The notes beneath the pieces were generated by a model, which was not told the DNA's origin, did not search any database, and saw only the letters and a program-made list of their open reading frames with translations. DNA of 64,000 bases from positions 1,810-65,809 of the forward strand of contig CAVKYO010000006.1 in assembly GCA_963660495.1 (NCBI GenBank), written 5' to 3'. This DNA is from Acidaminococcus fermentans (GTDB taxonomy: Bacteria > Bacillota_I > Bacilli_A > RF39 > UBA660). This document shows positions 1-64,000 of the stretch, in pieces. Both the position numbers and the translations under genes were made by a program. The first letter of the stretch is position 1. Every line of letters starts with the position of its first letter.

Positions 1-779
1 AATGTTTTTGTAAATTCCTTACCTTCAAGTTTTTCAACAGCAACATACATAAGACATCCAATGCCAAGATTACAAAACATATCTATCATTGCTAGATTAA
101 GTTTGAAATAACCAAGACTAGCAAAGTTATGCCAGAATGGCATTGTTACACCATTTAAATACATACTACCATAAAACACTAATGAAACCATTGGAATAAT
201 AATTCCTAATGTCCTCTTTTCGTTTTTACATATTAGATAATATAGTAAATAACTAGTTATAAATAATCCAGATATAAACCATAAAGGTCCATTAATTAAC
301 ATATATTCAGAAGATGCTGAACCATATGGCGTAGCTGCAGTACCATAGTTAAATCCAGTTAACATTAAACCGAAAAATTCACCCAAATGATTTAAAAACG
401 CATCAAACCAATTACCTAATGGTACTTTCGTAAATAACATTAATCCTATAAAACCACCAATGTTACCTACTAGAAACCAAACACCTAAAGTTCTAATACG
501 ACTCTTTAAATAAGTCCAAGCAAGAGCAACAGCATTCTCACTAGAATCTTTATCTTTACAAGCACGTCGTATACTTCTCATCATAAAATAACCAGCTATA
601 CATATAAATACTGCTAATGTATCTAATGCATATAAACTTTTAGTAGCATTTTCTCTACCAGGTAATCTACCTAAAATAATAGATAAATGACCAAAAACAA
701 ATCCTATAGAAAATATAAATCTAAATAAATCAATAGTATAATTTCTACTAGATTTTTTTAACTCCTTTTTTTCTTCCAT
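1..779 (-). CDS. Acyltransferase-3 family-like polytopic membrane protein. Partial: the N-terminus (MEEKKELKK...) lies in the window and the gene continues past the window start.
   Basis: Reverse-strand translation gives SRNYTIDLFRFIFSIGFVFGHL followed by many hydrophobic segments. This pattern is typical of the Acyl_transf_3 N-terminus. The ATG at 779 (complement) directly precedes the next gene. Confidence 0.4.
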   Translation of the reverse strand, partial: MEEKKELKKSSRNYTIDLFRFIFSIGFVFGHLSIILGRLPGRENATKSLYALDTLAVFICIAGYFMMRSIRRACKDKDSSENAVALAWTYLKSRIRTLGVWFLVGNIGGFIGLMLFTKVPLGNWFDAFLNHLGEFFGLMLTGFNYGTAATPYGSASSEYMLINGPLWFISGLFITSYLLYYLICKNEKRTLGIIIPMVSLVFYGSMYLNGVTMPFWHNFASLGYFKLNLAMIDMFCNLGIGCLMYVAVEKLEGKEFTKT

Positions 780-789
780 ATTTTTCTCC

Positions 790-2358
790 CTACTTCAATT
801 TTAAATTCATCTTTTCTTCTTTAAATAATGCTTCATCCATTACTTTTAAAGTATCACTTATTAAAGGTTCAAATTCCATCTTAGCTAAGATATCTTTTTC
901 CAAATCAACACCAGGTGCTATTTCAATTAACATTAAGCCTTCTTTAGTAAGTTCAAATACACCACGTTCTGTAATATATTTAACCTTTTTACCAGTTTTT
1001 ATCGCATCTTTTCCCGAAAAAGAAACTTGTTCTACCTTTTTTACAAATTTTAAAGTATTACTATCTTTTACAATATTTACTTTTCCATTTTCAATTCTAA
1101 TGTCGTTTTTACCAGCAGTAAAAATATTAGAAAAACAAATCTTTTTAGTATTTTGCGTTATATTAATAAAACCACCCGGCCCATTAACTAAACCAGAAAA
1201 CTTTGATACATTAACATTACCTTCTTCATCAACTTCAGCAGCACTTAAAAAACATTGATCTAAGCCACCACCATTGTATAAATCAAAAGTATCAGTCATT
1301 TTGTAATAAGCATCAGCATTCATTCCAGCACCAACCATACCACCAGATAAAGTTAAGCCTCCTAATATACCAGTTTCAATACTAAGAGTAAATTTATCTA
1401 AAATATTCTCTTCCATCGCAACGTAAGATATACCCTCTGAAATTCCAAGTCCTAAATTAACCAAGGCACCAGATTTTATTTCCATACAAGCTCTCCTTGA
1501 AATAACTTTCTTTGGTGACAACTTATATTCAGGAACAATAAAATCTTTAACTTTTATTTCACCAGTTAACTCTGGCATGAATTCACCGATAGCATAGCTT
1601 TGTAAATGCTCACCAGGATTAGCTAAAACTACATAATCAACTTCTGATTTATGAACAACTACATTTCTAGGATCAATAGAACCAGCCTTTACTATTTTTT
1701 CAACCTGAAATATAACTTTACCAGCATTATTATGAACAGCTGTAGCCATTTCTAATGTTTCTGGATGAATAGCCTCATGATCACAAGAAATATTACCATC
1801 TTCATCAGCATATGTTCCTCGTAATAAAGCATAATCAATTTTTATTGTTGGATAAAATAAATAATCTTTATTATCTACACTAGCTAGTTCTACAATTCGT
1901 AAGTTCTTATCTTTAGCCTTTTGATTCATTGCACATCCTTCTAATCTCGGATCACAATAAGTATTTAATCCAACATGAGTAATGTACCCAGGATCTTTAC
2001 ACGCTAAAGTTCTAAACATATGTCCAAAATATCCTAACGGTGGTGCATAACAAGCAATTTCATTATTGTTAATAGCGTCCAGTACAACTCTAGGTAACAT
2101 AATAACAGAAGTAATTACGGTATCTATAAGACCAGGTGCACCAATGGCATTAATTCCCCAGTCATCCTTCATACCAGTACCTGCCGCAGCCGGAGTAATT
2201 ACCATTAATTTTTTAGGATGCTTGCTCTCTTCATATCTTTTACCGATAGCTCGTAAAACCGAGTCAGGCGCTCCAAAACCACAAAAGCCACCAACGCCAA
2301 TTACTTTTTCATCATCAATTAAATTTGCAACCTCTTCCAAACTCACAAATTTTGTCAT
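790..2358 (-). CDS. Family I CoA-transferase (propionate/acetate CoA-transferase-like, YdiF/Pct family)
   Basis: 522 aa with a glycine-rich N-terminus (VIGVGGFCGFGAPD). Overall length and motifs match the Pct/YdiF acyl-CoA:acetate CoA-transferases. The ORF is long and uninterrupted. Confidence 0.75.
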   Translation of the reverse strand: MTKFVSLEEVANLIDDEKVIGVGGFCGFGAPDSVLRAIGKRYEESKHPKKLMVITPAAAGTGMKDDWGINAIGAPGLIDTVITSVIMLPRVVLDAINNNEIACYAPPLGYFGHMFRTLACKDPGYITHVGLNTYCDPRLEGCAMNQKAKDKNLRIVELASVDNKDYLFYPTIKIDYALLRGTYADEDGNISCDHEAIHPETLEMATAVHNNAGKVIFQVEKIVKAGSIDPRNVVVHKSEVDYVVLANPGEHLQSYAIGEFMPELTGEIKVKDFIVPEYKLSPKKVISRRACMEIKSGALVNLGLGISEGISYVAMEENILDKFTLSIETGILGGLTLSGGMVGAGMNADAYYKMTDTFDLYNGGGLDQCFLSAAEVDEEGNVNVSKFSGLVNGPGGFINITQNTKKICFSNIFTAGKNDIRIENGKVNIVKDSNTLKFVKKVEQVSFSGKDAIKTGKKVKYITERGVFELTKEGLMLIEIAPGVDLEKDILAKMEFEPLISDTLKVMDEALFKEEKMNLKLK

Positions 2359-2464
2359 ATTTCACCTCCTTATCCTATCTTTACTACATTATACCATGTA
2401 ACAAAGATTTAATAATTATTTAGAAGCAAAAAAAGATGAACATTTTTCATCTTTTTGAACACCT

Positions 2465-3226
2465 TCAACTACATATTACTTCATTTTTTCTTAAACTTAA
2501 CTCATCAGTTTTATCAATATTTTCTCTCAAGGCATTTAAATATTTTTCTAAATAATAATCTTTGTTTTTAGAGTTATATTGCATTATAAATCTTGGATGT
2601 TCTAATGGAATTATTCTATCAAAAAAATTAAACTCCTCATTTATTTTACATAAAAATTTGTAATTTTCACCAGAACCAATACAATAACATATTGACCTAT
2701 CTATATTAAATTCCATTTGCATCTTTAGTGTTTCTACAATAAAATCATATAAACTCATCATTAACTTCTTATTTTCATAATAATTGCAATTTACCTCATT
2801 ATCTTTTGAATTAACTCTTACAATTCCCAATGGACAAACAAAGTTCATATAAAAATCATTATAAAATTTTTTACATCCACCATAACTTTCTATAACATCA
2901 TATAAAAAATTAGATGAAGCCTTATTAACATAAAAGTCATCAATATATATTCCAGTTTCTTTTTGTAAATGTGCTGCATCTTCAAACGGAATCCCTGTTA
3001 CAGCTGTACCTCTTCTTGCTGGAGAACTTCCTAAAACAATACGTCTTTTTTTATTATCACTATAAAACTTATGATAAAAAGTTTCTACAACTTGATTAGT
3101 TTTATATTTAGAATCACTATTAAATGGATTAATTATTTTAAAACCTTCCGGTACATCTATTTTAACATTCGCCAAGTACTTATCAAATTCAATAATTTTA
3201 TCACAAACAAACTGTTTCTTATTCAT
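2465..3226 (-). CDS. Uracil-DNA-glycosylase-superfamily protein (DUF4918-like)
   Basis: Motif LGSSPARRGTAVTGIPFED resembles the UDG-superfamily GxxPxxxG...F active-site region. The start was chosen at the internal ATG at 3226, which has an AGGAG RBS 7 nt upstream. Confidence 0.45.
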   Translation of the reverse strand: MNKKQFVCDKIIEFDKYLANVKIDVPEGFKIINPFNSDSKYKTNQVVETFYHKFYSDNKKRRIVLGSSPARRGTAVTGIPFEDAAHLQKETGIYIDDFYVNKASSNFLYDVIESYGGCKKFYNDFYMNFVCPLGIVRVNSKDNEVNCNYYENKKLMMSLYDFIVETLKMQMEFNIDRSICYCIGSGENYKFLCKINEEFNFFDRIIPLEHPRFIMQYNSKNKDYYLEKYLNALRENIDKTDELSLRKNEVICS

Positions 3227-3621
3227 CACGTCACTCCTACTTTTTACTTTGCACATTAATAAACAATTCAACAATATTACTTTTAAATATTTTCTTAAAG
3301 ATAGACCAAGAAACTTCTTTTTCTGTTAAGCCTTCATAATTACTATTTACCATTTTTATTATTTCATCTTAGTAATTAAATAACACTCATTAATTCTATT
3401 TTTCCATTCATATTCTACCCTCAACTCTTCAATATCCAATTCCAATATAACACATTATTTTACTATTAAAAACAAATTTTATTACACTAATTGATATTTT
3501 TATTTTATTCCATCCAAACATTACCTAAACTTTTTGTCTACATCATACATTTTTCATGTAAAGAACTACAAAATTATACATAAATAATCAACTTAATGAT
3601 ATTATATTATTAGGTGAGAAT

Positions 3622-4518
3622 ATGAAAAGAAAGAAAAAGTTAAAAACAAAAAACTTCCTAATATTTATCATCATAATAATACTAATAATAACTAGTATAA
3701 TTTATGGAATAAATAAAAGTAAAAATAATAACACAAGTTCAAAGGAGAAAAACAAAATAGAAAATAAAGATAAAGTAGATAATACAAAAGAACTAACTGA
3801 ATTAGAAAAAGCAAAAAAAGATTTAGATTATTATATAGATGAATATGAAAATGACTACAAAGAATATCGCGAAAAAAACCAAGACCTATCAATAGAAAAA
3901 GTAATAACAAACGTAAACATCGGTCTAAATTATGACTATTATACACATACTAAAGCTACAAAAGATCTAAATACAAATACTATTCTAGTAAACAAATATA
4001 ATTATTTAACAGAAGATTATGTACCAGAAAATCTTCAAACAGTTGATAAAAAATATTCTTCTAAAACATTACAACTAGTAGACTATGCTAAAGAAGCTTT
4101 TGAAGAATTATCAGAAGCTGCCTCAAAAGAAAATTACACAGTTCTAGCTATGTCAAGTTATAGAAGTTATCAATATCAATATAATTTATATAATAGATAT
4201 GTTAGTACTGATGGAGTTGAAGCAGCCGATACCTATTCAGCAAGACCTGGATACTCAGAACATCAAACCGGTCTAGCCGTAGATGTATATAATGGTAAAG
4301 AAGACTTTACAAATTTTGAAAAAACAAAAGAATACAATTGGATGCAAGATAATGCTTATAAATTTGGTTTCATCTTAAGATTTCCTAAAGATAAAGTATT
4401 AGAAACTGGCTATCAATATGAATCTTGGCATTATAGATATGTAGGTAAAGAAATAGCTAAATACATTCATGATAACAACTTATGTTTTGAAGAGTACTAT
4501 GCAACTCATCTAAATTAA
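3622..4518 (+). CDS. VanY-type D-alanyl-D-alanine carboxypeptidase (peptidase M15B), membrane-anchored
   Basis: N-terminal TM segment, then the motifs SSYRSYQYQ, SEHQTGLAVD and ESWHYRYVG characteristic of VanY/M15B carboxypeptidases. Confidence 0.8.
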   Translation: MKRKKKLKTKNFLIFIIIIILIITSIIYGINKSKNNNTSSKEKNKIENKDKVDNTKELTELEKAKKDLDYYIDEYENDYKEYREKNQDLSIEKVITNVNIGLNYDYYTHTKATKDLNTNTILVNKYNYLTEDYVPENLQTVDKKYSSKTLQLVDYAKEAFEELSEAASKENYTVLAMSSYRSYQYQYNLYNRYVSTDGVEAADTYSARPGYSEHQTGLAVDVYNGKEDFTNFEKTKEYNWMQDNAYKFGFILRFPKDKVLETGYQYESWHYRYVGKEIAKYIHDNNLCFEEYYATHLN

Positions 4519-4530
4519 ATAAACTTAAAA

Positions 4531-4570
4531 GTGTAGTGAATCAAATCGCTACACTTCTTTTTGTTTTTGA
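4531..4570. terminator. Bidirectional rho-independent terminator between the convergent VanY-like and HD-domain genes
   Basis: Hairpin AGTGTAGTGA-atcaaa-TCGCTACACT followed by TTTTTGTTTTTG. It overlaps the 3' end of the minus-strand gene. Confidence 0.5.
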
Positions 4571-5082
4571 ACTTCATTTTCTAACATAGAATAAATTTTT
4601 TCATTATCAATATATTGTTTAGACATTTCTAAAAACACATCATATTTTTTAAACAAATTATTTTTAACATCAACATCAGCAACTAAATTAACATATTTAA
4701 TATTATCCAATAAATCAGCACATTTAACAATCAAAGCCTTATTCCCAAACTTGATACAATTTAAAAACATCTTTCTAGCCTGCACTAACTTATCACTTAT
4801 TTTAGAATCAAAAGTTACTGCCAAAACACATCTAGCAATCTCCTCATCAAATGAATCACAAATATCTTCATAAGTAATATCAGTATCTTCTAATAAATCA
4901 TGTAATATTCCTGAAATAACAATATCCTTAGAATAATCAAGTTCATAAAGTATTGTACCAACTTTAAAACTGTGAAATAACACAGGTTTAAAATTATGAC
5001 CGGATTCATCTAAACTTTTAGAAACAAAATGTAAAGCTATATCCATTTCTTTTTCCAAATTAACATCCTTCAAACTAAACAA
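4549..5082 (-). CDS. HD-domain (p)ppGpp-hydrolase-like protein (small alarmone hydrolase / RelA-SpoT HD domain only)
   Basis: HSFKVG...ILHDLLEDT matches the RelA/SpoT hydrolase HD signature (H...HD...DxxED). At 177 aa it has no synthetase domain. Confidence 0.6.
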   Translation of the reverse strand: MFSLKDVNLEKEMDIALHFVSKSLDESGHNFKPVLFHSFKVGTILYELDYSKDIVISGILHDLLEDTDITYEDICDSFDEEIARCVLAVTFDSKISDKLVQARKMFLNCIKFGNKALIVKCADLLDNIKYVNLVADVDVKNNLFKKYDVFLEMSKQYIDNEKIYSMLENEVQKQKEV

Positions 5083-5121
5083 ATTAAAACCTCCAACAAA
5101 ATAAGAGATACAAAATATCTC

Positions 5122-5712
5122 TTACTCTAAAATTTCTACTTTTTCATCATACTTATTCTTAAAATAATTATATAGCTTATAAAACAAAATAACTATTATC
5201 CAAATAACAAAAACTAAATTACTTATCTGTACAATTGAAAGAACAAGATTATTACTATATAAAGAAACCTTATCAGCTAAATCCAACTTGTACTCATCAA
5301 TAGCAGCAATAAAGTTAAAGAATAAAAAGTATATTATTGAAAAAAAGCTAATATCTAAAACTCTCTTATAATATGGCATCTTACTAAAATTAGATATCAA
5401 AATAAATACTAATGATAAAACAACAATCAAAAAATACACTACAGTAGATGGAAAATAAATATATTTCATTATAGCCTTAAGTAAATAATCAATTGAATAA
5501 GTAGCATAGTCAAAATTCATAACTACAATTACTGTCATAAAAACAATAAACCCAATAACAAAAGACCATAGAACAATTTTATTATTTCTTTTAATATTCA
5601 ATACTAAAAATAAAAATAGTAGAAGTATAATCAAAAATATTTCTATTCCCATAAAAGAAGAAAAAGCATTTTTAATAACTAATCCTATCTTTTCTATTAG
5701 AGATAAAAACAA
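5122..5712 (-). CDS. Hypothetical polytopic membrane protein
   Basis: 196 aa with at least 5 hydrophobic helices. No recognisable motif. Confidence 0.35.
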   Translation of the reverse strand: MFLSLIEKIGLVIKNAFSSFMGIEIFLIILLLFLFLVLNIKRNNKIVLWSFVIGFIVFMTVIVVMNFDYATYSIDYLLKAIMKYIYFPSTVVYFLIVVLSLVFILISNFSKMPYYKRVLDISFFSIIYFLFFNFIAAIDEYKLDLADKVSLYSNNLVLSIVQISNLVFVIWIIVILFYKLYNYFKNKYDEKVEILE

Positions 5713-5733
5713 AGACTACCACCTCCACACTAA

Positions 5734-6405
5734 CTAAACCAACTCTAAAATATAAACAGACTGACTTGTAGAATCATTATTTGTACAAGTAATTAAAGTT
5801 AACGTAGTCTTATCATAGTTTCTAACAATTGTAACAGATCCAACTTTAGGAACAGTATAAACATTAACTAGTTTATATTGATATTTCTTACCTTTATAAG
5901 TAACATAAGCACTATTACCTATATTTAATCGATACAAATAATTAAAATAACTATTATAAGCATCACCTGAATGTGCCATTAAAATTAAATTCCCATTAGG
6001 AACATCTGGCATTGTAGAACCTTTAACTAATGTAACATTATACTGAATATCATTATATTTAGAATCAGTACCATAAAACCCTCTTTTTAATCCTATTCTA
6101 GGTATTTCTAAAACTCCCAAATATTTACTATAATTAATAACTTGAGACTGTTCTTGTACTTGCGTATTCTGAGTATTATCATTAATAATAATTTCAGCAT
6201 CTTTCTCAACTTCAACAGTCTCATCTGTTTTATCAGGAATACTATCAGAAATAGCTATTTGCATATCTGAAAAAACACTATTTTTAATTGCTTTCAAATG
6301 ATTAAAAGATAAAACAAATATTCCCAAAAATATAAGGAAAGAGCCAATTATAAGTAACTGACTCTTTCTAAAACTCTTTTTACTTACTTTCTGATGGTTT
6401 AACAT
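5734..6405 (-). CDS. Sortase (class B-like cysteine transpeptidase)
   Basis: N-terminal membrane anchor. Active-site His in ILMAHSG and Cys in TLITC (TLxTC). Its start overlaps the end of the adjacent surface-protein gene. Confidence 0.75.
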   Translation of the reverse strand: MLNHQKVSKKSFRKSQLLIIGSFLIFLGIFVLSFNHLKAIKNSVFSDMQIAISDSIPDKTDETVEVEKDAEIIINDNTQNTQVQEQSQVINYSKYLGVLEIPRIGLKRGFYGTDSKYNDIQYNVTLVKGSTMPDVPNGNLILMAHSGDAYNSYFNYLYRLNIGNSAYVTYKGKKYQYKLVNVYTVPKVGSVTIVRNYDKTTLTLITCTNNDSTSQSVYILELV

Positions 6406-7618
6406 TTGCATAGATAATACCAATACCAGATAATAGAACTATTAATCCAATAAAGTAAACAGTTTGAGCAGTAGATAAACCAGTATCAGGAACATTTGGA
6501 GTATAATTTAAAGGAATCTCTAAATCAGTTTGAACATTATTTGTAACCGTTTGAACAGCCGCTACGGTTTGATATTGTCCTGCAGTATCAAGATAATAGT
6601 TACCTTCAAGTGTTGTAAATGAACCAGTTACACCAATTTCAATCTTTTTATTATTTTCATTTACCTTATTAACAGGAACTCTTACATAAAATTTATCAGT
6701 ACTAGCCATATTAGAAAGTTGATTATCACTTATCTTATTACCGTTTTCATCTACTATAAATGATCCTTCTGGAGCAGATTTTAATTCAACCGAGTAACCA
6801 TTAAAGTTAGCTGAAGGTGTTGCAGTAACAGATATTTGTGAAGTTTGATAATATTTATCATCAGAAGTTAAAGAAATATTATTAGTTGCGGTATTAATCT
6901 TTAAAAATTTATTAGGAGTACCTTTATTAGCAATAGCTTCTTCTACTAAGTTTTTAACATATTTATCATAGAATGTAGAATCAGACTCACTAGGAAGACC
7001 TACACTACCATCAACTTTATAATAAACATTTTCATTTGCTCCTAGAATTAATGCTTTAGCATTCATTAAATTTTCCTGATCACCATCCGCAAACTTATAA
7101 TTTCCAATAACTGACTCAGGAGTTACTCTTGAATCATTTAAATACATCCAAATAGAAACTTGCGAAACCCAAGTCTTAACAGCGCTTTTTAAATTCTCAT
7201 CAGTATACACAGCAAAAGTTTCATCAAATTCATCACTAGATAATTTAGCAAGTAAATATAATAATCCATAATCTTCTATGGCTGCATCCTTCATATATGT
7301 TTTTCCACCAGCAAAATCTTTATTAGCTTGCATACAGAACAATTGAAGACTACCATACTCAGCAGTAGTTCTAAAAGGATTAACTGGATGAGCAGTAGGA
7401 TACGTATTAATTGTTTCATTACCATCAACATCAGCAGTAGTAAATGTATCTGGCAACTTATTAGTCACCTCAGGAATAGCATAAGAAGTTTGATTCAAAC
7501 CTACTATTACAATAGCAACAACTGCAATAATTGCTAAAGCAAATGTACCAACTATAGACTTAGATTGTAAAAAGTTTTTATTATTTTGTTTATTATTTTC
7601 AATATAAATTTTTTCCAT
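6380..7618 (-). CDS. Sortase-substrate cell-wall surface protein (pilin/adhesin-like) with a VPDTG sorting signal
   Basis: N-terminal signal/TM. The C-terminus is NVPDTG + 24 hydrophobic residues + a KPSESK tail, i.e. a tripartite cell-wall sorting signal. It lies immediately upstream of the sortase. Confidence 0.6.
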   Translation of the reverse strand: MEKIYIENNKQNNKNFLQSKSIVGTFALAIIAVVAIVIVGLNQTSYAIPEVTNKLPDTFTTADVDGNETINTYPTAHPVNPFRTTAEYGSLQLFCMQANKDFAGGKTYMKDAAIEDYGLLYLLAKLSSDEFDETFAVYTDENLKSAVKTWVSQVSIWMYLNDSRVTPESVIGNYKFADGDQENLMNAKALILGANENVYYKVDGSVGLPSESDSTFYDKYVKNLVEEAIANKGTPNKFLKINTATNNISLTSDDKYYQTSQISVTATPSANFNGYSVELKSAPEGSFIVDENGNKISDNQLSNMASTDKFYVRVPVNKVNENNKKIEIGVTGSFTTLEGNYYLDTAGQYQTVAAVQTVTNNVQTDLEIPLNYTPNVPDTGLSTAQTVYFIGLIVLLSGIGIIYANVKPSESK

Positions 7619-7691
7619 AAATTCTCCCTACCTTTATATAAATTATTATACCATAATTTTAATATTTTCAAACTGTTTTCAAATTATTTTT

Positions 7692-8918
7692 CTATTTTAT
7701 AGTAAAAATCTTATCAAAGCAACTTAAATCGACCTTCTTATTTAAATAAACTGTTGCCAAAACGTTGCCTTTCTTTACAGTATCACCAACTAATTTATTT
7801 AAATAAATTCCAACTTCATAATCTATTTTGTCCTCTTTATTAACTCTACCAGCACCAAGTTTAACTGATAACTTTCCTAATTCTAAAGCATCTATTTTTT
7901 TAACAATACCAGATTCAGTAGCCTTTATTTCAACAACATTATCAGCTAAAGATAAAGAATCAATTTTACCATGTTGTTCTTTAACAAATTCCAAGAACTT
8001 TTCATATGCACTGCCAGACTTAATACTATTAATAACTTCTTTATAAGCATCGTCATAACAAATATTTTTACCCATACTTACCATTTCACTAGCAAGTTCA
8101 ATACATAAATCAACTAAATTGGTATTCTTTTCCTTACCTTTAAGCACATCCATAGCTTCCATTACTTCAATACTATTTCCTACTGCGTGACCTAAAGGTA
8201 CATTCATATCACTAATTATAGTTCTTACTTCTCTACCATAAAACTTACCAATTTTCTTCATTAAATCACTTAATTTATTAGCATCAGTTTTTTTCTGTAA
8301 TAAAGCCCCAGATCCTACTTTTATATCTATTAAAATCTTATCAGCACCAGAGGCTATCTTTTTACTCATAATACTTGAAGCAATTAATGGAATTGATGAA
8401 ACAGTACCAGTAACATCTCTTAATGCATAAATTGCTTTATCCATAGGCGCCAAGTCAGCAGTTTGACCAGTAACAACCATACCTATTTTTTTAACTTGAT
8501 TAAATACTTGGTTATCATCTAAGGCTATATTAAAACCTTTAATACTTTCCAATTTATCAATAGTGCCACCTGTATACCCTAATCCTCTACCAGACATCTT
8601 AATAACTGGAACTCCTAAAGAAGCAACTATAGGAGCAATAATCAAAGTAGTTTTATCACCAACACCACCAGTAGAATGTTTATCAACTTTTATCCCTGGT
8701 ATCTCTGAAAAATCAAGTATATCCCCAGAATCAATAAATATCTTAGTTAAAGAAAATATTTCTTCATCAGTCATACCATTAATACAAATAGCCATAAGTA
8801 AACTAGACATTTGATAATCCTTAACATCTCCCTTTAAATATCCATTAAAGAAAAATGAAAGTTCCTTATAAGTCAATTCTAATCCTAATCTCTTTTTATT
8901 AATAATATCTACTATCAT
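7692..8918 (-). CDS. pdp: Pyrimidine-nucleoside (thymidine) phosphorylase
   Basis: The HSTGGVGDKTTL glycosyltransferase-family-3 motif and the N-terminal DYQMSSLLMAI are typical of Pdp/DeoA. Confidence 0.85.
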   Translation of the reverse strand: MIVDIINKKRLGLELTYKELSFFFNGYLKGDVKDYQMSSLLMAICINGMTDEEIFSLTKIFIDSGDILDFSEIPGIKVDKHSTGGVGDKTTLIIAPIVASLGVPVIKMSGRGLGYTGGTIDKLESIKGFNIALDDNQVFNQVKKIGMVVTGQTADLAPMDKAIYALRDVTGTVSSIPLIASSIMSKKIASGADKILIDIKVGSGALLQKKTDANKLSDLMKKIGKFYGREVRTIISDMNVPLGHAVGNSIEVMEAMDVLKGKEKNTNLVDLCIELASEMVSMGKNICYDDAYKEVINSIKSGSAYEKFLEFVKEQHGKIDSLSLADNVVEIKATESGIVKKIDALELGKLSVKLGAGRVNKEDKIDYEVGIYLNKLVGDTVKKGNVLATVYLNKKVDLSCFDKIFTIK

Positions 8919-9322
8919 TGTAAAGTCCTCCTATAAATATAAGAATCACGTTTTTCAAAACCAACTTTTTCATACAAATGATGCGCAGCTACTCTATCTT
9001 TTCTAGAAGTTAATTCTACATATAAAGCCTTATCTTTTCTAGCAACTTCTAATGCTCTTTCCATAAGTAATTGACCAAGTCCAAGATTTCTATAAAATTT
9101 AGCAACACAAACATAGTCAACTAAATAATAAGGTCTACCTTTAACTAAGTCTAAAACTCTAGTAAGAACTAAATATCCAGCCACAACATCATTAACAACT
9201 GCAACATATTCTTTATAGTTTTTATCAGGATTAACATTAGCTTTAGTAACATCAAAAGCTTCTTCCAAAATTCTACTAACATCAAAATAATCAGTCATTC
9301 TATATTCTCTAACGCCTATCAC
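8915..9322 (-). CDS. GNAT family N-acetyltransferase
   Basis: 135 aa. The RNLGLGQLLMERAL acetyl-CoA binding motif (R/Q-x-x-G-x-G/A) is present. Confidence 0.7.
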   Translation of the reverse strand: MIGVREYRMTDYFDVSRILEEAFDVTKANVNPDKNYKEYVAVVNDVVAGYLVLTRVLDLVKGRPYYLVDYVCVAKFYRNLGLGQLLMERALEVARKDKALYVELTSRKDRVAAHHLYEKVGFEKRDSYIYRRTLQ

Positions 9323-9392
9323 ACTATCACCCTATCATAAATATAGCACAAATAAGAAAAAAATACTAGTTTTGAAAAATCAAAATCATAAT

Positions 9393-9425
9393 AAAAAGAA
9401 GGTAGAAGATTCTACCTTTATTTTA
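9393..9425 (-). terminator. Rho-independent terminator downstream of ssb
   Basis: Hairpin GGTAGAA-gat-TCTACC flanked by A/T runs, so it can act bidirectionally. Confidence 0.5.
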
Positions 9426-9433
9426 CTTATATA

Positions 9434-9772
9434 TTATTTTTCTTCTTCCTCTTTTTTTCTACTAGATAAAAACGTTACTTTTTCTGCAACTATATCCATC
9501 AAATATTCTTTCTTTCCATCCTTTTCAACTACTCTAGACTGTACTCTTCCTTTAACACCAATGATATCACCTTTAGAGCAATAAGAAGCTGTATTCTCAG
9601 CAATACTTTCAAAAGCAACACAGTCTATAAAATCAGTATCGTAAGTTCCCTCCATATTCTTAAAACTTCTAGGTATAGCCAAACTTATATTAGCAATTTT
9701 TTTACCATTTTCAGACTTATTAACCTTAATATTTCTAGTAAGTCTTCCAACTAAAATTATTTGATTTAGCAT
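9434..9772 (-). CDS. ssb: Single-stranded DNA-binding protein
   Basis: MLNQIILVGRLTR start and OB-fold pattern. 112 aa with an acidic C-terminal tail. Confidence 0.8.
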   Translation of the reverse strand: MLNQIILVGRLTRNIKVNKSENGKKIANISLAIPRSFKNMEGTYDTDFIDCVAFESIAENTASYCSKGDIIGVKGRVQSRVVEKDGKKEYLMDIVAEKVTFLSSRKKEEEEK

Positions 9773-9934
9773 ACTTCACCTCCCTTCAAGTGTTATATTA
9801 TTAAAAGAAAATAAAAAAGACAAATCACCAAAATTAACATTTCACATACTAAAACCATATAAAAAAAGAGATTCAACCATAGAAAATCTCTTTTTATAAA
9901 CAACACATATATCGAAATAACAACTTTATAAGTA

Positions 9935-11248
9935 TTATAAATTTCTTTTAATTAGTTGATTTAATTCAACAGCATATTCCATCGGTAACTCTTCCCTAAA
10001 CTTTTCTAAGAAACCTAAAACAATTAATTCCATAGCTCTCTCTTCAGAAATACCTTTACTCATCATATAAAACAAATTATCATCACTTATTTTAGAAACA
10101 GTTGCTTCATGTTCAATACTACTACTCAAATTAAAACAAGAATTAACAGGTATTGTATCACTCTTAGAGACTTCATCTAAAATCAAAGTATCACATTTAA
10201 CATTACCAATACTATTACTAGCTGAAGAATTAATTAAAACTTTACCTCTATAAGTAGCATTTCCAGAATTTCTAGCAATACTCTTAGAAATAATATTACT
10301 CTTCGTATTTTTACCGAGATGAATCATTCTAGCACCAGAATCTTGTTCTTGACCTTTTGAGGCTACACTAATAGTAATACAAGTACCATTAGAATTATCA
10401 CCCTTAAGTACACAACATGGATACTTCATTGTAACCTTACTCCCAATATTACCATCTATCCATTCCATAGTACCATTATCATCGACTAAAGCCCTTTTAG
10501 TAACTAAATTATAAACATTAGGAGCCCAGTTTTGAATAGTTGAATAACGACACCTGCTATTCTTACCAACATATATTTCAACAACCGCAGCATGTAAAGA
10601 GGATTCACTATAAGTAGGAGCAGTACATCCTTCTATATAATGTAAATCACTATTATCATCAACAATTATCAAAGTTCTTTCAAACTGACCCATGTTCTTA
10701 CTATTAATTCTAAAATAACTTTGTAACGGTCTATCTAATTTAGTATTCTTAGGTACATAGATGAAACTTCCTCCTGAAAATACTGCTCCATTTAAAGCTG
10801 CAAACTTATTTTCTGAAGCATTAACTATCTTACCAAAATACTTTTTAACTAAGTCTGGATAATTTTTCATAGCCATTTCAATAGAAGTAAAAATAACCTT
10901 TTTCTTTTCAAGTTCCTCTAACATACTATGATATATTACTTCGCTTTCATATTGAACACCCATACCGCCAAGATGTTTTTCACTTTCTAAGACACCAAGT
11001 GAATCAAGCTCATCAACGACCGGTTTCAATACATTATTCCAATCACTCTTAATAGCTTCATCTTGTTCATTAGCTTTATAGTAAATAATAGAAGAAAAAT
11101 CCAAATCAATCTTAGGTCCAAACTCTGGCATTCCTAATTCTTCAAACTTTTCATAACTATCAAGTCTAATTTTTTTTATCCAAGAATCTTCTTTCTTTAT
11201 ATTAGAAATTAACTCTACTTTTTTTCTATCTATTCCTTTAATTTCCAT
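9935..11248 (-). CDS. sufB: Fe-S cluster assembly protein SufB
   Basis: The C-terminal FYMMSKGISEERAMELIVLGFL SufB/D signature and its position at the end of the suf operon. Confidence 0.8.
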   Translation of the reverse strand: MEIKGIDRKKVELISNIKKEDSWIKKIRLDSYEKFEELGMPEFGPKIDLDFSSIIYYKANEQDEAIKSDWNNVLKPVVDELDSLGVLESEKHLGGMGVQYESEVIYHSMLEELEKKKVIFTSIEMAMKNYPDLVKKYFGKIVNASENKFAALNGAVFSGGSFIYVPKNTKLDRPLQSYFRINSKNMGQFERTLIIVDDNSDLHYIEGCTAPTYSESSLHAAVVEIYVGKNSRCRYSTIQNWAPNVYNLVTKRALVDDNGTMEWIDGNIGSKVTMKYPCCVLKGDNSNGTCITISVASKGQEQDSGARMIHLGKNTKSNIISKSIARNSGNATYRGKVLINSSASNSIGNVKCDTLILDEVSKSDTIPVNSCFNLSSSIEHEATVSKISDDNLFYMMSKGISEERAMELIVLGFLEKFREELPMEYAVELNQLIKRNL

Positions 11249-11255
11249 ATTATCA

Positions 11256-11786
11256 TCAACCTTTTTTTACTTTTCGCATACCTCTTTCATTAAAAAACTC
11301 TTTTACTATAGCAGCTGACTTCTTATCCTTTTCTAATAATTTTCTCATTTTAACTGGACCTCTCATAGCAAGTAGTCTTTCTCTAGCAACATTTTCACGT
11401 CCTAAAAAATAATGATCAGATCTTAAAACGTAATTTTCTAAAGCCTCATAACTAACATAAGAACCATAAACATCTGAAAAATCATCATCAGTTAAAACTA
11501 AACAAGGTCCAGACTCTATTTCTCCAAAAACATGTTCCATTTTTGTACCATAGTCAAATCCATATGTATCGCAACAACTATAGAATCTACTTCTTTTAAA
11601 AACTAAATCAAAGTCTTCCAATCCAAATATATTAACATATTTAGTACCCTTAAAAGTAGGAATATCTTTATCATCAACTTCATATAAAATTGCATAAGCT
11701 CTTGGTCCAAATACTTCTACTCCATTATGCTCTTTATCAAAATATCTAACTTCTGCTAACTTAAGTTTTTTAGTGTCTATTTTCAT
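11256..11786 (-). CDS. Hypothetical protein embedded in the suf operon between sufU and sufB
   Basis: 176 aa from the ATG at 11786, with a GGAGGT RBS 7 nt upstream. No recognisable motif. It contains a CC dyad (FYSCCDTYGF). Confidence 0.45.
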   Translation of the reverse strand: MKIDTKKLKLAEVRYFDKEHNGVEVFGPRAYAILYEVDDKDIPTFKGTKYVNIFGLEDFDLVFKRSRFYSCCDTYGFDYGTKMEHVFGEIESGPCLVLTDDDFSDVYGSYVSYEALENYVLRSDHYFLGRENVARERLLAMRGPVKMRKLLEKDKKSAAIVKEFFNERGMRKVKKG

Positions 11787-12207
11787 TATCCAATACCTCC
11801 CAAATCTTATCCATTGCTTTATAAGGAATAAGAGCACAACCTTTTCTATTAGGTTGCTTACAAACTTCATCATACACTATAAGTTCACCTAACAAATCCT
11901 TATCATATTCTTTTTCATTAATCATATTTTGATAATTAACTAAAATCTTTTTAGCCTCTTCAACACTTTTTCCCAGTAATGTCCTAATCATAATAGAAGT
12001 TGCTGAAGTACTAATAGCACAAGCTTCTCCATCAAAACAAATATCTTCTAGTTTTCCATCAACAATTTTTACCATTACATCCAAATCATCAATGCAACTT
12101 TCACTATTAGTATTAACCTTAATATAACTATCATCTTCAACTAATCCTTTATTCATAGGATCTTGATAATTATCTAAAATTATTTCTCTTTTTAAATTAT
12201 TATCCAT
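11770..12207 (-). CDS. sufU: SufU/IscU-type sulfur-transfer scaffold protein
   Basis: Conserved Cys/Asp ligands CIDDLDV...CFDGEACAISTSATS are typical of SufU (NifU-like). Confidence 0.8.
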   Translation of the reverse strand: MDNNLKREIILDNYQDPMNKGLVEDDSYIKVNTNSESCIDDLDVMVKIVDGKLEDICFDGEACAISTSATSIMIRTLLGKSVEEAKKILVNYQNMINEKEYDKDLLGELIVYDEVCKQPNRKGCALIPYKAMDKIWEVLDNENRH

Positions 12208-12222
12208 ATAAAGCCCCCTATA

Positions 12223-13419
12223 CTATAGTACTATTTTAAATATATCATGACTATTTTTTAAAGCCTCAACTAATTTTAAAACATCTTCTTTAGTATTATA
12301 TAAATACATACTAACTCTAACTGTATTCTTTATATTAATTTCATCTTTAAGCATCTTAGCACAATGATTACCTGCTCTAACATAGATATGATAATGATTT
12401 AAATATATAGAACTTTCTTGAGCAAAAACTCCATCTATATTAAATGCTAATATACCAGACTTTGAATTTCTATTATATAAAACTATATTAGGTATCTTTT
12501 CTAATTCACTAACTAAGAACTCTTTTAATTCTTGTTCATGTTTCTCAATTTTTTCCATACCTATACTCATCAAATACTCAATAGCTCTTTTTAAACCTAT
12601 TACTTCAGCAATTGCTGGAGTTCCTGCTTCTAACTTAGTAGGTGCATTTTTTAATTCATAACTATTATCTGTTTCAAAGTACTGATTCATTCCACCTCCG
12701 TAGCATAAAGGTTCCATCTCCTGCAACAAATCATACTTTCCTACCAACACTCCAACACCTGTAGGACCAAGCATTTTATGTCCAGAAAAACTCAAGAAAT
12801 CCATATTTGCTTTTTTAAAATCAACTTTTAAATGTGGAACACTTTGAGCTCCATCTACACAAAAGTAAATATTTTTATCCCTACAAATTTCACCTATAGC
12901 ATAAACGTCTCTAACATCACCAATAACATTAGTAACATGAGCAATTGATATAACCTTTGTCATATCAGTAACACTATTTAAAACACTAGAGACAGGTAAT
13001 GAATAATCATCATCTAAATCCATATATTTAATAACTATCCCAATTTCTTCACTTAACTTTATCCAAGGTAAAACATTAGATGCATGCTCTGACTTAGTAA
13101 GTAAAACTTCATCTCCTGCTTTTAAATGTTTTCTCATAAAACCAAAGACAACCATATTAATAGACATAGTAGTACCAGACGTAAAAACAACTTCATCAGA
13201 CGAATTACAATTAATAAATTCTTTCACTACATCTCTTGTCCCATCATACAATTTATTAGTAATAACAGCGGCATCATAATCACCTCTATGAATATTAGAA
13301 GTATGTTCTTGATAATACTTAATCATACTATCAACTACACATTTAGGTTTTAATGTCGTAGCTCCATTATCAAAATAAACAATATCTTCCTTTAACATTG
13401 GAAAATCTTCTCTATTCAA
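12223..13419 (-). CDS. sufS: Cysteine desulfurase SufS (class V aminotransferase)
   Basis: PLP-lysine motif SFSGHKMLGPTG and active-site Cys in RAGNHCA. 398 aa. Confidence 0.85.
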   Translation of the reverse strand: MNREDFPMLKEDIVYFDNGATTLKPKCVVDSMIKYYQEHTSNIHRGDYDAAVITNKLYDGTRDVVKEFINCNSSDEVVFTSGTTMSINMVVFGFMRKHLKAGDEVLLTKSEHASNVLPWIKLSEEIGIVIKYMDLDDDYSLPVSSVLNSVTDMTKVISIAHVTNVIGDVRDVYAIGEICRDKNIYFCVDGAQSVPHLKVDFKKANMDFLSFSGHKMLGPTGVGVLVGKYDLLQEMEPLCYGGGMNQYFETDNSYELKNAPTKLEAGTPAIAEVIGLKRAIEYLMSIGMEKIEKHEQELKEFLVSELEKIPNIVLYNRNSKSGILAFNIDGVFAQESSIYLNHYHIYVRAGNHCAKMLKDEINIKNTVRVSMYLYNTKEDVLKLVEALKNSHDIFKIVL

Positions 13420-13430
13420 AATATCACCTC

Positions 13431-14009
13431 CTAAATATTTTCTATTTCTTTTACAAATTCATCTATTCTAGATAAATCAATACTATCAGAATTAATTAAA
13501 AATCCATTTAACAATAATCTATAAGCTACATCTAAAGAAATACCTCTACTCATCATATAAAACATAACTTCATCCTTAAATTTACCAATGTAAGCTGCAT
13601 GATTACTTAAAACATCATAATTATCAATAAGCAAATTAGGACATATTGTACTTTTACCATTATTCATATTAATAATTTGATTTTCTTGGTTACAAATACA
13701 TTTACTACTTTTCTTTGGTACAACTCCATCAACAAGATAAGAAAGTTTGTTATTTAAAACATTAACACCATGATTAAATACCTCACTATGTGTATTACAA
13801 GCATTATGATTAATTCTAATTTTAAAAGTATTATCATCATAATTAATATTATTGTAATAGTAATAAATACTAACTCCATAAACATCTAAATCAATAGTAA
13901 CATCACTACTACTATTTATTGAAAAATGATATATAACAGTATCTTCTTTTATATTATATTTATAATTACTATTCTTGTTATTATCTACAATATATAATAT
14001 CTTACTCAT
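13431..14009 (-). CDS. sufD: Minimal SufD-like protein (beta-helix plus C-terminal domain only)
   Basis: 192 aa carrying only the C-terminal SufB/D signature FYMMSRGISLDVAYRLLLNGFL. A typical SufD is ~430 aa. Confidence 0.55.
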   Translation of the reverse strand: MSKILYIVDNNKNSNYKYNIKEDTVIYHFSINSSSDVTIDLDVYGVSIYYYYNNINYDDNTFKIRINHNACNTHSEVFNHGVNVLNNKLSYLVDGVVPKKSSKCICNQENQIINMNNGKSTICPNLLIDNYDVLSNHAAYIGKFKDEVMFYMMSRGISLDVAYRLLLNGFLINSDSIDLSRIDEFVKEIENI

Positions 14010-14766
14010 TTTCTTCGTTTCCTATCATAGCATTAATACCATTATAACCAGTTTTTTCTATTTCATAAGCTAAATCCATAGTACCAGTTTTAACAATTTT
14101 ACCATCTCTCATAACATGTACATAACTTGGCTTAATATAATTTAATACTCTTGTATAATGTGTAATAATTAAAACTGATGTATCCGGATTTTCTTTTAAA
14201 TATTCATTAATATTTTCACAAACTATTCTTAAACTATCTACGTCTAATCCAGAATCTAACTCATCTAAAATAATGAATTTAGGTTTCAAAAGAATCATCT
14301 GTAATATCTCATTTTTCTTTTTTTCTCCGCCAGAAAATCCTTTATTTAAAGATCTATGTAACATACTACTATCAAGTTCTACTTTTTTCATAGTATCTTC
14401 CATATTTTTTATAAATGTATATAAATTAACTTTTTCTCCATTAACTTCTCCTAAAGCGGTTCTTAAAAACTCACTATTAGAAACACCATCTATAACTGTT
14501 GGATCCTGCATACATAAAAATATCCCTTTTCTTGCTCTTTCATAAACTGGTAATTTTAATATACTTTCTCCTGAAAATAAAATATCTCCATCTGTAACTT
14601 CATACATGTAGTTACCAAGTATAACTTTTGAAAGCGTACTTTTTCCAGTACCATTAGGACCCATGATAGCGTGTATTTCACCAGGCTTAATATTTAATGA
14701 AACACCATTAAGTATTTCTTTATCTGTATCTTTTATTTTTGCACATAAATTATTAATTTCTATCAT
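14002..14766 (-). CDS. sufC: Fe-S cluster assembly ATPase SufC
   Basis: Walker A GPNGTGKST, ABC signature LNKGFSGGEKK, Walker B ILDELDSGLD. Confidence 0.85.
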   Translation of the reverse strand: MIEINNLCAKIKDTDKEILNGVSLNIKPGEIHAIMGPNGTGKSTLSKVILGNYMYEVTDGDILFSGESILKLPVYERARKGIFLCMQDPTVIDGVSNSEFLRTALGEVNGEKVNLYTFIKNMEDTMKKVELDSSMLHRSLNKGFSGGEKKKNEILQMILLKPKFIILDELDSGLDVDSLRIVCENINEYLKENPDTSVLIITHYTRVLNYIKPSYVHVMRDGKIVKTGTMDLAYEIEKTGYNGINAMIGNEENE

Positions 14767-14883
14767 AAATGCATCTCTCCAGTCAACACCATATATTATA
14801 CCAAAAAATCTAAAAATTTGTTGAAAAATAAGTAAAAAAGAAAAAAAATTAAAAAAGAGCTTATACTGCTCTTCCCAAAATAA

Positions 14884-16284
14884 TTATTTAATATTAATAC
14901 TATTGTCATCGCCTAACAAGTTTTTAGCATCAGCTATTAATTTAGCTAAATCACCTTTACCAGCAACCTGTCCTTTTAAAGTACTAATCTCACTTTCCAA
15001 TTTTGAAATAGTATCATTAAGTCTACTATTTTCTTTTTCTAAAGCTCTAACTTTCTTTCTAAGAATTTCACCAGCTTCAACTAAAGTTCTATTTTCCTCA
15101 AAGGCTTTTCTCTTAAATTTCATTAAACTTTCAATTTGTTCTTCCTGACTAGAAATTAATTCTTTTTGTTCTTTATTTTGGCTTATTAAACTAGCCATAA
15201 CTTCAGCTGTATCTTCAATAATATTATCACTTAATCCGCGATTTTCATCATTATTCAAAGACATACCAGAAAATAGTGAATGATTATTAACAATATCTTC
15301 ATCTTCATCGTCTTCTTCTTTTTCTTCGCTTATATTTTCTTTTTCTACTTCACTAGCTTTATCTTTAAATAATGAAACTCTCTTAGCCGTAGCAGTAGGA
15401 ACTATAGGTGTAGGAATAATTATTTTTTCTTTTTCATCAATTGTTTCTTCTTTATCATCATTTTCTACAGTAAGTTCTTCTTTATCTTCAACTTCATTTT
15501 CATTATCTACAACAGTATCAGGAAACTCATCACTCTCAACTAAAGTATCTTTAAAACTAATTTCATGAAGCTCTTCTTCATTATTTTCTTCTTCTACCTT
15601 GCTCATAGCTTTATCTATTTCTTCTTTAGGAACAACTAAAGACTGAACATCTAATTCATCTTCAACATTCTTTTCTTCTTCAACAACTTTTTCCTCAATT
15701 TTTTCTTCTTTTTCTTTTTTTAATGAATAAGTAACAACATCAGTATCAGCAGTATTACCTGCTAAATATAAAATATCATTATTATATCCAATAAAACTAT
15801 ATAATTTATTATCTAACAAATTATTACCATCTAAATCATAAACACTAGCTTCTGAAAACTGATCATTAAAAAGGAATCTTCCATTAGGACCCATTTTCGC
15901 ATTAATCTTTTCTTTAATTGCGGCAGGTGTTGTAACTAATTTAGTAGCTGCTAAAGGATCTCTTCTCATACCAGCAGCCTCAATAACACTTTTAGTAACA
16001 GGCTTAGAAACCTCGACTAACATCGCCTCATCACCAACTGGTTTAACAGCTTTATTTTTAAATGGAACAATAATTTTTCCATCACTATCAATAACACCAA
16101 TATTAGATGCCAAAACCAATGGATCAATAGCTTCTACTAACGCAGTAGACGCAACAATACGACCTTTACCCAATTTTTCTCCATCCAAGAAATAATATTG
16201 TTTACCATCTTCTAAACATCCATATGTACAAACAATATCACTACGATCTTTATATTTAACTTGACCCTTTTGAACTTGCATCAT
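14884..16284 (-). CDS. Hypothetical acidic coiled-coil protein: globular N-domain, D/E-rich linker, C-terminal coiled coil
   Basis: The start was chosen at MMQVQKGQ, where a GGTGGTG RBS lies upstream. Residues ~200-380 are extremely D/E-rich. The C-terminus has heptad-like repeats (LESEISTLKGQ). Confidence 0.45.
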   Translation of the reverse strand: MMQVQKGQVKYKDRSDIVCTYGCLEDGKQYYFLDGEKLGKGRIVASTALVEAIDPLVLASNIGVIDSDGKIIVPFKNKAVKPVGDEAMLVEVSKPVTKSVIEAAGMRRDPLAATKLVTTPAAIKEKINAKMGPNGRFLFNDQFSEASVYDLDGNNLLDNKLYSFIGYNNDILYLAGNTADTDVVTYSLKKEKEEKIEEKVVEEEKNVEDELDVQSLVVPKEEIDKAMSKVEEENNEEELHEISFKDTLVESDEFPDTVVDNENEVEDKEELTVENDDKEETIDEKEKIIIPTPIVPTATAKRVSLFKDKASEVEKENISEEKEEDDEDEDIVNNHSLFSGMSLNNDENRGLSDNIIEDTAEVMASLISQNKEQKELISSQEEQIESLMKFKRKAFEENRTLVEAGEILRKKVRALEKENSRLNDTISKLESEISTLKGQVAGKGDLAKLIADAKNLLGDDNSINIK

Positions 16285-16429
16285 AATTACACCACCTATT
16301 TTATTCTCATCATAATAATAGCATAAATAAGCACTCAAAACAATACTTAAGAACAAAATATCACAAAATTTTAAAAGATGAATAATTGAATTTTAATCAA
16401 TTTTAATATAAAATATACTTGGTGATAAG

Positions 16430-17185
16430 ATGAAAGAACAAAAAAAACTAACCATAAAAATGGCTATTTTCACATTTATAATTTTTGTATCATTTGGAAT
16501 TATAATATTAAATGAAAAATCAGCCCCATACTACGCATCAAGAATACATAAAAAAGTCTTAACTTATTTAAATGAAACATATAAAGAAGAAATAGAAACC
16601 TTTTCAATTGATGATACAAAATATAAAAACACAAAATACACAACAAAAGTAAAGTCAAAAAAAAATAAAAATTTATACTTCATAGTAACCTACAACAGTA
16701 AAAAGACAACTGATACATATAAAAAAGATTATTTAGAAGGCAAAACACTAATAAACACATTAGAAAAAAATCTAGAAAAAGACTTAAATAATAAATATAA
16801 AAAAGACTTTAAAATTACGTTTTATAAAACTCTAAATGCCCATTCCGGTCAAGTAAAAGAACACATCATAACAAAGAATACTTTTAAAGACCTAAAAGTA
16901 TATACACTAGAAACTACTATAAATAGTAAATGGAATACTAATGCTATTGGCAAAAGTCTTATTGATTTAAATACTAAACTAAAAGAAGAAAATATTACTC
17001 CTAAAAATTATCAAATAACCCTAACAAACACAAATAACTTAACTAAAAGTGTCAAAGTAAATAATATAACTTCAGAACAAATAGAAAATATAACATTACT
17101 AAATGATATAATTAGTGCTATAATAAAAGATGAAAACAGTGATATTTTAAAAGAAAATAATATTACTTATAAATATTTAAATTAA
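16430..17185 (+). CDS. Hypothetical membrane-anchored/secreted lysine-rich protein
   Basis: N-terminal TM/signal-anchor (IFTFIIFVSFGIIIL). Lysine-rich with no recognised motif. Confidence 0.4.
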   Translation: MKEQKKLTIKMAIFTFIIFVSFGIIILNEKSAPYYASRIHKKVLTYLNETYKEEIETFSIDDTKYKNTKYTTKVKSKKNKNLYFIVTYNSKKTTDTYKKDYLEGKTLINTLEKNLEKDLNNKYKKDFKITFYKTLNAHSGQVKEHIITKNTFKDLKVYTLETTINSKWNTNAIGKSLIDLNTKLKEENITPKNYQITLTNTNNLTKSVKVNNITSEQIENITLLNDIISAIIKDENSDILKENNITYKYLN

Positions 17186-17196
17186 GGAGGAAGAAA

Positions 17197-17595
17197 ATGA
17201 CTGATTGCTTATTTTGTAAAATAATTGCTGGTGAAATACCATCAAAAACTGTATATGAAGATGATTTAATAAAAGTAATAATGAACATTAACCCAAATAC
17301 TAATGGACATTTATTAATAATACCTAAAAAACATTATATTAATATCATGGACATCGACGAAAAAATTGTAACTCATAGTTTAGAAGTAACAAGAAATACC
17401 TTATATGACTTATTAAAAGAACGTCTTAATTGTGAAGGTCTAACTATTGCTGAAAACAATTTTCTAGGACAGGAAATAAAACATTTTCACATTCATCTAA
17501 TACCAAGGTATAAAGATGATAATGCTGACTTTGTTTATGATGAAAATAAAATATTACCTGTAGAAGAAGTATTTTCTAAATTAGAAAACAAGTAA
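17197..17595 (+). CDS. HIT-family (histidine triad) nucleotide hydrolase
   Basis: The HxHxH motif HFHIHLIP and the N-terminal DCLFCKI are typical of Hint/HIT proteins. A GGAGG RBS is present. Confidence 0.8.
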   Translation: MTDCLFCKIIAGEIPSKTVYEDDLIKVIMNINPNTNGHLLIIPKKHYINIMDIDEKIVTHSLEVTRNTLYDLLKERLNCEGLTIAENNFLGQEIKHFHIHLIPRYKDDNADFVYDENKILPVEEVFSKLENK

Positions 17596-18082
17596 TAATA
17601 ATATCAATAATAAACAAGATCAATACCAAAACTCCTAACCAGTTTGGTATTTTTTTTATAAGTTTATCTATTAAAGGTCTAATAACATACATAAATATAA
17701 AGATAAAAATAAGCCAAACTAAACTAATTTCTAATGCTATATAATGTCCAAAATTAAATTTAAGTCTACTATAATCCCAAAATATTTTACCAGTTAAAAC
17801 TTCAATTAAATTACCCGCTACCCATTCCATAAAAGTTAATACGATAACACAAAGAATTACTGTTAAAACTATTTTAATCCATCTCTTATACTTAGTTTCT
17901 TTAAAAATATAATCTGTAATAAAAACTATAATTACAGCACCAAGTCCATAAATAGGTATCCAAGGTCCAAAAAGTATTCCATTATTCATCCCATGAGAAA
18001 CAAATATTTTTAAAAGTGTCTCCATTATATATCCAAGGAAAGAACAAATAAAGAATATATCTAAATAATACATTAATATCAC
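17576..18082 (-). CDS. Hypothetical small polytopic membrane protein
   Basis: 168 aa with 4-5 TM helices. Family assignment is uncertain. Confidence 0.35.
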   Translation of the reverse strand: MILMYYLDIFFICSFLGYIMETLLKIFVSHGMNNGILFGPWIPIYGLGAVIIVFITDYIFKETKYKRWIKIVLTVILCVIVLTFMEWVAGNLIEVLTGKIFWDYSRLKFNFGHYIALEISLVWLIFIFIFMYVIRPLIDKLIKKIPNWLGVLVLILFIIDIIITCFLI

Positions 18083-18152
18083 CAGTATTATTATGAGTAA
18101 AAAATAAAAATATATGAAAAAAGATAAGAATATGAATTCTTACCTCTAAAAA

Positions 18153-18272
18153 TTAATAACTGACTATTCCTCCCAATACAATAACAAGTAAAATATAAAG
18201 AATTATAACTATTAAATAACCATTATTACTTTTTCTACAACCGCTTACTGTTTTATTATCAGAACAAGACAT
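18153..18272 (-). CDS. Tiny TM peptide (39 aa), YjcZ-like
   Basis: MSCSDNKTVSGCRKSNNGYLIVIILYILLVIVLGGIVSY. The sequence GGAGGTGTTTTG lies upstream of the ATG. It resembles the YjcZ/tiny_TM_bacill peptides, which have a G/C-rich head and an ILLII-type TM. Confidence 0.45.
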   Translation of the reverse strand: MSCSDNKTVSGCRKSNNGYLIVIILYILLVIVLGGIVSY

Positions 18273-18284
18273 CAAAACACCTCC

Positions 18285-18365
18285 TTAAATATAAGCACCT
18301 AATATAATGATTAAAAGAATAAATAATACTAAAATGATAGCTGATGAAGATACACAATTGTTCAT
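18285..18365 (-). CDS. Tiny TM peptide (26 aa), YjcZ-like
   Basis: MNNCVSSSAIILVLFILLIIILGAYI, with AAAGGAGG 7 nt upstream. Its TM core closely resembles the FALIVVLFILLIIVG core of YjcZ-family peptides. Confidence 0.5.
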   Translation of the reverse strand: MNNCVSSSAIILVLFILLIIILGAYI

Positions 18366-18498
18366 GTTTTTTCCTCCTTTTTTTATGCTTTCATCTTATT
18401 TTATGGTAAAACTCTAATTTGTGTGATTATATCCATCATATTTATTGCACGAATTTATTTTTTTTGCTATTATAAATAAGTGTATAGGGAGGAAAAAT

Positions 18499-19497
18499 AT
18501 GAAAAACAACAAATTATTTTTAGCGTTAAGTTCTCTTGCTGCTATTTCATTAGTCCTAACAGGATGTGGAAAAAAAGTTGAGCTTAAGGATGGAGAAAAT
18601 ACTGCAGTATCAATAAAAGGTGCCAAAATAACATCAAATCAATATTATGAAGAAATTAAAGAAGACAATATCGCAACACTAATTGATATGATTGATCACA
18701 AGTTATTAGACAAAACTTATAAGTCAGATGATGAAGAAGACGAATCTGTTGAAAAACAATTATCACAAATGAAAAAGAGCTATGGTTCTGATGAAGAAAC
18801 TTATATTAAAATTCTTCAACAATACTTTGGTGTAAATTCTGAAGACGAATTAGAAGAAATGTTAAGACTAGAATATAAAAGAAATAAAGCTGTTAAAGAA
18901 TATATTAGTGATAATTTAACTGACAAAGAAATTAAAAAATATTATGAAGATAATATCTATGGTGAAATTAAAGCCAGTCATATATTAATTTCAGTTGACG
19001 TTGAAGATGATGCTACTGATGAAGAAAAAGAAGAAGCTGATGAAGTAGCTTTAAAGAAAGCAAATGAAGTAATTAAAAAATTAAATAAAGGTAAAGACTT
19101 CGCAAAGCTTGCTAAAGAGTATTCAACAGATGAAGCTACTAAAGAAAAAGGCGGAGACTTAGGATACTTCCAACCAAGTGATATGTTAGATGAATTTTCA
19201 GCTGCCGTTAGAGAATTAAAAAAAGGTGAATATACTACTGAACCAGTTAAAACTCAATATGGATATCATATAATTTTAAAAGTAGACGAAAAAGAAAAAG
19301 CTGAATTAAAAGAAGTAAAATCTGAGATTAAAGAAAAATTAACAGCTCAAAAGTTACAAGAAGACAATTCACTATATTATCAAACTCTAGTTAAATATAG
19401 AGAAAGCAAAAAAATAACTTGGAAAGATGATTCATTAAAGAAACAATATAATGAATACATGGATAAGTTAATTGAAAATTCTAAATCATCAAGCTAA
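18499..19497 (+). CDS. prsA: Foldase lipoprotein PrsA (parvulin-type PPIase)
   Basis: Lipobox LTGCG after a signal peptide. The parvulin domain runs IKASHILISV...GGDLGYF...YGYHIILKV. The start at 18499 has a GGGAGG RBS. Confidence 0.8.
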   Translation: MKNNKLFLALSSLAAISLVLTGCGKKVELKDGENTAVSIKGAKITSNQYYEEIKEDNIATLIDMIDHKLLDKTYKSDDEEDESVEKQLSQMKKSYGSDEETYIKILQQYFGVNSEDELEEMLRLEYKRNKAVKEYISDNLTDKEIKKYYEDNIYGEIKASHILISVDVEDDATDEEKEEADEVALKKANEVIKKLNKGKDFAKLAKEYSTDEATKEKGGDLGYFQPSDMLDEFSAAVRELKKGEYTTEPVKTQYGYHIILKVDEKEKAELKEVKSEIKEKLTAQKLQEDNSLYYQTLVKYRESKKITWKDDSLKKQYNEYMDKLIENSKSSS

Positions 19498-19498
19498 A

Positions 19499-19535
19499 AA
19501 GCGCTAATTAATTAGCACTTTTTTCTTTATATAAC
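19499..19535. terminator. Bidirectional terminator between the convergent prsA and membrane-protein genes
   Basis: AAAAAGCGCTAATTAATTAGCACTTTTTTCTTT: a palindromic stem flanked by A-run and T-run. Confidence 0.55.
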
Positions 19536-20932
19536 CTAAAATTTCTTTCTTTATTTTCATAAATAACTTCATACTTATCTGAATACTTTAAATAAGTATT
19601 AATAGGATAATTAGTAGAAACCAAGAAATAATCGAAACTATATTTTTCAATCAATTTAGGATAATCACCATTTAACTTAGAAATATCTAAATAATCTTTA
19701 AAATTATATTTAGAATATAAGTCTGCCCTACCATCTATAAATACTAAAATATCATTGTAAATAAGAACACCACCATAATCATACATATTATATAAACGTT
19801 CTGGCTTTTCTTCTTTTAAAACATTAATTACTTCATCATCTAAAAAGTAATCATCCGTTTCATAGTTTCGATAAAGATTACCAATAGAAAATAACACAAG
19901 TAAAATTGATATAAATCCAATGCTTAAATTTGTACCAGCATCTATTTTTCTTTTACCAATATAATTAAAGATAACAAAACTCATAATTATATATGTATAT
20001 GGCCAAAACCTAATACTCTTAAGTCCTAAAAACAAGGATATTCCAAATAAAACAAAATCCATTAACTCTATCTTCTTCTTACTGAAAATGAATACAAATA
20101 ATATCAAAACTGCCAAAATAAAATATGGATAATTACTTATATTATTAAGCGTAGTCGGTCTCCATTCAGCAATATTAGAAATCATTAAACTATCCAGTAT
20201 ATTTTGATATGGATATAAAAACATCTTAAAACCATGAATATTTATACATACAGCAAACATTGGCAATATACCAATAAATAAATATTTAAATAACTGTTTT
20301 TTACTAATTCTATTAGCTTCAATCTTTGAAAACTTAAATGAAAATAAACCTATTATCAAAAAGATAAAACAAAATAAATACCCTAAATTACTAGAACCAC
20401 CATGAACATTAGACCAAAGAACAGATAGTACTGGTAAAAAATATATTTTTCTAGAATCTTCATTCTTATATAAATCATATAAAAACCAGATAGTTAAAGC
20501 TAAGAAAATATAGCTAACTAAATGAGGTCTAATTTGTACATAAAAGACTAAAATAAAACCGAAAATAATCCAAACTAAACTAAACACAACATTTTTCAAA
20601 AACTTATCTTTATTATATACAAACAAAATTAATTCTAAAATACCAATACAAATAAAACTAAATATTACATAAAAACTCTTACCTAACAAATTACTCAAAT
20701 TATAAATAATTATTTCAAATAACCATTCATGTGACATCCAACTTTTCCCATACATATACCAAGAAAATACATCAGTATTTAAAATACCGTGTTTCATCAT
20801 ATATTCTCCAGCTTTTATATGCCATAAAAAATCAGTATCAATTTTAACACAACTAGCTAAAGCTAAAGTAAAAGCAAAAACTAAAATTCCAAATAAAATA
20901 ATAGTAAAATTTTTCTTAACAATCCTTTTCAT
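19508..20932 (-). CDS. Large polytopic membrane protein (GT-C-like glycosyltransferase fold suspected)
   Basis: 474 aa with more than 10 TM helices. The N-terminal loop carries FLWHIKAGEYM...SHEWLFEI. The assignment is weak. Confidence 0.35.
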   Translation of the reverse strand: MKRIVKKNFTIILFGILVFAFTLALASCVKIDTDFLWHIKAGEYMMKHGILNTDVFSWYMYGKSWMSHEWLFEIIIYNLSNLLGKSFYVIFSFICIGILELILFVYNKDKFLKNVVFSLVWIIFGFILVFYVQIRPHLVSYIFLALTIWFLYDLYKNEDSRKIYFLPVLSVLWSNVHGGSSNLGYLFCFIFLIIGLFSFKFSKIEANRISKKQLFKYLFIGILPMFAVCINIHGFKMFLYPYQNILDSLMISNIAEWRPTTLNNISNYPYFILAVLILFVFIFSKKKIELMDFVLFGISLFLGLKSIRFWPYTYIIMSFVIFNYIGKRKIDAGTNLSIGFISILLVLFSIGNLYRNYETDDYFLDDEVINVLKEEKPERLYNMYDYGGVLIYNDILVFIDGRADLYSKYNFKDYLDISKLNGDYPKLIEKYSFDYFLVSTNYPINTYLKYSDKYEVIYENKERNFRLYKEKSAN

Positions 20933-21668
20933 AACTAAGTCCTTTTTGATATAATTTTTCTTTAATTTTATATTCTAATTCCTTACCAGAATATTTTTTA
21001 TTTAATCTTTTATACAATTTTTCATACTCCCTCTTCGCAATATCAGAGGTATCATTAAAATTATAACTATCTATTACTTTAGAAATAACTTCATAAGAAT
21101 AACCCGACATAACTAAATCATTTACAATTTTATTTTTTAAAACATTTCCCCCTTTATTTCTATTACTCTTAATAGCCATCCTAATAATCTTATTAATTTT
21201 CTCAATTTGTATATTCTCTTCAAAAACACCTATCTCATTTGAAATAATACTCATATCAATTCCTTTACTAGATAAATCTTTAATTATCTTATTAGGTCCT
21301 TTAGAAGAAGTAATTATTTGATTATTAATATATGCCCTCGCAAAACTACGATCATTTAAATATCCTTGCTTTTCTAATTTTTCTATAGCTATATCAACAA
21401 AAGAACTAGGATAATCCTTAGAAAGTAACATTTTTCTTAATTCCCAAGAACTCTTAAATCTAGACTTAAGCGACTTTAAAGCGGTATAATAAACATCACA
21501 CTCATTATTATAAGCCTCTATTTCCGGAAAAATATCATTCGTAATATCTTTCTTTAACAATAATTCATACTTTAAAATTACATCTTCATACAATTTTAAT
21601 TCTCGATTATCATCTAAAGTAACTAAATATTTACCAGAACTTATTTTTTTATATTTTAAAATTTTCAT
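20916..21668 (-). CDS. recX: Recombination regulator RecX
   Basis: Three-repeat helical architecture. RSFARAYINNQ and LSKKGY-like segments match the RecX family. Confidence 0.65.
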   Translation of the reverse strand: MKILKYKKISSGKYLVTLDDNRELKLYEDVILKYELLLKKDITNDIFPEIEAYNNECDVYYTALKSLKSRFKSSWELRKMLLSKDYPSSFVDIAIEKLEKQGYLNDRSFARAYINNQIITSSKGPNKIIKDLSSKGIDMSIISNEIGVFEENIQIEKINKIIRMAIKSNRNKGGNVLKNKIVNDLVMSGYSYEVISKVIDSYNFNDTSDIAKREYEKLYKRLNKKYSGKELEYKIKEKLYQKGLSYEKDC

Positions 21669-21786
21669 GTATACCTCCTATCAACATCATTAATCATATA
21701 TTGCACATCAAGTACTTGTCTTACTATAATAAAATACAAACGTGTGTTTGTCAATAGATAAAAATGTATTTAAAAAAAGAAAGATA

Positions 21787-21993
21787 CTATTCACTCTTTC
21801 TTTTTACTTCAATCAATCCCTCAGAAACCTCTTCAAGAGCTCTTCCTATATTTTTGACACATTTATAATTTTTTTCAGGTAATTGTAAATATCCGTCTTT
21901 AGAAATTTGTTTACTTCTTCTTGCTGCTATATGAACAAGCTCATATTTAGAGTCAACTATATTAAGTAGTTTATCAATAGATGGATAAATCAT
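21787..21993 (-). CDS. rpoZ: DNA-directed RNA polymerase omega subunit
   Basis: MIYPSIDKLLNIVDSKYELVHIAARRSKQI matches the Firmicute RpoZ N-terminus. The ATG at 21993 has a GGGAG RBS, and the longer upstream extension of the ORF is spurious. Confidence 0.7.
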   Translation of the reverse strand: MIYPSIDKLLNIVDSKYELVHIAARRSKQISKDGYLQLPEKNYKCVKNIGRALEEVSEGLIEVKRKSE

Positions 21994-22091
21994 GTGTATC
22001 ACACTCCCTACTATTAGCATAACCAAAAGACATAAATTAATCAAGGAAAGCGACATAATTAGACACTTTTCTTGACAAAACATTTTACTTA

Positions 22092-23021
22092 TTATTTTAC
22101 ATCAAACATACCCAATATTGCCTCAGTATAAATATCCTTAGCTATGCCATAACCATTATCCTTCAAAGACATTAAATGTTTCATCATTACTCCAGAATTA
22201 ACTTCCATAACTAAATATTCATTTTCAATAGTCTTAATAATATCAATACTACAAAATCCTATATCAATACTATCAGTAATTTTAGAAACTATATCAAGTA
22301 TATTCTTTTTATCTAATTTATCTATATCAAAAGAAGCTACAGAACCAAGAGATAAATTAAATTTCCAATCATAGCAAAACTTCTCATCTCTCTTTAAAAT
22401 AACATTTAAAGAGTTATCATCAATATTCTTAAAGTACTCATAATTAAGCTTTAATAACAATTCCCTAATAGTAGAATACCCATCACCCAATACTTCAGGC
22501 AATATTTTCTTATAAATAACTTTAACTTTATTATTTAAAACAATAACTCGAAACTCATTACTAATATTATAAAAAGGACATATACTAAAAGAAGCATCAC
22601 TAAAAAAAGTATTATTATAAAACTTTTCCAATTCTATGAACTCTTTAAAATGACTAACTTCATTTCCACAGGTACCAGTATTTTTCTTTACAACAACATC
22701 CCCCATATACTCATCAAATTTTTCTTTCAAATATTCCAAACTATTATACTTTCCAACATGACTATTAGTATTATTTTTACAATAAAATATACTATATTCA
22801 CACACTGGCACATTAAAATACTTTAACAATTCATATGTAGCATATTTATCATCAAATACCTTACCTAAAGAATAACTATTATTATCAAACTTATAGCCAG
22901 AGATAGTTTTAACTACCCTATTCTTTTCTAAAACAAGTAAATAACCCAAAGATAAAACCTGGCACTCTATATTATTTTCTAAACATATAAGTTGAATTAA
23001 TTTTATAAAATTTCTATCCAT
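22092..23021 (-). CDS. ATP-grasp family ligase (possibly YheC/YheD-like spore-coat-associated)
   Basis: VKKNTGTCGNEV and the downstream E/N-rich catalytic region fit the ATP-grasp fold. It is next to other coat-like genes. Confidence 0.45.
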   Translation of the reverse strand: MDRNFIKLIQLICLENNIECQVLSLGYLLVLEKNRVVKTISGYKFDNNSYSLGKVFDDKYATYELLKYFNVPVCEYSIFYCKNNTNSHVGKYNSLEYLKEKFDEYMGDVVVKKNTGTCGNEVSHFKEFIELEKFYNNTFFSDASFSICPFYNISNEFRVIVLNNKVKVIYKKILPEVLGDGYSTIRELLLKLNYEYFKNIDDNSLNVILKRDEKFCYDWKFNLSLGSVASFDIDKLDKKNILDIVSKITDSIDIGFCSIDIIKTIENEYLVMEVNSGVMMKHLMSLKDNGYGIAKDIYTEAILGMFDVK

Positions 23022-23069
23022 GTAATCTAATCAACTCCATCCTGTACAAATATCAACTTAAATAAATAA

Positions 23070-23339
23070 CTAAATAGTATAAAATTCCTCTAAAATGTCC
23101 ATATTGTAACTAGCTTTTTTTAAAAACTTACCATTATACTTAACATCAAGCTTATAGTACTTATTAACAAATTCATCATAATCAAAAACAAACAAATCTA
23201 AATAATTTTCAACAATATCATCAACAAAATCACAACCAGACTTTCTCAAAAACAATACAATTCTAGAAAAATTTTCTATATTAAGTTTATTAACAATACT
23301 TTTATCATATTTATTAATAATATCATTAATGTCTTGCAT
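23070..23339 (-). CDS. Hypothetical small acidic protein
   Basis: 89 aa. An AAGGAG lies 12 nt upstream. No motif recognised. Confidence 0.3.
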   Translation of the reverse strand: MQDINDIINKYDKSIVNKLNIENFSRIVLFLRKSGCDFVDDIVENYLDLFVFDYDEFVNKYYKLDVKYNGKFLKKASYNMDILEEFYTI

Positions 23340-24678
23340 AAAAAGAATCGACTCCTTTCATAGTTTTAACATCTATACCATAATCTTCTCTTAATCTTTT
23401 ACTAGTAGCACTTAAAATAGGATTTAATCGATGCCTATGATCACCAGAAGTATTCATAACTGTTAATGAATAATTATTATTTTTTAAATATTCCAAAAGT
23501 TTTCCTAAATAAATAGAACCTTTTCTTAAACAACCATTAGTAGCATACTCATCAATACCATATTTACTTAACAATGTCATACCAGCAGTAATATTATCCA
23601 GTGATAAAGAAAAAATACTAGGTTTCAATAATCCATCATATTTATGAGAATTCCAATATGGCAATGATAATATATCTTTCACAGCTTTATAACTACTATT
23701 CCAAATACTTGGTGTTAATAAATGACTAAATCTTTCATCATCCCATTCACTCATAGATAAAATATTCTTTATTTCCAAAGCATTACTTTTCCATAAACTA
23801 GAAGTTAGAAGATGGCTGAATTTCTCATTATTCCATTCTTCCATACGTAATGTATCAATAATATTACCGATATTACTATTCCAAATATTAGAAGTAAGTA
23901 AATTACTAAATCTTGGATTATCCCAGTCTTTTAAATTTAAAACGCCTTTAACTGTTTCAAAATTACTTTGCCAAATCGTAGGAGTAAGTAAATTACTAAA
24001 TCTTTCATCATCCCACTCCCTTAAACTTAAAATTTTATCTATCATCGAAGGATCTGAACAGCTCCAAATATTACTAGTAAGAAGCCTCTCAAACTTTGGA
24101 TCATCCCAATAATTAGAAGATAATACTTTTTTTACGACTTCTATATTACTATTCCAAATATTAGGAGTAAGTAAATTACTAAATCTTGGATTATCCCATT
24201 CTGATAATTCTAAAACACTCTGTACCATTTCAGGCGTACTATTCCATATAGTTGAAGTAAGTAATGAACTAAATTTTGGATCTCTTAATTCTGAAATATC
24301 TAAAATTCTTGAAACTTTATCACTAGTACTAGCCCAAATTGACGAAGTAAATACCTTATCAAATCTTGAATCATACCATTCCGGTCTTTTCAAAATATTC
24401 TTAATATTGTCTAAGTCAGCCTTCCAAATTGAAGAAGACAAAGCTCTACAAAATCTCTCATCAGTCCAAGCCGGTAACTGTAAAACGCCTTTTATTGTAT
24501 CTAAATCACAATACCAAATATTACTAGTAAGAAGTCCCTTAAATTTTGGATTATCCCATTCTTCCATCTCTAAAACAGTTTTTACAAATTCATAATCCCT
24601 ATTATACATATATTCTGTAGCAAGTACTCTTCTCCCAGCTAATAACTCATCTACTAATTTTCTCTCAATACTATTCAT
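23326..24678 (-). CDS. Tandem-repeat protein: ~11 copies of a ~36-aa repeat with core [KR]F-S-x-LLT-[SP]-x-IW-N-S ... L-x-L-x-EWD-[DN]-[PE], plus a unique C-terminal domain
   Basis: The repeats are obvious in the translation (RFSNLLTPNIWNSNIEVVKKVLSSNYWDDPKF and similar). The DNA also shows ~105-bp periodic repeats (ttggattatcccattc recurs). The start was chosen at MNSIERK, where an AGAGGGA RBS is present. Confidence 0.6.
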   Translation of the reverse strand: MNSIERKLVDELLAGRRVLATEYMYNRDYEFVKTVLEMEEWDNPKFKGLLTSNIWYCDLDTIKGVLQLPAWTDERFCRALSSSIWKADLDNIKNILKRPEWYDSRFDKVFTSSIWASTSDKVSRILDISELRDPKFSSLLTSTIWNSTPEMVQSVLELSEWDNPRFSNLLTPNIWNSNIEVVKKVLSSNYWDDPKFERLLTSNIWSCSDPSMIDKILSLREWDDERFSNLLTPTIWQSNFETVKGVLNLKDWDNPRFSNLLTSNIWNSNIGNIIDTLRMEEWNNEKFSHLLTSSLWKSNALEIKNILSMSEWDDERFSHLLTPSIWNSSYKAVKDILSLPYWNSHKYDGLLKPSIFSLSLDNITAGMTLLSKYGIDEYATNGCLRKGSIYLGKLLEYLKNNNYSLTVMNTSGDHRHRLNPILSATSKRLREDYGIDVKTMKGVDSFYARH

Positions 24679-24743
24679 TAAAAAGTCCCTCTCTAAAAAA
24701 ATTATATCATAAAAAGAAAAAAAGAGACAAAAGTCTCTCATAA

Positions 24744-25085
24744 TTATCTAAATTTACAACAAGAACCTGCTTGAACATTACTTACAGTGTTTTCCTCAGA
24801 GCAAGAATAAGCTGGTCTATAAGTATGTTTATATATATGATGATTTATAATTCTTGTATGTATTGGACAAACATGTGGTACTTCATGTACTATAGTTCTA
24901 TGAATACATTTTTCTTGAACTGCCTCATTTATCGGATTAGAATAACCGTCATTAGAAGCATACGGCATATTTTGATAACCAGACATATTAATATCAACAT
25001 TCATATCATTATCAACTACATTATTATTACCAACAACATTACTATCAAAATCGAAATTTGGCATATTCATATTTTGATCAAACAT
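24744..25085 (-). CDS. cotD: CotD-family inner spore coat protein
   Basis: The His/Pro/Thr-rich block HRTIVHEVPHVCPIHTRIINHHIYKHTYRP matches the CotD family signature. A GGAGG RBS is present. Confidence 0.5.
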   Translation of the reverse strand: MFDQNMNMPNFDFDSNVVGNNNVVDNDMNVDINMSGYQNMPYASNDGYSNPINEAVQEKCIHRTIVHEVPHVCPIHTRIINHHIYKHTYRPAYSCSEENTVSNVQAGSCCKFR

Positions 25086-25147
25086 AATAAAATACCTCCT
25101 CTAATCTATAATATGATAAAAGGAGTATTTAGCTACTAATAAAACAT

Positions 25148-26455
25148 TTAAAATGGCAACTTCATATTACCATTAGACATCTGTTTCATCATTTTTTTCA
25201 TTTGATCAAACTGTTGAAGTAATCTATTAACTTCTTGTACAGAAGTACCAGATCCTGAAGCAATTCTTGTTTTACGACTTGCCTTAATTATATCTGGATT
25301 TCTTCTTTCTTTAGGAGTCATAGATAAAACAATTGCTTCAATATGAGCCATTTGTTTTGGATCTATTTTTATATCATTAAGTCCCATCTTCTTAGCACCA
25401 GGAATTAATTTCAACAAATTTTCCAATGGTCCTAATTTTTTAATTTGTTTCATAGTAGATAAAAAGTCTTCCAAGTCAAACTTACCTTGTTGCATTCTTT
25501 TAGCTGTCTTTTCTGCTTCTTTTTCATCAATAGCTTCTGTTGCCTTTTCAACTAAAGAAACTATATCACCCATACCAAGAATTCTACCAGCAGCTCTTTC
25601 TGGATCAAAGAAATCAAGACCATCTAATTTTTCAGAAACACCAATAAACTTAATTGGAACATTAGTTAAATGTCTAACAGATAAAGCAACTCCACCTTTA
25701 GTATCACCATCTAATTTAGTAAGAACTACTCCAGATAAAGGTAAAGTATCATTAAAACCAGTAATAACATTAATAGCGTCCTGCCCCATCATAGAATCAA
25801 TTACTAAAAGTATTTCATCAGGTTTAACTGTATCTTTGATTCTAACGAGTTCATCCATTAATTCTTCATCAATATGTAATCTACCTGCAGTATCAATTAA
25901 TACATAATCATACCCATTTTCTTTAGCGTACTTAAAAGCATTACTAGCTATCTCAACAGGATCTTGTTTACCCTCTTCATAAACTTCAATATTCAATTGT
26001 TTACCAAGCTGCTTTAATTGATCTATTGCGGCTGGTCTATAAACATCACAAGCTACTAGTAAAGGTTTTTTAGAATGCTTCTTACGCAAAAAATTAGCTA
26101 ACTTAGCAATTGTCGTAGTTTTACCAGAACCTTGTAAACCAACAAGCATCAAACTAGCTGGATTGCCATTTAAATTTAAAGATTTACTTTCACCACCTAA
26201 TAATTCAACTAATTCATCTTTTACAATTTTAACAAATAAGTCACCAGGATTAATGCTACTAGCAACCTCTTCTCCTAATGCTTTTTCTTTAACAGAATTT
26301 GTAAACTCTTTAACAACCTTATAATTAACATCAGCTTCAAGTAAAGCTAATCTAATCTCTCTCATCATATCAGAAATATTATCTTCTGTTATTTTCCCAT
26401 AACCTTTTACCTTGTGTAAAACGTTTTGTAATCTATCTCCTAAACTTTCAAACAT
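25148..26455 (-). CDS. ffh: Signal recognition particle protein Ffh
   Basis: MFESLGDRLQNV start, SRP54 GTPase motifs GLQGSGKTTT and DTAGR, and a Met-rich M domain. Confidence 0.9.
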   Translation of the reverse strand: MFESLGDRLQNVLHKVKGYGKITEDNISDMMREIRLALLEADVNYKVVKEFTNSVKEKALGEEVASSINPGDLFVKIVKDELVELLGGESKSLNLNGNPASLMLVGLQGSGKTTTIAKLANFLRKKHSKKPLLVACDVYRPAAIDQLKQLGKQLNIEVYEEGKQDPVEIASNAFKYAKENGYDYVLIDTAGRLHIDEELMDELVRIKDTVKPDEILLVIDSMMGQDAINVITGFNDTLPLSGVVLTKLDGDTKGGVALSVRHLTNVPIKFIGVSEKLDGLDFFDPERAAGRILGMGDIVSLVEKATEAIDEKEAEKTAKRMQQGKFDLEDFLSTMKQIKKLGPLENLLKLIPGAKKMGLNDIKIDPKQMAHIEAIVLSMTPKERRNPDIIKASRKTRIASGSGTSVQEVNRLLQQFDQMKKMMKQMSNGNMKLPF

Positions 26456-26484
26456 AAATATCACCAATACTATTATAAATAATT

Positions 26485-27225
26485 TTAAAAGCTTTTGTCA
26501 AAAAAATAACTTACTTTTAACCCATTTTTATAAAATAGAAAAATTAATCCTATGAAAATAAACAAAATACTTACTAACTGATTAATCGAAAGCAAAGAAG
26601 ACATAGTATTAAATCTAAAATATTCAAGCAAGAACTTAGCTACACCAGATATTACAAAAGTTTGTCCAATAACAATTATTTTATCAACTTTTTTGTTCTT
26701 ACTTTTATTATTTATATATATAAAAATCGATATAAAGATGACTGCTTCCAATAATTGAACCGGAAAAAGTTCAACACCTTTAATAACAGAATTAGAATAA
26801 TTATATACAACACTAAAAGGTCCAGAATATTTCATTCCATAGCAACACCCAGCAAAAAAGCAGCCAAGTTTACCTATTCCATACATTAAAGGAATACTTG
26901 GAGAAAAAATATAAATCAAATCAAAAAATTTTTTCTTAAACTGTCTAGAATATATAAAAAGCATAAGTAAAATTCCAATAACAGCACCATAAGAAGATAG
27001 ACCAACTTTCCAAAAGTCAAACACTCCATCATATTTTTGATAATTACTTAAAAATGAAAAGTACTTAGCTCCATAAACTATACCTAAAAGAATATAAACA
27101 AATAATACTATACTCCCTTCTTTATTTAAATTCAAAGATTTACTATTTTTATATGCCACAAATAAACCAGCTGATACAGCAAACAATATAAATATCCCAT
27201 ATAATGGTATCATCGTATAAAACAT
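26485..27225 (-). CDS. Polytopic membrane protein with a degenerate Lgt-like motif
   Basis: GKLGCFFAGCCYG has the same spacing as the Lgt signature G-R-x-G-N-F-x-N-x-E-x-x-G. The catalytic N/N/E positions are replaced by C/A/C, so an Lgt function is doubtful. Confidence 0.35.
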   Translation of the reverse strand: MFYTMIPLYGIFILFAVSAGLFVAYKNSKSLNLNKEGSIVLFVYILLGIVYGAKYFSFLSNYQKYDGVFDFWKVGLSSYGAVIGILLMLFIYSRQFKKKFFDLIYIFSPSIPLMYGIGKLGCFFAGCCYGMKYSGPFSVVYNYSNSVIKGVELFPVQLLEAVIFISIFIYINNKSKNKKVDKIIVIGQTFVISGVAKFLLEYFRFNTMSSLLSINQLVSILFIFIGLIFLFYKNGLKVSYFFDKSF

Positions 27226-27258
27226 AATGCACTCCCTAATAAAATTTATTAATCAGTT

Positions 27259-27474
27259 TCACAAAATAAATATTTTATTTAAAAAAGAAAGACAAAATAA
27301 AAAGAAAAAGTTTTCAAGCTTAGCCCAAGAGACATAATACAAAAAAATCAAAGAGATAATAATTATAATATATCGTCTTTCTCTTTTCTTATATTCAGCC
27401 GTATTAACTATATTATCATTTTTTTCCTCGAAAAAACGTTTACCACATTTAGAACACACACTAGAACCAGGCAA
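27259..27474 (-). CDS. Hypothetical small protein (zinc-ribbon-like CxxC N-terminus plus TM)
   Basis: 71 aa: CSKCGKRFF followed by a hydrophobic tail. Weakly supported. Confidence 0.2.
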   Translation of the reverse strand: MPGSSVCSKCGKRFFEEKNDNIVNTAEYKKRERRYIIIIISLIFLYYVSWAKLENFFFLFCLSFLNKIFIL

Positions 27475-27630
27475 TATCTGTTCGCCATACCAAAAAAATT
27501 ATTCACCAAATCTTTTCTGTTAGATTTATTAAAAGAACTATCCATAATACCATCACCTACTATATCCAATATACATTAAAATTTTATAAATTTCAAACTT
27601 AAAAGAAAAAAGATAATGAAAGTCATATCT

Positions 27631-30171
27631 TTATTCAACAATATTAATTAATGGGACACCTCTATCAGTAGTAGGCACCATTGATGAATTATTATTAGTC
27701 ATATTCATATTTGTATTTTGAACAAATCCATTATTAGCTGGTCCAATCTGACTAAAACTATCATTCATATTTGAATTATTTCCAAGTCCAAAGCTACTAC
27801 CTAAATTATTATCAGTACTATCCTCAGTTGGAGGTACAATTCTTACAGTACCATAATCATTAACACGTTCCTCTAATTTAACAGTAGGACTAACTGTACT
27901 ATTATTAGAAACCATATCCAATGTACTAGGTACACTCAAAAATTGATTAGGATCAAAATTAGATTCATTATTATTTTGCTGATTAACCGCTGAAAAATCA
28001 GGCAAAGCTGACTGAACCATACTATTATCAAGCGTATATCCAGCAATAGTAGGAACTGCACTATTATTACTATTATCAATCATATTATCAGTCATATTAC
28101 TACTAGAAGTATTTAAATTCATCATATTATTTTGATTAAAATTACTATTTTCCTGATTCATACTTGGCTGCTCAACACTTGTTTCATTAGAAACACTAGG
28201 AACAGCCAAAGAATTATTACTTTGCTCTGTTGTCATAGAATTCTGTTCTAAAAATGGATTAACCGGTACATTATTACTTACAAATTGCATAGGTTGTGGA
28301 TTCATAGAAATCTCTTTAACTTCACTAACCGTATTATTAACAGGAGCACTTGTATTAATTGAAGCAGTACCATTACCATTCCAAATAGTAACAACATCAC
28401 AGTTACCAGACCAGGGTGCCGGATTTGGCATTTCCATTTTAACAATTAAAGGAATTCTAAAAGCCATACCAAAACCTAAACAAGTACCAGCTTGTAAAGT
28501 CTTTTGCTTTTCAACTATTTCATCACTAATATTTGGAACCATTTTTCTAATATAGTCAACATCAACAGGATGGTTCATTTTAAATATTAAGAAATTAGAA
28601 CATTGTGAAATAACAGTATCAGAAAGTTCCACCGGTCTTTGCGATATAAGTCCTAAAATAACAGCGTATTTTCTACCTTCCTTAGCAATTCTTTCGAATA
28701 TATTATATCCAATTAAGAATCTATCTGTATCATTTTGAATATATCTGTGAGCCTCTTCAACAACAATATGAAAAGGTATACTTGCTCTTTCTTTTAATCC
28801 TTTAGCAAACTCAAAAATTAATCTAGAGTAAATTTTTGTAATAACTTTAGCAAAATCATCATCAACGTCGTCTAAATTGATATTAACAATTTGATATTTA
28901 TTACCATTATTAATTAACATAGAAGACAAGAATGTCTCTAAAGAAACAAAATCAGGATAATCAAAGAACTTAGAATTAGGTCCTACTATTAAAGCATGTA
29001 ATCTTACTTTTATAGTAACCGCATCACCATAAGTATTCTCATTACGTAACCAACCTTCACTAATCAAAGTAAAATTAAGAGCTTTCTCCAAAGTATCTAA
29101 TGAATAATAAACACCCTTCTGTGGCTCATAATTGTCATAATCATTCTTAATAAATGAAGAAACATACTCTGTAAGTAAAACACTTTCAGAAAATTGTCCC
29201 TGACTATCAATTAAGAAACATTCCCTAAACTTTCTAGTATAGCCAACACCTTGTACAACAGCTTCTAAATTAAATTCTGGTGTAGAACAACTAGCCAAAA
29301 TTGAAAATATTTCATTTCTCTTGTTAGGAGATGTTTCATTAGTATATAAAATTGTCATAATAGCCTTAGCGATTAAATGGTTCTTATAATTATTGGCATC
29401 CATATCAGTTTGTGAAAAAACTAAAGCTAATTTTAACATTCTTTCAATAATTGGTAATTGTGAATGACTAGTAGCTTGTAATAACAAAGCTAAGTCACTT
29501 TCATTAAGTAAAAATACTGGTATTCTAAGTTTCTCGCCTTTACCATCAACCTCATTAGTACTATAAAAACGATAATGATAATTAGAGTTAATACTATTGA
29601 TATCTTTAAATGCGTTATAGTACTCACCAGATGAATCAAATAAAACTATATTTGCTTTGTACGGAAATAACCTCTGATCATGAAACATGTTCTGAAATAA
29701 TCTTGAAATACCGCAACTCTTACCTGAACCAGAATTACCAAATATAGCAAAATGATTACTAAAGAAATTATTAACATCTAAGAAGACAGGATAGTCATTG
29801 TAAAAAGGACTAACTCCAAGACGTAGATATCCTTGAGCATCAGTACCACAGATCATGGGAATTTCATTTTGTTCAATAACACGAATCTTAGCATCTAAAG
29901 ATGGTTTACGTATAACACCACCTAATAATTTACCATTAACAATTTCACCTAAAAATCTAACTCTAACAAGATTTCCATCTAAGTCATCTACCTCACCAAG
30001 TATTTTTTTCATATTATCCTCAAAAATAATATGTAAATTCATTAGATTCATAGTTACGTTATAACCATCAGCCAACTTAACATTAGCAGAATGATCACTA
30101 ATATAAACAATTCGTTCAAACATATTAGTCAACTCCCATCTTATTCCTTTTACCCTATATAAATTATACAA
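27631..30171 (-). CDS. HerA/DUF87-family (FtsK-HerA superfamily) ATPase with a ~250-aa C-terminal N/S/Q/M-rich low-complexity tail
   Basis: Walker A FGNSGSGKS. HerA-type Walker B HIVVEEAHRY, the DEAH-like variant. The LISQRPVELSDTVISQCSNFLIFKMN motif is typical of HerA/DUF87. The N-terminal region is HAS-barrel-like. The last ~250 aa have almost no charged residues and are rich in N/S/Q/M. Confidence 0.7.
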   Translation of the reverse strand: MYNLYRVKGIRWELTNMFERIVYISDHSANVKLADGYNVTMNLMNLHIIFEDNMKKILGEVDDLDGNLVRVRFLGEIVNGKLLGGVIRKPSLDAKIRVIEQNEIPMICGTDAQGYLRLGVSPFYNDYPVFLDVNNFFSNHFAIFGNSGSGKSCGISRLFQNMFHDQRLFPYKANIVLFDSSGEYYNAFKDINSINSNYHYRFYSTNEVDGKGEKLRIPVFLLNESDLALLLQATSHSQLPIIERMLKLALVFSQTDMDANNYKNHLIAKAIMTILYTNETSPNKRNEIFSILASCSTPEFNLEAVVQGVGYTRKFRECFLIDSQGQFSESVLLTEYVSSFIKNDYDNYEPQKGVYYSLDTLEKALNFTLISEGWLRNENTYGDAVTIKVRLHALIVGPNSKFFDYPDFVSLETFLSSMLINNGNKYQIVNINLDDVDDDFAKVITKIYSRLIFEFAKGLKERASIPFHIVVEEAHRYIQNDTDRFLIGYNIFERIAKEGRKYAVILGLISQRPVELSDTVISQCSNFLIFKMNHPVDVDYIRKMVPNISDEIVEKQKTLQAGTCLGFGMAFRIPLIVKMEMPNPAPWSGNCDVVTIWNGNGTASINTSAPVNNTVSEVKEISMNPQPMQFVSNNVPVNPFLEQNSMTTEQSNNSLAVPSVSNETSVEQPSMNQENSNFNQNNMMNLNTSSSNMTDNMIDNSNNSAVPTIAGYTLDNSMVQSALPDFSAVNQQNNNESNFDPNQFLSVPSTLDMVSNNSTVSPTVKLEERVNDYGTVRIVPPTEDSTDNNLGSSFGLGNNSNMNDSFSQIGPANNGFVQNTNMNMTNNNSSMVPTTDRGVPLINIVE

Positions 30172-30189
30172 ATAAATTATTAAATTTAC

Positions 30190-30218
30190 AAGAAAAAAAA
30201 GAAGAATAACTCTTCTTA
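30190..30218 (-). terminator. Rho-independent terminator downstream of ylxM, upstream of the HerA-like gene
   Basis: Minus-strand AAGAAGAGTTATTCTTCTT hairpin followed by TTTTTTTT. Confidence 0.55.
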
Positions 30219-30219
30219 A

Positions 30220-30513
30220 TTAAAATAACTCTAAAATTTCATCACGTAGTTTTAGATCATTTATTTTTTTAACTAACTCTATAGCCTTTTTAGACTTTTT
30301 CACCAGTTCTAAATTCTCTTCATAATATTTTAATTTTTCCTCAACAATTTTTAATTGCTTATGAATAGCATTTCTACTAACATTATAGTTCTCAGCCATT
30401 TCTCCAAGACTTAAATTATTAAAATAATAGTTTTCAAAATAATCTCTTTGTTTATCAGTTAATAAAGAGCCATAAAAATCATACAATTCATTTAAATAAA
30501 TAACTTCTTCCAT
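30220..30513 (-). CDS. ylxM: UPF0122 protein YlxM (putative SRP-operon HTH protein)
   Basis: 97 aa. LTDKQRDYFENYYFNNLSLGEMAE matches the sigma-70 region-4-like HTH of YlxM. It lies immediately downstream of ftsY. Confidence 0.8.
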   Translation of the reverse strand: MEEVIYLNELYDFYGSLLTDKQRDYFENYYFNNLSLGEMAENYNVSRNAIHKQLKIVEEKLKYYEENLELVKKSKKAIELVKKINDLKLRDEILELF

Positions 30514-30521
30514 GTCATCAC

Positions 30522-31583
30522 CTACATTAAATCCTTGAATAATCCATAAATATACTTCTCAATATCAAATACCTGTAAGTCTTCTTTTCTTTCTCCAAGA
30601 CCAATAAATTTAACTGGTATTCCAACAGTTTCTTTTATTGCTAAAACAATTCCACCCTTTGCGGTACCATCAAGTTTAGTAAGTACTATTCCTGTAATAT
30701 TAGTAATTTCCTTAAATGCATTAGCTTGACTAATCCCGTTTTGACCAGTAGTAGCGTCAATTACAAGCAAAGTTTCACTAGCACCAGATGGAACTAAATT
30801 AGAAATTACTTTATTCATTTTCTCTAATTCTTTCATTAAATTAACTTTATTTTGAAGTCTACCAGCAGTATCAATAAGAACAACATCAAAATCCTCATCT
30901 ATTGCTTTTTCTACACCATCGTAAACAACACTAGCTGGATCGGCTCCTTCATCTTTTCCATAAAAAGAAACTCCAACTTTATCAGCCCATTCCTTAAGCT
31001 GTTCAACAGCACCAGCTCTAAAAGTATCAGCACCAACAAGTAATACTTTATGTCCTTCATTTTTTAATTTCCATCCAACTTTAGCGATACTAGTCGTTTT
31101 ACCAACTCCATTAACACCAACAAACAATATAACAGTAGGGCCAGATTCATTATAATTAATTTTATTTACTAAGACACTATCATTAACATAAATAATAAAT
31201 AACTCATCAACTATAATTTCTTTAAGTAATTCCGGATTTTCTATCTTTTCACTATATACACGTTTCTTCAACCTATCTATAAAATCCATTACTGTATTAA
31301 CACCAATATCAGCCATTATAAGTATTTCTTCTAACTCATCAAAATACTCATCATCTACATTTTTATGTCTTTTAGTAAGTTCAGCCAGTTTTGAAACAAA
31401 TCCCTCCCGAGACTTAGTCAAACCTTTTTCATATACTTTTACTTCCTTTTTTACTTCATCCTTTACATCATCATTAACTACTTCATTAAATGAATCAGAA
31501 ACTAAATTATCTTCTTTTTCAACTGAAATCTCATTATTTTTAAACATATTTTTAATTTTATTAAATAATCCCATTAAAATCAC
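30522..31583 (-). CDS. ftsY: Signal recognition particle receptor FtsY
   Basis: SRP GTPase motifs VGVNGVGKTTS, DTAGR and TKLDG. 353 aa. Confidence 0.9.
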   Translation of the reverse strand: MILMGLFNKIKNMFKNNEISVEKEDNLVSDSFNEVVNDDVKDEVKKEVKVYEKGLTKSREGFVSKLAELTKRHKNVDDEYFDELEEILIMADIGVNTVMDFIDRLKKRVYSEKIENPELLKEIIVDELFIIYVNDSVLVNKINYNESGPTVILFVGVNGVGKTTSIAKVGWKLKNEGHKVLLVGADTFRAGAVEQLKEWADKVGVSFYGKDEGADPASVVYDGVEKAIDEDFDVVLIDTAGRLQNKVNLMKELEKMNKVISNLVPSGASETLLVIDATTGQNGISQANAFKEITNITGIVLTKLDGTAKGGIVLAIKETVGIPVKFIGLGERKEDLQVFDIEKYIYGLFKDLM

Positions 31584-31712
31584 CTACTAAAAATTATATC
31601 AAAGAAAATGTAAAAAGGAAACACACTTGACGCTGTAAACTAGACAAAAATAGAAAATTATAGTATAATTTCATAGTTAGTTCTTTACAAATAAAAAAAG
31701 AAAGGAGTTTAT

Positions 31713-33389
31713 ATGAACAAAAAACAAACCAATGAAACAAAAATAATTGTTTTAGGCGGTTTAGGAGAAGTCGGAAAAAATATGTATTGTGTAATGCATA
31801 AAGACTCAATTGTTATTATTGATGCCGGAGTTAGTTTTCCAGAAAGTGAACTCATGGGAATTGACTATGTTTTACCTGATTTTACATTTTTAAAAGAAAA
31901 TGAAGATAAAATTAAAGCTCTTTTAATTACTCATGGTCATGAAGATCATATTGGAAGTATACCATTTTTACTACAAAGTATTAATATACCAGCCATTTAT
32001 GCTCCAAATCATGCCAAAGAATTAATAGCCGTAAAATTGCAAGATAAAAATATCAGATATAACAATTTATTTGTCTATACCGAAAATACTAAATTAAAAT
32101 TTCAAGAAATAGAAGTTGAATTTTTCAGAACAACACACTCTATACCAGATTCACATGGAATCAGTATAACAACACCAGATGGTACAATTGTTACAACGGG
32201 AGACTATAAGTTTGATTTAACACCAATTGGACCAATGGCAGACTTATATAAAATGGCATCTATTGGAGAAAAAGGTGTTGATATCTTAATTGGTGATTCT
32301 ACAAATGCTCTAAATGAAGGATTTTCTAATAGTGAATCTGTAGTAGATGAACAATTAGGCGAAATGTTTGACAAATGGAAGACAAATAGAATCATAATCG
32401 CAACTTTTGCTTCAAATATATACCGAGTAAAACATATTTTTGAAACATGTTATAAACACAATAGAAAAATCTGTATCTTTGGTAGAAGTATGGAAAATAA
32501 TATTAATATTTCAATTAATGGTGGATATATAGATCATAAAGAATTATTAGTAACACCAGAAGAAGCCAATAATTTAAAGCCAGGAGAAGTAACAATTTTG
32601 TGTACTGGTAGTCAAGGTGAACCTTTAGCGGCACTATCAAGAATATCAAATGGTACTCATAAACAAATTAAATTAAGACCCGATGATGTTGTTATATTCT
32701 CATCTAGTGCAATACCTGGTAATGCTTTAAGTATTTCAAAAACTATTAACAAATTATATCTAAAAGGTGTAAAAGTATATACCAATAATGTCTTAACAGA
32801 TTTACATACATCAGGTCATGCTAACGAAGAAGAAATAAAATTAATGATTCGTTTAATAAAACCAAAATACTTAATGCCATTCCATGGTGATTACAGAATG
32901 TTAAAAAAACAAGCTGATATTGGTATAAACTGTGGAATACCTAAAGAAAATACTTTCATATTGAAAAATGGTGATTCTTTAATTTTAAAAAACCATGTTG
33001 TAACAAGAGGCGAAAGTATGCCTGGTGCTGATATATATGTTGATGGTAACAGAATTGGCGAAGTTGGAAGTGCCGTCATAAAAGATCGTAAAATAATGGC
33101 TAATGATGGAATACTTGTAGTTATTGCAAATATTGATATGAAAAATAAAGAATTATTAATTAAACCAAACATTACAACAAGAGGCTTTATACTAGTAAAT
33201 GAAAATGAAGAACTAATAAAGAAAATTGAAAATAAAGCCGAACAAATAATTAAAACTGGTTTATCAGAACAAAAATTGAATTACAATAATTTAAAATCAA
33301 GCATTTCTGAACAATTATATCCATATATAAATGAATTAACAGGTAGAAAACCATTAATTTTACCAATAATATTAGAAATTAAGAGATAG
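31713..33389 (+). CDS. rnj: Ribonuclease J (metallo-beta-lactamase / beta-CASP family)
   Basis: HGHEDHIG zinc motif. The KIIVLGGLGEVGKNMY N-terminus is typical of RNase J1/J2. 558 aa. Confidence 0.9.
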   Translation: MNKKQTNETKIIVLGGLGEVGKNMYCVMHKDSIVIIDAGVSFPESELMGIDYVLPDFTFLKENEDKIKALLITHGHEDHIGSIPFLLQSINIPAIYAPNHAKELIAVKLQDKNIRYNNLFVYTENTKLKFQEIEVEFFRTTHSIPDSHGISITTPDGTIVTTGDYKFDLTPIGPMADLYKMASIGEKGVDILIGDSTNALNEGFSNSESVVDEQLGEMFDKWKTNRIIIATFASNIYRVKHIFETCYKHNRKICIFGRSMENNINISINGGYIDHKELLVTPEEANNLKPGEVTILCTGSQGEPLAALSRISNGTHKQIKLRPDDVVIFSSSAIPGNALSISKTINKLYLKGVKVYTNNVLTDLHTSGHANEEEIKLMIRLIKPKYLMPFHGDYRMLKKQADIGINCGIPKENTFILKNGDSLILKNHVVTRGESMPGADIYVDGNRIGEVGSAVIKDRKIMANDGILVVIANIDMKNKELLIKPNITTRGFILVNENEELIKKIENKAEQIIKTGLSEQKLNYNNLKSSISEQLYPYINELTGRKPLILPIILEIKR

Positions 33390-33404
33390 CAGAGTTATCT
33401 CTTT

Positions 33405-33764
33405 TTATATTCTTTCAACTAATTTATTAGAAATAGCAGTTTCAAATTCTAAAAAATCACAACTCGAAAAAATTGCTAATCGAAAATATAACATTCTATA
33501 ATCAGCATCATTAAGTGAAAGTAATTTTTTATAAAAATCCCAATCTAGTTTTTCATGAACCAATGTAAAAATTGGAAAGCAAACATAAAATTTTTCCATT
33601 GCTTTAATACCAGATATCGAAAACATCTCCGTAAAACCAAAGTAATATTTTAAAGTGTTTGACATTGATTTATAACTTTTACATTTACTTTTTCGGTTCT
33701 GATAAACATATTTACCAATGTTCCAAAATAAAATAAGTCGATTTTTTTTATAATAATATTTCAA
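33405..33764 (-). pseudogene. Truncated N-terminal fragment of a DUF1016/YhcG-family PDDEXK nuclease
   Basis: Only ~119 aa remain of a ~340-aa family. GFTEMFSISGIKAMEKFY...LDWDFYKKLLSLNDADYRMLYF matches the N-terminal domain. There is no nuclease domain, and the fragment abuts the convergent rnj. Confidence 0.35.
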
Positions 33765-33774
33765 TAATCATCAT

Positions 33775-33815
33775 CTCCTATTTATATTATTATAAAAAAA
33801 AGAAGAAGTCCTATT
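33775..33815 (-). terminator. Rho-independent terminator at the 3' end of rny
   Basis: Minus-strand AAGAAGAAG-caaaatagga-CTTCTTCTT hairpin followed by TTTTTTTT. Confidence 0.5.
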
Positions 33816-35367
33816 TTGCTTCTTCTTGTGCCCTTGTTTCACGAACAACCGTAATTTTTATTGTACCAGGATATTTCATATTTGCTTCAATCTGCTCTTT
33901 AACTTCTCTAGCAATTTTATGAGCACCTAAATCGTCAACTTCTTCAGGTTTAACAACAACACGTAATTCCCTACCAGCTTGTACAGCAAATGTTTTTTCA
34001 ACTCCAGGAATATTGTTACCAACTTCTTCAAGTTGTGATAATCGTTTAATATAATTTTCTAAAGAATCATTTCTGGCTCCAGGACGTGATGCCGATAAAG
34101 CATCAGCTATTGCAACAATAATTGAAATAACACTAGTAGCCTCTATATCACCATGATGAGAAGCAATAGCATTAATAACAACAGGATCTTCATCATACTT
34201 TTTAGCTAAGTCAACTCCAATTTCAACGTGACTTCCTTCAATTTCATGATCAATTGCTTTACCTATATCATGTAATAATCCAGCTCTTTTAGCTAGTGTA
34301 ACATTCTCACCTAATTCAGCAGCTAAAAGTCCAGATAAATGTGCAACTTCTATAGAATGTTGTAAAGCATTTTGACCATAACTAGTTCTAAAATGTAATT
34401 TACCAATTATTTCAATTAATGCTGGATCAAATTTTGTAAGTCCTAATTCAAATGTTGCTTCTTGACCATATTCAATAATTTTTTGTCTCATATCTTTACA
34501 AACTTTATCGTATAACTCTTCAATCCTTGTAGGATGAATACGTCCATCTTTAATTAAATTTTCTAAAGTAACACGAGCAATTTCTCTACGTAAAGGATCA
34601 AAACTAGAAATAACAACAGCTTCAGGAGTATCATCAATAATTAAATCAACACCAGTTATTGCCTCAATAGTTCGAATATTTCTACCCTCACGACCTATTA
34701 TTCTACCTTTCATTTCATCTGTAGGCAAATCAATTACAGTAACAGTTTGATCATTAGCTATATCAGCAGCATACTTTTGCATAGAAGTGACAATAAGATC
34801 TCTTGCAATTTTATCAGCATTTAATTTAGCTTCATTCTCAGATTCTTTTATGTACTCTATAATTTCTTTACTCATACTATCTTTTACTTGACTCATAACT
34901 AAGTCTTTAGCTTTTTCCTTGCTAAAACCGGAAATTTTTTCTAACAATTCTAATTGTTCTTTTTTTATTTCCTCCACTTTACTCTTCTCATTTTGGATTT
35001 CAACTTGTTTTTCAGAAAGTTTTTCATCACGTTCATCTAAACCTGCTTCACGCTTTTGTAATATTTCATCTCTTTTATCTATACTAGCTTCACGTTGAAG
35101 CAAACGTTTTTCAGAATCCTTTAACTCTTCTTTCTTTTCACGAATTTCTTTATCCAAATCCATTTTTAATTTATGAGCTTCTTCTTTTTGTTCAATAGCT
35201 GCATCTCTTTTAATCTTTTCTACATCTTTTTTTGCTTGACTAATAAGAGCTTCAGCCTTCTTAGTTGCCTTATTTACTTTTAAACTATTTATAACAAACG
35301 CTACAATAAATCCAATTAGCAATCCAAGTGCTACAAGTAAAATGGAGAATAATGTACTATCATTCAT
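33811..35367 (-). CDS. rny: Ribonuclease Y
   Basis: N-terminal TM, coiled coil, KH domain ([12 protein letters not shown]) and HD domain (LLHDIGKA). Confidence 0.9.
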
Positions 35368-35490
35368 AACATTCCTCCATCTAGACCATATACATAATAA
35401 TCTATCTCTATTGTAGAGTCATTTTAAAAGCTTGTCAAGACAAACAAAATAAAAGCTCACCGGAATAATAGTGAGCTTAGAAGGACTAAA

Positions 35491-36891
35491 TCAATTAAAA
35501 TAATCACAAATTACATCATAATCACAATAAGGAACTTTTCCCTCAGCTAAGGCCATATAGTCATCTCTACCCTTACCAATAACTAAAACCACATCTCCTT
35601 CAAGAGCCATATCAAAAGCTTTATAAATAGCTTTAACACGATCAACTTCACGAATGTAATTTGTTTTAGTAGAATTTCCTATCATATCATCAATAATAGA
35701 ATTAACATCCTCATGCCTAGGATCATCCATTGTAAATATAACAATATCTGATTTATTTAATACTAAGTCACCAATTTTAGAACGTTTTTCTTTCTCTCTA
35801 CCACCAGCAGCACCAGTAACAGTAATAATTCTTTTATATTTATTTTCAACAGAATTTAATAAATTATTAATTGAATTATAAGTATGTGCATAATCTAAAA
35901 TAATATCATAGTCTTGACCAAATCTAAGTACCTCACCACGCCCAGCAACAAAATCAACATTTGCTAATGTCTTAATTAAATATTCAACTGGTATCTTCAT
36001 ACATAGACCAATGATAAATCCTAAACAAATATTATAAGCATTATACTTTCCAAAAAAAGAACTGCAAATGTTATAAATATTATCATTATTTTTAACTTTA
36101 AACTTCATACCATTTTTATCTTCTTCAAAATCAAAAATTACATAATCATTATCATTGTTAAAGCCAAATGTAATTAAATTACTAGCTTGTAAACATTTAC
36201 AATTCTCATCATCACCATTGACAATAGCAACACCATTTTCTTTTAAATAGTTAACTATAGATAATTTACACTTTCTATAATTTTCAATTGTTTTATGTAC
36301 ATTCAAATGATCCTCAGTAATATTAGTAATTGCAACAACATCGTATTTCAAACCATTTACTCTTCCATGTAAAAGAGCCTCACTTGACACTTCCATAGAA
36401 AGAGCTTTACAGTTATTTTTTTCAACTGTTGACAACGAACTATACAACTCAGATATACATGGAGTAGTATTATTAGTATGATAAACTTTGCCATCAATGA
36501 AAAGACCATTAGTACCTAAACAAGCACATTTCATATAATTATTTAAAACCTTTTGTACAATAGTAGCACTAGTTGTCTTTCCATCAGTACCTGTAATACC
36601 AATTAAAGAAAGATTATCTAATTTAACATCATAGAACTTTTTACACAATTCTAAATAAGTATTATTAATGTCATCAACAATAACAACTGGTAACTTTGTA
36701 TCATATTCTCTATCAGTTATTAAAGCTACAGCTCCTTTTTCAATAGCAGCATCTATATAATCATAATGATCAACATTAAAGCCTTTAGTAGCAACAAATA
36801 AATATCCAAGTTTTATATCACGAGAATCTTCATTTATACCTATAATTTCTACATCAAAATCACAATCTATTATATCCTTAAGTCTTTTCAT
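35491..36891 (-). CDS. murE: UDP-N-acetylmuramoyl-L-alanyl-D-glutamate--2,6-diaminopimelate/L-lysine ligase MurE
   Basis: Mur ligase P-loop GITGTDGKTT and central and C-terminal Mur domains. The start at 36891 has a GGGAGG RBS. Confidence 0.8.
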   Translation of the reverse strand: MKRLKDIIDCDFDVEIIGINEDSRDIKLGYLFVATKGFNVDHYDYIDAAIEKGAVALITDREYDTKLPVVIVDDINNTYLELCKKFYDVKLDNLSLIGITGTDGKTTSATIVQKVLNNYMKCACLGTNGLFIDGKVYHTNNTTPCISELYSSLSTVEKNNCKALSMEVSSEALLHGRVNGLKYDVVAITNITEDHLNVHKTIENYRKCKLSIVNYLKENGVAIVNGDDENCKCLQASNLITFGFNNDNDYVIFDFEEDKNGMKFKVKNNDNIYNICSSFFGKYNAYNICLGFIIGLCMKIPVEYLIKTLANVDFVAGRGEVLRFGQDYDIILDYAHTYNSINNLLNSVENKYKRIITVTGAAGGREKEKRSKIGDLVLNKSDIVIFTMDDPRHEDVNSIIDDMIGNSTKTNYIREVDRVKAIYKAFDMALEGDVVLVIGKGRDDYMALAEGKVPYCDYDVICDYFN

Positions 36892-36947
36892 AAAGCCTCC
36901 CAACAAGTTACATATTAATATATATCTTTTTTCAACTAAAAATATAT

Positions 36948-37985
36948 CTACTTTTTAGAAGTATTATCTTCATTCTTTTTTAAAGATATATCATAATATT
37001 CACGTACTTTTTGTTCTATTTCATCACGTAATTCAACATTTTCTTTCAATAAAAGTTTAACATTTTCTTTACCTTGACCAAGTTTTTCACCATTATAAGC
37101 ATACCAAGCTCCTGTTTTATCAACAATTGAAGCCTCTACTGCCAAATCAATAATTTCTCCTTCCCTAGAAACACCTTCGCCATACATAATATCAACAACA
37201 GCAGTCTTAAATGGTGGAGCAACTTTATTTTTAACAACCTTAACAGTAGTCTTATTTCCAACAACTCCGTCGCCCATTTTTAATTGTTCATTACGACGTA
37301 TATCAAGTCTAACAGAAGAATAAAATTTTAATGCTCTTCCACCAGGTGTAGTCTCGGGATTTCCAAACATAACACCAACTTTTTCACGTAATTGATTTAT
37401 AAAAATACAAGTTGTATTAGTCTTATTAATAGTTCCAGATAGTTTTCTTAATGCTTGAGACATAAGTCTTGCTTGAAGACCAACATGTGAATCTCCCATT
37501 TCCCCATCAATTTCAGCCTGTGGTACTAGTGCAGCAACAGAATCAATTACAATAATACTTACAGCTTCACTTCTAACTAAAGCATCACATATTTCAAGTG
37601 CCTGTTCACCAGTATCAGGTTGAGATAGCAACAACTCATCTATATCTACACCCAAACGTTCAGCATAAACTGGATCAAGAGCATGTTCAGCATCGATAAA
37701 TGCTGCTCTACCACCTAATTTTTGATGTTCAGCAATTGCCTGTAAAGCAAAAGTAGTTTTACCAGATGACTCAGGACCATAAATTTCAATTATTCTCCCT
37801 CTTGGATATCCTCCTACGCCTAAAGCTATATCTAATGATAGGCATCCAGAAGAACATACGTCTACTTTCATATGCTCTTTATCACCCAACTTCATAATAG
37901 AACCTTTTCCAAATTGTTTTTCAATATCATTTAATACTTGTTCTAAAGCTTTATCTTTAGAAACTTCTTTATTAACCGCTTTCAT
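36948..37985 (-). CDS. recA: Recombinase RecA
   Basis: GPESSGKTT Walker A, and [22 protein letters not shown] as the L2 region. 345 aa. Confidence 0.95.
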
Positions 37986-38144
37986 ATTTCCTCCTAGTTA
38001 AATAACTTACAACACTATTGTATAATAACAAAAAATAAAATGCAAGCCTTTTGCGAACAATTGTTTTGCAAAATTTACCATTAATTTTCAATCAAAAACA
38101 AAAAATCCTTATACGAAAAAGGATTTTTCAACTATTTTTATCTA

Positions 38145-38765
38145 TTAATCTAAATTTTTTTGTTCTGGAAAAATTATTTTTTTATTCATATTAAAATATT
38201 GAACAGCTGATATTATTGACATAACACAAGCAAAATATAAAAGCAATTCATTAACATTTATATTAATAAGTTCAAATGGCCAGTTATAAAAAAATGTTAA
38301 GGCAACACCAGTCATTAAAGCAGCAGTTTTAATTTTACCTGCACCAATAGCAGCTACTACTTTACCTTTTCCAGCAGCCTCCATCTTAATCGCATTAACA
38401 ACAATATCTCTCAAAACAATAATTACTGGAATAATCTCATTAATAAAACCATGAGCGGCTAAAATAATTAAAACTGAGTTTACTAAAACTTTATCAGCAA
38501 TAGCATCCAACATTTTTCCTGTATCAGTAATCAAATTATATTTACGTGCTATCTTGCCATCCAAAAAATCCGTAAAACTAGCAATTATAAATATTATACC
38601 AGCTATAACATATTGAGACTCCACTGGTGAAGATATTCCAGAAATATCAAACTTTGGAAATTGAATTCCAACAGCATAAAATGGAAAAACCAACAAAACA
38701 ATAACAACAACAGATAAAATTAAACGTAAAACCGTAAGCTTATTAGGCAAATTCATAATTAACAT
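38145..38765 (-). CDS. pgsA: CDP-diacylglycerol--glycerol-3-phosphate 3-phosphatidyltransferase
   Basis: CDP-alcohol phosphotransferase motif DFLDGKIARK...DAIADK. It is positioned between rodZ and recA as in Bacillus. Confidence 0.85.
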   Translation of the reverse strand: MLIMNLPNKLTVLRLILSVVVIVLLVFPFYAVGIQFPKFDISGISSPVESQYVIAGIIFIIASFTDFLDGKIARKYNLITDTGKMLDAIADKVLVNSVLIILAAHGFINEIIPVIIVLRDIVVNAIKMEAAGKGKVVAAIGAGKIKTAALMTGVALTFFYNWPFELININVNELLLYFACVMSIISAVQYFNMNKKIIFPEQKNLD

Positions 38766-39231
38766 TCCTCTCTTTTGACAATAATTCAGTAGTTCTTTCT
38801 GGTGCTTTATTAATTGAGCTAATAATCAAATATAATATACCAAAAATAACAATTATAAAAACAATAGCCATAACAAAAGGCCAAGGTCCAATTTTCTTCT
38901 TATATTCCTTAGTATAAGGAGAAACTGCCTTTTTTTCCTCTTCTTCCATCTTCTTTTGAGCCATTTTTATATCTTCTAATGAAATTTTAGAAGTGTGTTC
39001 AAATAAAAAACCATTAAATTCATCAATAACTTTTTCTGGATTAAGGCCTAAATATTTAGCATATTGTCTTACATCTTCTTTTAAAGCATACACATCTTTA
39101 AAAGCTTTAACATTACCAGATTCTATATTTTCGAGTTGTACTGTCGAAAGATCTAAATCCTCAGCTGCCTCAGCTATACTAACACCATTACTGATACGAG
39201 TTCGCTTCAAATAATCGCCTAACTCTTTCAC
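38743..39231 (-). CDS. rodZ: RodZ/YmfM-like HTH membrane protein
   Basis: N-terminal XRE-type HTH (LGDYLKRTRISNGVSIAEAAEDL) followed by a single TM segment. It sits upstream of pgsA. Confidence 0.6.
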   Translation of the reverse strand: MKELGDYLKRTRISNGVSIAEAAEDLDLSTVQLENIESGNVKAFKDVYALKEDVRQYAKYLGLNPEKVIDEFNGFLFEHTSKISLEDIKMAQKKMEEEEKKAVSPYTKEYKKKIGPWPFVMAIVFIIVIFGILYLIISSINKAPERTTELLSKERNVNYEFA

Positions 39232-39257
39232 ATTAACACCTCACATAATAAACAAAT

Positions 39258-39622
39258 AATATAAATAAGCCATGTTCTGTTCTTAGTTACCTAAGCGACA
39301 AACATTTATCTACCAGCTATTAACTAGTCTCTAATCAGATTCAATTCTCTTCATAGAACTCCCCTACCAATTAATTTGGGTTTCTCGCTCGTTGGGTTTA
39401 CCGCGTTTCACTTTCTTTGTTTCCAAAAAAATTCGTCACTGTGGCACTTTATGGTTTTGTATCATATCAACGACTTAGATACAAATTCCGCCGTTAGCAA
39501 AGCTACCCTAGGTTATTTATTCCCTAGGAACGATCACTACAGTCATCGCAGACTGTGCGAGCATGGACTTTCCTCAAGGACCTCAAGAGTCCCAGCGTTT
39601 GTCTATATATTAATTGTTTTCC
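39258..39622 (-). ncRNA. rnpB: RNase P RNA, type B (Bacillus-type)
   Basis: The reverse complement contains GAGGAAAGTCCATGCTCGCAC (P4), AAAGTGCCACAGTGACGAA, GGAACGCGGTAAACCC...GAGCGAGAAACCCAAAT...GGTAGGGGA and ACAGAACATGGCTTA. These are near-identical to conserved B. subtilis RNase P RNA blocks. This region has a locally elevated GC. The ends given are approximate. Confidence 0.85.
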
Positions 39623-39960
39623 CTTTCTTCTTTTTCTCTCATATTAGCATAAACCAATTTTTCAAGTTGAGATAATCTTCGAATAACATCAACATTACTA
39701 ACTTCTACATTTTCATTATTACGAACAACTTCCATACTCAACTTAGAATTACGAAGTTCCTGCTTTAAATTGACAATTTCTGCCATCAAATCAGTTTTTT
39801 CTTTTTCCAAGTTGTTTATTATATCATAAAACTGCTCATAATCACCAATAATTACATCTAAAAATTGATCCACTTCTTTTAATCTATAACCACGGGTATC
39901 AATTTTGAATTCCTTTTCCAAAATATCCTGTGGTTTAAGTGTAATTCTATTTTGATACAT
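39610..39960 (-). CDS. gpsB: Cell-cycle protein GpsB (DivIVA-domain)
   Basis: The N-terminal DivIVA domain ILEKEFKIDTRGYRLKEVDQFLD is typical of GpsB. It is adjacent to rnpB as in B. subtilis. Confidence 0.75.
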   Translation of the reverse strand: MYQNRITLKPQDILEKEFKIDTRGYRLKEVDQFLDVIIGDYEQFYDIINNLEKEKTDLMAEIVNLKQELRNSKLSMEVVRNNENVEVSNVDVIRRLSQLEKLVYANMREKEERENN

Positions 39961-39994
39961 TAAATCACCAATCCCTTACAGTAATATTATGTCA

Positions 39995-40183
39995 TTAATG
40001 CTTACTTTTGTCAATTGCTAACCTATTTAAAGCATAAGTTAATTTTGTATTAATTTTTACATATTCTGTTTTATCTATCATCTTATTAAGTATTCTAATA
40101 ATTTCAAAGTTATTCATCAATATCACCAAAAACATAATACTACAAAAAAAATAAGTAATCATAAATTCGACAATAAAAGTCAA
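39995..40183 (-). CDS. Hypothetical small hydrophobic protein
   Basis: 62 aa with no motif. Weak. Confidence 0.2.
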   Translation of the reverse strand: MTFIVEFMITYFFCSIMFLVILMNNFEIIRILNKMIDKTEYVKINTKLTYALNRLAIDKSKH

Positions 40184-40254
40184 AAGAACTCATAAAAATA
40201 AATATAAATTATAGAAAAATTCATCATATTATAGTATAATGAACAATAGGTGAT

Positions 40255-40824
40255 GTGATGAACTATCCAAATGGTATTACTAAAAATAGTAATCATGAAA
40301 TTATATTTGGTAACAGAGGAATGGCTTTAGAAAATGATCTAAATGCAACCAATGAATATTATCGAAGTATTGATAAAGCATACATATATAAAAAGCCAAC
40401 ACCTGTAAAAATAACAAAAGTAAATTATCCATCCAGAGATAAAGCTGTCATAACACAAGCTTTCTTCACCGTACCATCGACAACAGATTACAATGGTATA
40501 TATGATGGAAAATATATTGATTTTGAAGCCAAAGAAACAAAAAATAAAACTTCATTTTCATTAAGAAATATTCATCCTCATCAAATACAACATTTAAAAA
40601 ATATATATAACCATAAAGGAATTGCTTTTTTAATTGTCCGTTTTACTAGTTTAAATGAAACATATATATTAATGGCAAATGACTTAATTGAGTTTATAGA
40701 AAGTAATAAAAGAGAATCAATACCAATATCTTACTTCAAGGAAAAAGCTCATCAAGTAAAAGAAGGTTATATACCAAGGATTGATTATTTAAAAGTAATT
40801 GATCAAATTATTGGAGGTATTTAA
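40255..40824 (+). CDS. recU: Holliday junction resolvase RecU
   Basis: GMALENDLNATNEYY and the downstream catalytic D/E/K residues match RecU. It lies upstream of ponA as in Bacilli. Confidence 0.85.
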   Translation: MMNYPNGITKNSNHEIIFGNRGMALENDLNATNEYYRSIDKAYIYKKPTPVKITKVNYPSRDKAVITQAFFTVPSTTDYNGIYDGKYIDFEAKETKNKTSFSLRNIHPHQIQHLKNIYNHKGIAFLIVRFTSLNETYILMANDLIEFIESNKRESIPISYFKEKAHQVKEGYIPRIDYLKVIDQIIGGI

Positions 40825-40825
40825 A

Positions 40826-43747
40826 ATGCAAAAAAAAGAAATAAAAAGACGAAGACCTAATAGTAAAAAACAAAGTATGCCAAGGCGTAGTACAAATAGT
40901 ACAAAAAACATAAAAAAACGTATAACTCCGGTATCCTCTAAAGAAGAAAAACAAGCAAAACTAATTTTTGCAATAGTTTTTGTAGTTATAGTCCTATTAT
41001 GTTATTTTACACTAGGAACATTTTTTGCACTACTAACTGGAGTTGGTATTGCTATAATCATTGGTGTTGCTAAAATATTAGAGAAATGCAAGTCTGGTAA
41101 AAAAACAAAGAAAGCAGTAAAAATAATTTTAATGATTATTTTAGGATTAGGAATTCTATTACTATGTGCTTTCACAGCATTCTTAATATACATAAAAATA
41201 GATGCTGATCCTAAGTATGTTACATCCAAACTTGAAACACAAGAAAACACATCTTTCCTAGATATTAATAATAATGAATATGCAAAACTAGGAAGTGAAA
41301 TGCGTGAAAAAGTCAAATATGAAGAACTACCAGAAGTATTAATAGATGCTATCATCGCAACAGAAGATTCAAGATTCTTTCAACATAATGGATTTGACGC
41401 ACCAAGATTTTTAAAAGCATCTATTGGGCAAGTTGCTGCTAAGCTTCTACATAGAAGTACAAACGCCGGTGGAGCTTCCACTCTAACAATGCAAGTTGTA
41501 AAAAATAGTTTAACAAATGCCTACGCTACAGAAGGAATTACTGGTATTGTTCGTAAATTTGAAGATATCTATCTAGCAATATTTAAACTAGAAAAGAATT
41601 GTAGTAAAGAACAAATAATTGAATATTATGTAAATAACCATTACCTATCTGGAAATGTATACGGAGTTCAAGAAGCTGCTCAAACTTACTTTGGAAAATC
41701 CGTTAGTGAATTGAATTTAAGTGAAGCGGCAACTCTAGCTGGTATGTTTAAATCTCCTAACTACTACAATCCAGAAGAACATCCAGATAGAGCTGAAGAA
41801 AGAAGAAAAACCGTCTTATACTTAATGAAAAGACATGGCTACATCACAGCTGAAGAAGAAAAAATTGCCAATAGTATTCCAGTTTCATCATTAATCGCAA
41901 CATCAACAGAGAGTACTTACAATAGTCAATACGGAGGATATATTGATACAGTTGTTGATGAAATCAAAGAAAAATATGGAGTTAATCCATATACCACACC
42001 ATTAATTGTCTATACAAACTTAGATCCAACTAAACAAGACGCTGTAAACAGTGTTATGAATGGTGAAAGTTATACTTGGATAAATGATAAAGTACAAGCT
42101 GGTGTTTCAGTACTAGATACAGAAACAGGTAAAATACTAGCAATAGGAAATGGTCGTAACATTGGAGACCGTTCTGCAAACAAAGCTGGTCAATGGAATT
42201 ACGCAACAAAAAACAAAAGACAGCCAGGTTCAACTGCAAAACCATTATTTGACTATGGACCGGGAATAGAATACAACAACTGGTCAACGTATACAATATT
42301 TGAAGATGCACCATATACCTACTCTGATGGAAGAAAAATTAACAACTGGGATGGAGGCTACTATGGAGCAATAACATTACGTCGTGCACTATCAACATCG
42401 CGTAACATTCCAGCACTAAAAGCATTCCAACAAGTAGATAATAAAAAAATACTAGAATTTGTTTCAAACTTAGGAATAAGTCCAGAAGTATGTACAACAG
42501 GATATACATATGATACTAATACTTTAAAATGTGTAAATAAAAATGGTGATACTGAAGAACCATCAAAAGTACATGAAGCTCACTCAATCGGAGCCTTCTC
42601 TGGTACAAATCCATTACAAATGAGTGCTGCATATGCTGCTTTCTCAAACGGTGGATATTATAATGAACCATATAGTGTTAGTAAAATAGTATTTAAAAAT
42701 ACAAATGAAGTAAAAGAACATAATAGTGATAATTATGTAATAAAAAGAAAAGCAATGTCTGATTCAACAGCATTCATGATTACGAGTGTATTACAAGATG
42801 TTAACTTAAATGGTGGTAATCCAACTAACGTAGCCAGAAAAACAGGAACAACAAACTACGATAGTGCCACAATGGAAAACAAGAACTTACCGTGGGACGC
42901 AATTAGAGATTCCTGGGTAGTTGGATATTCAACCAAGACAGCAATTGCACTTTGGTATGGATATGACTTTATTGATAGCGAATACTGTTTACACAACATT
43001 CCTGCAACAGTACAAAAAGATAAAATATTCAATGCCCTAATAAACTCAGGTGCTATGGAATCCAATAGAGAAGCATTTAAACAACCGGATAGTGTTGTTA
43101 AAGTGGGAGTAGTATCAGGTACAAATCCTCCAAAACTAGCAGGAAGCTACACAGGCTCAGTAGTATATGAATACTTCAAAAAAGGATATGAACCAGATGA
43201 AACATATACAGAAGAAAAACTTGCTGCTCCAGAAGACTTTAATGCAAAATACAGTAAAATAACTAAAAAAGTTACGCTAAGTTGGAAATCAGTAAGCACA
43301 TCAGGAATTGATGATGATGACTATGGAACTTTCGGATATAATGTCTACTATAACAATACACTGATAGGTTTCACCGATAAAACATCATTTACATATACAC
43401 CTACTTCAAGTCCATACGGTACCTATAAAGTTATGGCAACATATAAAAGCTATTCAGGTATTCAAAGTCAAGCCGCAACTTATACCCTAGAAGAAGATGA
43501 AGATGAAGACTTAGAACTAGAATATACAGGTCCAACAACAATTCCAGCATCATCTACACTATCACTTAACACTACAGACTTTATAGTTAAAAGTAACGGT
43601 TCAGCAGTAACAGCGACAGTCGAATCATGTACGCCAAGTACAATCATTCTATCAGGAAAACATATAGTTACATGTACCGTAAAATATAAAGATAAAACCA
43701 AATATTTAACTACAACAATATCAACAACAAAAGAATCAACAGAATAA
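40826..43747 (+). CDS. ponA: Penicillin-binding protein 1A (bifunctional glycosyltransferase/transpeptidase) with a long C-terminal extension
   Basis: Basic N-terminus plus TM. GT51 motifs EDSRFFQHNGFD and GASTLTMQ. Transpeptidase motifs STAKP, SRN and KTGT. ~975 aa from the ATG at 40826, which has a GGAGGT RBS. Confidence 0.85.
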   Translation: MQKKEIKRRRPNSKKQSMPRRSTNSTKNIKKRITPVSSKEEKQAKLIFAIVFVVIVLLCYFTLGTFFALLTGVGIAIIIGVAKILEKCKSGKKTKKAVKIILMIILGLGILLLCAFTAFLIYIKIDADPKYVTSKLETQENTSFLDINNNEYAKLGSEMREKVKYEELPEVLIDAIIATEDSRFFQHNGFDAPRFLKASIGQVAAKLLHRSTNAGGASTLTMQVVKNSLTNAYATEGITGIVRKFEDIYLAIFKLEKNCSKEQIIEYYVNNHYLSGNVYGVQEAAQTYFGKSVSELNLSEAATLAGMFKSPNYYNPEEHPDRAEERRKTVLYLMKRHGYITAEEEKIANSIPVSSLIATSTESTYNSQYGGYIDTVVDEIKEKYGVNPYTTPLIVYTNLDPTKQDAVNSVMNGESYTWINDKVQAGVSVLDTETGKILAIGNGRNIGDRSANKAGQWNYATKNKRQPGSTAKPLFDYGPGIEYNNWSTYTIFEDAPYTYSDGRKINNWDGGYYGAITLRRALSTSRNIPALKAFQQVDNKKILEFVSNLGISPEVCTTGYTYDTNTLKCVNKNGDTEEPSKVHEAHSIGAFSGTNPLQMSAAYAAFSNGGYYNEPYSVSKIVFKNTNEVKEHNSDNYVIKRKAMSDSTAFMITSVLQDVNLNGGNPTNVARKTGTTNYDSATMENKNLPWDAIRDSWVVGYSTKTAIALWYGYDFIDSEYCLHNIPATVQKDKIFNALINSGAMESNREAFKQPDSVVKVGVVSGTNPPKLAGSYTGSVVYEYFKKGYEPDETYTEEKLAAPEDFNAKYSKITKKVTLSWKSVSTSGIDDDDYGTFGYNVYYNNTLIGFTDKTSFTYTPTSSPYGTYKVMATYKSYSGIQSQAATYTLEEDEDEDLELEYTGPTTIPASSTLSLNTTDFIVKSNGSAVTATVESCTPSTIILSGKHIVTCTVKYKDKTKYLTTTISTTKESTE

Positions 43748-43775
43748 CGGTTCTTCGAAATTCAGTGGACCTGAA

Positions 43776-43810
43776 AAATCACATCTAAATATTAGGTGTG
43801 ATTTTTATTG
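43776..43810 (+). terminator. Rho-independent terminator after ponA
   Basis: AAATCACATCT-aaatatt-AGGTGTGATTT hairpin followed by TTATTG. Confidence 0.5.
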
Positions 43811-43954
43811 CATTTTATTCTTTTAAAATTCCTAAAGAATATAAAAACTAAACTACTTTTTATAAAGAGTCTGTAAATAAATTTATAACATTTTTTTTGC
43901 TAGGTCCATCGAATTTCAAAGAACCAGAATAACAAAAATACTAGCAAATATTAG

Positions 43955-44566
43955 CTAGTATTTTTTTCTACATATATCTTTTAGTTTACATTCCTCACAT
44001 AAAGGTTTAACTGCCTTACAATAATATCTTCCAAATAAAACCATTTGTAAATGCCTTTTAGACCAAGACCCTTTAGGAAACTTTTTCATAAGTTTCTTTT
44101 CTATTGTAAGAACATTATCCTTAGCATAAACCAGTTTTAACCTTTTAGACACTCTTTCAACATGTGTATCAACAGCAATAGCCGGTTCATTATAAAATTC
44201 ACTCAAAAAAACATTAACAGTCTTTCTACCAACTCCAGGAAAACTCTCCAAAACTTCCCTATTCCTTGGAACTATACCATTATATTCATCACATAACTTT
44301 TCAGCAATATTTAAAACATATAAAGACTTTTTATGATAAGATCCCACTGGTCTAATAATTAACTCCAATTCATCAATAGAAGCATTCCTCAAATCTTCCA
44401 AAGAAGAATACTTTGAAAATAATATTGAAGTAACAGAATTAACTCGTTTATCAGTAGACTGAGCACTCAAAACAACAGCAATAAGTAACTCATAGTCTTT
44501 AGTATAATTAAGTTCACACTTAGGATCAGGAAATAAATAATCAAGATACGCCTCAATCCTATTCAT
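43955..44566 (-). CDS. nth: Endonuclease III
   Basis: HhH-GPD motif, the FPGVGRKTVNV hairpin and a C-terminal 4Fe-4S cluster CxxxxxxCxxCxxxxxC (CKAVKPLCEECKLKDIC). The start was chosen at MNRIEAYL. Confidence 0.85.
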   Translation of the reverse strand: MNRIEAYLDYLFPDPKCELNYTKDYELLIAVVLSAQSTDKRVNSVTSILFSKYSSLEDLRNASIDELELIIRPVGSYHKKSLYVLNIAEKLCDEYNGIVPRNREVLESFPGVGRKTVNVFLSEFYNEPAIAVDTHVERVSKRLKLVYAKDNVLTIEKKLMKKFPKGSWSKRHLQMVLFGRYYCKAVKPLCEECKLKDICRKKY

Positions 44567-45233
44567 CATCATCAAACCAATCCCAATCCATAATATCCAT
44601 ATCGACATCACTAGAAGTTTCTTCTTTAGCCTTAGCCCTTTTCTTTCGATTATCAGAAACATCTTTAGCAGTCTTTATACCAAGCTTAGACCATTCATAT
44701 AAAATCTTATCTATATATCTCAAATTAGAAACTCCATTATAAGTAGCCTCTTTAATAGCCTCCTGAATAAGCTCCTCACTCATATCATTATCCAACCAAG
44801 CCCTAATAATTTCATATTCCATAGGACTAAGAGTTCTACCAAACTCCTTTTCTATAACTTCATAAATATTAGAATTATCAGCAGAAGAAACACTATTAAC
44901 TTCACCCATAGTAATAAGAGATAACTTACTATAAAAGTCATCCATCAAAACCATTTCTTCCATAAGACCCTTTTCATTTTTCATAACCTCTACTCTAATA
45001 AAATGTTTATCAGAAAGAGTTCCTATATAATTCATAACATCTTTAATATCTAAATTTAAATCACTAGCAAACTTACTAGGATCAAATATAAACTTATTAC
45101 CCAAATTATATAAATACATTAAAAATAGAAACTCACCTACTTCTAACTTTAAATCTTTATAATGTTGTAACATAAAAAGAGGAATAACAACATGTCCCTG
45201 CTTAAAAATATCTATCAATTTAGCACTTTTCAC
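44559..45233 (-). CDS. dnaD: DNA replication protein DnaD
   Basis: Winged-helix N-domain, then the DnaD-like C-domain LSPMEYEIIRAWLD and an acidic tail. It is adjacent to nth as in B. subtilis. Confidence 0.7.
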   Translation of the reverse strand: MKSAKLIDIFKQGHVVIPLFMLQHYKDLKLEVGEFLFLMYLYNLGNKFIFDPSKFASDLNLDIKDVMNYIGTLSDKHFIRVEVMKNEKGLMEEMVLMDDFYSKLSLITMGEVNSVSSADNSNIYEVIEKEFGRTLSPMEYEIIRAWLDNDMSEELIQEAIKEATYNGVSNLRYIDKILYEWSKLGIKTAKDVSDNRKKRAKAKEETSSDVDMDIMDWDWFDDDE

Positions 45234-45268
45234 TTATATCACCTCTTTTAATTATATATAATATCATA

Positions 45269-46363
45269 TTAATTAGTATATTTACCAACAATATATTTTA
45301 ATATATCTTCTTCTTCATTCTTAACTCTTCTATATAATACAGCATGAATCAAATCATCATACACCTCTTTTAAATAGCTCCCTGGCTCCATTTTCAAAGC
45401 TTTTAATATCTCATCACAAGAAATATTTAAATCCTTCTTAGAATGAATAGCTAAGTTAGCATAAGACTCTGTAATATTTTTCTTATCAAGTCCCTTTATC
45501 CCACCAGCAACACTATTAACATAAAGACCATATTTATATAAAGCCATAGGATCTAAATTATTTAGTTTTAATGCTTCATTAACATTACCAATAAGTTCTC
45601 TTTCATTACTAGTAAAAGGATATTTATCAACAACATTTAAAATACTCCATACAGCTATCAAATCATCAGTATTTTTAACTTCCCTTAACTTAGGAAGTTC
45701 TAATTCTACATCAAGTCCAAAATCCAATAAAAGTTTAATACCTTTCATACTATTACTACAAGTAAATATCTTATCTAATTCTTCTTTTTTTCTATAATAG
45801 GACAAATTCTTAAGTAAATATTTATATGAATAAATTGCTTTAACAACATCATCATCCAAATCAAAATCCAATATAGTAGCAAATCTAACAGCTCTTAATA
45901 TTCTAAGACAATCCTCTTCAAACTTATGATTGGCATCTCCTATAGTTCTAATAACTTTTTTTTCTATATCATCTTTACCAGATAATAAATCTATTATTTG
46001 ACCAGACTCATCCATACAAATAGCGTTAATAGTAAAATCTCTTCTCAATAAATCATCTTTTAAATTATCTATATATTTAACCTCTGCTGGTCTTCTATTA
46101 TTAATGTAACTAATATCTTTTCTAAAAGTAGTTATTTCAAAACGAACACCTTTACTTATAACAGTAACAGAACCATAATCTTCTGCTGGTAAACAACTAT
46201 TTTCAAATATTTCTTTTATTTCTTTAGGTGTAGCATTTGTTGCTATATCGATATCATGTGATTCAATACCAAGTAAATAGTCTCTAACAAAACCACCTAC
46301 TATATATGACTCATAACCATGTGAGTTTATTTCTTTAATAAATTTTAAAGCTGCTTCTTGCAT
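45269..46363 (-). CDS. cca: CCA-adding tRNA nucleotidyltransferase
   Basis: The polymerase-beta-type head motif GGFVRDYLLG...DIDIAT is present. Confidence 0.8.
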   Translation of the reverse strand: MQEAALKFIKEINSHGYESYIVGGFVRDYLLGIESHDIDIATNATPKEIKEIFENSCLPAEDYGSVTVISKGVRFEITTFRKDISYINNRRPAEVKYIDNLKDDLLRRDFTINAICMDESGQIIDLLSGKDDIEKKVIRTIGDANHKFEEDCLRILRAVRFATILDFDLDDDVVKAIYSYKYLLKNLSYYRKKEELDKIFTCSNSMKGIKLLLDFGLDVELELPKLREVKNTDDLIAVWSILNVVDKYPFTSNERELIGNVNEALKLNNLDPMALYKYGLYVNSVAGGIKGLDKKNITESYANLAIHSKKDLNISCDEILKALKMEPGSYLKEVYDDLIHAVLYRRVKNEEEDILKYIVGKYTN

Positions 46364-46454
46364 ATTATCACCATCTCATAAATATTATACCAAATAACTT
46401 ATTATCTAACAATAAAACATTCCGACAAAAACAAAAGGTAAGTATCAAAAACTC

Positions 46455-46495
46455 TAAAAAAAAGAACCATATATGATAAATCATATGGCTCTAAA
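46455..46495 (-). terminator. Rho-independent terminator downstream of hup
   Basis: Minus-strand GAGCCATATGAT-ttatc-ATATATGGTTC hairpin followed by TTTTT. Confidence 0.55.
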
Positions 46496-46505
46496 CTACT
46501 TATAA

Positions 46506-46778
46506 TTAGTTTACTGCGTCTTTTAATGCAGTTCCTGCTTTGAAAGTAACAGCTTTTCTAGCAGCAATTTTAACTGTTTCACCAGTTCTAGGATTACGTC
46601 CTTCACGAGCAGCTCTTTCAGATACAGCAAAAGTACCAAATCCAACTAATGGAACTTTATCTCCTTTTACTAATGCTTCAGTAATTGTAGCAAAAGTAGC
46701 ATCAATTGCTCTAGTAGCATCTGCTTTAGTTAATCCTGTAGCAGCAACAACAGCTTCTACTAATTCAACTTTTTTCAT
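46506..46778 (-). CDS. hup: DNA-binding protein HU
   Basis: MKKVELVEAV...GFGTF...RNPRTGE are canonical HU motifs. The local GC is clearly above its surroundings, which is typical of a highly conserved and highly expressed gene. Confidence 0.9.
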   Translation of the reverse strand: MKKVELVEAVVAATGLTKADATRAIDATFATITEALVKGDKVPLVGFGTFAVSERAAREGRNPRTGETVKIAARKAVTFKAGTALKDAVN

Positions 46779-46885
46779 AAAATTTATACCTCCCAATTGT
46801 TAATTAAGCATAACTTATGCTTACATATAAAACTTACCATGTTTTAATATAAAAAGCAAGAAATATCAAAGAAATTTACAAAGTT

Positions 46886-47218
46886 TTACTTCATCTTTTC
46901 ATTAATAGAAGCAAGTAATGAAATGATATGTCCAATAGCAAAGAAGAATAAACAGAATAAAAAACTTATAAACCAGAATAAAATCATCAAGAAAAAGTTA
47001 AATTCTGTCGCAACACAAGTATCACTATATAAAGTTGCTGTTGAGCTACAAGCAGGAAACAAATTGCCAAGTATTATACCAAAGGCAAAACAAAGGATAT
47101 ATGTAACAATAGCGAACTTTTGATAACCATTAAATTGATATTTACCAACTTCTTTTTCAATACTATTTAATCTAGGAAGATCTTTTTTACTATCATTAAT
47201 CTCATCAAACATATTCAT
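46886..47218 (-). CDS. Hypothetical small membrane protein
   Basis: 110 aa with 2 TM segments and no motif. Confidence 0.3.
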   Translation of the reverse strand: MNMFDEINDSKKDLPRLNSIEKEVGKYQFNGYQKFAIVTYILCFAFGIILGNLFPACSSTATLYSDTCVATEFNFFLMILFWFISFLFCLFFFAIGHIISLLASINEKMK

Positions 47219-47220
47219 AA

Positions 47221-48069
47221 CTATTTACTTCCTTTCTTTTCGGACTTCTTATTAGACTTATCGCCCTCTTTTTCTTTATTTTGAAGCTTATCATTAACAC
47301 TCTTTTCCAATGTATTTTCAGTTTTATTAGAAGTAACATCACTTATTGTATCAGTGACTTGTTCACATACATCTTCTATCTTTTCACCAATATCAGAAGC
47401 AATATCATTTACTTTTTCTTTATACTTATCAAAATTACCAGTATTCTTAGTATTTACCTTTTTAAAATCTAAATAAGTACCATATAAGTAGATATATCGT
47501 GCAAATAATATTACATATATACAATCAAATGTTGCTAAAACAGTACCATTAAATGTAGCTGTAGAAATAAGATTAACTGTAAACAATATAACTTCTATTA
47601 TCACTACTGCATAAAAGAACCATTCATTAGTAAGTTCATTAAATGGTGACTTACTTAAATCAAATTCTTTCCAAAGTCTTGTCCCTCTCATAAATATATG
47701 AAAGAAATAAATAAGTATTAACATATGAATAGCTAAAGATAACAATGTAACTAAACCAAAACTTTGAAAAACAGTTAAAATAGCTGTAATAAATGTAATA
47801 AAAAATACAACAATCATAAATATATTAGAATAATCAAAGTATTTTTTACCAAGTTTAGTCTTTAATGAAACAAAATAAACTAAAGCTATCATATAAGTAA
47901 TATTATGATTAAGTATGTCTTGAAACATTCTAATAGGATCTATATTACTATTAATTGAAAAAGACTGACTACTTAAAATAATAACTGAAATAATTAAAAT
48001 AATTAACCAAGTAATAATTGATGGATTATCGTACCATTCTATATTATTCTTTTTTTCTTCTAAATTCAT
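47221..48069 (-). CDS. Hypothetical polytopic membrane protein with a lysine-rich C-terminal tail
   Basis: 282 aa with about 6 TM helices. The C-terminus is KEKEGDKSNKKSEKKGSK. Confidence 0.35.
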   Translation of the reverse strand: MNLEEKKNNIEWYDNPSIITWLIILIISVIILSSQSFSINSNIDPIRMFQDILNHNITYMIALVYFVSLKTKLGKKYFDYSNIFMIVVFFITFITAILTVFQSFGLVTLLSLAIHMLILIYFFHIFMRGTRLWKEFDLSKSPFNELTNEWFFYAVVIIEVILFTVNLISTATFNGTVLATFDCIYVILFARYIYLYGTYLDFKKVNTKNTGNFDKYKEKVNDIASDIGEKIEDVCEQVTDTISDVTSNKTENTLEKSVNDKLQNKEKEGDKSNKKSEKKGSK

Positions 48070-48190
48070 TAAATCACCTTCCTTAAAATAAGTATATCAC
48101 AAAACAAAACTGTTAATATAAATAAAGTGAAATTTCTTTGAAAGTTTACAAATGTATGCTATAATTAATGCTGAATTAAGGAGGGATACT

Positions 48191-49498
48191 ATGTCACTAC
48201 CTACAGTAGCATTAGTTGGGAGACCAAACGTTGGTAAATCAACTCTATTTAATAAGATTGTTGGTAAAAAGATTTCTATAATAGAAGATACCCCAGGAGT
48301 AACAAGAGATCGTATTTATCAAGAAGCAATATATAATCAAAAAAAATTCTATTTAGTAGATACCGGTGGAATAGATACTAGTAAAGAAAAATTTAATGAT
48401 GAAATTAAAATACAGGCTGAAATAGCCATCAAAGAAGCTGACATTGTTATTTTCATGGTAGATGGTAAAGAAGGTCTAACTAATAATGACTTAATCATCA
48501 AAGAGATATTAAGAAAGAGTCAAAAGAAAGTAATTGTTGCTATAAACAAAATGGATGTTAAAGAAGCTGAAAATAACATTTATGACTTTTATGAACTAGG
48601 TTTTGATATTTATATACCAATTAGTAGCATTCATAACATTGGTTATGTAGAATTAATGGATATGGTTACAAACGATTTTAAAGAAAAGGAAGATAAAGAG
48701 GATAATAGATTACGTTTTTCAATCATTGGTAGACCAAACGTTGGCAAAAGTAGTCTTATGAATGCCCTTTTAAATGAAGAAAGAGTTGTTGTATCTGATA
48801 TAGCTGGAACAACAAGAGACTCAATAGATTCTGTTTTAAAGTATCATAATGAAGAATACATCTTAGTAGATACAGCTGGTATGAGAAAAAAAGGTAAAGT
48901 ATTTGAAAGTATTGAAAAATATAGTTTAATAAGATCTTTAAAATCAATTGATAATAGTGACATTTGCCTAGTAGTAATAAATGCTGAAGAAGGTATAACA
49001 GAACACGATAAGCACATTGCTGGATATGCTATAGAAAAAGGTAAAGGCTTAATATTTGTCGTTAATAAATGGGACACAGTAAAAGACACAACAATTCAAG
49101 AATTTGAAAAACTAATGCGTGCCGAATTTCAATTCGCAACGTATGCTCCTATTGTTTACTTATCAGCTTTAACTAAAAAAAGAATTCATACCCTAATGCC
49201 AGAGGTAATAAAAGTTGCCGAAAACATTAAAAAGGAAATTAAAACAAGTCTTATAAATGAAGTCATTTTAGACGCCTACCAATTAAATATACCACCATCA
49301 TATAAAGGAAAACGTTTAAAAATATATTTCACTTCTCAAACTGGAACAAAACCTCCAAAGTTTACTTTTAGAGTAAACAGTAAAGGTTTAGTACACTTCT
49401 CATATGAAAGATACTTAGAAAATAAAATTAGAGAAAACTTCGACTTTACTGGAACACCAATTGTCTTACAATTTAAAAATAGAAACGATGAAAATTAG
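48191..49498 (+). CDS. der: Ribosome-biogenesis GTPase Der (EngA), tandem GTPase domains
   Basis: Two G domains (GRPNVGKST repeated twice) plus a C-terminal KH-like domain. The start at MSLPTV has an AAGGAGG RBS. Confidence 0.9.
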   Translation: MSLPTVALVGRPNVGKSTLFNKIVGKKISIIEDTPGVTRDRIYQEAIYNQKKFYLVDTGGIDTSKEKFNDEIKIQAEIAIKEADIVIFMVDGKEGLTNNDLIIKEILRKSQKKVIVAINKMDVKEAENNIYDFYELGFDIYIPISSIHNIGYVELMDMVTNDFKEKEDKEDNRLRFSIIGRPNVGKSSLMNALLNEERVVVSDIAGTTRDSIDSVLKYHNEEYILVDTAGMRKKGKVFESIEKYSLIRSLKSIDNSDICLVVINAEEGITEHDKHIAGYAIEKGKGLIFVVNKWDTVKDTTIQEFEKLMRAEFQFATYAPIVYLSALTKKRIHTLMPEVIKVAENIKKEIKTSLINEVILDAYQLNIPPSYKGKRLKIYFTSQTGTKPPKFTFRVNSKGLVHFSYERYLENKIRENFDFTGTPIVLQFKNRNDEN

Positions 49499-49507
49499 AG
49501 GTAAATT

Positions 49508-49825
49508 ATGATAATAGGAAATAATTTTAATCAAGATCCCAGAAAAAATTTTGAAAACTCAAACTTTAATAGAAATCAAAAACAACAAGGAGTAACACCA
49601 GAAAATAAATCATTAAAAAATCCTAACATAAATAATAATTTTTCTAACAACATGTTAACTAAAGATATTTCAACATTTAAATATACAAATATTGAAAACA
49701 ATAATGAAGTATATGATAAATCTTTAGCCATTCTACACAACAGATTAAAAAATAACACTATAACATTAGAAGAATTCAATAAACAATGTCAAGCCCTAGC
49801 AAACAAAAGAAATAAAGGACAATAA
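49508..49825 (+). CDS. Hypothetical Asn-rich small protein
   Basis: 105 aa, N-rich, with a GAGGT RBS. No motif. Confidence 0.3.
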   Translation: MIIGNNFNQDPRKNFENSNFNRNQKQQGVTPENKSLKNPNINNNFSNNMLTKDISTFKYTNIENNNEVYDKSLAILHNRLKNNTITLEEFNKQCQALANKRNKGQ

Positions 49826-49869
49826 GAACAAAATATAAACCTCAACATATAATTATGTAGGAGGTTTTT

Positions 49870-50109
49870 ATGTTTGGAGATAGTTTTTTCAAAAGAGTTG
49901 AAAAAAAGACAAATATAAATAAAGAAACTATATTATCTTTAGCCGACAAATTACAAAGAAGTAATATGAAAGATGAAAATACCTTAAGAGAAGTCATAAA
50001 AGATATAAGTAATATGACTGGAAAAGAAGTTTCAAAAGAAAAAGAACAAAGAATAATTAACGCTATAAAAAAAGACAATATCCCAAAAGATATTGACAAT
50101 ATGTTTTAA
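49870..50109 (+). CDS. Stage VI sporulation protein F (SpoVIF/YjcC)-like small protein
   Basis: 79 aa. FFKRVEKKTNI...LADKLQ...KDENTLREVIKDISNMTGKEVSKEKEQRI recalls the SpoVIF family pattern. A strong AGGAGG RBS is present. Confidence 0.4.
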   Translation: MFGDSFFKRVEKKTNINKETILSLADKLQRSNMKDENTLREVIKDISNMTGKEVSKEKEQRIINAIKKDNIPKDIDNMF

Positions 50110-50128
50110 AGAGAACGCTTCTCTTTTT

Positions 50129-51139
50129 TTATTTTACTTCGATTTTGTCTCTATTAAAAACTATAGCAGTTGCAAAAATTAAAACTAGAAACAAAGACCC
50201 AAGTACATAAGCTATTGATGCACCAGTTTCAGGATTATCACCAGGAGTACTTTTAGCAGTAACAGCAGTAACACTATAAGCTTCACTTAATTTATTACTA
50301 CCAACAACACTAGCTTTATAAAAATATTTTTTACCCTTAACAACATCTTCATCATATAAATAATTAGAACCATCACAAGCAACAGTACCTATAAGAGTAT
50401 ATTCTCCATTTTCACTTTCAGATCTATAAATACTACATTTTTTAATTTCATCTGAATCATAAATTTCAAAAACATTAGCAGCTATCGTAATATAATCAGC
50501 TGAAATTGTACCAAACGAAATATCAGGTATAAATTCTTCATTAAAATCATCATAACCGTAATTAGGATTTTCAGCATTACCAAAATCTTTAATAGCATTT
50601 TGAATTTTTTCTTTATCGAAAGACATTTTTAAATAAGTTAAATAAGTACCAGAGCAACTTGAATCATCCTCTTTAAGTTCAAAATCTTTTTTTTCAACAA
50701 AGATACCATATTTATCATAATCATTAAATTTCTCATCAGAAATCCAAGTAATTATATTATAAAACTGCTCATCAGTACATCCAGCAGCATTATAAGCACC
50801 AGCCATAATTAAAGTTAAAGAAAAAGTATTATAAAATATATCATTAAAATCAGCACAAGTATTAGGAATATCTTCGCTTTCATATTCTAAATAATCATCC
50901 TCATAAGGATAAGAAAAAATAGTATCATCACTATAAGTAACTATAAATTGCTTATTAACAGAATCATTACTTAAAGGAAGAAAAGTAGCATCTGAAACAT
51001 TAAAAACATTTTTAAAATACTCATTACCATTTGTCACAACATCATCAGGATCAACTAATTCTCCAGCCGCTAAAACATTAGTAATCATAAATTGACAGAC
51101 CAATATTCCAGTCATTAAAAAATAAATAACCTTTTTCAT
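50129..51139 (-). CDS. Secreted cell-wall-anchored surface protein with an NPETG sorting signal
   Basis: N-terminal signal peptide (ITNVLAAGE). The C-terminus is NPETG + 22 hydrophobic residues + NRDKIEVK. Confidence 0.55.
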   Translation of the reverse strand: MKKVIYFLMTGILVCQFMITNVLAAGELVDPDDVVTNGNEYFKNVFNVSDATFLPLSNDSVNKQFIVTYSDDTIFSYPYEDDYLEYESEDIPNTCADFNDIFYNTFSLTLIMAGAYNAAGCTDEQFYNIITWISDEKFNDYDKYGIFVEKKDFELKEDDSSCSGTYLTYLKMSFDKEKIQNAIKDFGNAENPNYGYDDFNEEFIPDISFGTISADYITIAANVFEIYDSDEIKKCSIYRSESENGEYTLIGTVACDGSNYLYDEDVVKGKKYFYKASVVGSNKLSEAYSVTAVTAKSTPGDNPETGASIAYVLGSLFLVLIFATAIVFNRDKIEVK

Positions 51140-51259
51140 ATAAACACCTCTTTACTATACCAAATATATCATAACATCTATTAAAAGTAAAATTATAAAT
51201 ATTAAAAGTTCTTTTTTTACAAAAAACATCATAATCTTTACTGTATAAGGAGAATGTAT

Positions 51260-51640
51260 ATGGATAAACAAGAAATAATAAAAAATATTGCGAAAAGAAC
51301 AAATGGTGATATCTACTTAGGCGTTGTTGGAGCAGTAAGAACTGGTAAATCAACTTTTATAAAACGTATGGTAGAAACATTAATTGTTCCTAATATTGAA
51401 AATGAATATGAAAGAAAAAGAGCCTTAGATGAAATTCCCCAAAGTGCTGCCGGTAAAACGATTATGACTACAGAGCCAAAATTTGTTCCTAATAATGCTG
51501 CCAATATTAAAATAGATGACTTTACATGTAATATTAGATTAATAGACTGTGTAGGATACATGATTGATAAAGCTCAAGGAGCAACAGATGAAAATGGACC
51601 TAGAATGGTTAAAACTCCCTGGGTAAAGCTCTCTAAGTGA
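51260..51640 (+). CDS. spoIVA: Stage IV sporulation protein A, N-terminal portion (gene interrupted; as read the ORF ends at a stop inside the insertion)
   Basis: MDKQEIIKNIAKRTNGDIYLGVVGAVRTGKSTFIK...GPRMVKTPW is essentially collinear with the SpoIVA N-terminus up to TPW. The frame then diverges (VKLSK-stop). AAGGAG lies 7 nt upstream of the ATG at 51260. Confidence 0.85.
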   Translation: MDKQEIIKNIAKRTNGDIYLGVVGAVRTGKSTFIKRMVETLIVPNIENEYERKRALDEIPQSAAGKTIMTTEPKFVPNNAANIKIDDFTCNIRLIDCVGYMIDKAQGATDENGPRMVKTPWVKLSK

Positions 51641-51740
51641 TACCAAAATAAAAATAAATAAATGCCGATAAAATAAGGGCAAAAGACAATATTTCACTTT
51701 ATTAGTTAAAAACTAATTTATAGAAAGTGAGATATTTTTT

Positions 51741-51965
51741 ATGAAAAATGAGCAAATTGTGGGAATTGATGACTTAATACATTTGCCCTTAAAATATGTC
51801 AAGATAAATAAAGTAGTATTCCCTATTGAGAAAGTTAAGTATTTATCTAATGACGAAGTTACAGAAATATTAAAAGATTGCATTGATAATCAAATAATAT
51901 ATAATCCTAATTATGAAATGGTTAAGAATATTACTTTATTAGATGATACAGGTCCAAAAATATAG
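51741..51965 (+). CDS. Hypothetical protein (element cargo)
   Basis: 74 aa ORF inside the intervening element. No motif. Confidence 0.3.
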   Translation: MKNEQIVGIDDLIHLPLKYVKINKVVFPIEKVKYLSNDEVTEILKDCIDNQIIYNPNYEMVKNITLLDDTGPKI

Positions 51966-52016
51966 TATAATTTAATTAACAGTTTAACAAAAAAATTAAA
52001 ACAAGGAGGCAAAAAA

Positions 52017-53012
52017 ATGGAAGAACATGGAAATATAATTATTTATAAAGATAAGAATGGTAATGATAATATTGAAGTAAAAATGCAAGATAATACTGTT
52101 TGGCTAAATCAAGAACAATTAGTTAAATTATATAATTCAAGCAAATCTAATATATCTGAACACATTAAACACATATTTGAAGACGGAGAATTAGAAGAAT
52201 CGTCAACTGTTCGGAATTTCCGAACAGTTGCCTCTAATGGCAAAATTTATAACATGATGTATTATAATCTTGATATGATTGTTGCTGTTGGATTTAGAGT
52301 TAGATCTAATATAGGAACTAATTTTAGAAGATGGGCAAATGAAAGATTGACTGAATATATGACAAAAGGATTTACAATGAATGATGATTTACTTAAACGA
52401 GCTGGTGGTGGATTATATTTTGATGAACTACTTTCTAGAATTCGTGATATTAGATCATCTGAAAAAGTTTTTTGGAGAAAAATACTTGATATTTATGCTA
52501 CTTCTATTGATTATGATCCTAAAGCAGAAATTACACAAGAATTTTTTAAAACAGTTCAAAATAAAATGCACTGGGCTGCACATGGACACACAGCTGCAGA
52601 AGTTATTGTAGAAAGAGCCGATGGAAATAAGGATTTTATGGGATTAACTTCATTTAATGGAGATAGACCTACTTTACTAGATGCTCAAATTGCTAAAAAC
52701 TATTTAAATGATAAAGAATTAGATATTTTAAATAGGATTGTTTCTATGTATTTAGATTATGCAGAATTACAAGCTATTGAGCAAAGAACCATGACAATGA
52801 GTGATTGGGTTAAAGAATTAAATTACTTTTTAACTATGAATAGAAAAGACATTTTAAAAGATTCTGGCAAAATCAATCATAAAGAAGCAATGAATCACGC
52901 AAAAAAAGAATATGATAAGTATAAAGACAGAATTGCTTTAAAACCTAGTGAAGTTGAACTTCATTATTTAGAAAGTATTAAAGATTTAGAAAAATTAGAA
53001 AATAAAGATTAA
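52017..53012 (+). CDS. RhuM-family (Virulence_RhuM) protein
   Basis: WLNQEQLVKLYNSSKSNISEHIKHIFEDGELEE and YNLDMIVAVGFRVRS match the conserved RhuM-family N-terminal block. A GGAGG RBS is present. Confidence 0.65.
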   Translation: MEEHGNIIIYKDKNGNDNIEVKMQDNTVWLNQEQLVKLYNSSKSNISEHIKHIFEDGELEESSTVRNFRTVASNGKIYNMMYYNLDMIVAVGFRVRSNIGTNFRRWANERLTEYMTKGFTMNDDLLKRAGGGLYFDELLSRIRDIRSSEKVFWRKILDIYATSIDYDPKAEITQEFFKTVQNKMHWAAHGHTAAEVIVERADGNKDFMGLTSFNGDRPTLLDAQIAKNYLNDKELDILNRIVSMYLDYAELQAIEQRTMTMSDWVKELNYFLTMNRKDILKDSGKINHKEAMNHAKKEYDKYKDRIALKPSEVELHYLESIKDLEKLENKD

Positions 53013-53091
53013 TATTTCAGTATGTAAGCATTTCTTACATACTGATTTTTTAAAGGCATGTTTAACCAAATATCTTTTTTGTTGTGTAAAA

Positions 53092-53346
53092 ATGGAAATT
53101 GATTTAAATGAAATAATAATATCTGAAACTATTAATAGTATCACAGATAACAACAACGATTATATTAAGTTTGGTTTAATCACTCTCAATTATGATAAAA
53201 GAAAAGTATATACTAGTTTTAATATTAACCGAAATCTTTATGAAATATATAAAGATTTTTTTGTTAAAGGAACAAAAGTATTTATTAAAGGTTATCTTAA
53301 CTATTATATTACCAATAATAAAATCCAATCTTTTATAAACGTATGA
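53092..53346 (+). CDS. Hypothetical protein (element cargo)
   Basis: 84 aa ORF with no motif. Confidence 0.25.
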   Translation: MEIDLNEIIISETINSITDNNNDYIKFGLITLNYDKRKVYTSFNINRNLYEIYKDFFVKGTKVFIKGYLNYYITNNKIQSFINV

Positions 53347-53411
53347 TAATTTATGAAGAACAGTAATTTTTATAGACTATTACACATAGAATTCACTGTG
53401 GAGGAATAATC

Positions 53412-53594
53412 ATGTATGACACATTAGAATTTTATGATAATACGGGTTGTGATTTAAAAGACGTTTTAAAAAGTTGTATATATAAATATTATATAGCTAA
53501 TAAAAATTCATTAAAAGCATTCAAAACAGACGAAAAAAATAACATAATTGATTCAACCAATAAAGTGAAAATGTTGCCAAGTGAAAGGAGTTAA
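53412..53594 (+). CDS. Hypothetical protein (element cargo)
   Basis: 60 aa ORF with a GGAGG RBS. It ends 2 nt before the recombinase start. Confidence 0.3.
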   Translation: MYDTLEFYDNTGCDLKDVLKSCIYKYYIANKNSLKAFKTDEKNNIIDSTNKVKMLPSERS

Positions 53595-53596
53595 AA

Positions 53597-55183
53597 GTGT
53601 ATAATAGATATACGATAGACAATACAATTTTTAAAATAGCCATTTATATAAGACTATCTCGTGAAGATGGTGACGATATGGAATCAGAAAGTGTCACTAA
53701 TCAAAGAAGTTTATTAACTAGTTATTTAAAAGCGCAAGAATTAGTTGCAGTTGATATTTATGTTGATGATGGTTATACAGGAACAAATTTTGAGCGTCCA
53801 GAGTTTAAAAGAATGTTAAATGACATTGAAAACGGAAAAATTAATATGGTTATAACAAAAGACTTATCAAGATTAGGTCGTGACCATGTTATGACAGGTT
53901 TCTATGTTGAAACCTTTTTTCCCAAAAATGATGTCAGATATATTGCTATAAATGACGATATAGATACTTTTTTTGAAACCATTGGCTCAGATATGATGCC
54001 ATTTAAATTAAGTATGAATGATATGTATGCAAAAGACATTTCCAAAAAAGTTCGTTCAAACTTACTACAAATGAAAAAAGACGGAAAGTTTTGTGGAAGT
54101 GCACCATCTTATGGTTATATGAGAGATCCAAATGATAAACACAAATTAATACCAGATCCAAATACTGCTCCTATTGTAAAAAGAATATTTGATTTATATG
54201 TCGCTGGTTATGGTAGTTCACAAATTGCCGAAATATTAACAAGAGAAGAATTACCAACACCTATTATGTATAAATACTCTGGTGCTAAATTAAATAACTT
54301 TGACCATCCTGAAATATGGAAACACACATCTGTTAGTAATATCATTAAAAATAGAGTTTATATTGGCGATTTAATCCAACACAGAGTTCAAAAAGTAAAC
54401 TATAAAATTAAGAAAATGAAAAATGTTCCAGAAAGTGAATGGTGTATTAAGGAAAATGCACACGAGCCAGTTGTTGATAGAAGAACATTTGAAATAGCAC
54501 AATCTATTAAAGATTCGCGGGATACTTATAATTCTGAACGAAGAAATATTAATTATGTATTATCTGATTTAGTTTATTGTAAAGATTGTGGTGCTAGAAT
54601 GAGTATTAGCTATGATAAAAAAAGAGATAGAGTTACAATGAATTGTAATAACTATCGTAAGTTTAGTAAGTATGATATATGTTTTTCTCATTATATTAAC
54701 TATACTAAATTAGAAAAAACTGTCTATAACAAATTAAGCACTATGGCTAGATGGTATATTAATGATAAAGATGAATTTGAAAGTATCATCAAAAATCAAT
54801 ATGTTGATCCTAAACAAGATAAACTTAAAAAGATTGATGAACTTAATTTAAAGATAGCTGAATTAAAAAGAAAACAAGACTCTTTATATGATGATAAATT
54901 TAATAATATTATAAATGTAGAAACTTATCAAAGATTATTTAAAACTACTGAAGAAGATATTAAAACTGCAAACGAAAAATTAGAAAAATTAAAAGAAGAA
55001 ATTTCCAGTATAAACGAAAATTCCTCTTGTTATGTTGAATATTTAGATATAATTAAAAACTTTTTAGATATGAAAAATCCAACAAGAGAAATTATGAATA
55101 GATTAATTGATAAGATATATGTAACGAAAGATAAAAAACTAGAAATTCATTATAGAATTAAAAAAAGTGAAGTATTAGTATAA
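53597..55183 (+). CDS. Large serine recombinase (SpoIVCA/CisA-like), GTG start
   Basis: Resolvase catalytic domain IAIYIRLSREDGDD with the Ser nucleophile in RLS. A recombinase domain follows, then a zinc ribbon (CKDCGARMS...CNNYRK) and a C-terminal coiled coil. 528 aa. AAAGGAG lies 7 nt upstream of the GTG. Confidence 0.85.
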   Translation: MYNRYTIDNTIFKIAIYIRLSREDGDDMESESVTNQRSLLTSYLKAQELVAVDIYVDDGYTGTNFERPEFKRMLNDIENGKINMVITKDLSRLGRDHVMTGFYVETFFPKNDVRYIAINDDIDTFFETIGSDMMPFKLSMNDMYAKDISKKVRSNLLQMKKDGKFCGSAPSYGYMRDPNDKHKLIPDPNTAPIVKRIFDLYVAGYGSSQIAEILTREELPTPIMYKYSGAKLNNFDHPEIWKHTSVSNIIKNRVYIGDLIQHRVQKVNYKIKKMKNVPESEWCIKENAHEPVVDRRTFEIAQSIKDSRDTYNSERRNINYVLSDLVYCKDCGARMSISYDKKRDRVTMNCNNYRKFSKYDICFSHYINYTKLEKTVYNKLSTMARWYINDKDEFESIIKNQYVDPKQDKLKKIDELNLKIAELKRKQDSLYDDKFNNIINVETYQRLFKTTEEDIKTANEKLEKLKEEISSINENSSCYVEYLDIIKNFLDMKNPTREIMNRLIDKIYVTKDKKLEIHYRIKKSEVLV

Positions 55184-55253
55184 GAAAAATACAGGTTGCT
55201 TTTGAGCAATTTTTAAAAAGACTTATGGGTATCACTAAACATACTCAGACTGG

Positions 55254-56366
55254 TACACAGAGGAAATACCATTTGTAGAAGCTGCCGAAATAGGCACTGA
55301 AAAAGTTATAAAAGACCATTCTACCATTGGTATCGTTGTAACAACAGATGGCTCTATCGGTGAATTTGAAAGGAATGACTACATAGAATCTGAATCAAGA
55401 GTAATAGAAGAATTAAAAAATATAGGTAAACCATTCATAATAGTTCTAAATACAACTCATCCAACGCTTCCAGAAACAGAAAAATTAGCTGACAAGTTAA
55501 AAGAAGAATACAATGTTCCAGTACTACCAATTAGTGTAGAAGCAATGAACGAAAAAGACATGTACAATATTTTAAAAGAAGCATTATATGAATTCCCAGT
55601 CTTAGAAGTAAAAGTAAATATGCCTGAATGGATAGCAATTCTAAATCCAGAACATGAAGTTAAAAAAAGTTATATTGACTCAATAAAAGAAAGTGTTATA
55701 GAAATAGATAAATTAAGAGATATAGATAACATAATAAGTCATTTTTTAACTAATCCTATGATTGAGAAAAGTTATTTAGCTGACGTTGATCCTTCAACTG
55801 GAATAATTACCGTAAATCTAACTGCCAGTGCCGAACTTTATAATAAAACATTAACCGACATTATTAAAATAGATGTCAAAAATAAAGCAGACTTATTATC
55901 ACTATTCCAAGACTATAACATTGCTAAAAAAGAATATGACCAGATAAAATATGCTTTAAAAATGGTCAAGCAAACTGGTTATGGTGTCGCAACTCCATCT
56001 ATTGAAGATATGAAATTAGATAAACCAGAAATAATAAAACAAGGTCCAAGATATGGTGTTAAATTAAAAGCCGTTGCACCATCAATTCATATGATAAGAG
56101 TCGATGTTGAGTCAACCTTTGAGCCAATAATAGGTAGTGAAGTACAATGTAAAGAACTAATAGATTATCTAATGAAAGATCATGATAATAATCCAAATGA
56201 AATATGGAAAAGCGAAATTTTTGGTAGAAGTCTAGATTCAATAGTACAAGAAGGAATCCAATCAAAAATAAGTCTAATGCCAGATAACATACGTTTTAAA
56301 CTTCAAACTACTTTAACAAAAGTTGTAAATAAAGGCTCAAATAACATGATTGCAATAGTAATTTAA
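55254..56366 (+). CDS. spoIVA: Stage IV sporulation protein A, C-terminal portion (in frame with the 51260..51622 segment after precise excision)
   Basis: EIPFVEAAEIGTEKVIKDHSTIGIVVTTDGSIGE...ALYEFPVLEVKVNMPEW...MVKQTGYGVA...KAVAPSIHMI...GRSL is collinear with B. subtilis SpoIVA residues ~122-492. There is no start codon or RBS at this position. Confidence 0.85.
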   Translation, partial: YTEEIPFVEAAEIGTEKVIKDHSTIGIVVTTDGSIGEFERNDYIESESRVIEELKNIGKPFIIVLNTTHPTLPETEKLADKLKEEYNVPVLPISVEAMNEKDMYNILKEALYEFPVLEVKVNMPEWIAILNPEHEVKKSYIDSIKESVIEIDKLRDIDNIISHFLTNPMIEKSYLADVDPSTGIITVNLTASAELYNKTLTDIIKIDVKNKADLLSLFQDYNIAKKEYDQIKYALKMVKQTGYGVATPSIEDMKLDKPEIIKQGPRYGVKLKAVAPSIHMIRVDVESTFEPIIGSEVQCKELIDYLMKDHDNNPNEIWKSEIFGRSLDSIVQEGIQSKISLMPDNIRFKLQTTLTKVVNKGSNNMIAIVI

Positions 56367-56409
56367 AGAATCAAAAGATTCTATAAATGAAAAAGACTAG
56401 TAAGTTTAC

Positions 56410-56994
56410 TTAACCTACTAAGTCTTCTATTTTTTTCAACACTTCTTTTACACCAAGTCTAGTTACACTAGAAAATACTACCAAGTCATCACCTACAACT
56501 AAATCTAAAGTATCAAGTATTACCTTAAGACTCTTTTCTTTCTTACTACCGCCTACTTTATCAGCCTTAGTCGCAATAACTGTAACTGGTAAATTATAAT
56601 ACTTTAAAAAATTATACATAAGTAAATCATCTTCTGTAGGCTTCATTCTAAAGTCTATCAACATAAATACTCTTTTTAAAGTATCTCTTTTTTCCAAATA
56701 CTCTTCTATCATCATTCCAAATTTAGCTTGTGTCTTTTTATCAGTTGCTGCATATCCATAACCTGGAACATCAATTAAATAAAATTTATCATTTACCTTA
56801 TAAAAATTAAGAGTTTGTGTCTTACCAGGTTTAGAAGAAGTATGAGCTAAATTCTTTCTAGAAAGTATTGAATTAATAAAACTACTTTTACCAACATTAC
56901 TACGACCAACTAATAGAATTTCAGCCTTACCATCTTCAGGATACTGACTTCTCCTCGTCGCAATAATATCTAATTTTGCCTCTTTAATCACCAT
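56410..56994 (-). CDS. engB: Ribosome-biogenesis GTP-binding protein EngB (YsxC/YihA)
   Basis: G1 GRSNVGKSS, G3 DVPGYG, G4 TKADK. 194 aa. Confidence 0.85.
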   Translation of the reverse strand: MVIKEAKLDIIATRRSQYPEDGKAEILLVGRSNVGKSSFINSILSRKNLAHTSSKPGKTQTLNFYKVNDKFYLIDVPGYGYAATDKKTQAKFGMMIEEYLEKRDTLKRVFMLIDFRMKPTEDDLLMYNFLKYYNLPVTVIATKADKVGGSKKEKSLKVILDTLDLVVGDDLVVFSSVTRLGVKEVLKKIEDLVG

Positions 56995-57949
56995 TTTCCA
57001 ACGTCTCCTCTTTACTATTATATTCTAATAAGAACTGATCTAAGTCATTCATTAATTCCATAGCCTCATCAAATGTCTTTAACTTAACACCAGAAGCTTG
57101 TTTATGTCCACCACCATGATACTTCTCAGCTATATGATTTATTCCTGGACCACGGGACCTAATAGAAACTCTAATCTGATCATTTTTTAAATCCTCAGTA
57201 ATAGTAGCCCAAACCAAAACTTCATTGATAAAGTTAAAATTATTAACTAAGTTACCAGCAGAAGCACTATCAACACCAAACTTATTAATAATTTCATCTG
57301 TTATCTTAATATATCCCAGTTTATTTTCTGTAACAGTCATATTAAGTGATATATATCCTTCTAATCTAACCTCATTCAAAGGTCTAGAATAAAGTTGTTG
57401 ATACAAAGGAGAAATGTCAAATTTATATTCATCTAAATATTCAGAAACTAAATTAAATGTTTCTGCTGTACAACTACTAAATAAGAAACGATTAGAATCA
57501 GATACAAGTCCCATAAATAATACTTCAGCAATCTCTTTATTGCATTTTAATCCCGTATTTTTTATTAATTTCATAATAACTTCACAAGCAGATGTTGCTG
57601 TATCTTCAATTAATTCTAAATCACAGAACTTTTCAATAAAAGGATGATGATCAATTTTAATAGTGTAATCAAAATCATCTACATTAGGTCCATCAACACG
57701 TCTTCTATCAGGTGTATCAGTAACTATAAGTAAAGCATTATTAAATTTTTCCAACTTATCTAACTTTCCTAAAAAAGTAAACTTTGCACTACCAGTACCA
57801 ACTGCAAATACCTTCTTATCTGGAAAAGTAAGCTTAATTGAATCCCTTAAAGCTATTTGACTAGCCATAGCATCAGGATCAACACCTATATGTCTAGCAA
57901 TTACAATTGTATTATATTTTTTTATTTCCTTAAATATTTTCTTATACAT
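56984..57949 (-). CDS. nrnA: DHH/DHHA1 phosphoesterase NrnA-like (bifunctional oligoribonuclease/pAp phosphatase)
   Basis: DHH motifs (ARHIGVDPDAMAS, DHH) and DHHA1 GGGH. 321 aa. Confidence 0.75.
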   Translation of the reverse strand: MYKKIFKEIKKYNTIVIARHIGVDPDAMASQIALRDSIKLTFPDKKVFAVGTGSAKFTFLGKLDKLEKFNNALLIVTDTPDRRRVDGPNVDDFDYTIKIDHHPFIEKFCDLELIEDTATSACEVIMKLIKNTGLKCNKEIAEVLFMGLVSDSNRFLFSSCTAETFNLVSEYLDEYKFDISPLYQQLYSRPLNEVRLEGYISLNMTVTENKLGYIKITDEIINKFGVDSASAGNLVNNFNFINEVLVWATITEDLKNDQIRVSIRSRGPGINHIAEKYHGGGHKQASGVKLKTFDEAMELMNDLDQFLLEYNSKEETLENGD

Positions 57950-57959
57950 TACACATTTC

Positions 57960-59144
57960 CTATCTATTAATTAAATTATAAGTATCTTTAGCGATAACAG
58001 TCTCCTCATCAACAGGAACAACATATACCAAAACTTTAGATTTCTTACTACTAATCTTTTCTATAGAATTACCAAGCTCTACTATATTACTATCAATTTC
58101 TACTCCTAAACAAGATAATCTATTGCAAATATCCTTAAGTATATCAAAATTATTAACTAAAACATCAGAAGTAAAAGTAATAATATCAACACCATTTAAC
58201 AAAACATAATATTGTGCTATATAATCAACTATTCTTCTAATAAACTTATCTATCGCAACACTTGCTTTATGATTAGAAGAATTACTTTCCCTAACAATAT
58301 CATTTATATTATCAGATATCTCACTCATTCCAAATAATCCAGATTTATTATTCAAGTCATCTATAACTTCAGAAGCATTTTTACCTTCACGTTCCATTAT
58401 ATATGGAATTATAGAAGTATCAACATCACCAGATTTAGTACTCATTATTAAACCAGATAAAGGAGTAAATCCCATTGAGTTATCAACACATTTACCATTC
58501 TTAATAGCAGAAATAGAGCCAGTTGCATCATTAATACGACAACTTATTAATTTATACTCATCACTACCAACAATCTTTTTAACTTCTTTAGAAACATATT
58601 TATGGCTTATAGCATGAAATCCATATTTTCTTAAACCATATTCACTATACCAAGAATAAGGAACAGGATATAAATAATTACTTTCTTCCATATCACTAGC
58701 AAAAGAAGTATCAAAAAAAGCTACCTGCATAGTATCTGGCATTACCTTTTTAAAAGCTTTAATAGTACTAACACTACTACCATCATACATTGGAAATTCA
58801 TCTTTTAACACTTCCAACTTCTCCATTACATTTTCACCAAGTAAAACACCATTATCAAACAAATCCCTACCATGAATTACTTTATGACCAATGGCACTTA
58901 TCTCAAATGAAGACTTAATAATATCCAAACTAATTAATTTATCTAATAAAATATTCGCAACATCTAAAAAAGAAGTACATTCTATTTCTTGTACAAATTT
59001 ATCCTCTTTATATATAATTGAACAAGTACTACCTTCCATACCTATTCTTTCAAACAAACCCTTAGCAAATACAGAATTACTATCTATATCAAATAAACAA
59101 AATTTTAAATAATCATTAACGGCATTAATAGATAGAATTTTCAT
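57960..59144 (-). CDS. Acetate/propionate kinase family protein (divergent paralog)
   Basis: The ASKHA fold is recognisable. ILSINAVNDYLKF, AFFDTSFASDME and YGFHAISH correspond to the AckA motifs ILVxNCGSSSxKY, AFFDTAFHxTMP and YGFHGTSH, each with substitutions. Confidence 0.55.
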   Translation of the reverse strand: MKILSINAVNDYLKFCLFDIDSNSVFAKGLFERIGMEGSTCSIIYKEDKFVQEIECTSFLDVANILLDKLISLDIIKSSFEISAIGHKVIHGRDLFDNGVLLGENVMEKLEVLKDEFPMYDGSSVSTIKAFKKVMPDTMQVAFFDTSFASDMEESNYLYPVPYSWYSEYGLRKYGFHAISHKYVSKEVKKIVGSDEYKLISCRINDATGSISAIKNGKCVDNSMGFTPLSGLIMSTKSGDVDTSIIPYIMEREGKNASEVIDDLNNKSGLFGMSEISDNINDIVRESNSSNHKASVAIDKFIRRIVDYIAQYYVLLNGVDIITFTSDVLVNNFDILKDICNRLSCLGVEIDSNIVELGNSIEKISSKKSKVLVYVVPVDEETVIAKDTYNLINR

Positions 59145-59255
59145 AATAAGTCCCTCATTTCTAAATCTATTAATATTATACTACAGCATATCAAAAATTA
59201 CAAAACAAAAGATAGACTAGAAAAAGCCTATCTTTTAAGCTATAAATTATTTAAC

Positions 59256-59471
59256 TTATTTATTTGTATTATAGCTTCCAGAAACTTGATTTAAACCGTT
59301 TTGTACTAAACGTCTAGTAATTTCACCACCAACTGAACCATTTGCACGGCTAGTAGCATCAGCACCTAAGTTTACACCAAATTCATTAGCTATTTCATAT
59401 TTCATTTTATCAATAGCTTGTTTAGCACCTGGAACTCTCATTTTCATAGAAGAATTCTTTGTATTATTCAT
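59256..59471 (-). CDS. sspA: Alpha/beta-type small acid-soluble spore protein
   Basis: [38 protein letters not shown] matches the SASP alpha/beta signatures almost exactly. A GGAGG RBS is present. Confidence 0.85.
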
Positions 59472-59540
59472 TGTTTCACCTCCTATACACTAATAGGTTG
59501 TGAACTTTTTCACAAATAATACGTAATTTTTTTTGGTAAA

Positions 59541-60728
59541 TTATAACAATTTTTCAAACTCTTCTTCAACTTTATCAAAAACTTTAATAGTTGTTATAGT
59601 ATCAACTGCTTCATTAATCATATTTTCATAATCAAACTTAGTCTCTTCTTTTATAGAAACATCTATTCTAGGATTAATAACAGGATGAGCTGGTACAAAA
59701 ACAGTACAACAGTCTTCATATGGTAAAATACTAGTTTCATATGTATCTATTTTTTTAGCAATATCAATTATTTCTAATTTATCCAAACAAGCAACTGGTC
59801 TAATAACAGGAACATTAGTAACACTATTAATAACAGCCATACTCGTTAATGTTTGACTAGCGACTTGTCCAACACTTTCCCCATTAATTATTACATAGCC
59901 ATTATGACTCTTAACAATTCTTTCCATAATACGATACATCATTCTACGCATAATAGTAATACAATAATCAGCTCTACAATTTTTATAAATTGCTTCTTGA
60001 ATAGGCGTAAAATTAACAATATGTAAATTAATATAATTAGTATAATTACTAAGTTTTTTAGTAAGAGAAATAACTTTATTTCTAGCTTCCAAACTAGTAT
60101 GAGGAATAGCCTCAAAATAAACAGCTTCTAATTTTATACCTCTCTTCATTGCTAAATATCCCGCAACAGGAGAATCTATTCCTCCAGATAACATTAACAT
60201 ACCTTTAGGTTGCGTACCAACTGGATATCCACCAGCACCAGAGTAACTATTTAAATAAATATAAGAATTTTTTTCTCTAATTTCAACTTGAACTAAAACT
60301 TCAGGATTATGAACATCTACTTTAATATCATCTATATTTTTAAGAATTACTCCACCCAATTTTTTACTAAATTCCACACTATCTAAAGGAAAAGCTTTAA
60401 AACTTCTCTTAGTTTCCACTTTAAAACTAGAAAATGACATATCTTTTAAAATATCCACAGCTTTATTACAAATATCCTCAGTATTAGTATCAACAATATA
60501 AGCAATATGATACATATGAATACCAAAGATACCATCAATACATTTTTTTATATCATCAAGTTCACTATCTTTAAATTCAATATACATTCTAGCTCTATCT
60601 TTACTTATTTTAACATCATATTTACTTAACTTATTTCTAACATTATTATACAAAGTATTTATAAAGAAATTTCTATTTCCTTTTTTAGTACTAAGTTCAC
60701 CATATTTAATTAATATAACTCTCTCCAT
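59541..60728 (-). CDS. thiI: tRNA 4-thiouridine synthase ThiI
   Basis: THUMP domain followed by the PP-loop SGGIDSPVAG. 395 aa. It is adjacent to sspA and ezrA as in B. subtilis. Confidence 0.85.
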   Translation of the reverse strand: MERVILIKYGELSTKKGNRNFFINTLYNNVRNKLSKYDVKISKDRARMYIEFKDSELDDIKKCIDGIFGIHMYHIAYIVDTNTEDICNKAVDILKDMSFSSFKVETKRSFKAFPLDSVEFSKKLGGVILKNIDDIKVDVHNPEVLVQVEIREKNSYIYLNSYSGAGGYPVGTQPKGMLMLSGGIDSPVAGYLAMKRGIKLEAVYFEAIPHTSLEARNKVISLTKKLSNYTNYINLHIVNFTPIQEAIYKNCRADYCITIMRRMMYRIMERIVKSHNGYVIINGESVGQVASQTLTSMAVINSVTNVPVIRPVACLDKLEIIDIAKKIDTYETSILPYEDCCTVFVPAHPVINPRIDVSIKEETKFDYENMINEAVDTITTIKVFDKVEEEFEKLL

Positions 60729-60789
60729 TTACATCACCAGCGCTATTTTATCACAGAAAGACATAAAAAAACAAGAACAAAAGTCCTTG

Positions 60790-62499
60790 TTAATAACCTT
60801 CACTATTAAATAGCTTTTTAGATATTTCATTATCTATTAAAGAAATAGTTCTAATCGCTATATCCAATGACTTTTTATAATCACCCATAAAGAATTTATC
60901 TCTAGCATCATTAAGTCCAGCATCTACTTCTTCATAATCACGATATCTATTTCCATATACAATAGCAATCTCCGCACATTGTGCCATTCTAATCATTTCA
61001 TTGGTAGTATTATATAGTTTTAAAACTAAATCTCTTGCTGTATCAACTCTTGTATTTAAAGTTTTAATAACAATAGGTTTTTTCTCTAATTCTTTAATAA
61101 CTTCATATATTGCCTCATTTGCTTCTGATAATTGTACAAAATAATTATCTGTAATAACTGGCAATTTATAAGTTCTCATTCTATATTTACATTGTTTTAA
61201 GAATTCTTGAATTTCATTTAATTGCTCTCTGGCTCTAACTTCATCATCATACATATTACCAAGTGATTTTAAAGACTTATCCAACTCCTCTTCCATATTT
61301 TTTAAACGTACAGTTAAATCTTCTATCTCTTTATTTAACATAGTATAAGGTGTAGAATTAGCTTCTACTTTAGCAATTAATTTCTTATAATCATCATTAA
61401 TTACAACTAAACTCTTATTAACTTTATGAATTATATCAACATCTTCATCATTTAAATCATATAAGTTTTTAATATCATCAAGTTGTAAATACACATCATT
61501 TACTAATTTATTAGTCTTTTCAATCTTCTTAGAAAAATCATTTTCAATCTCCTCATATACTTTTCTAGCTAATCTCTCTTTTTCAAAATCAATAAATAAT
61601 GAGTCTAAGTATTCTAACATAGTCTTTAAATCAAACATACATCCTTCAAGATTTAAAACATTTACTTTATCTAAAACACCTTCTACATTCTTATTAATTT
61701 CATCTAAATTATAGTCAATATTTAAATAATCTAATGGAAATCCTTGACTAATTAATTCATCATAATTATCTTTAACTTCTTTTACTCTTTTTGGAATAAT
61801 TTGATTAGCCATTAGTAAAACATCTGGAACTTCTTTGACTATAATATCGATATGTTCTATCATAGTATCCAATGCTTTAACAACATGAACAACTTCTGCA
61901 TAATCATTATCTTCCATTACTTTTTCAAAGTCCAAAAATCTTCTTTCAATATTCTCTAGCTGCAAAGTAATAGGTTCTTGCATTTGTTCATATAATTGTT
62001 TATGATCTTGAAATTCTTTATTAAGAACTCTATATTTTGTTTTTAATTTTGTAACTATAGCCCTATATTTTTCTTCACTCAAAGTAATATCTTTAATTTC
62101 TTCTAATAAATTATCAGCAGCTTCTCTAACTTTATAGATTTCCATTTCTATTTTAGCCATAGAATAACTGCAAGACTTATAGTCTCTTTTATCAACATAA
62201 ATATCTAAGTCTATTAACATATCATCAATTAATGTTAATCTGTTTTCTTTAAGAGAAATAAACTCATCATGCCATTTATTATATTTTTCTTCCATCTTAT
62301 CATTCTTGATAATTGGCTCTACTTTAGATAATTCTAAAAGAACAGGAGTTGACGCTACTACATTTCTTTGTTTTTCTAGCTCTTTAATCTTATCTCGATA
62401 ATACTTCATTTCAAATTGCTTAATAAAGTGAAGAATAATAATAACAATAACAAGCGCAATAACAACAGCTGAGCCGATAATTAAATATTGTCCTTGCAT
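60790..62499 (-). CDS. ezrA: Septation ring formation regulator EzrA
   Basis: N-terminal TM, then ~540 aa of spectrin-like coiled-coil repeats. The start at MQGQYLIIG has an AAGAGGTGAGG RBS. Confidence 0.7.
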   Translation of the reverse strand: MQGQYLIIGSAVVIALVIVIIILHFIKQFEMKYYRDKIKELEKQRNVVASTPVLLELSKVEPIIKNDKMEEKYNKWHDEFISLKENRLTLIDDMLIDLDIYVDKRDYKSCSYSMAKIEMEIYKVREAADNLLEEIKDITLSEEKYRAIVTKLKTKYRVLNKEFQDHKQLYEQMQEPITLQLENIERRFLDFEKVMEDNDYAEVVHVVKALDTMIEHIDIIVKEVPDVLLMANQIIPKRVKEVKDNYDELISQGFPLDYLNIDYNLDEINKNVEGVLDKVNVLNLEGCMFDLKTMLEYLDSLFIDFEKERLARKVYEEIENDFSKKIEKTNKLVNDVYLQLDDIKNLYDLNDEDVDIIHKVNKSLVVINDDYKKLIAKVEANSTPYTMLNKEIEDLTVRLKNMEEELDKSLKSLGNMYDDEVRAREQLNEIQEFLKQCKYRMRTYKLPVITDNYFVQLSEANEAIYEVIKELEKKPIVIKTLNTRVDTARDLVLKLYNTTNEMIRMAQCAEIAIVYGNRYRDYEEVDAGLNDARDKFFMGDYKKSLDIAIRTISLIDNEISKKLFNSEGY

Positions 62500-62680
62500 A
62501 TCCTCACCTCTTATTCTAGTATAAGAATATTTTAACACAAGAATACACTTTTTATCTACAATTTTATAAAAGATTTGTCGAAAACATACACTTCTAAACA
62601 AGCAAAATATGTAAAGTAATAAATTTATTAATTTTATAAATTGCTAATAAAAGAAAAAAATAATACAATGAATATAAAGT

Positions 62681-63493
62681 ATGGAGGAAGCTATGAGTAA
62701 AAAGAAAAAAATTATTGCTGCAATATTAATTATTATTGGAATTATTTTAATCAGTGTTGGTGGATATACAATTATTCAAGGAAAAGATATTAAACAAAGT
62801 GAAAAAAGTGAAAAAACAGAAGAAACAACAACAAGTATAAATACTGAAATTAAAAAATTGAATGAAAATGAAGACTGGATATATGAAGCCCAATATGAAA
62901 AAAATATAGTAGAGCATGAAAAAAAATTAATAAGTGCCGATCAGATTAAAGCTCCATATATTAATATCGATTCAGAATATGCAAAAGAAGCAAATGAGGA
63001 AATAAAAGCCACATTTAATGAAGCAATAAAAACTTATAATGAAGAAGTTAATGAAGCATCGCCAATATTAGATGAATGTAATTACAATCAATACATAGGA
63101 GAAAATATAGCATCATTAATAACAACATATTCATACCATTATTCAGATTTACCAAGACCAAAATACAAAACATATAACATAAGTTTAAAAACAGGTAAAA
63201 AATTAACTTATGAAGAAGTATATAAAGAATTAGGATATAGTGAAGACAATATAGAACAATTTGTAGAAAATGCAGTAGCAAATAAACTAAAAGAATATCT
63301 AATTGAAATGAGCTATGTAACTAAAGAAGACTACAATACCTATAAAAATGAAAGTATAAATAATTACAAAAATTCATTAAAAGATAATACACTACAATAC
63401 TTTGTAAATGAAGATGGAAAATTATCAATCATTGTAAAACTAATCATCCCAGCTGGTGCAGGCGAATTTAATAAAATAGTAACCATAAATTAG
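62681..63493 (+). CDS. Hypothetical membrane-anchored protein
   Basis: 270 aa with an N-terminal TM (IIAAILIIIGIILISVGG) and a GGAGG RBS. No motif. Confidence 0.4.
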   Translation: MEEAMSKKKKIIAAILIIIGIILISVGGYTIIQGKDIKQSEKSEKTEETTTSINTEIKKLNENEDWIYEAQYEKNIVEHEKKLISADQIKAPYINIDSEYAKEANEEIKATFNEAIKTYNEEVNEASPILDECNYNQYIGENIASLITTYSYHYSDLPRPKYKTYNISLKTGKKLTYEEVYKELGYSEDNIEQFVENAVANKLKEYLIEMSYVTKEDYNTYKNESINNYKNSLKDNTLQYFVNEDGKLSIIVKLIIPAGAGEFNKIVTIN

Positions 63494-63514
63494 ACAAAAA
63501 TATAGAGGTAAGAA

Positions 63515-64000
63515 ATGAATAAAAATAAAAAAGCTAATTATTGTATCACTAATAATAATTGGAGTTTTACTAACTACCATTGGTGAATATATAAATATAC
63601 AAAGAAAAAACACAAAGACAAATGAAAATAACAGTACAACAGAAGAAACAAACAAAGAAGATGATAGTTTATTAAGACTAATCGAAAAAGTAAAAATAAA
63701 TAATTTTATAGATATAGCCATAGCATATGGAAGTGCAGGACAAACACTCTGGATAGCCGACGGCTTAATATGTAATGGAATAGAATCATCAAAAATAACT
63801 AATGGAGAAACTATATTGAAATCAATACATCAGGCACAAAACTCAATCCAGCAACCAATACTTTTACTACTGAAAAAATAACAGTTCCACAATTGATTGA
63901 AATACAAGATGCAGGAAGATCTCCATGGGATAAACGCAAAATAATCAGCTATATTAAAATTAATGTAACAGCAAACAATCCAACTTTTTCGATAAAACTA
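63515..64000 (+). pseudogene. Paralog of the preceding gene with apparent frameshifts (possible pseudogene or homopolymer errors); runs to the window end
   Basis: ATG AAT AAA AAT AAA AAA GCT... shifts frame after an A6 run. Removing one A restores MNKNKKLIIVSLIIIGVLLTTIGEY, which parallels the N-terminus of 62681..63493. A second frame change occurs near 63870 at an A7 run. Confidence 0.3.

Follow-up and report, generated by a model that had tools for sequence, protein, structure and literature searches.

The window analyzed here, a 64 kb stretch of DNA, carries the spore-coat gene spoIVA interrupted by a mobile element of 3,631 bp, which is inserted in codon Trp123. In searches of both flanks, the SpoIVA_ATPase Pfam profile is interrupted after position 122 and picks up at position 124. 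The two parts of the gene and the contents of the element are the following:

51254 to 51622, + strand: 5' part of spoIVA, codons 1-123, the last being Trp123 (TGG); covers positions 1-122 of the SpoIVA_ATPase profile (E = 2.7e-58) and aligns without gaps to intact genes
51663 to 51740, + strand: small hairpin (51663-51681) and then a long one followed by a U-run (51688-51740), at the left end; -19.5 kcal/mol, z = -4.8
51741 to 51965, + strand: ORF of 74 aa, no family match in Pfam or PHROG; first codons conserved in the related elements L105 and L005
52017 to 53012, + strand: RhuM-family cargo protein of 331 aa (PF13310, E = 8e-107)
53017 to 53045, + strand: hairpin resembling an intrinsic terminator, 3' of the RhuM gene (z = -5.0)
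53092 to 53346, + strand: ORF of 84 aa, no family match in Pfam or PHROG; the region has 76% nucleotide identity to L105
53412 to 53594, + strand: conserved ORF of 60 aa abutting the recombinase gene upstream, no family match in Pfam or PHROG, candidate recombination directionality factor; 31-83% identity in the alignment, 11 invariant positions
53597 to 55183, + strand: large serine recombinase of 528 aa, GTG start, catalytic Ser21 in an IRLSRED motif (domain searches and homolog alignment)
55193 to 55215, + strand: weak hairpin with a T-run 3' of the recombinase gene (z = -1.1 by itself; supported only by comparison, the stem being conserved and the loop varying in relatives)
55251 to 56366, + strand: 3' part of spoIVA, codon 123 to stop; ATPase profile positions 124-237 with the middle and C-terminal domains, gapless alignment

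When the flanks were rejoined in silico at CCCTGGTACACAG, we obtained a spoIVA gene that aligns with 0 gaps over 1,476-1,481 nt to intact homologs (83.7% and 81.5% nucleotide identity to two intact spoIVA genes). The peptide spanning the joint, ...MVKTPWYTEEIPF..., is the same as in these genes. Since the rejoining is gapless, no bases are gained or lost and the target is exactly restored, as in conservative recombination. Excision at the predicted site would thereby give back spoIVA exactly. The element interrupts a sporulation gene in its coding sequence, as do the intervening elements of the skin, gin, vfbin, and SPbeta class.

The recombinase has the domains PF00239 (Resolvase), PF07508 (Recombinase), and PF13408 (Zn_ribbon_recom), all above cutoff, together with DUF4368, and it matches the phrog_95 integrase (E = 2e-104). 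Residues R19, S21, E23, and D24 of the IRLSRED motif, which include the N-terminal catalytic serine, are invariant in 20 homologs. A K/E-rich, heptad-like stretch is visible by eye after the zinc ribbon, and may be the coiled-coil insert that enzymes of this class have. The closest solved relative of the catalytic domain is TnpX (2mhc, E = 6e-27), and the best match in viral contigs is only 43% identical. The gene lies near one end of the element, its stop codon being 44 nt upstream of the distal motif of attR described below. At the other end, the left-end hairpins are kept with compensatory changes in L105, L106, and L005, and look like a terminator blocking readthrough from spoIVA into the element. 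The stretch from 15 to 330 of the element is 84% identical to L105, where the counterpart of the 74-aa ORF is called as a gene of 324 aa, and the ORF found here is perhaps a shortened remnant.

The left junction reads ...AAAACTCCC TGG GTAAAGCTCTCTAAGTGATACC... and the right one ...GGTATCACTAAACATACTCAGAC TGG TACACAGAGG..., with CTGG present at 51619-51622 and at 55250-55253. A previous sequence-only reading had placed these junctions correctly to within 1-3 nt, and had proposed that both carry an inverted motif as attL and attR half-sites of a large serine recombinase. We assign the sites as follows:

51597 to 51644, + strand: attL, with the B half-site at 51597-51620, the central TG at 51620-51621, and the P' half-site at 51621-51644 (half-sites numbered 1-24 from the central dinucleotide)
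51620 to 51621, + strand: TG of attL as the predicted crossover dinucleotide, with GG (51621-51622) as the alternative; TG is the symmetry center in 5/6 pairs
51636 to 51644, + strand: predicted distal recombinase-binding motif AGTGATACC, P' arm, positions 16-24; GTGATACC is invariant in 6/6 attL
55228 to 55275, + strand: attR, with the P half-site at 55228-55251, the central TG at 55251-55252, and the B' half-site at 55252-55275 (from the junction sequence and the sites of relatives)
55228 to 55236, + strand: predicted distal recombinase-binding motif GGTATCACT, P arm, positions 24-16; GGTATCAC is invariant in 15/16 attR
55262 to 55270, + strand: GGAAATACC, at positions 11-19 of the B' arm, which agrees with the distal motif in 6/9 positions and lies 5 bp nearer the center (arm comparison)
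Predicted joints, from in silico joining: attB GGTTAAAACTCCCTGGTACACAGAGGAAATACC and attP CATACTCAGACTGGGTAAAGCTCTCTAAG

The motifs AGTGATACC and GGTATCACT occur once each in the window and stand in exact mirror register about the TG of the Trp123 codon (15 nt, TGG, 14 nt). The TGA at 51638-51640, inside AGTGATACC, is the stop codon that ends the truncated SpoIVA N-terminal fragment. The inverted repeat announced by the sequence-only reading is real and perfect over 9 nt; the strings of 11-13 nt that were quoted for it are complementary only in part beyond these. Matching arm positions number 15/30 in the reconstructed attP vs 8/30 in attB. An in-register run of at least 9 has p = 2.7e-4 among random window pairs, the junction pair being fixed beforehand by the split of the gene. 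When the TGG pairs of the window, which has a GC content of 27.5%, were all searched blindly, 19 of them had runs of at least 8, so that the repeat by itself is unconvincing. It becomes convincing because the motif and its spacing are conserved across related elements. As a side observation, a generic repeat finder run on DNA of this composition returned hundreds of AT-rich pairs, and the att repeat is absent from the longest of them.

All 16 sampled relatives whose recombinases are 52-94% identical to the one described here are inserted at the same spoIVA codon, in hosts whose SpoIVA proteins are 57-81% identical. For a homolog of the recombinase at 47% identity, and for the genome homologs at 45% or less, no spoIVA was found in the flanks examined. 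The sequence GGTATCAC lies exactly 15 nt 5' of TGG in 15 of the 16 attR, the last one (L117) having a single mismatch (GGTATCAT), and GTGATACC lies 14 nt 3' of TGG in five of six attL, with a spacing of N15 in L005. Hence, the distal motif and its spacing are constant across relatives, and the intervening 14-15 nt and the cargo differ. Five of the six reconstructed attP sites read GGTATCAC-N15-TGG-N14-GTGATACC, i.e., imperfect inverted half-sites spanning about 50 bp. As far as sequence can tell, the conserved motif, spacing, and target codon settle the attachment-site reading, which is also supported by the domains of the recombinase and the mirror register of the arms.

These comparisons also bear on two other accounts of the junctions. 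With its short flanking direct repeat and the inverted repeats close to its ends, the element could be taken for a transposon whose DDE-type transposase had duplicated TGG or CTGG as target site and whose repeats were terminal. However, the repeats begin 14-15 nt inside the ends, Pfam and PHROG searches find no DDE transposase in the element, and one identical codon is used in 17 different hosts, which speaks for site-specific recombination and not for transposition. We therefore rejected this account, to which we grant almost no probability. It is also very improbable, if slightly less so, that the element is an inactive relic, i.e., a fixed insertion that turned spoIVA into a pseudogene and left the inverted repeats of an old integration. 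The excised form is absent from every collection searched, as one would expect of a relic, but in the window element, as in all 16 relatives, nothing is broken in the recombinase, the small ORF, the att sites, or the gene halves. Furthermore, the distal motif is invariant amid variable neighboring bases, which points to ongoing selection.

The sequence-only reading gave CTGG as the shared core. This tetranucleotide is indeed at both junctions, but TGG is the sole core common to all six attL/attR pairs. The pair-specific core is CTGG in the window element only, GTGG in L005, TGGT in L117, and TGG alone in L105, L106, and L107. The C of CTGG is thus incidental and outside the functional core. 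A crossover at TG or GG within the core, with an in-frame product, had been rightly anticipated: TGG is shared by both partner sites, the two dinucleotides are both non-palindromic, and the rejoined gene is in frame. Between them, symmetry favors strand exchange at TG. Exchange at GG (51621-51622 and 55252-55253) by the same system is an unlikely variant. GG is likewise within the common core, and in L005, where the 15/15 spacing puts the center on the middle G, the two fit equally well. Yet with GG as center the invariant motif falls at positions 18-25 of one arm and 16-23 of the other in 5/6 elements, whereas TG as center places it at 17-24 in either arm, matching the 2-fold symmetric attP of serine integrases (PMC3783163).

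The layout can be compared with the model of the A118/LI integrase, in which attP is symmetric about a central dinucleotide, a 9-bp motif for the zinc-ribbon domain lies at positions 16-24, and a related motif is 5 bp nearer the center in attB than in attP (PMC3783163). In the window element, the 9-mers would occupy the positions seen in the LI integrase-attP structure, 16-24, about the predicted central TG. The motif sequence differs from that of the model, and the motif shifted by 5 bp is visible only in the right host arm, B'. There, 15/15 arms carry AT.CC at positions 15-19, and the motif ends at position 19 vs 24 in attP. We found no convincing counterpart of the shifted motif in the left host arm, B.

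Taken as a whole, the best explanation of the locus is, with high probability, that the 3,631-bp integrative element in the Trp123 codon of spoIVA has its attL at 51597-51644 and its attR at 55228-55275, and that these are recombined by the 528-aa recombinase. The protein would bind each half-site, its zinc-ribbon domain reading AGTGATACC, the distal motif, at positions 16-24 in both element-side arms. In each site it would then cleave the TG at the center of TGG, and the half-sites would be rotated before religation. The predicted products are an intact spoIVA (attB ...CCC TGG TAC...) and a circle with the nearly symmetric attP GGTATCAC-N15-TGG-N14-GTGATACC. Recombination between attL and attR would need a directionality factor, for which the 60-aa ORF just upstream of the recombinase is the candidate. 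Its homologs span 38-72 aa, the one of L117 having 38 aa.

We searched for the products of this reaction. The attP joint was found neither in viral contigs, by a pattern search, nor in JGI metagenome contigs with a strict pattern. A looser pattern gave 32 matches in the latter, in unrelated and mostly GC-rich contigs with no homolog of the recombinase, which we attribute to chance or to an unrelated conserved gene. Contigs of about 3.6 kb were considered as possible excised circles, and L104 (3,598 bp) turned out to be an ordinary integrated fragment. A search for an empty spoIVA site in the same species gave none, and the nearest intact SpoIVA is 91% identical. The sequence itself recurs unchanged over 6,664 nt (L116, 100% identity) in SRR13434598.

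The small ORF and the recombinase form an operon preceded by a promoter-like element, which resembles that of the host gene:

51208 to 51237, + strand: host spoIVA promoter-like element, GTTCTTTTTTTACAAAAAACATCATAATCT, with a T-rich -35-like box and a CATA-type -10 (match to the pattern derived from the promoters of the elements)
53363 to 53392, + strand: promoter-like element of the small-ORF/recombinase operon, GTAATTTTTATAGACTATTACACATAGAAT; same architecture in 8/8 elements

CATA-type -10 boxes are a mark of mother-cell promoters, and they occur at the corresponding spoIVA position in related hosts. The pattern of the elements' promoters matches only two places in the window, 53363 and 51208. 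As 2.0 matches are expected, enrichment cannot be claimed and only the placement of one match at the spoIVA promoter is informative. A scan for sigma-70 promoters was uninformative (34 sites vs 33 expected). The gene spoIVA is a sigma-E target (PMC5025042), with mother-cell, sigma-E-dependent expression established in B. subtilis and C. difficile. We infer a common activation of spoIVA and the operon in the mother cell. By analogy with known elements, excision would take place in sporulating cells, which is in line with the likeness between the two promoters and with the intact halves of the gene.

Alternatively, the element may be simply selfish, an integrative or mobilizable element for which a conserved codon of spoIVA is a safe landing site. 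It would then excise for transfer, with no tie to sporulation, its carriers sporulating poorly or never. Several observations go in this direction. The larger relatives L100 and L105 carry a Mob_Pre relaxase. A recombinase 94% identical to the one studied here is found in a host whose SpoIVA is only 57.5% identical, and since recombinase similarity does not track host similarity, the family moves horizontally. The catalytic domain of TnpX, which is the closest relative with a solved structure, comes from a mobilizable transposon. More precisely, Tn4451 and Tn4453 are clostridial mobilizable transposons with a TnpX recombinase and a TnpZ Mob/Pre relaxase, and have loosely defined GA-containing targets. 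L100 and L105 pair this type of recombinase with a relaxase as well. In contrast, the window element has no relaxase in Pfam and PHROG searches, the family it belongs to lands strictly in one codon, and a candidate directionality factor is present. We regard the purely selfish account as possible but rather doubtful. Both halves are intact ORFs in every split spoIVA examined, and the operon promoter has a CATA-type -10, like the spoIVA promoters of the hosts and unlike a housekeeping promoter. Moreover, known elements in sporulation genes, e.g., SPbeta (PMC4191935), join mobility with developmental excision, so that the selfish and developmental accounts are compatible.

Among known systems, gin in gerE of Bacillus cereus ATCC 10987 is likewise a small non-prophage element that splits a mother-cell sporulation gene (PMC5595907). 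Both encode their own large serine recombinase (GirC in gin) and a small directionality factor (GirX in gin, a candidate only here). The att sites of gin are also imperfect inverted repeats about a short shared core, with a crossover predicted from the symmetry center (PMC5595907). They differ in target (gerE vs spoIVA), in shared core (9 bp vs 3 bp), and in the variable cargo of the present family, relaxases included. Excision and the role of the factor were shown by experiment for gin and are predicted here. The skin elements in sigK (SpoIVCA and Skr in B. subtilis, CD1231 and CD1234 in C. difficile; PMC6957869, PMC5025042) have the same order of attL, cargo, small factor gene, recombinase, and attR, with the recombinase adjoining the 3' gene fragment as it does here. 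Skr is a 64-aa ORF abutting spoIVCA (PMC6957869), and the 60-aa ORF is placed alike. Skin elements down to 2.6 kb are known. Their target gene is another one, their recombinases are not closely related to ours, and their control by a sigma factor is proven; the present element may be so controlled, to judge by the promoter resemblance.

The junction layout is textbook for a large serine recombinase and not new in kind. Our literature search gave no published account of the present element family or of insertions that target spoIVA, and spoIVA is not among the split sporulation genes of the published lists searched (sigK, spoIVFB, spoVR, spoVFB, spsM, gerE, and yabG). The layout gives the boundaries of the element to the base, the predicted attB and attP sequences, and a named crossover dinucleotide, all of which are directly testable. 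The family offers 16 natural versions of a single recombinase/att pair, in which the distal motif stays fixed and the proximal bases vary, as material to study how serine integrases read their sites. The recombinase, whose site is defined to 48 bp, is also a candidate for use as a new orthogonal integrase. Tentatively, and at somewhat less than an even chance, we propose a broader picture. These elements would be a widespread, horizontally moving, and cargo-swapping family in uncultured gut Bacilli, in which all members land at Trp123 of spoIVA and the operon promoter copies that of the host gene, so that the signal activating the gene also triggers its repair. SpoIVA has been described as the sole coat-morphogenetic protein universal in spore formers (bioRxiv 10.1101/2022.02.25.481979). 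If this picture is true, the assembly of the basement layer of the spore coat would depend on a mobile element.

The open reading frame that ends at the left junction matches positions 1-122 of the SpoIVA ATPase profile, and past the right junction the match resumes at position 124 and extends over the middle and C-terminal SpoIVA domains. When the flanks are joined in silico within the TGG, they give a spoIVA of 493 codons that aligns without a single gap to the intact genes of related organisms (nucleotide identity of 83.7% to comparison locus L114 and 81.5% to L115). The peptide spanning the joint, GATDENGPRMVKTPW followed by YTEEIPF, is identical to that of intact spoIVA. The in-frame product that the sequence-only reading had anticipated from recombination within the core is reproduced in silico. 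Intact SpoIVA proteins as close as 91% identical exist, and the halves of split spoIVA are intact open reading frames in all cases examined. Two genes upstream of spoIVA lies a 79-aa ORF (49870-50109) whose positional counterpart in L114 and L115 has a SpoVIF Pfam match, which indicates that the order der, small ORF, spoVIF, spoIVA is conserved in relatives lacking the element. The window has an extra gene of 336 aa between spoVIF and spoIVA (50129-51139, minus strand).

All genes in the 3,631 bp between the junctions read on the plus strand.

Genes of the window element
51741-51965, plus strand, 74-aa ORF, no family match
52017-53012, plus strand, RhuM-family gene
53092-53346, plus strand, 84-aa ORF, no family match
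53412-53594, plus strand, 60-aa ORF, no family match
53597-55183, plus strand, large serine recombinase of 528 aa (Resolvase, Recombinase, Zn_ribbon_recom and DUF4368 domains)

Just inside the left end, in the region 51663-51740, a small hairpin shows compensatory changes between elements (TGCC...GGCA in the window, AACCC...GGGTT in L105, an element of 10.6 kb). A long hairpin with a U-run comes next (-19.5 kcal/mol, z = -4.8), and the left-end hairpins also have counterparts in L105 and in two other elements (L106 and L005). The two hairpins probably prevent spoIVA transcripts from extending into the element. The 74-aa ORF has the same start (MKNEQI...) as a 324-aa gene of L105 (1175-2149), and it matches the beginning of that gene at 84% nucleotide identity over about 300 nt. 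It may be a truncated remnant, and the 3.6 kb element would then seem to derive from a larger one by reduction.

The CTGG and the inverted 9-mer reported from the sequence alone were found again at both ends. In the left junction, ...GGTTAAAACTCCC TGG GTAAAGCTCTCTA AGTGATACC AAAAT..., CTGG occupies 51619-51622 and the 9-mer 51636-51644; in the right one, ...TTATGG GGTATCACT AAACATACTCAGAC TGG TACACAGAGG..., the 9-mer occupies 55228-55236 and CTGG 55250-55253. Neither 9-mer recurs elsewhere in the 64 kb window. Joining the element-side arms produces an attP in which the 9-mers are mirror-symmetric and in exact register about the TG of TGG (15 nt, TGG, 14 nt), with 15 of 30 arm positions matching; the reconstructed attB has 8 of 30. 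The gene split fixes this junction pair beforehand, and for such a pair the p value of an in-register run of at least 9 is 2.7e-4. When all TGG pairs in the window (27.5% GC) are searched blindly, 19 show runs of at least 8, and a generic repeat finder is flooded by AT-rich pairs, so that the inverted repeat alone would be weak evidence. Inside GTGATACC, the predicted recombinase-binding motif, lies the TGA (51638-51640) that ends the truncated SpoIVA N-fragment. Given the fixed spacing (TGG plus 15 nt), elements with 14-nt spacing (L105, L106 and L107) have the same in-frame stop after five extra codons, except where an earlier one intervenes, as in the element L117, with TAA directly after TGG.

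Recombinase homologs form a graded identity series. We analyzed the genomic context of 16 independent relatives with 52-94% recombinase identity, from metagenome assemblies and from species-representative genomes labelled uncultured Bacilli, Tenericutes or Mycoplasma. All 16 lie directly upstream of a spoIVA 3' part starting at the same codon. A conjugative-type element with coupling protein, MobL and ArdC carries a 47% identical recombinase at its end (L119, 10001-11611); it adjoins a SpoU methylase gene and is not in spoIVA, and spoIVA is absent from the flanks of genome loci with recombinases of at most 45% identity. The family that targets spoIVA therefore has its limit at about 50% identity. 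Within it, GGTATCAC precedes TGG by exactly 15 nt in 15 of the 16 attR sites (L117 has GGTATCAT), and GTGATACC follows it after 14 nt in 5 of 6 attL sites (15 nt in L005), while the 14-15 nt between motif and TGG vary widely. An invariant motif at a fixed distance amid variable sequence marks a site of protein binding. Together with the encoded recombinase and the mirror 9-mers, this family-wide motif and spacing support the reading of the junctions as putative attL and attR of a large serine recombinase.

The CTGG proposed as the shared core is indeed present at both window junctions, but only its TGG is common across elements.

Sequence shared by the two junctions of each element
Window element, CTGG
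L005, GTGG
L117, TGGT
L105, L106 and L107, TGG only

Since three one-base extensions over 12 flanking positions are at chance level, the C is incidental and the functional core lies within TGG, which contains both crossover dinucleotides put forward earlier, TG and GG. Counting half-site positions from a base of the central dinucleotide as position 1 (the convention we assume for Rutherford et al. 2013, PMC3783163), a TG centre places GTGATACC at 17-24 of either arm in 5 of 6 elements; in the window, the full 9-mer then spans 16-24. A crossover at GG is less likely, because this centre puts GTGATACC at unequal positions (18-25 on one arm, 16-23 on the other), although L005 is ambiguous between the two. 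The arm symmetry thus makes TG the best prediction and most likely crossover dinucleotide. LI integrase contacts attP at 16-24 with its zinc-ribbon domain; in attB the motif is 5 bp nearer the centre, at 11-19 (PMC3783163). This inward shift is only half present here: the host B' arm has GGAAATACC at 11-19 (55262-55270; 6/9 match to the motif), with AT.CC at 15-19 in all 15 hosts, and the B arm has no convincing counterpart of the shifted motif.

Excision of the window element is predicted. In the scheme established for large serine recombinases (PMC3783163, PMC5595907), recombinase dimers would bind attL and attR, synapse and cut both strands at the central dinucleotide; the half-sites would then rotate and religate, yielding attB (intact spoIVA) and a circle with attP. 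We found no attP joint in viral contigs or JGI metagenome contigs, and no empty site from the same species. The 32 loose attP-pattern matches in the JGI contigs are unrelated; a chance match at L125 (1000-1048) forms a near-perfect palindrome of 49 nt, on a metagenome contig (40% GC) that is unrelated and has no recombinase nearby.

A conserved small ORF (38-72 aa) is present in all nine elements examined (window, L100, L104-L107, L109, L112 and L117), abutting or overlapping the recombinase start in eight and lying within 300 nt upstream in L117. Its proteins follow the pattern MYxTLEFY...DLKxxLKSCIYKYY...NKN, with 11 invariant positions (including M1, Y2, L19, K20, C22, Y24 and Y26-27), and match no known or database family. 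Recombination of attL with attR normally requires a directionality factor. By its position and conservation, the small ORF is a candidate for this role. In skin, the 64-aa factor Skr is encoded at the equivalent position with respect to spoIVCA (PMC6957869).

All 8 elements examined have GT(A/T)(A/C)TTTT, about 14 nt, and CATA(N3)T ahead of the small ORF, immediately before the ribosome-binding site. The pattern, built from element sequences only, matches the window twice, at this promoter-like site of the small ORF and recombinase (53363-53392) and at the host spoIVA promoter (51208-51237), which has the same layout. As 2.0 matches are expected by chance, only their placement is meaningful; by a rough estimate, the chance of a match in the ~30-nt slot before spoIVA is about 5e-4. 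CATA-type -10 boxes, a usual feature of promoters read by the mother-cell sigma factors E and K, also precede spoIVA in related hosts. This suggests that the recombination genes may be turned on together with spoIVA.

The window element and L105 have only three stretches in common, at 76-85% nucleotide identity: the left end (15-330), the 84-aa ORF region, and the block of small ORF, recombinase and right end. Between conserved ends, the cargo varies extremely among sister elements.

Cargo of the elements
Window element, RhuM
L106, AbiEii
L107, giant surface-type Big_3 protein of 1,278 aa
L117, giant surface-type protein of 2,609 aa
L109, M26 peptidase and insertion sequence
L112, radical-SAM / ABC cluster
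L100 and L105, Mob_Pre relaxase, HTH regulators and Fic

The recombination backbone thus acts as a cargo shuttle. Recombinase similarity is also discordant with host similarity: relative to the window, a 94% identical recombinase (comparison with L100-L103) belongs to a host with 57.5% identical SpoIVA, whereas for another locus (L007) the values are 57% and 77%, respectively. This indicates that the family moves horizontally, by transfer between distant hosts.

The architecture matches that of the intervening elements of sporulation genes (skin, gin, vfbin, SPbeta, yin), the nearest being gin of gerE, likewise small and non-prophage. The closest solved sequence relatives of the recombinase are the TnpX catalytic domain and the SPbeta integrase. 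A full-text literature search of incomplete coverage returned no published description of spoIVA as a split gene or integration target, which is absence of evidence. Overall, the initial observation holds and its interpretation is supported, with TGG replacing CTGG as the core and TG as the most likely crossover. For its class, the element has junctions of ordinary layout, and the element type is already known; for its target gene, spoIVA, the search returned no earlier report.
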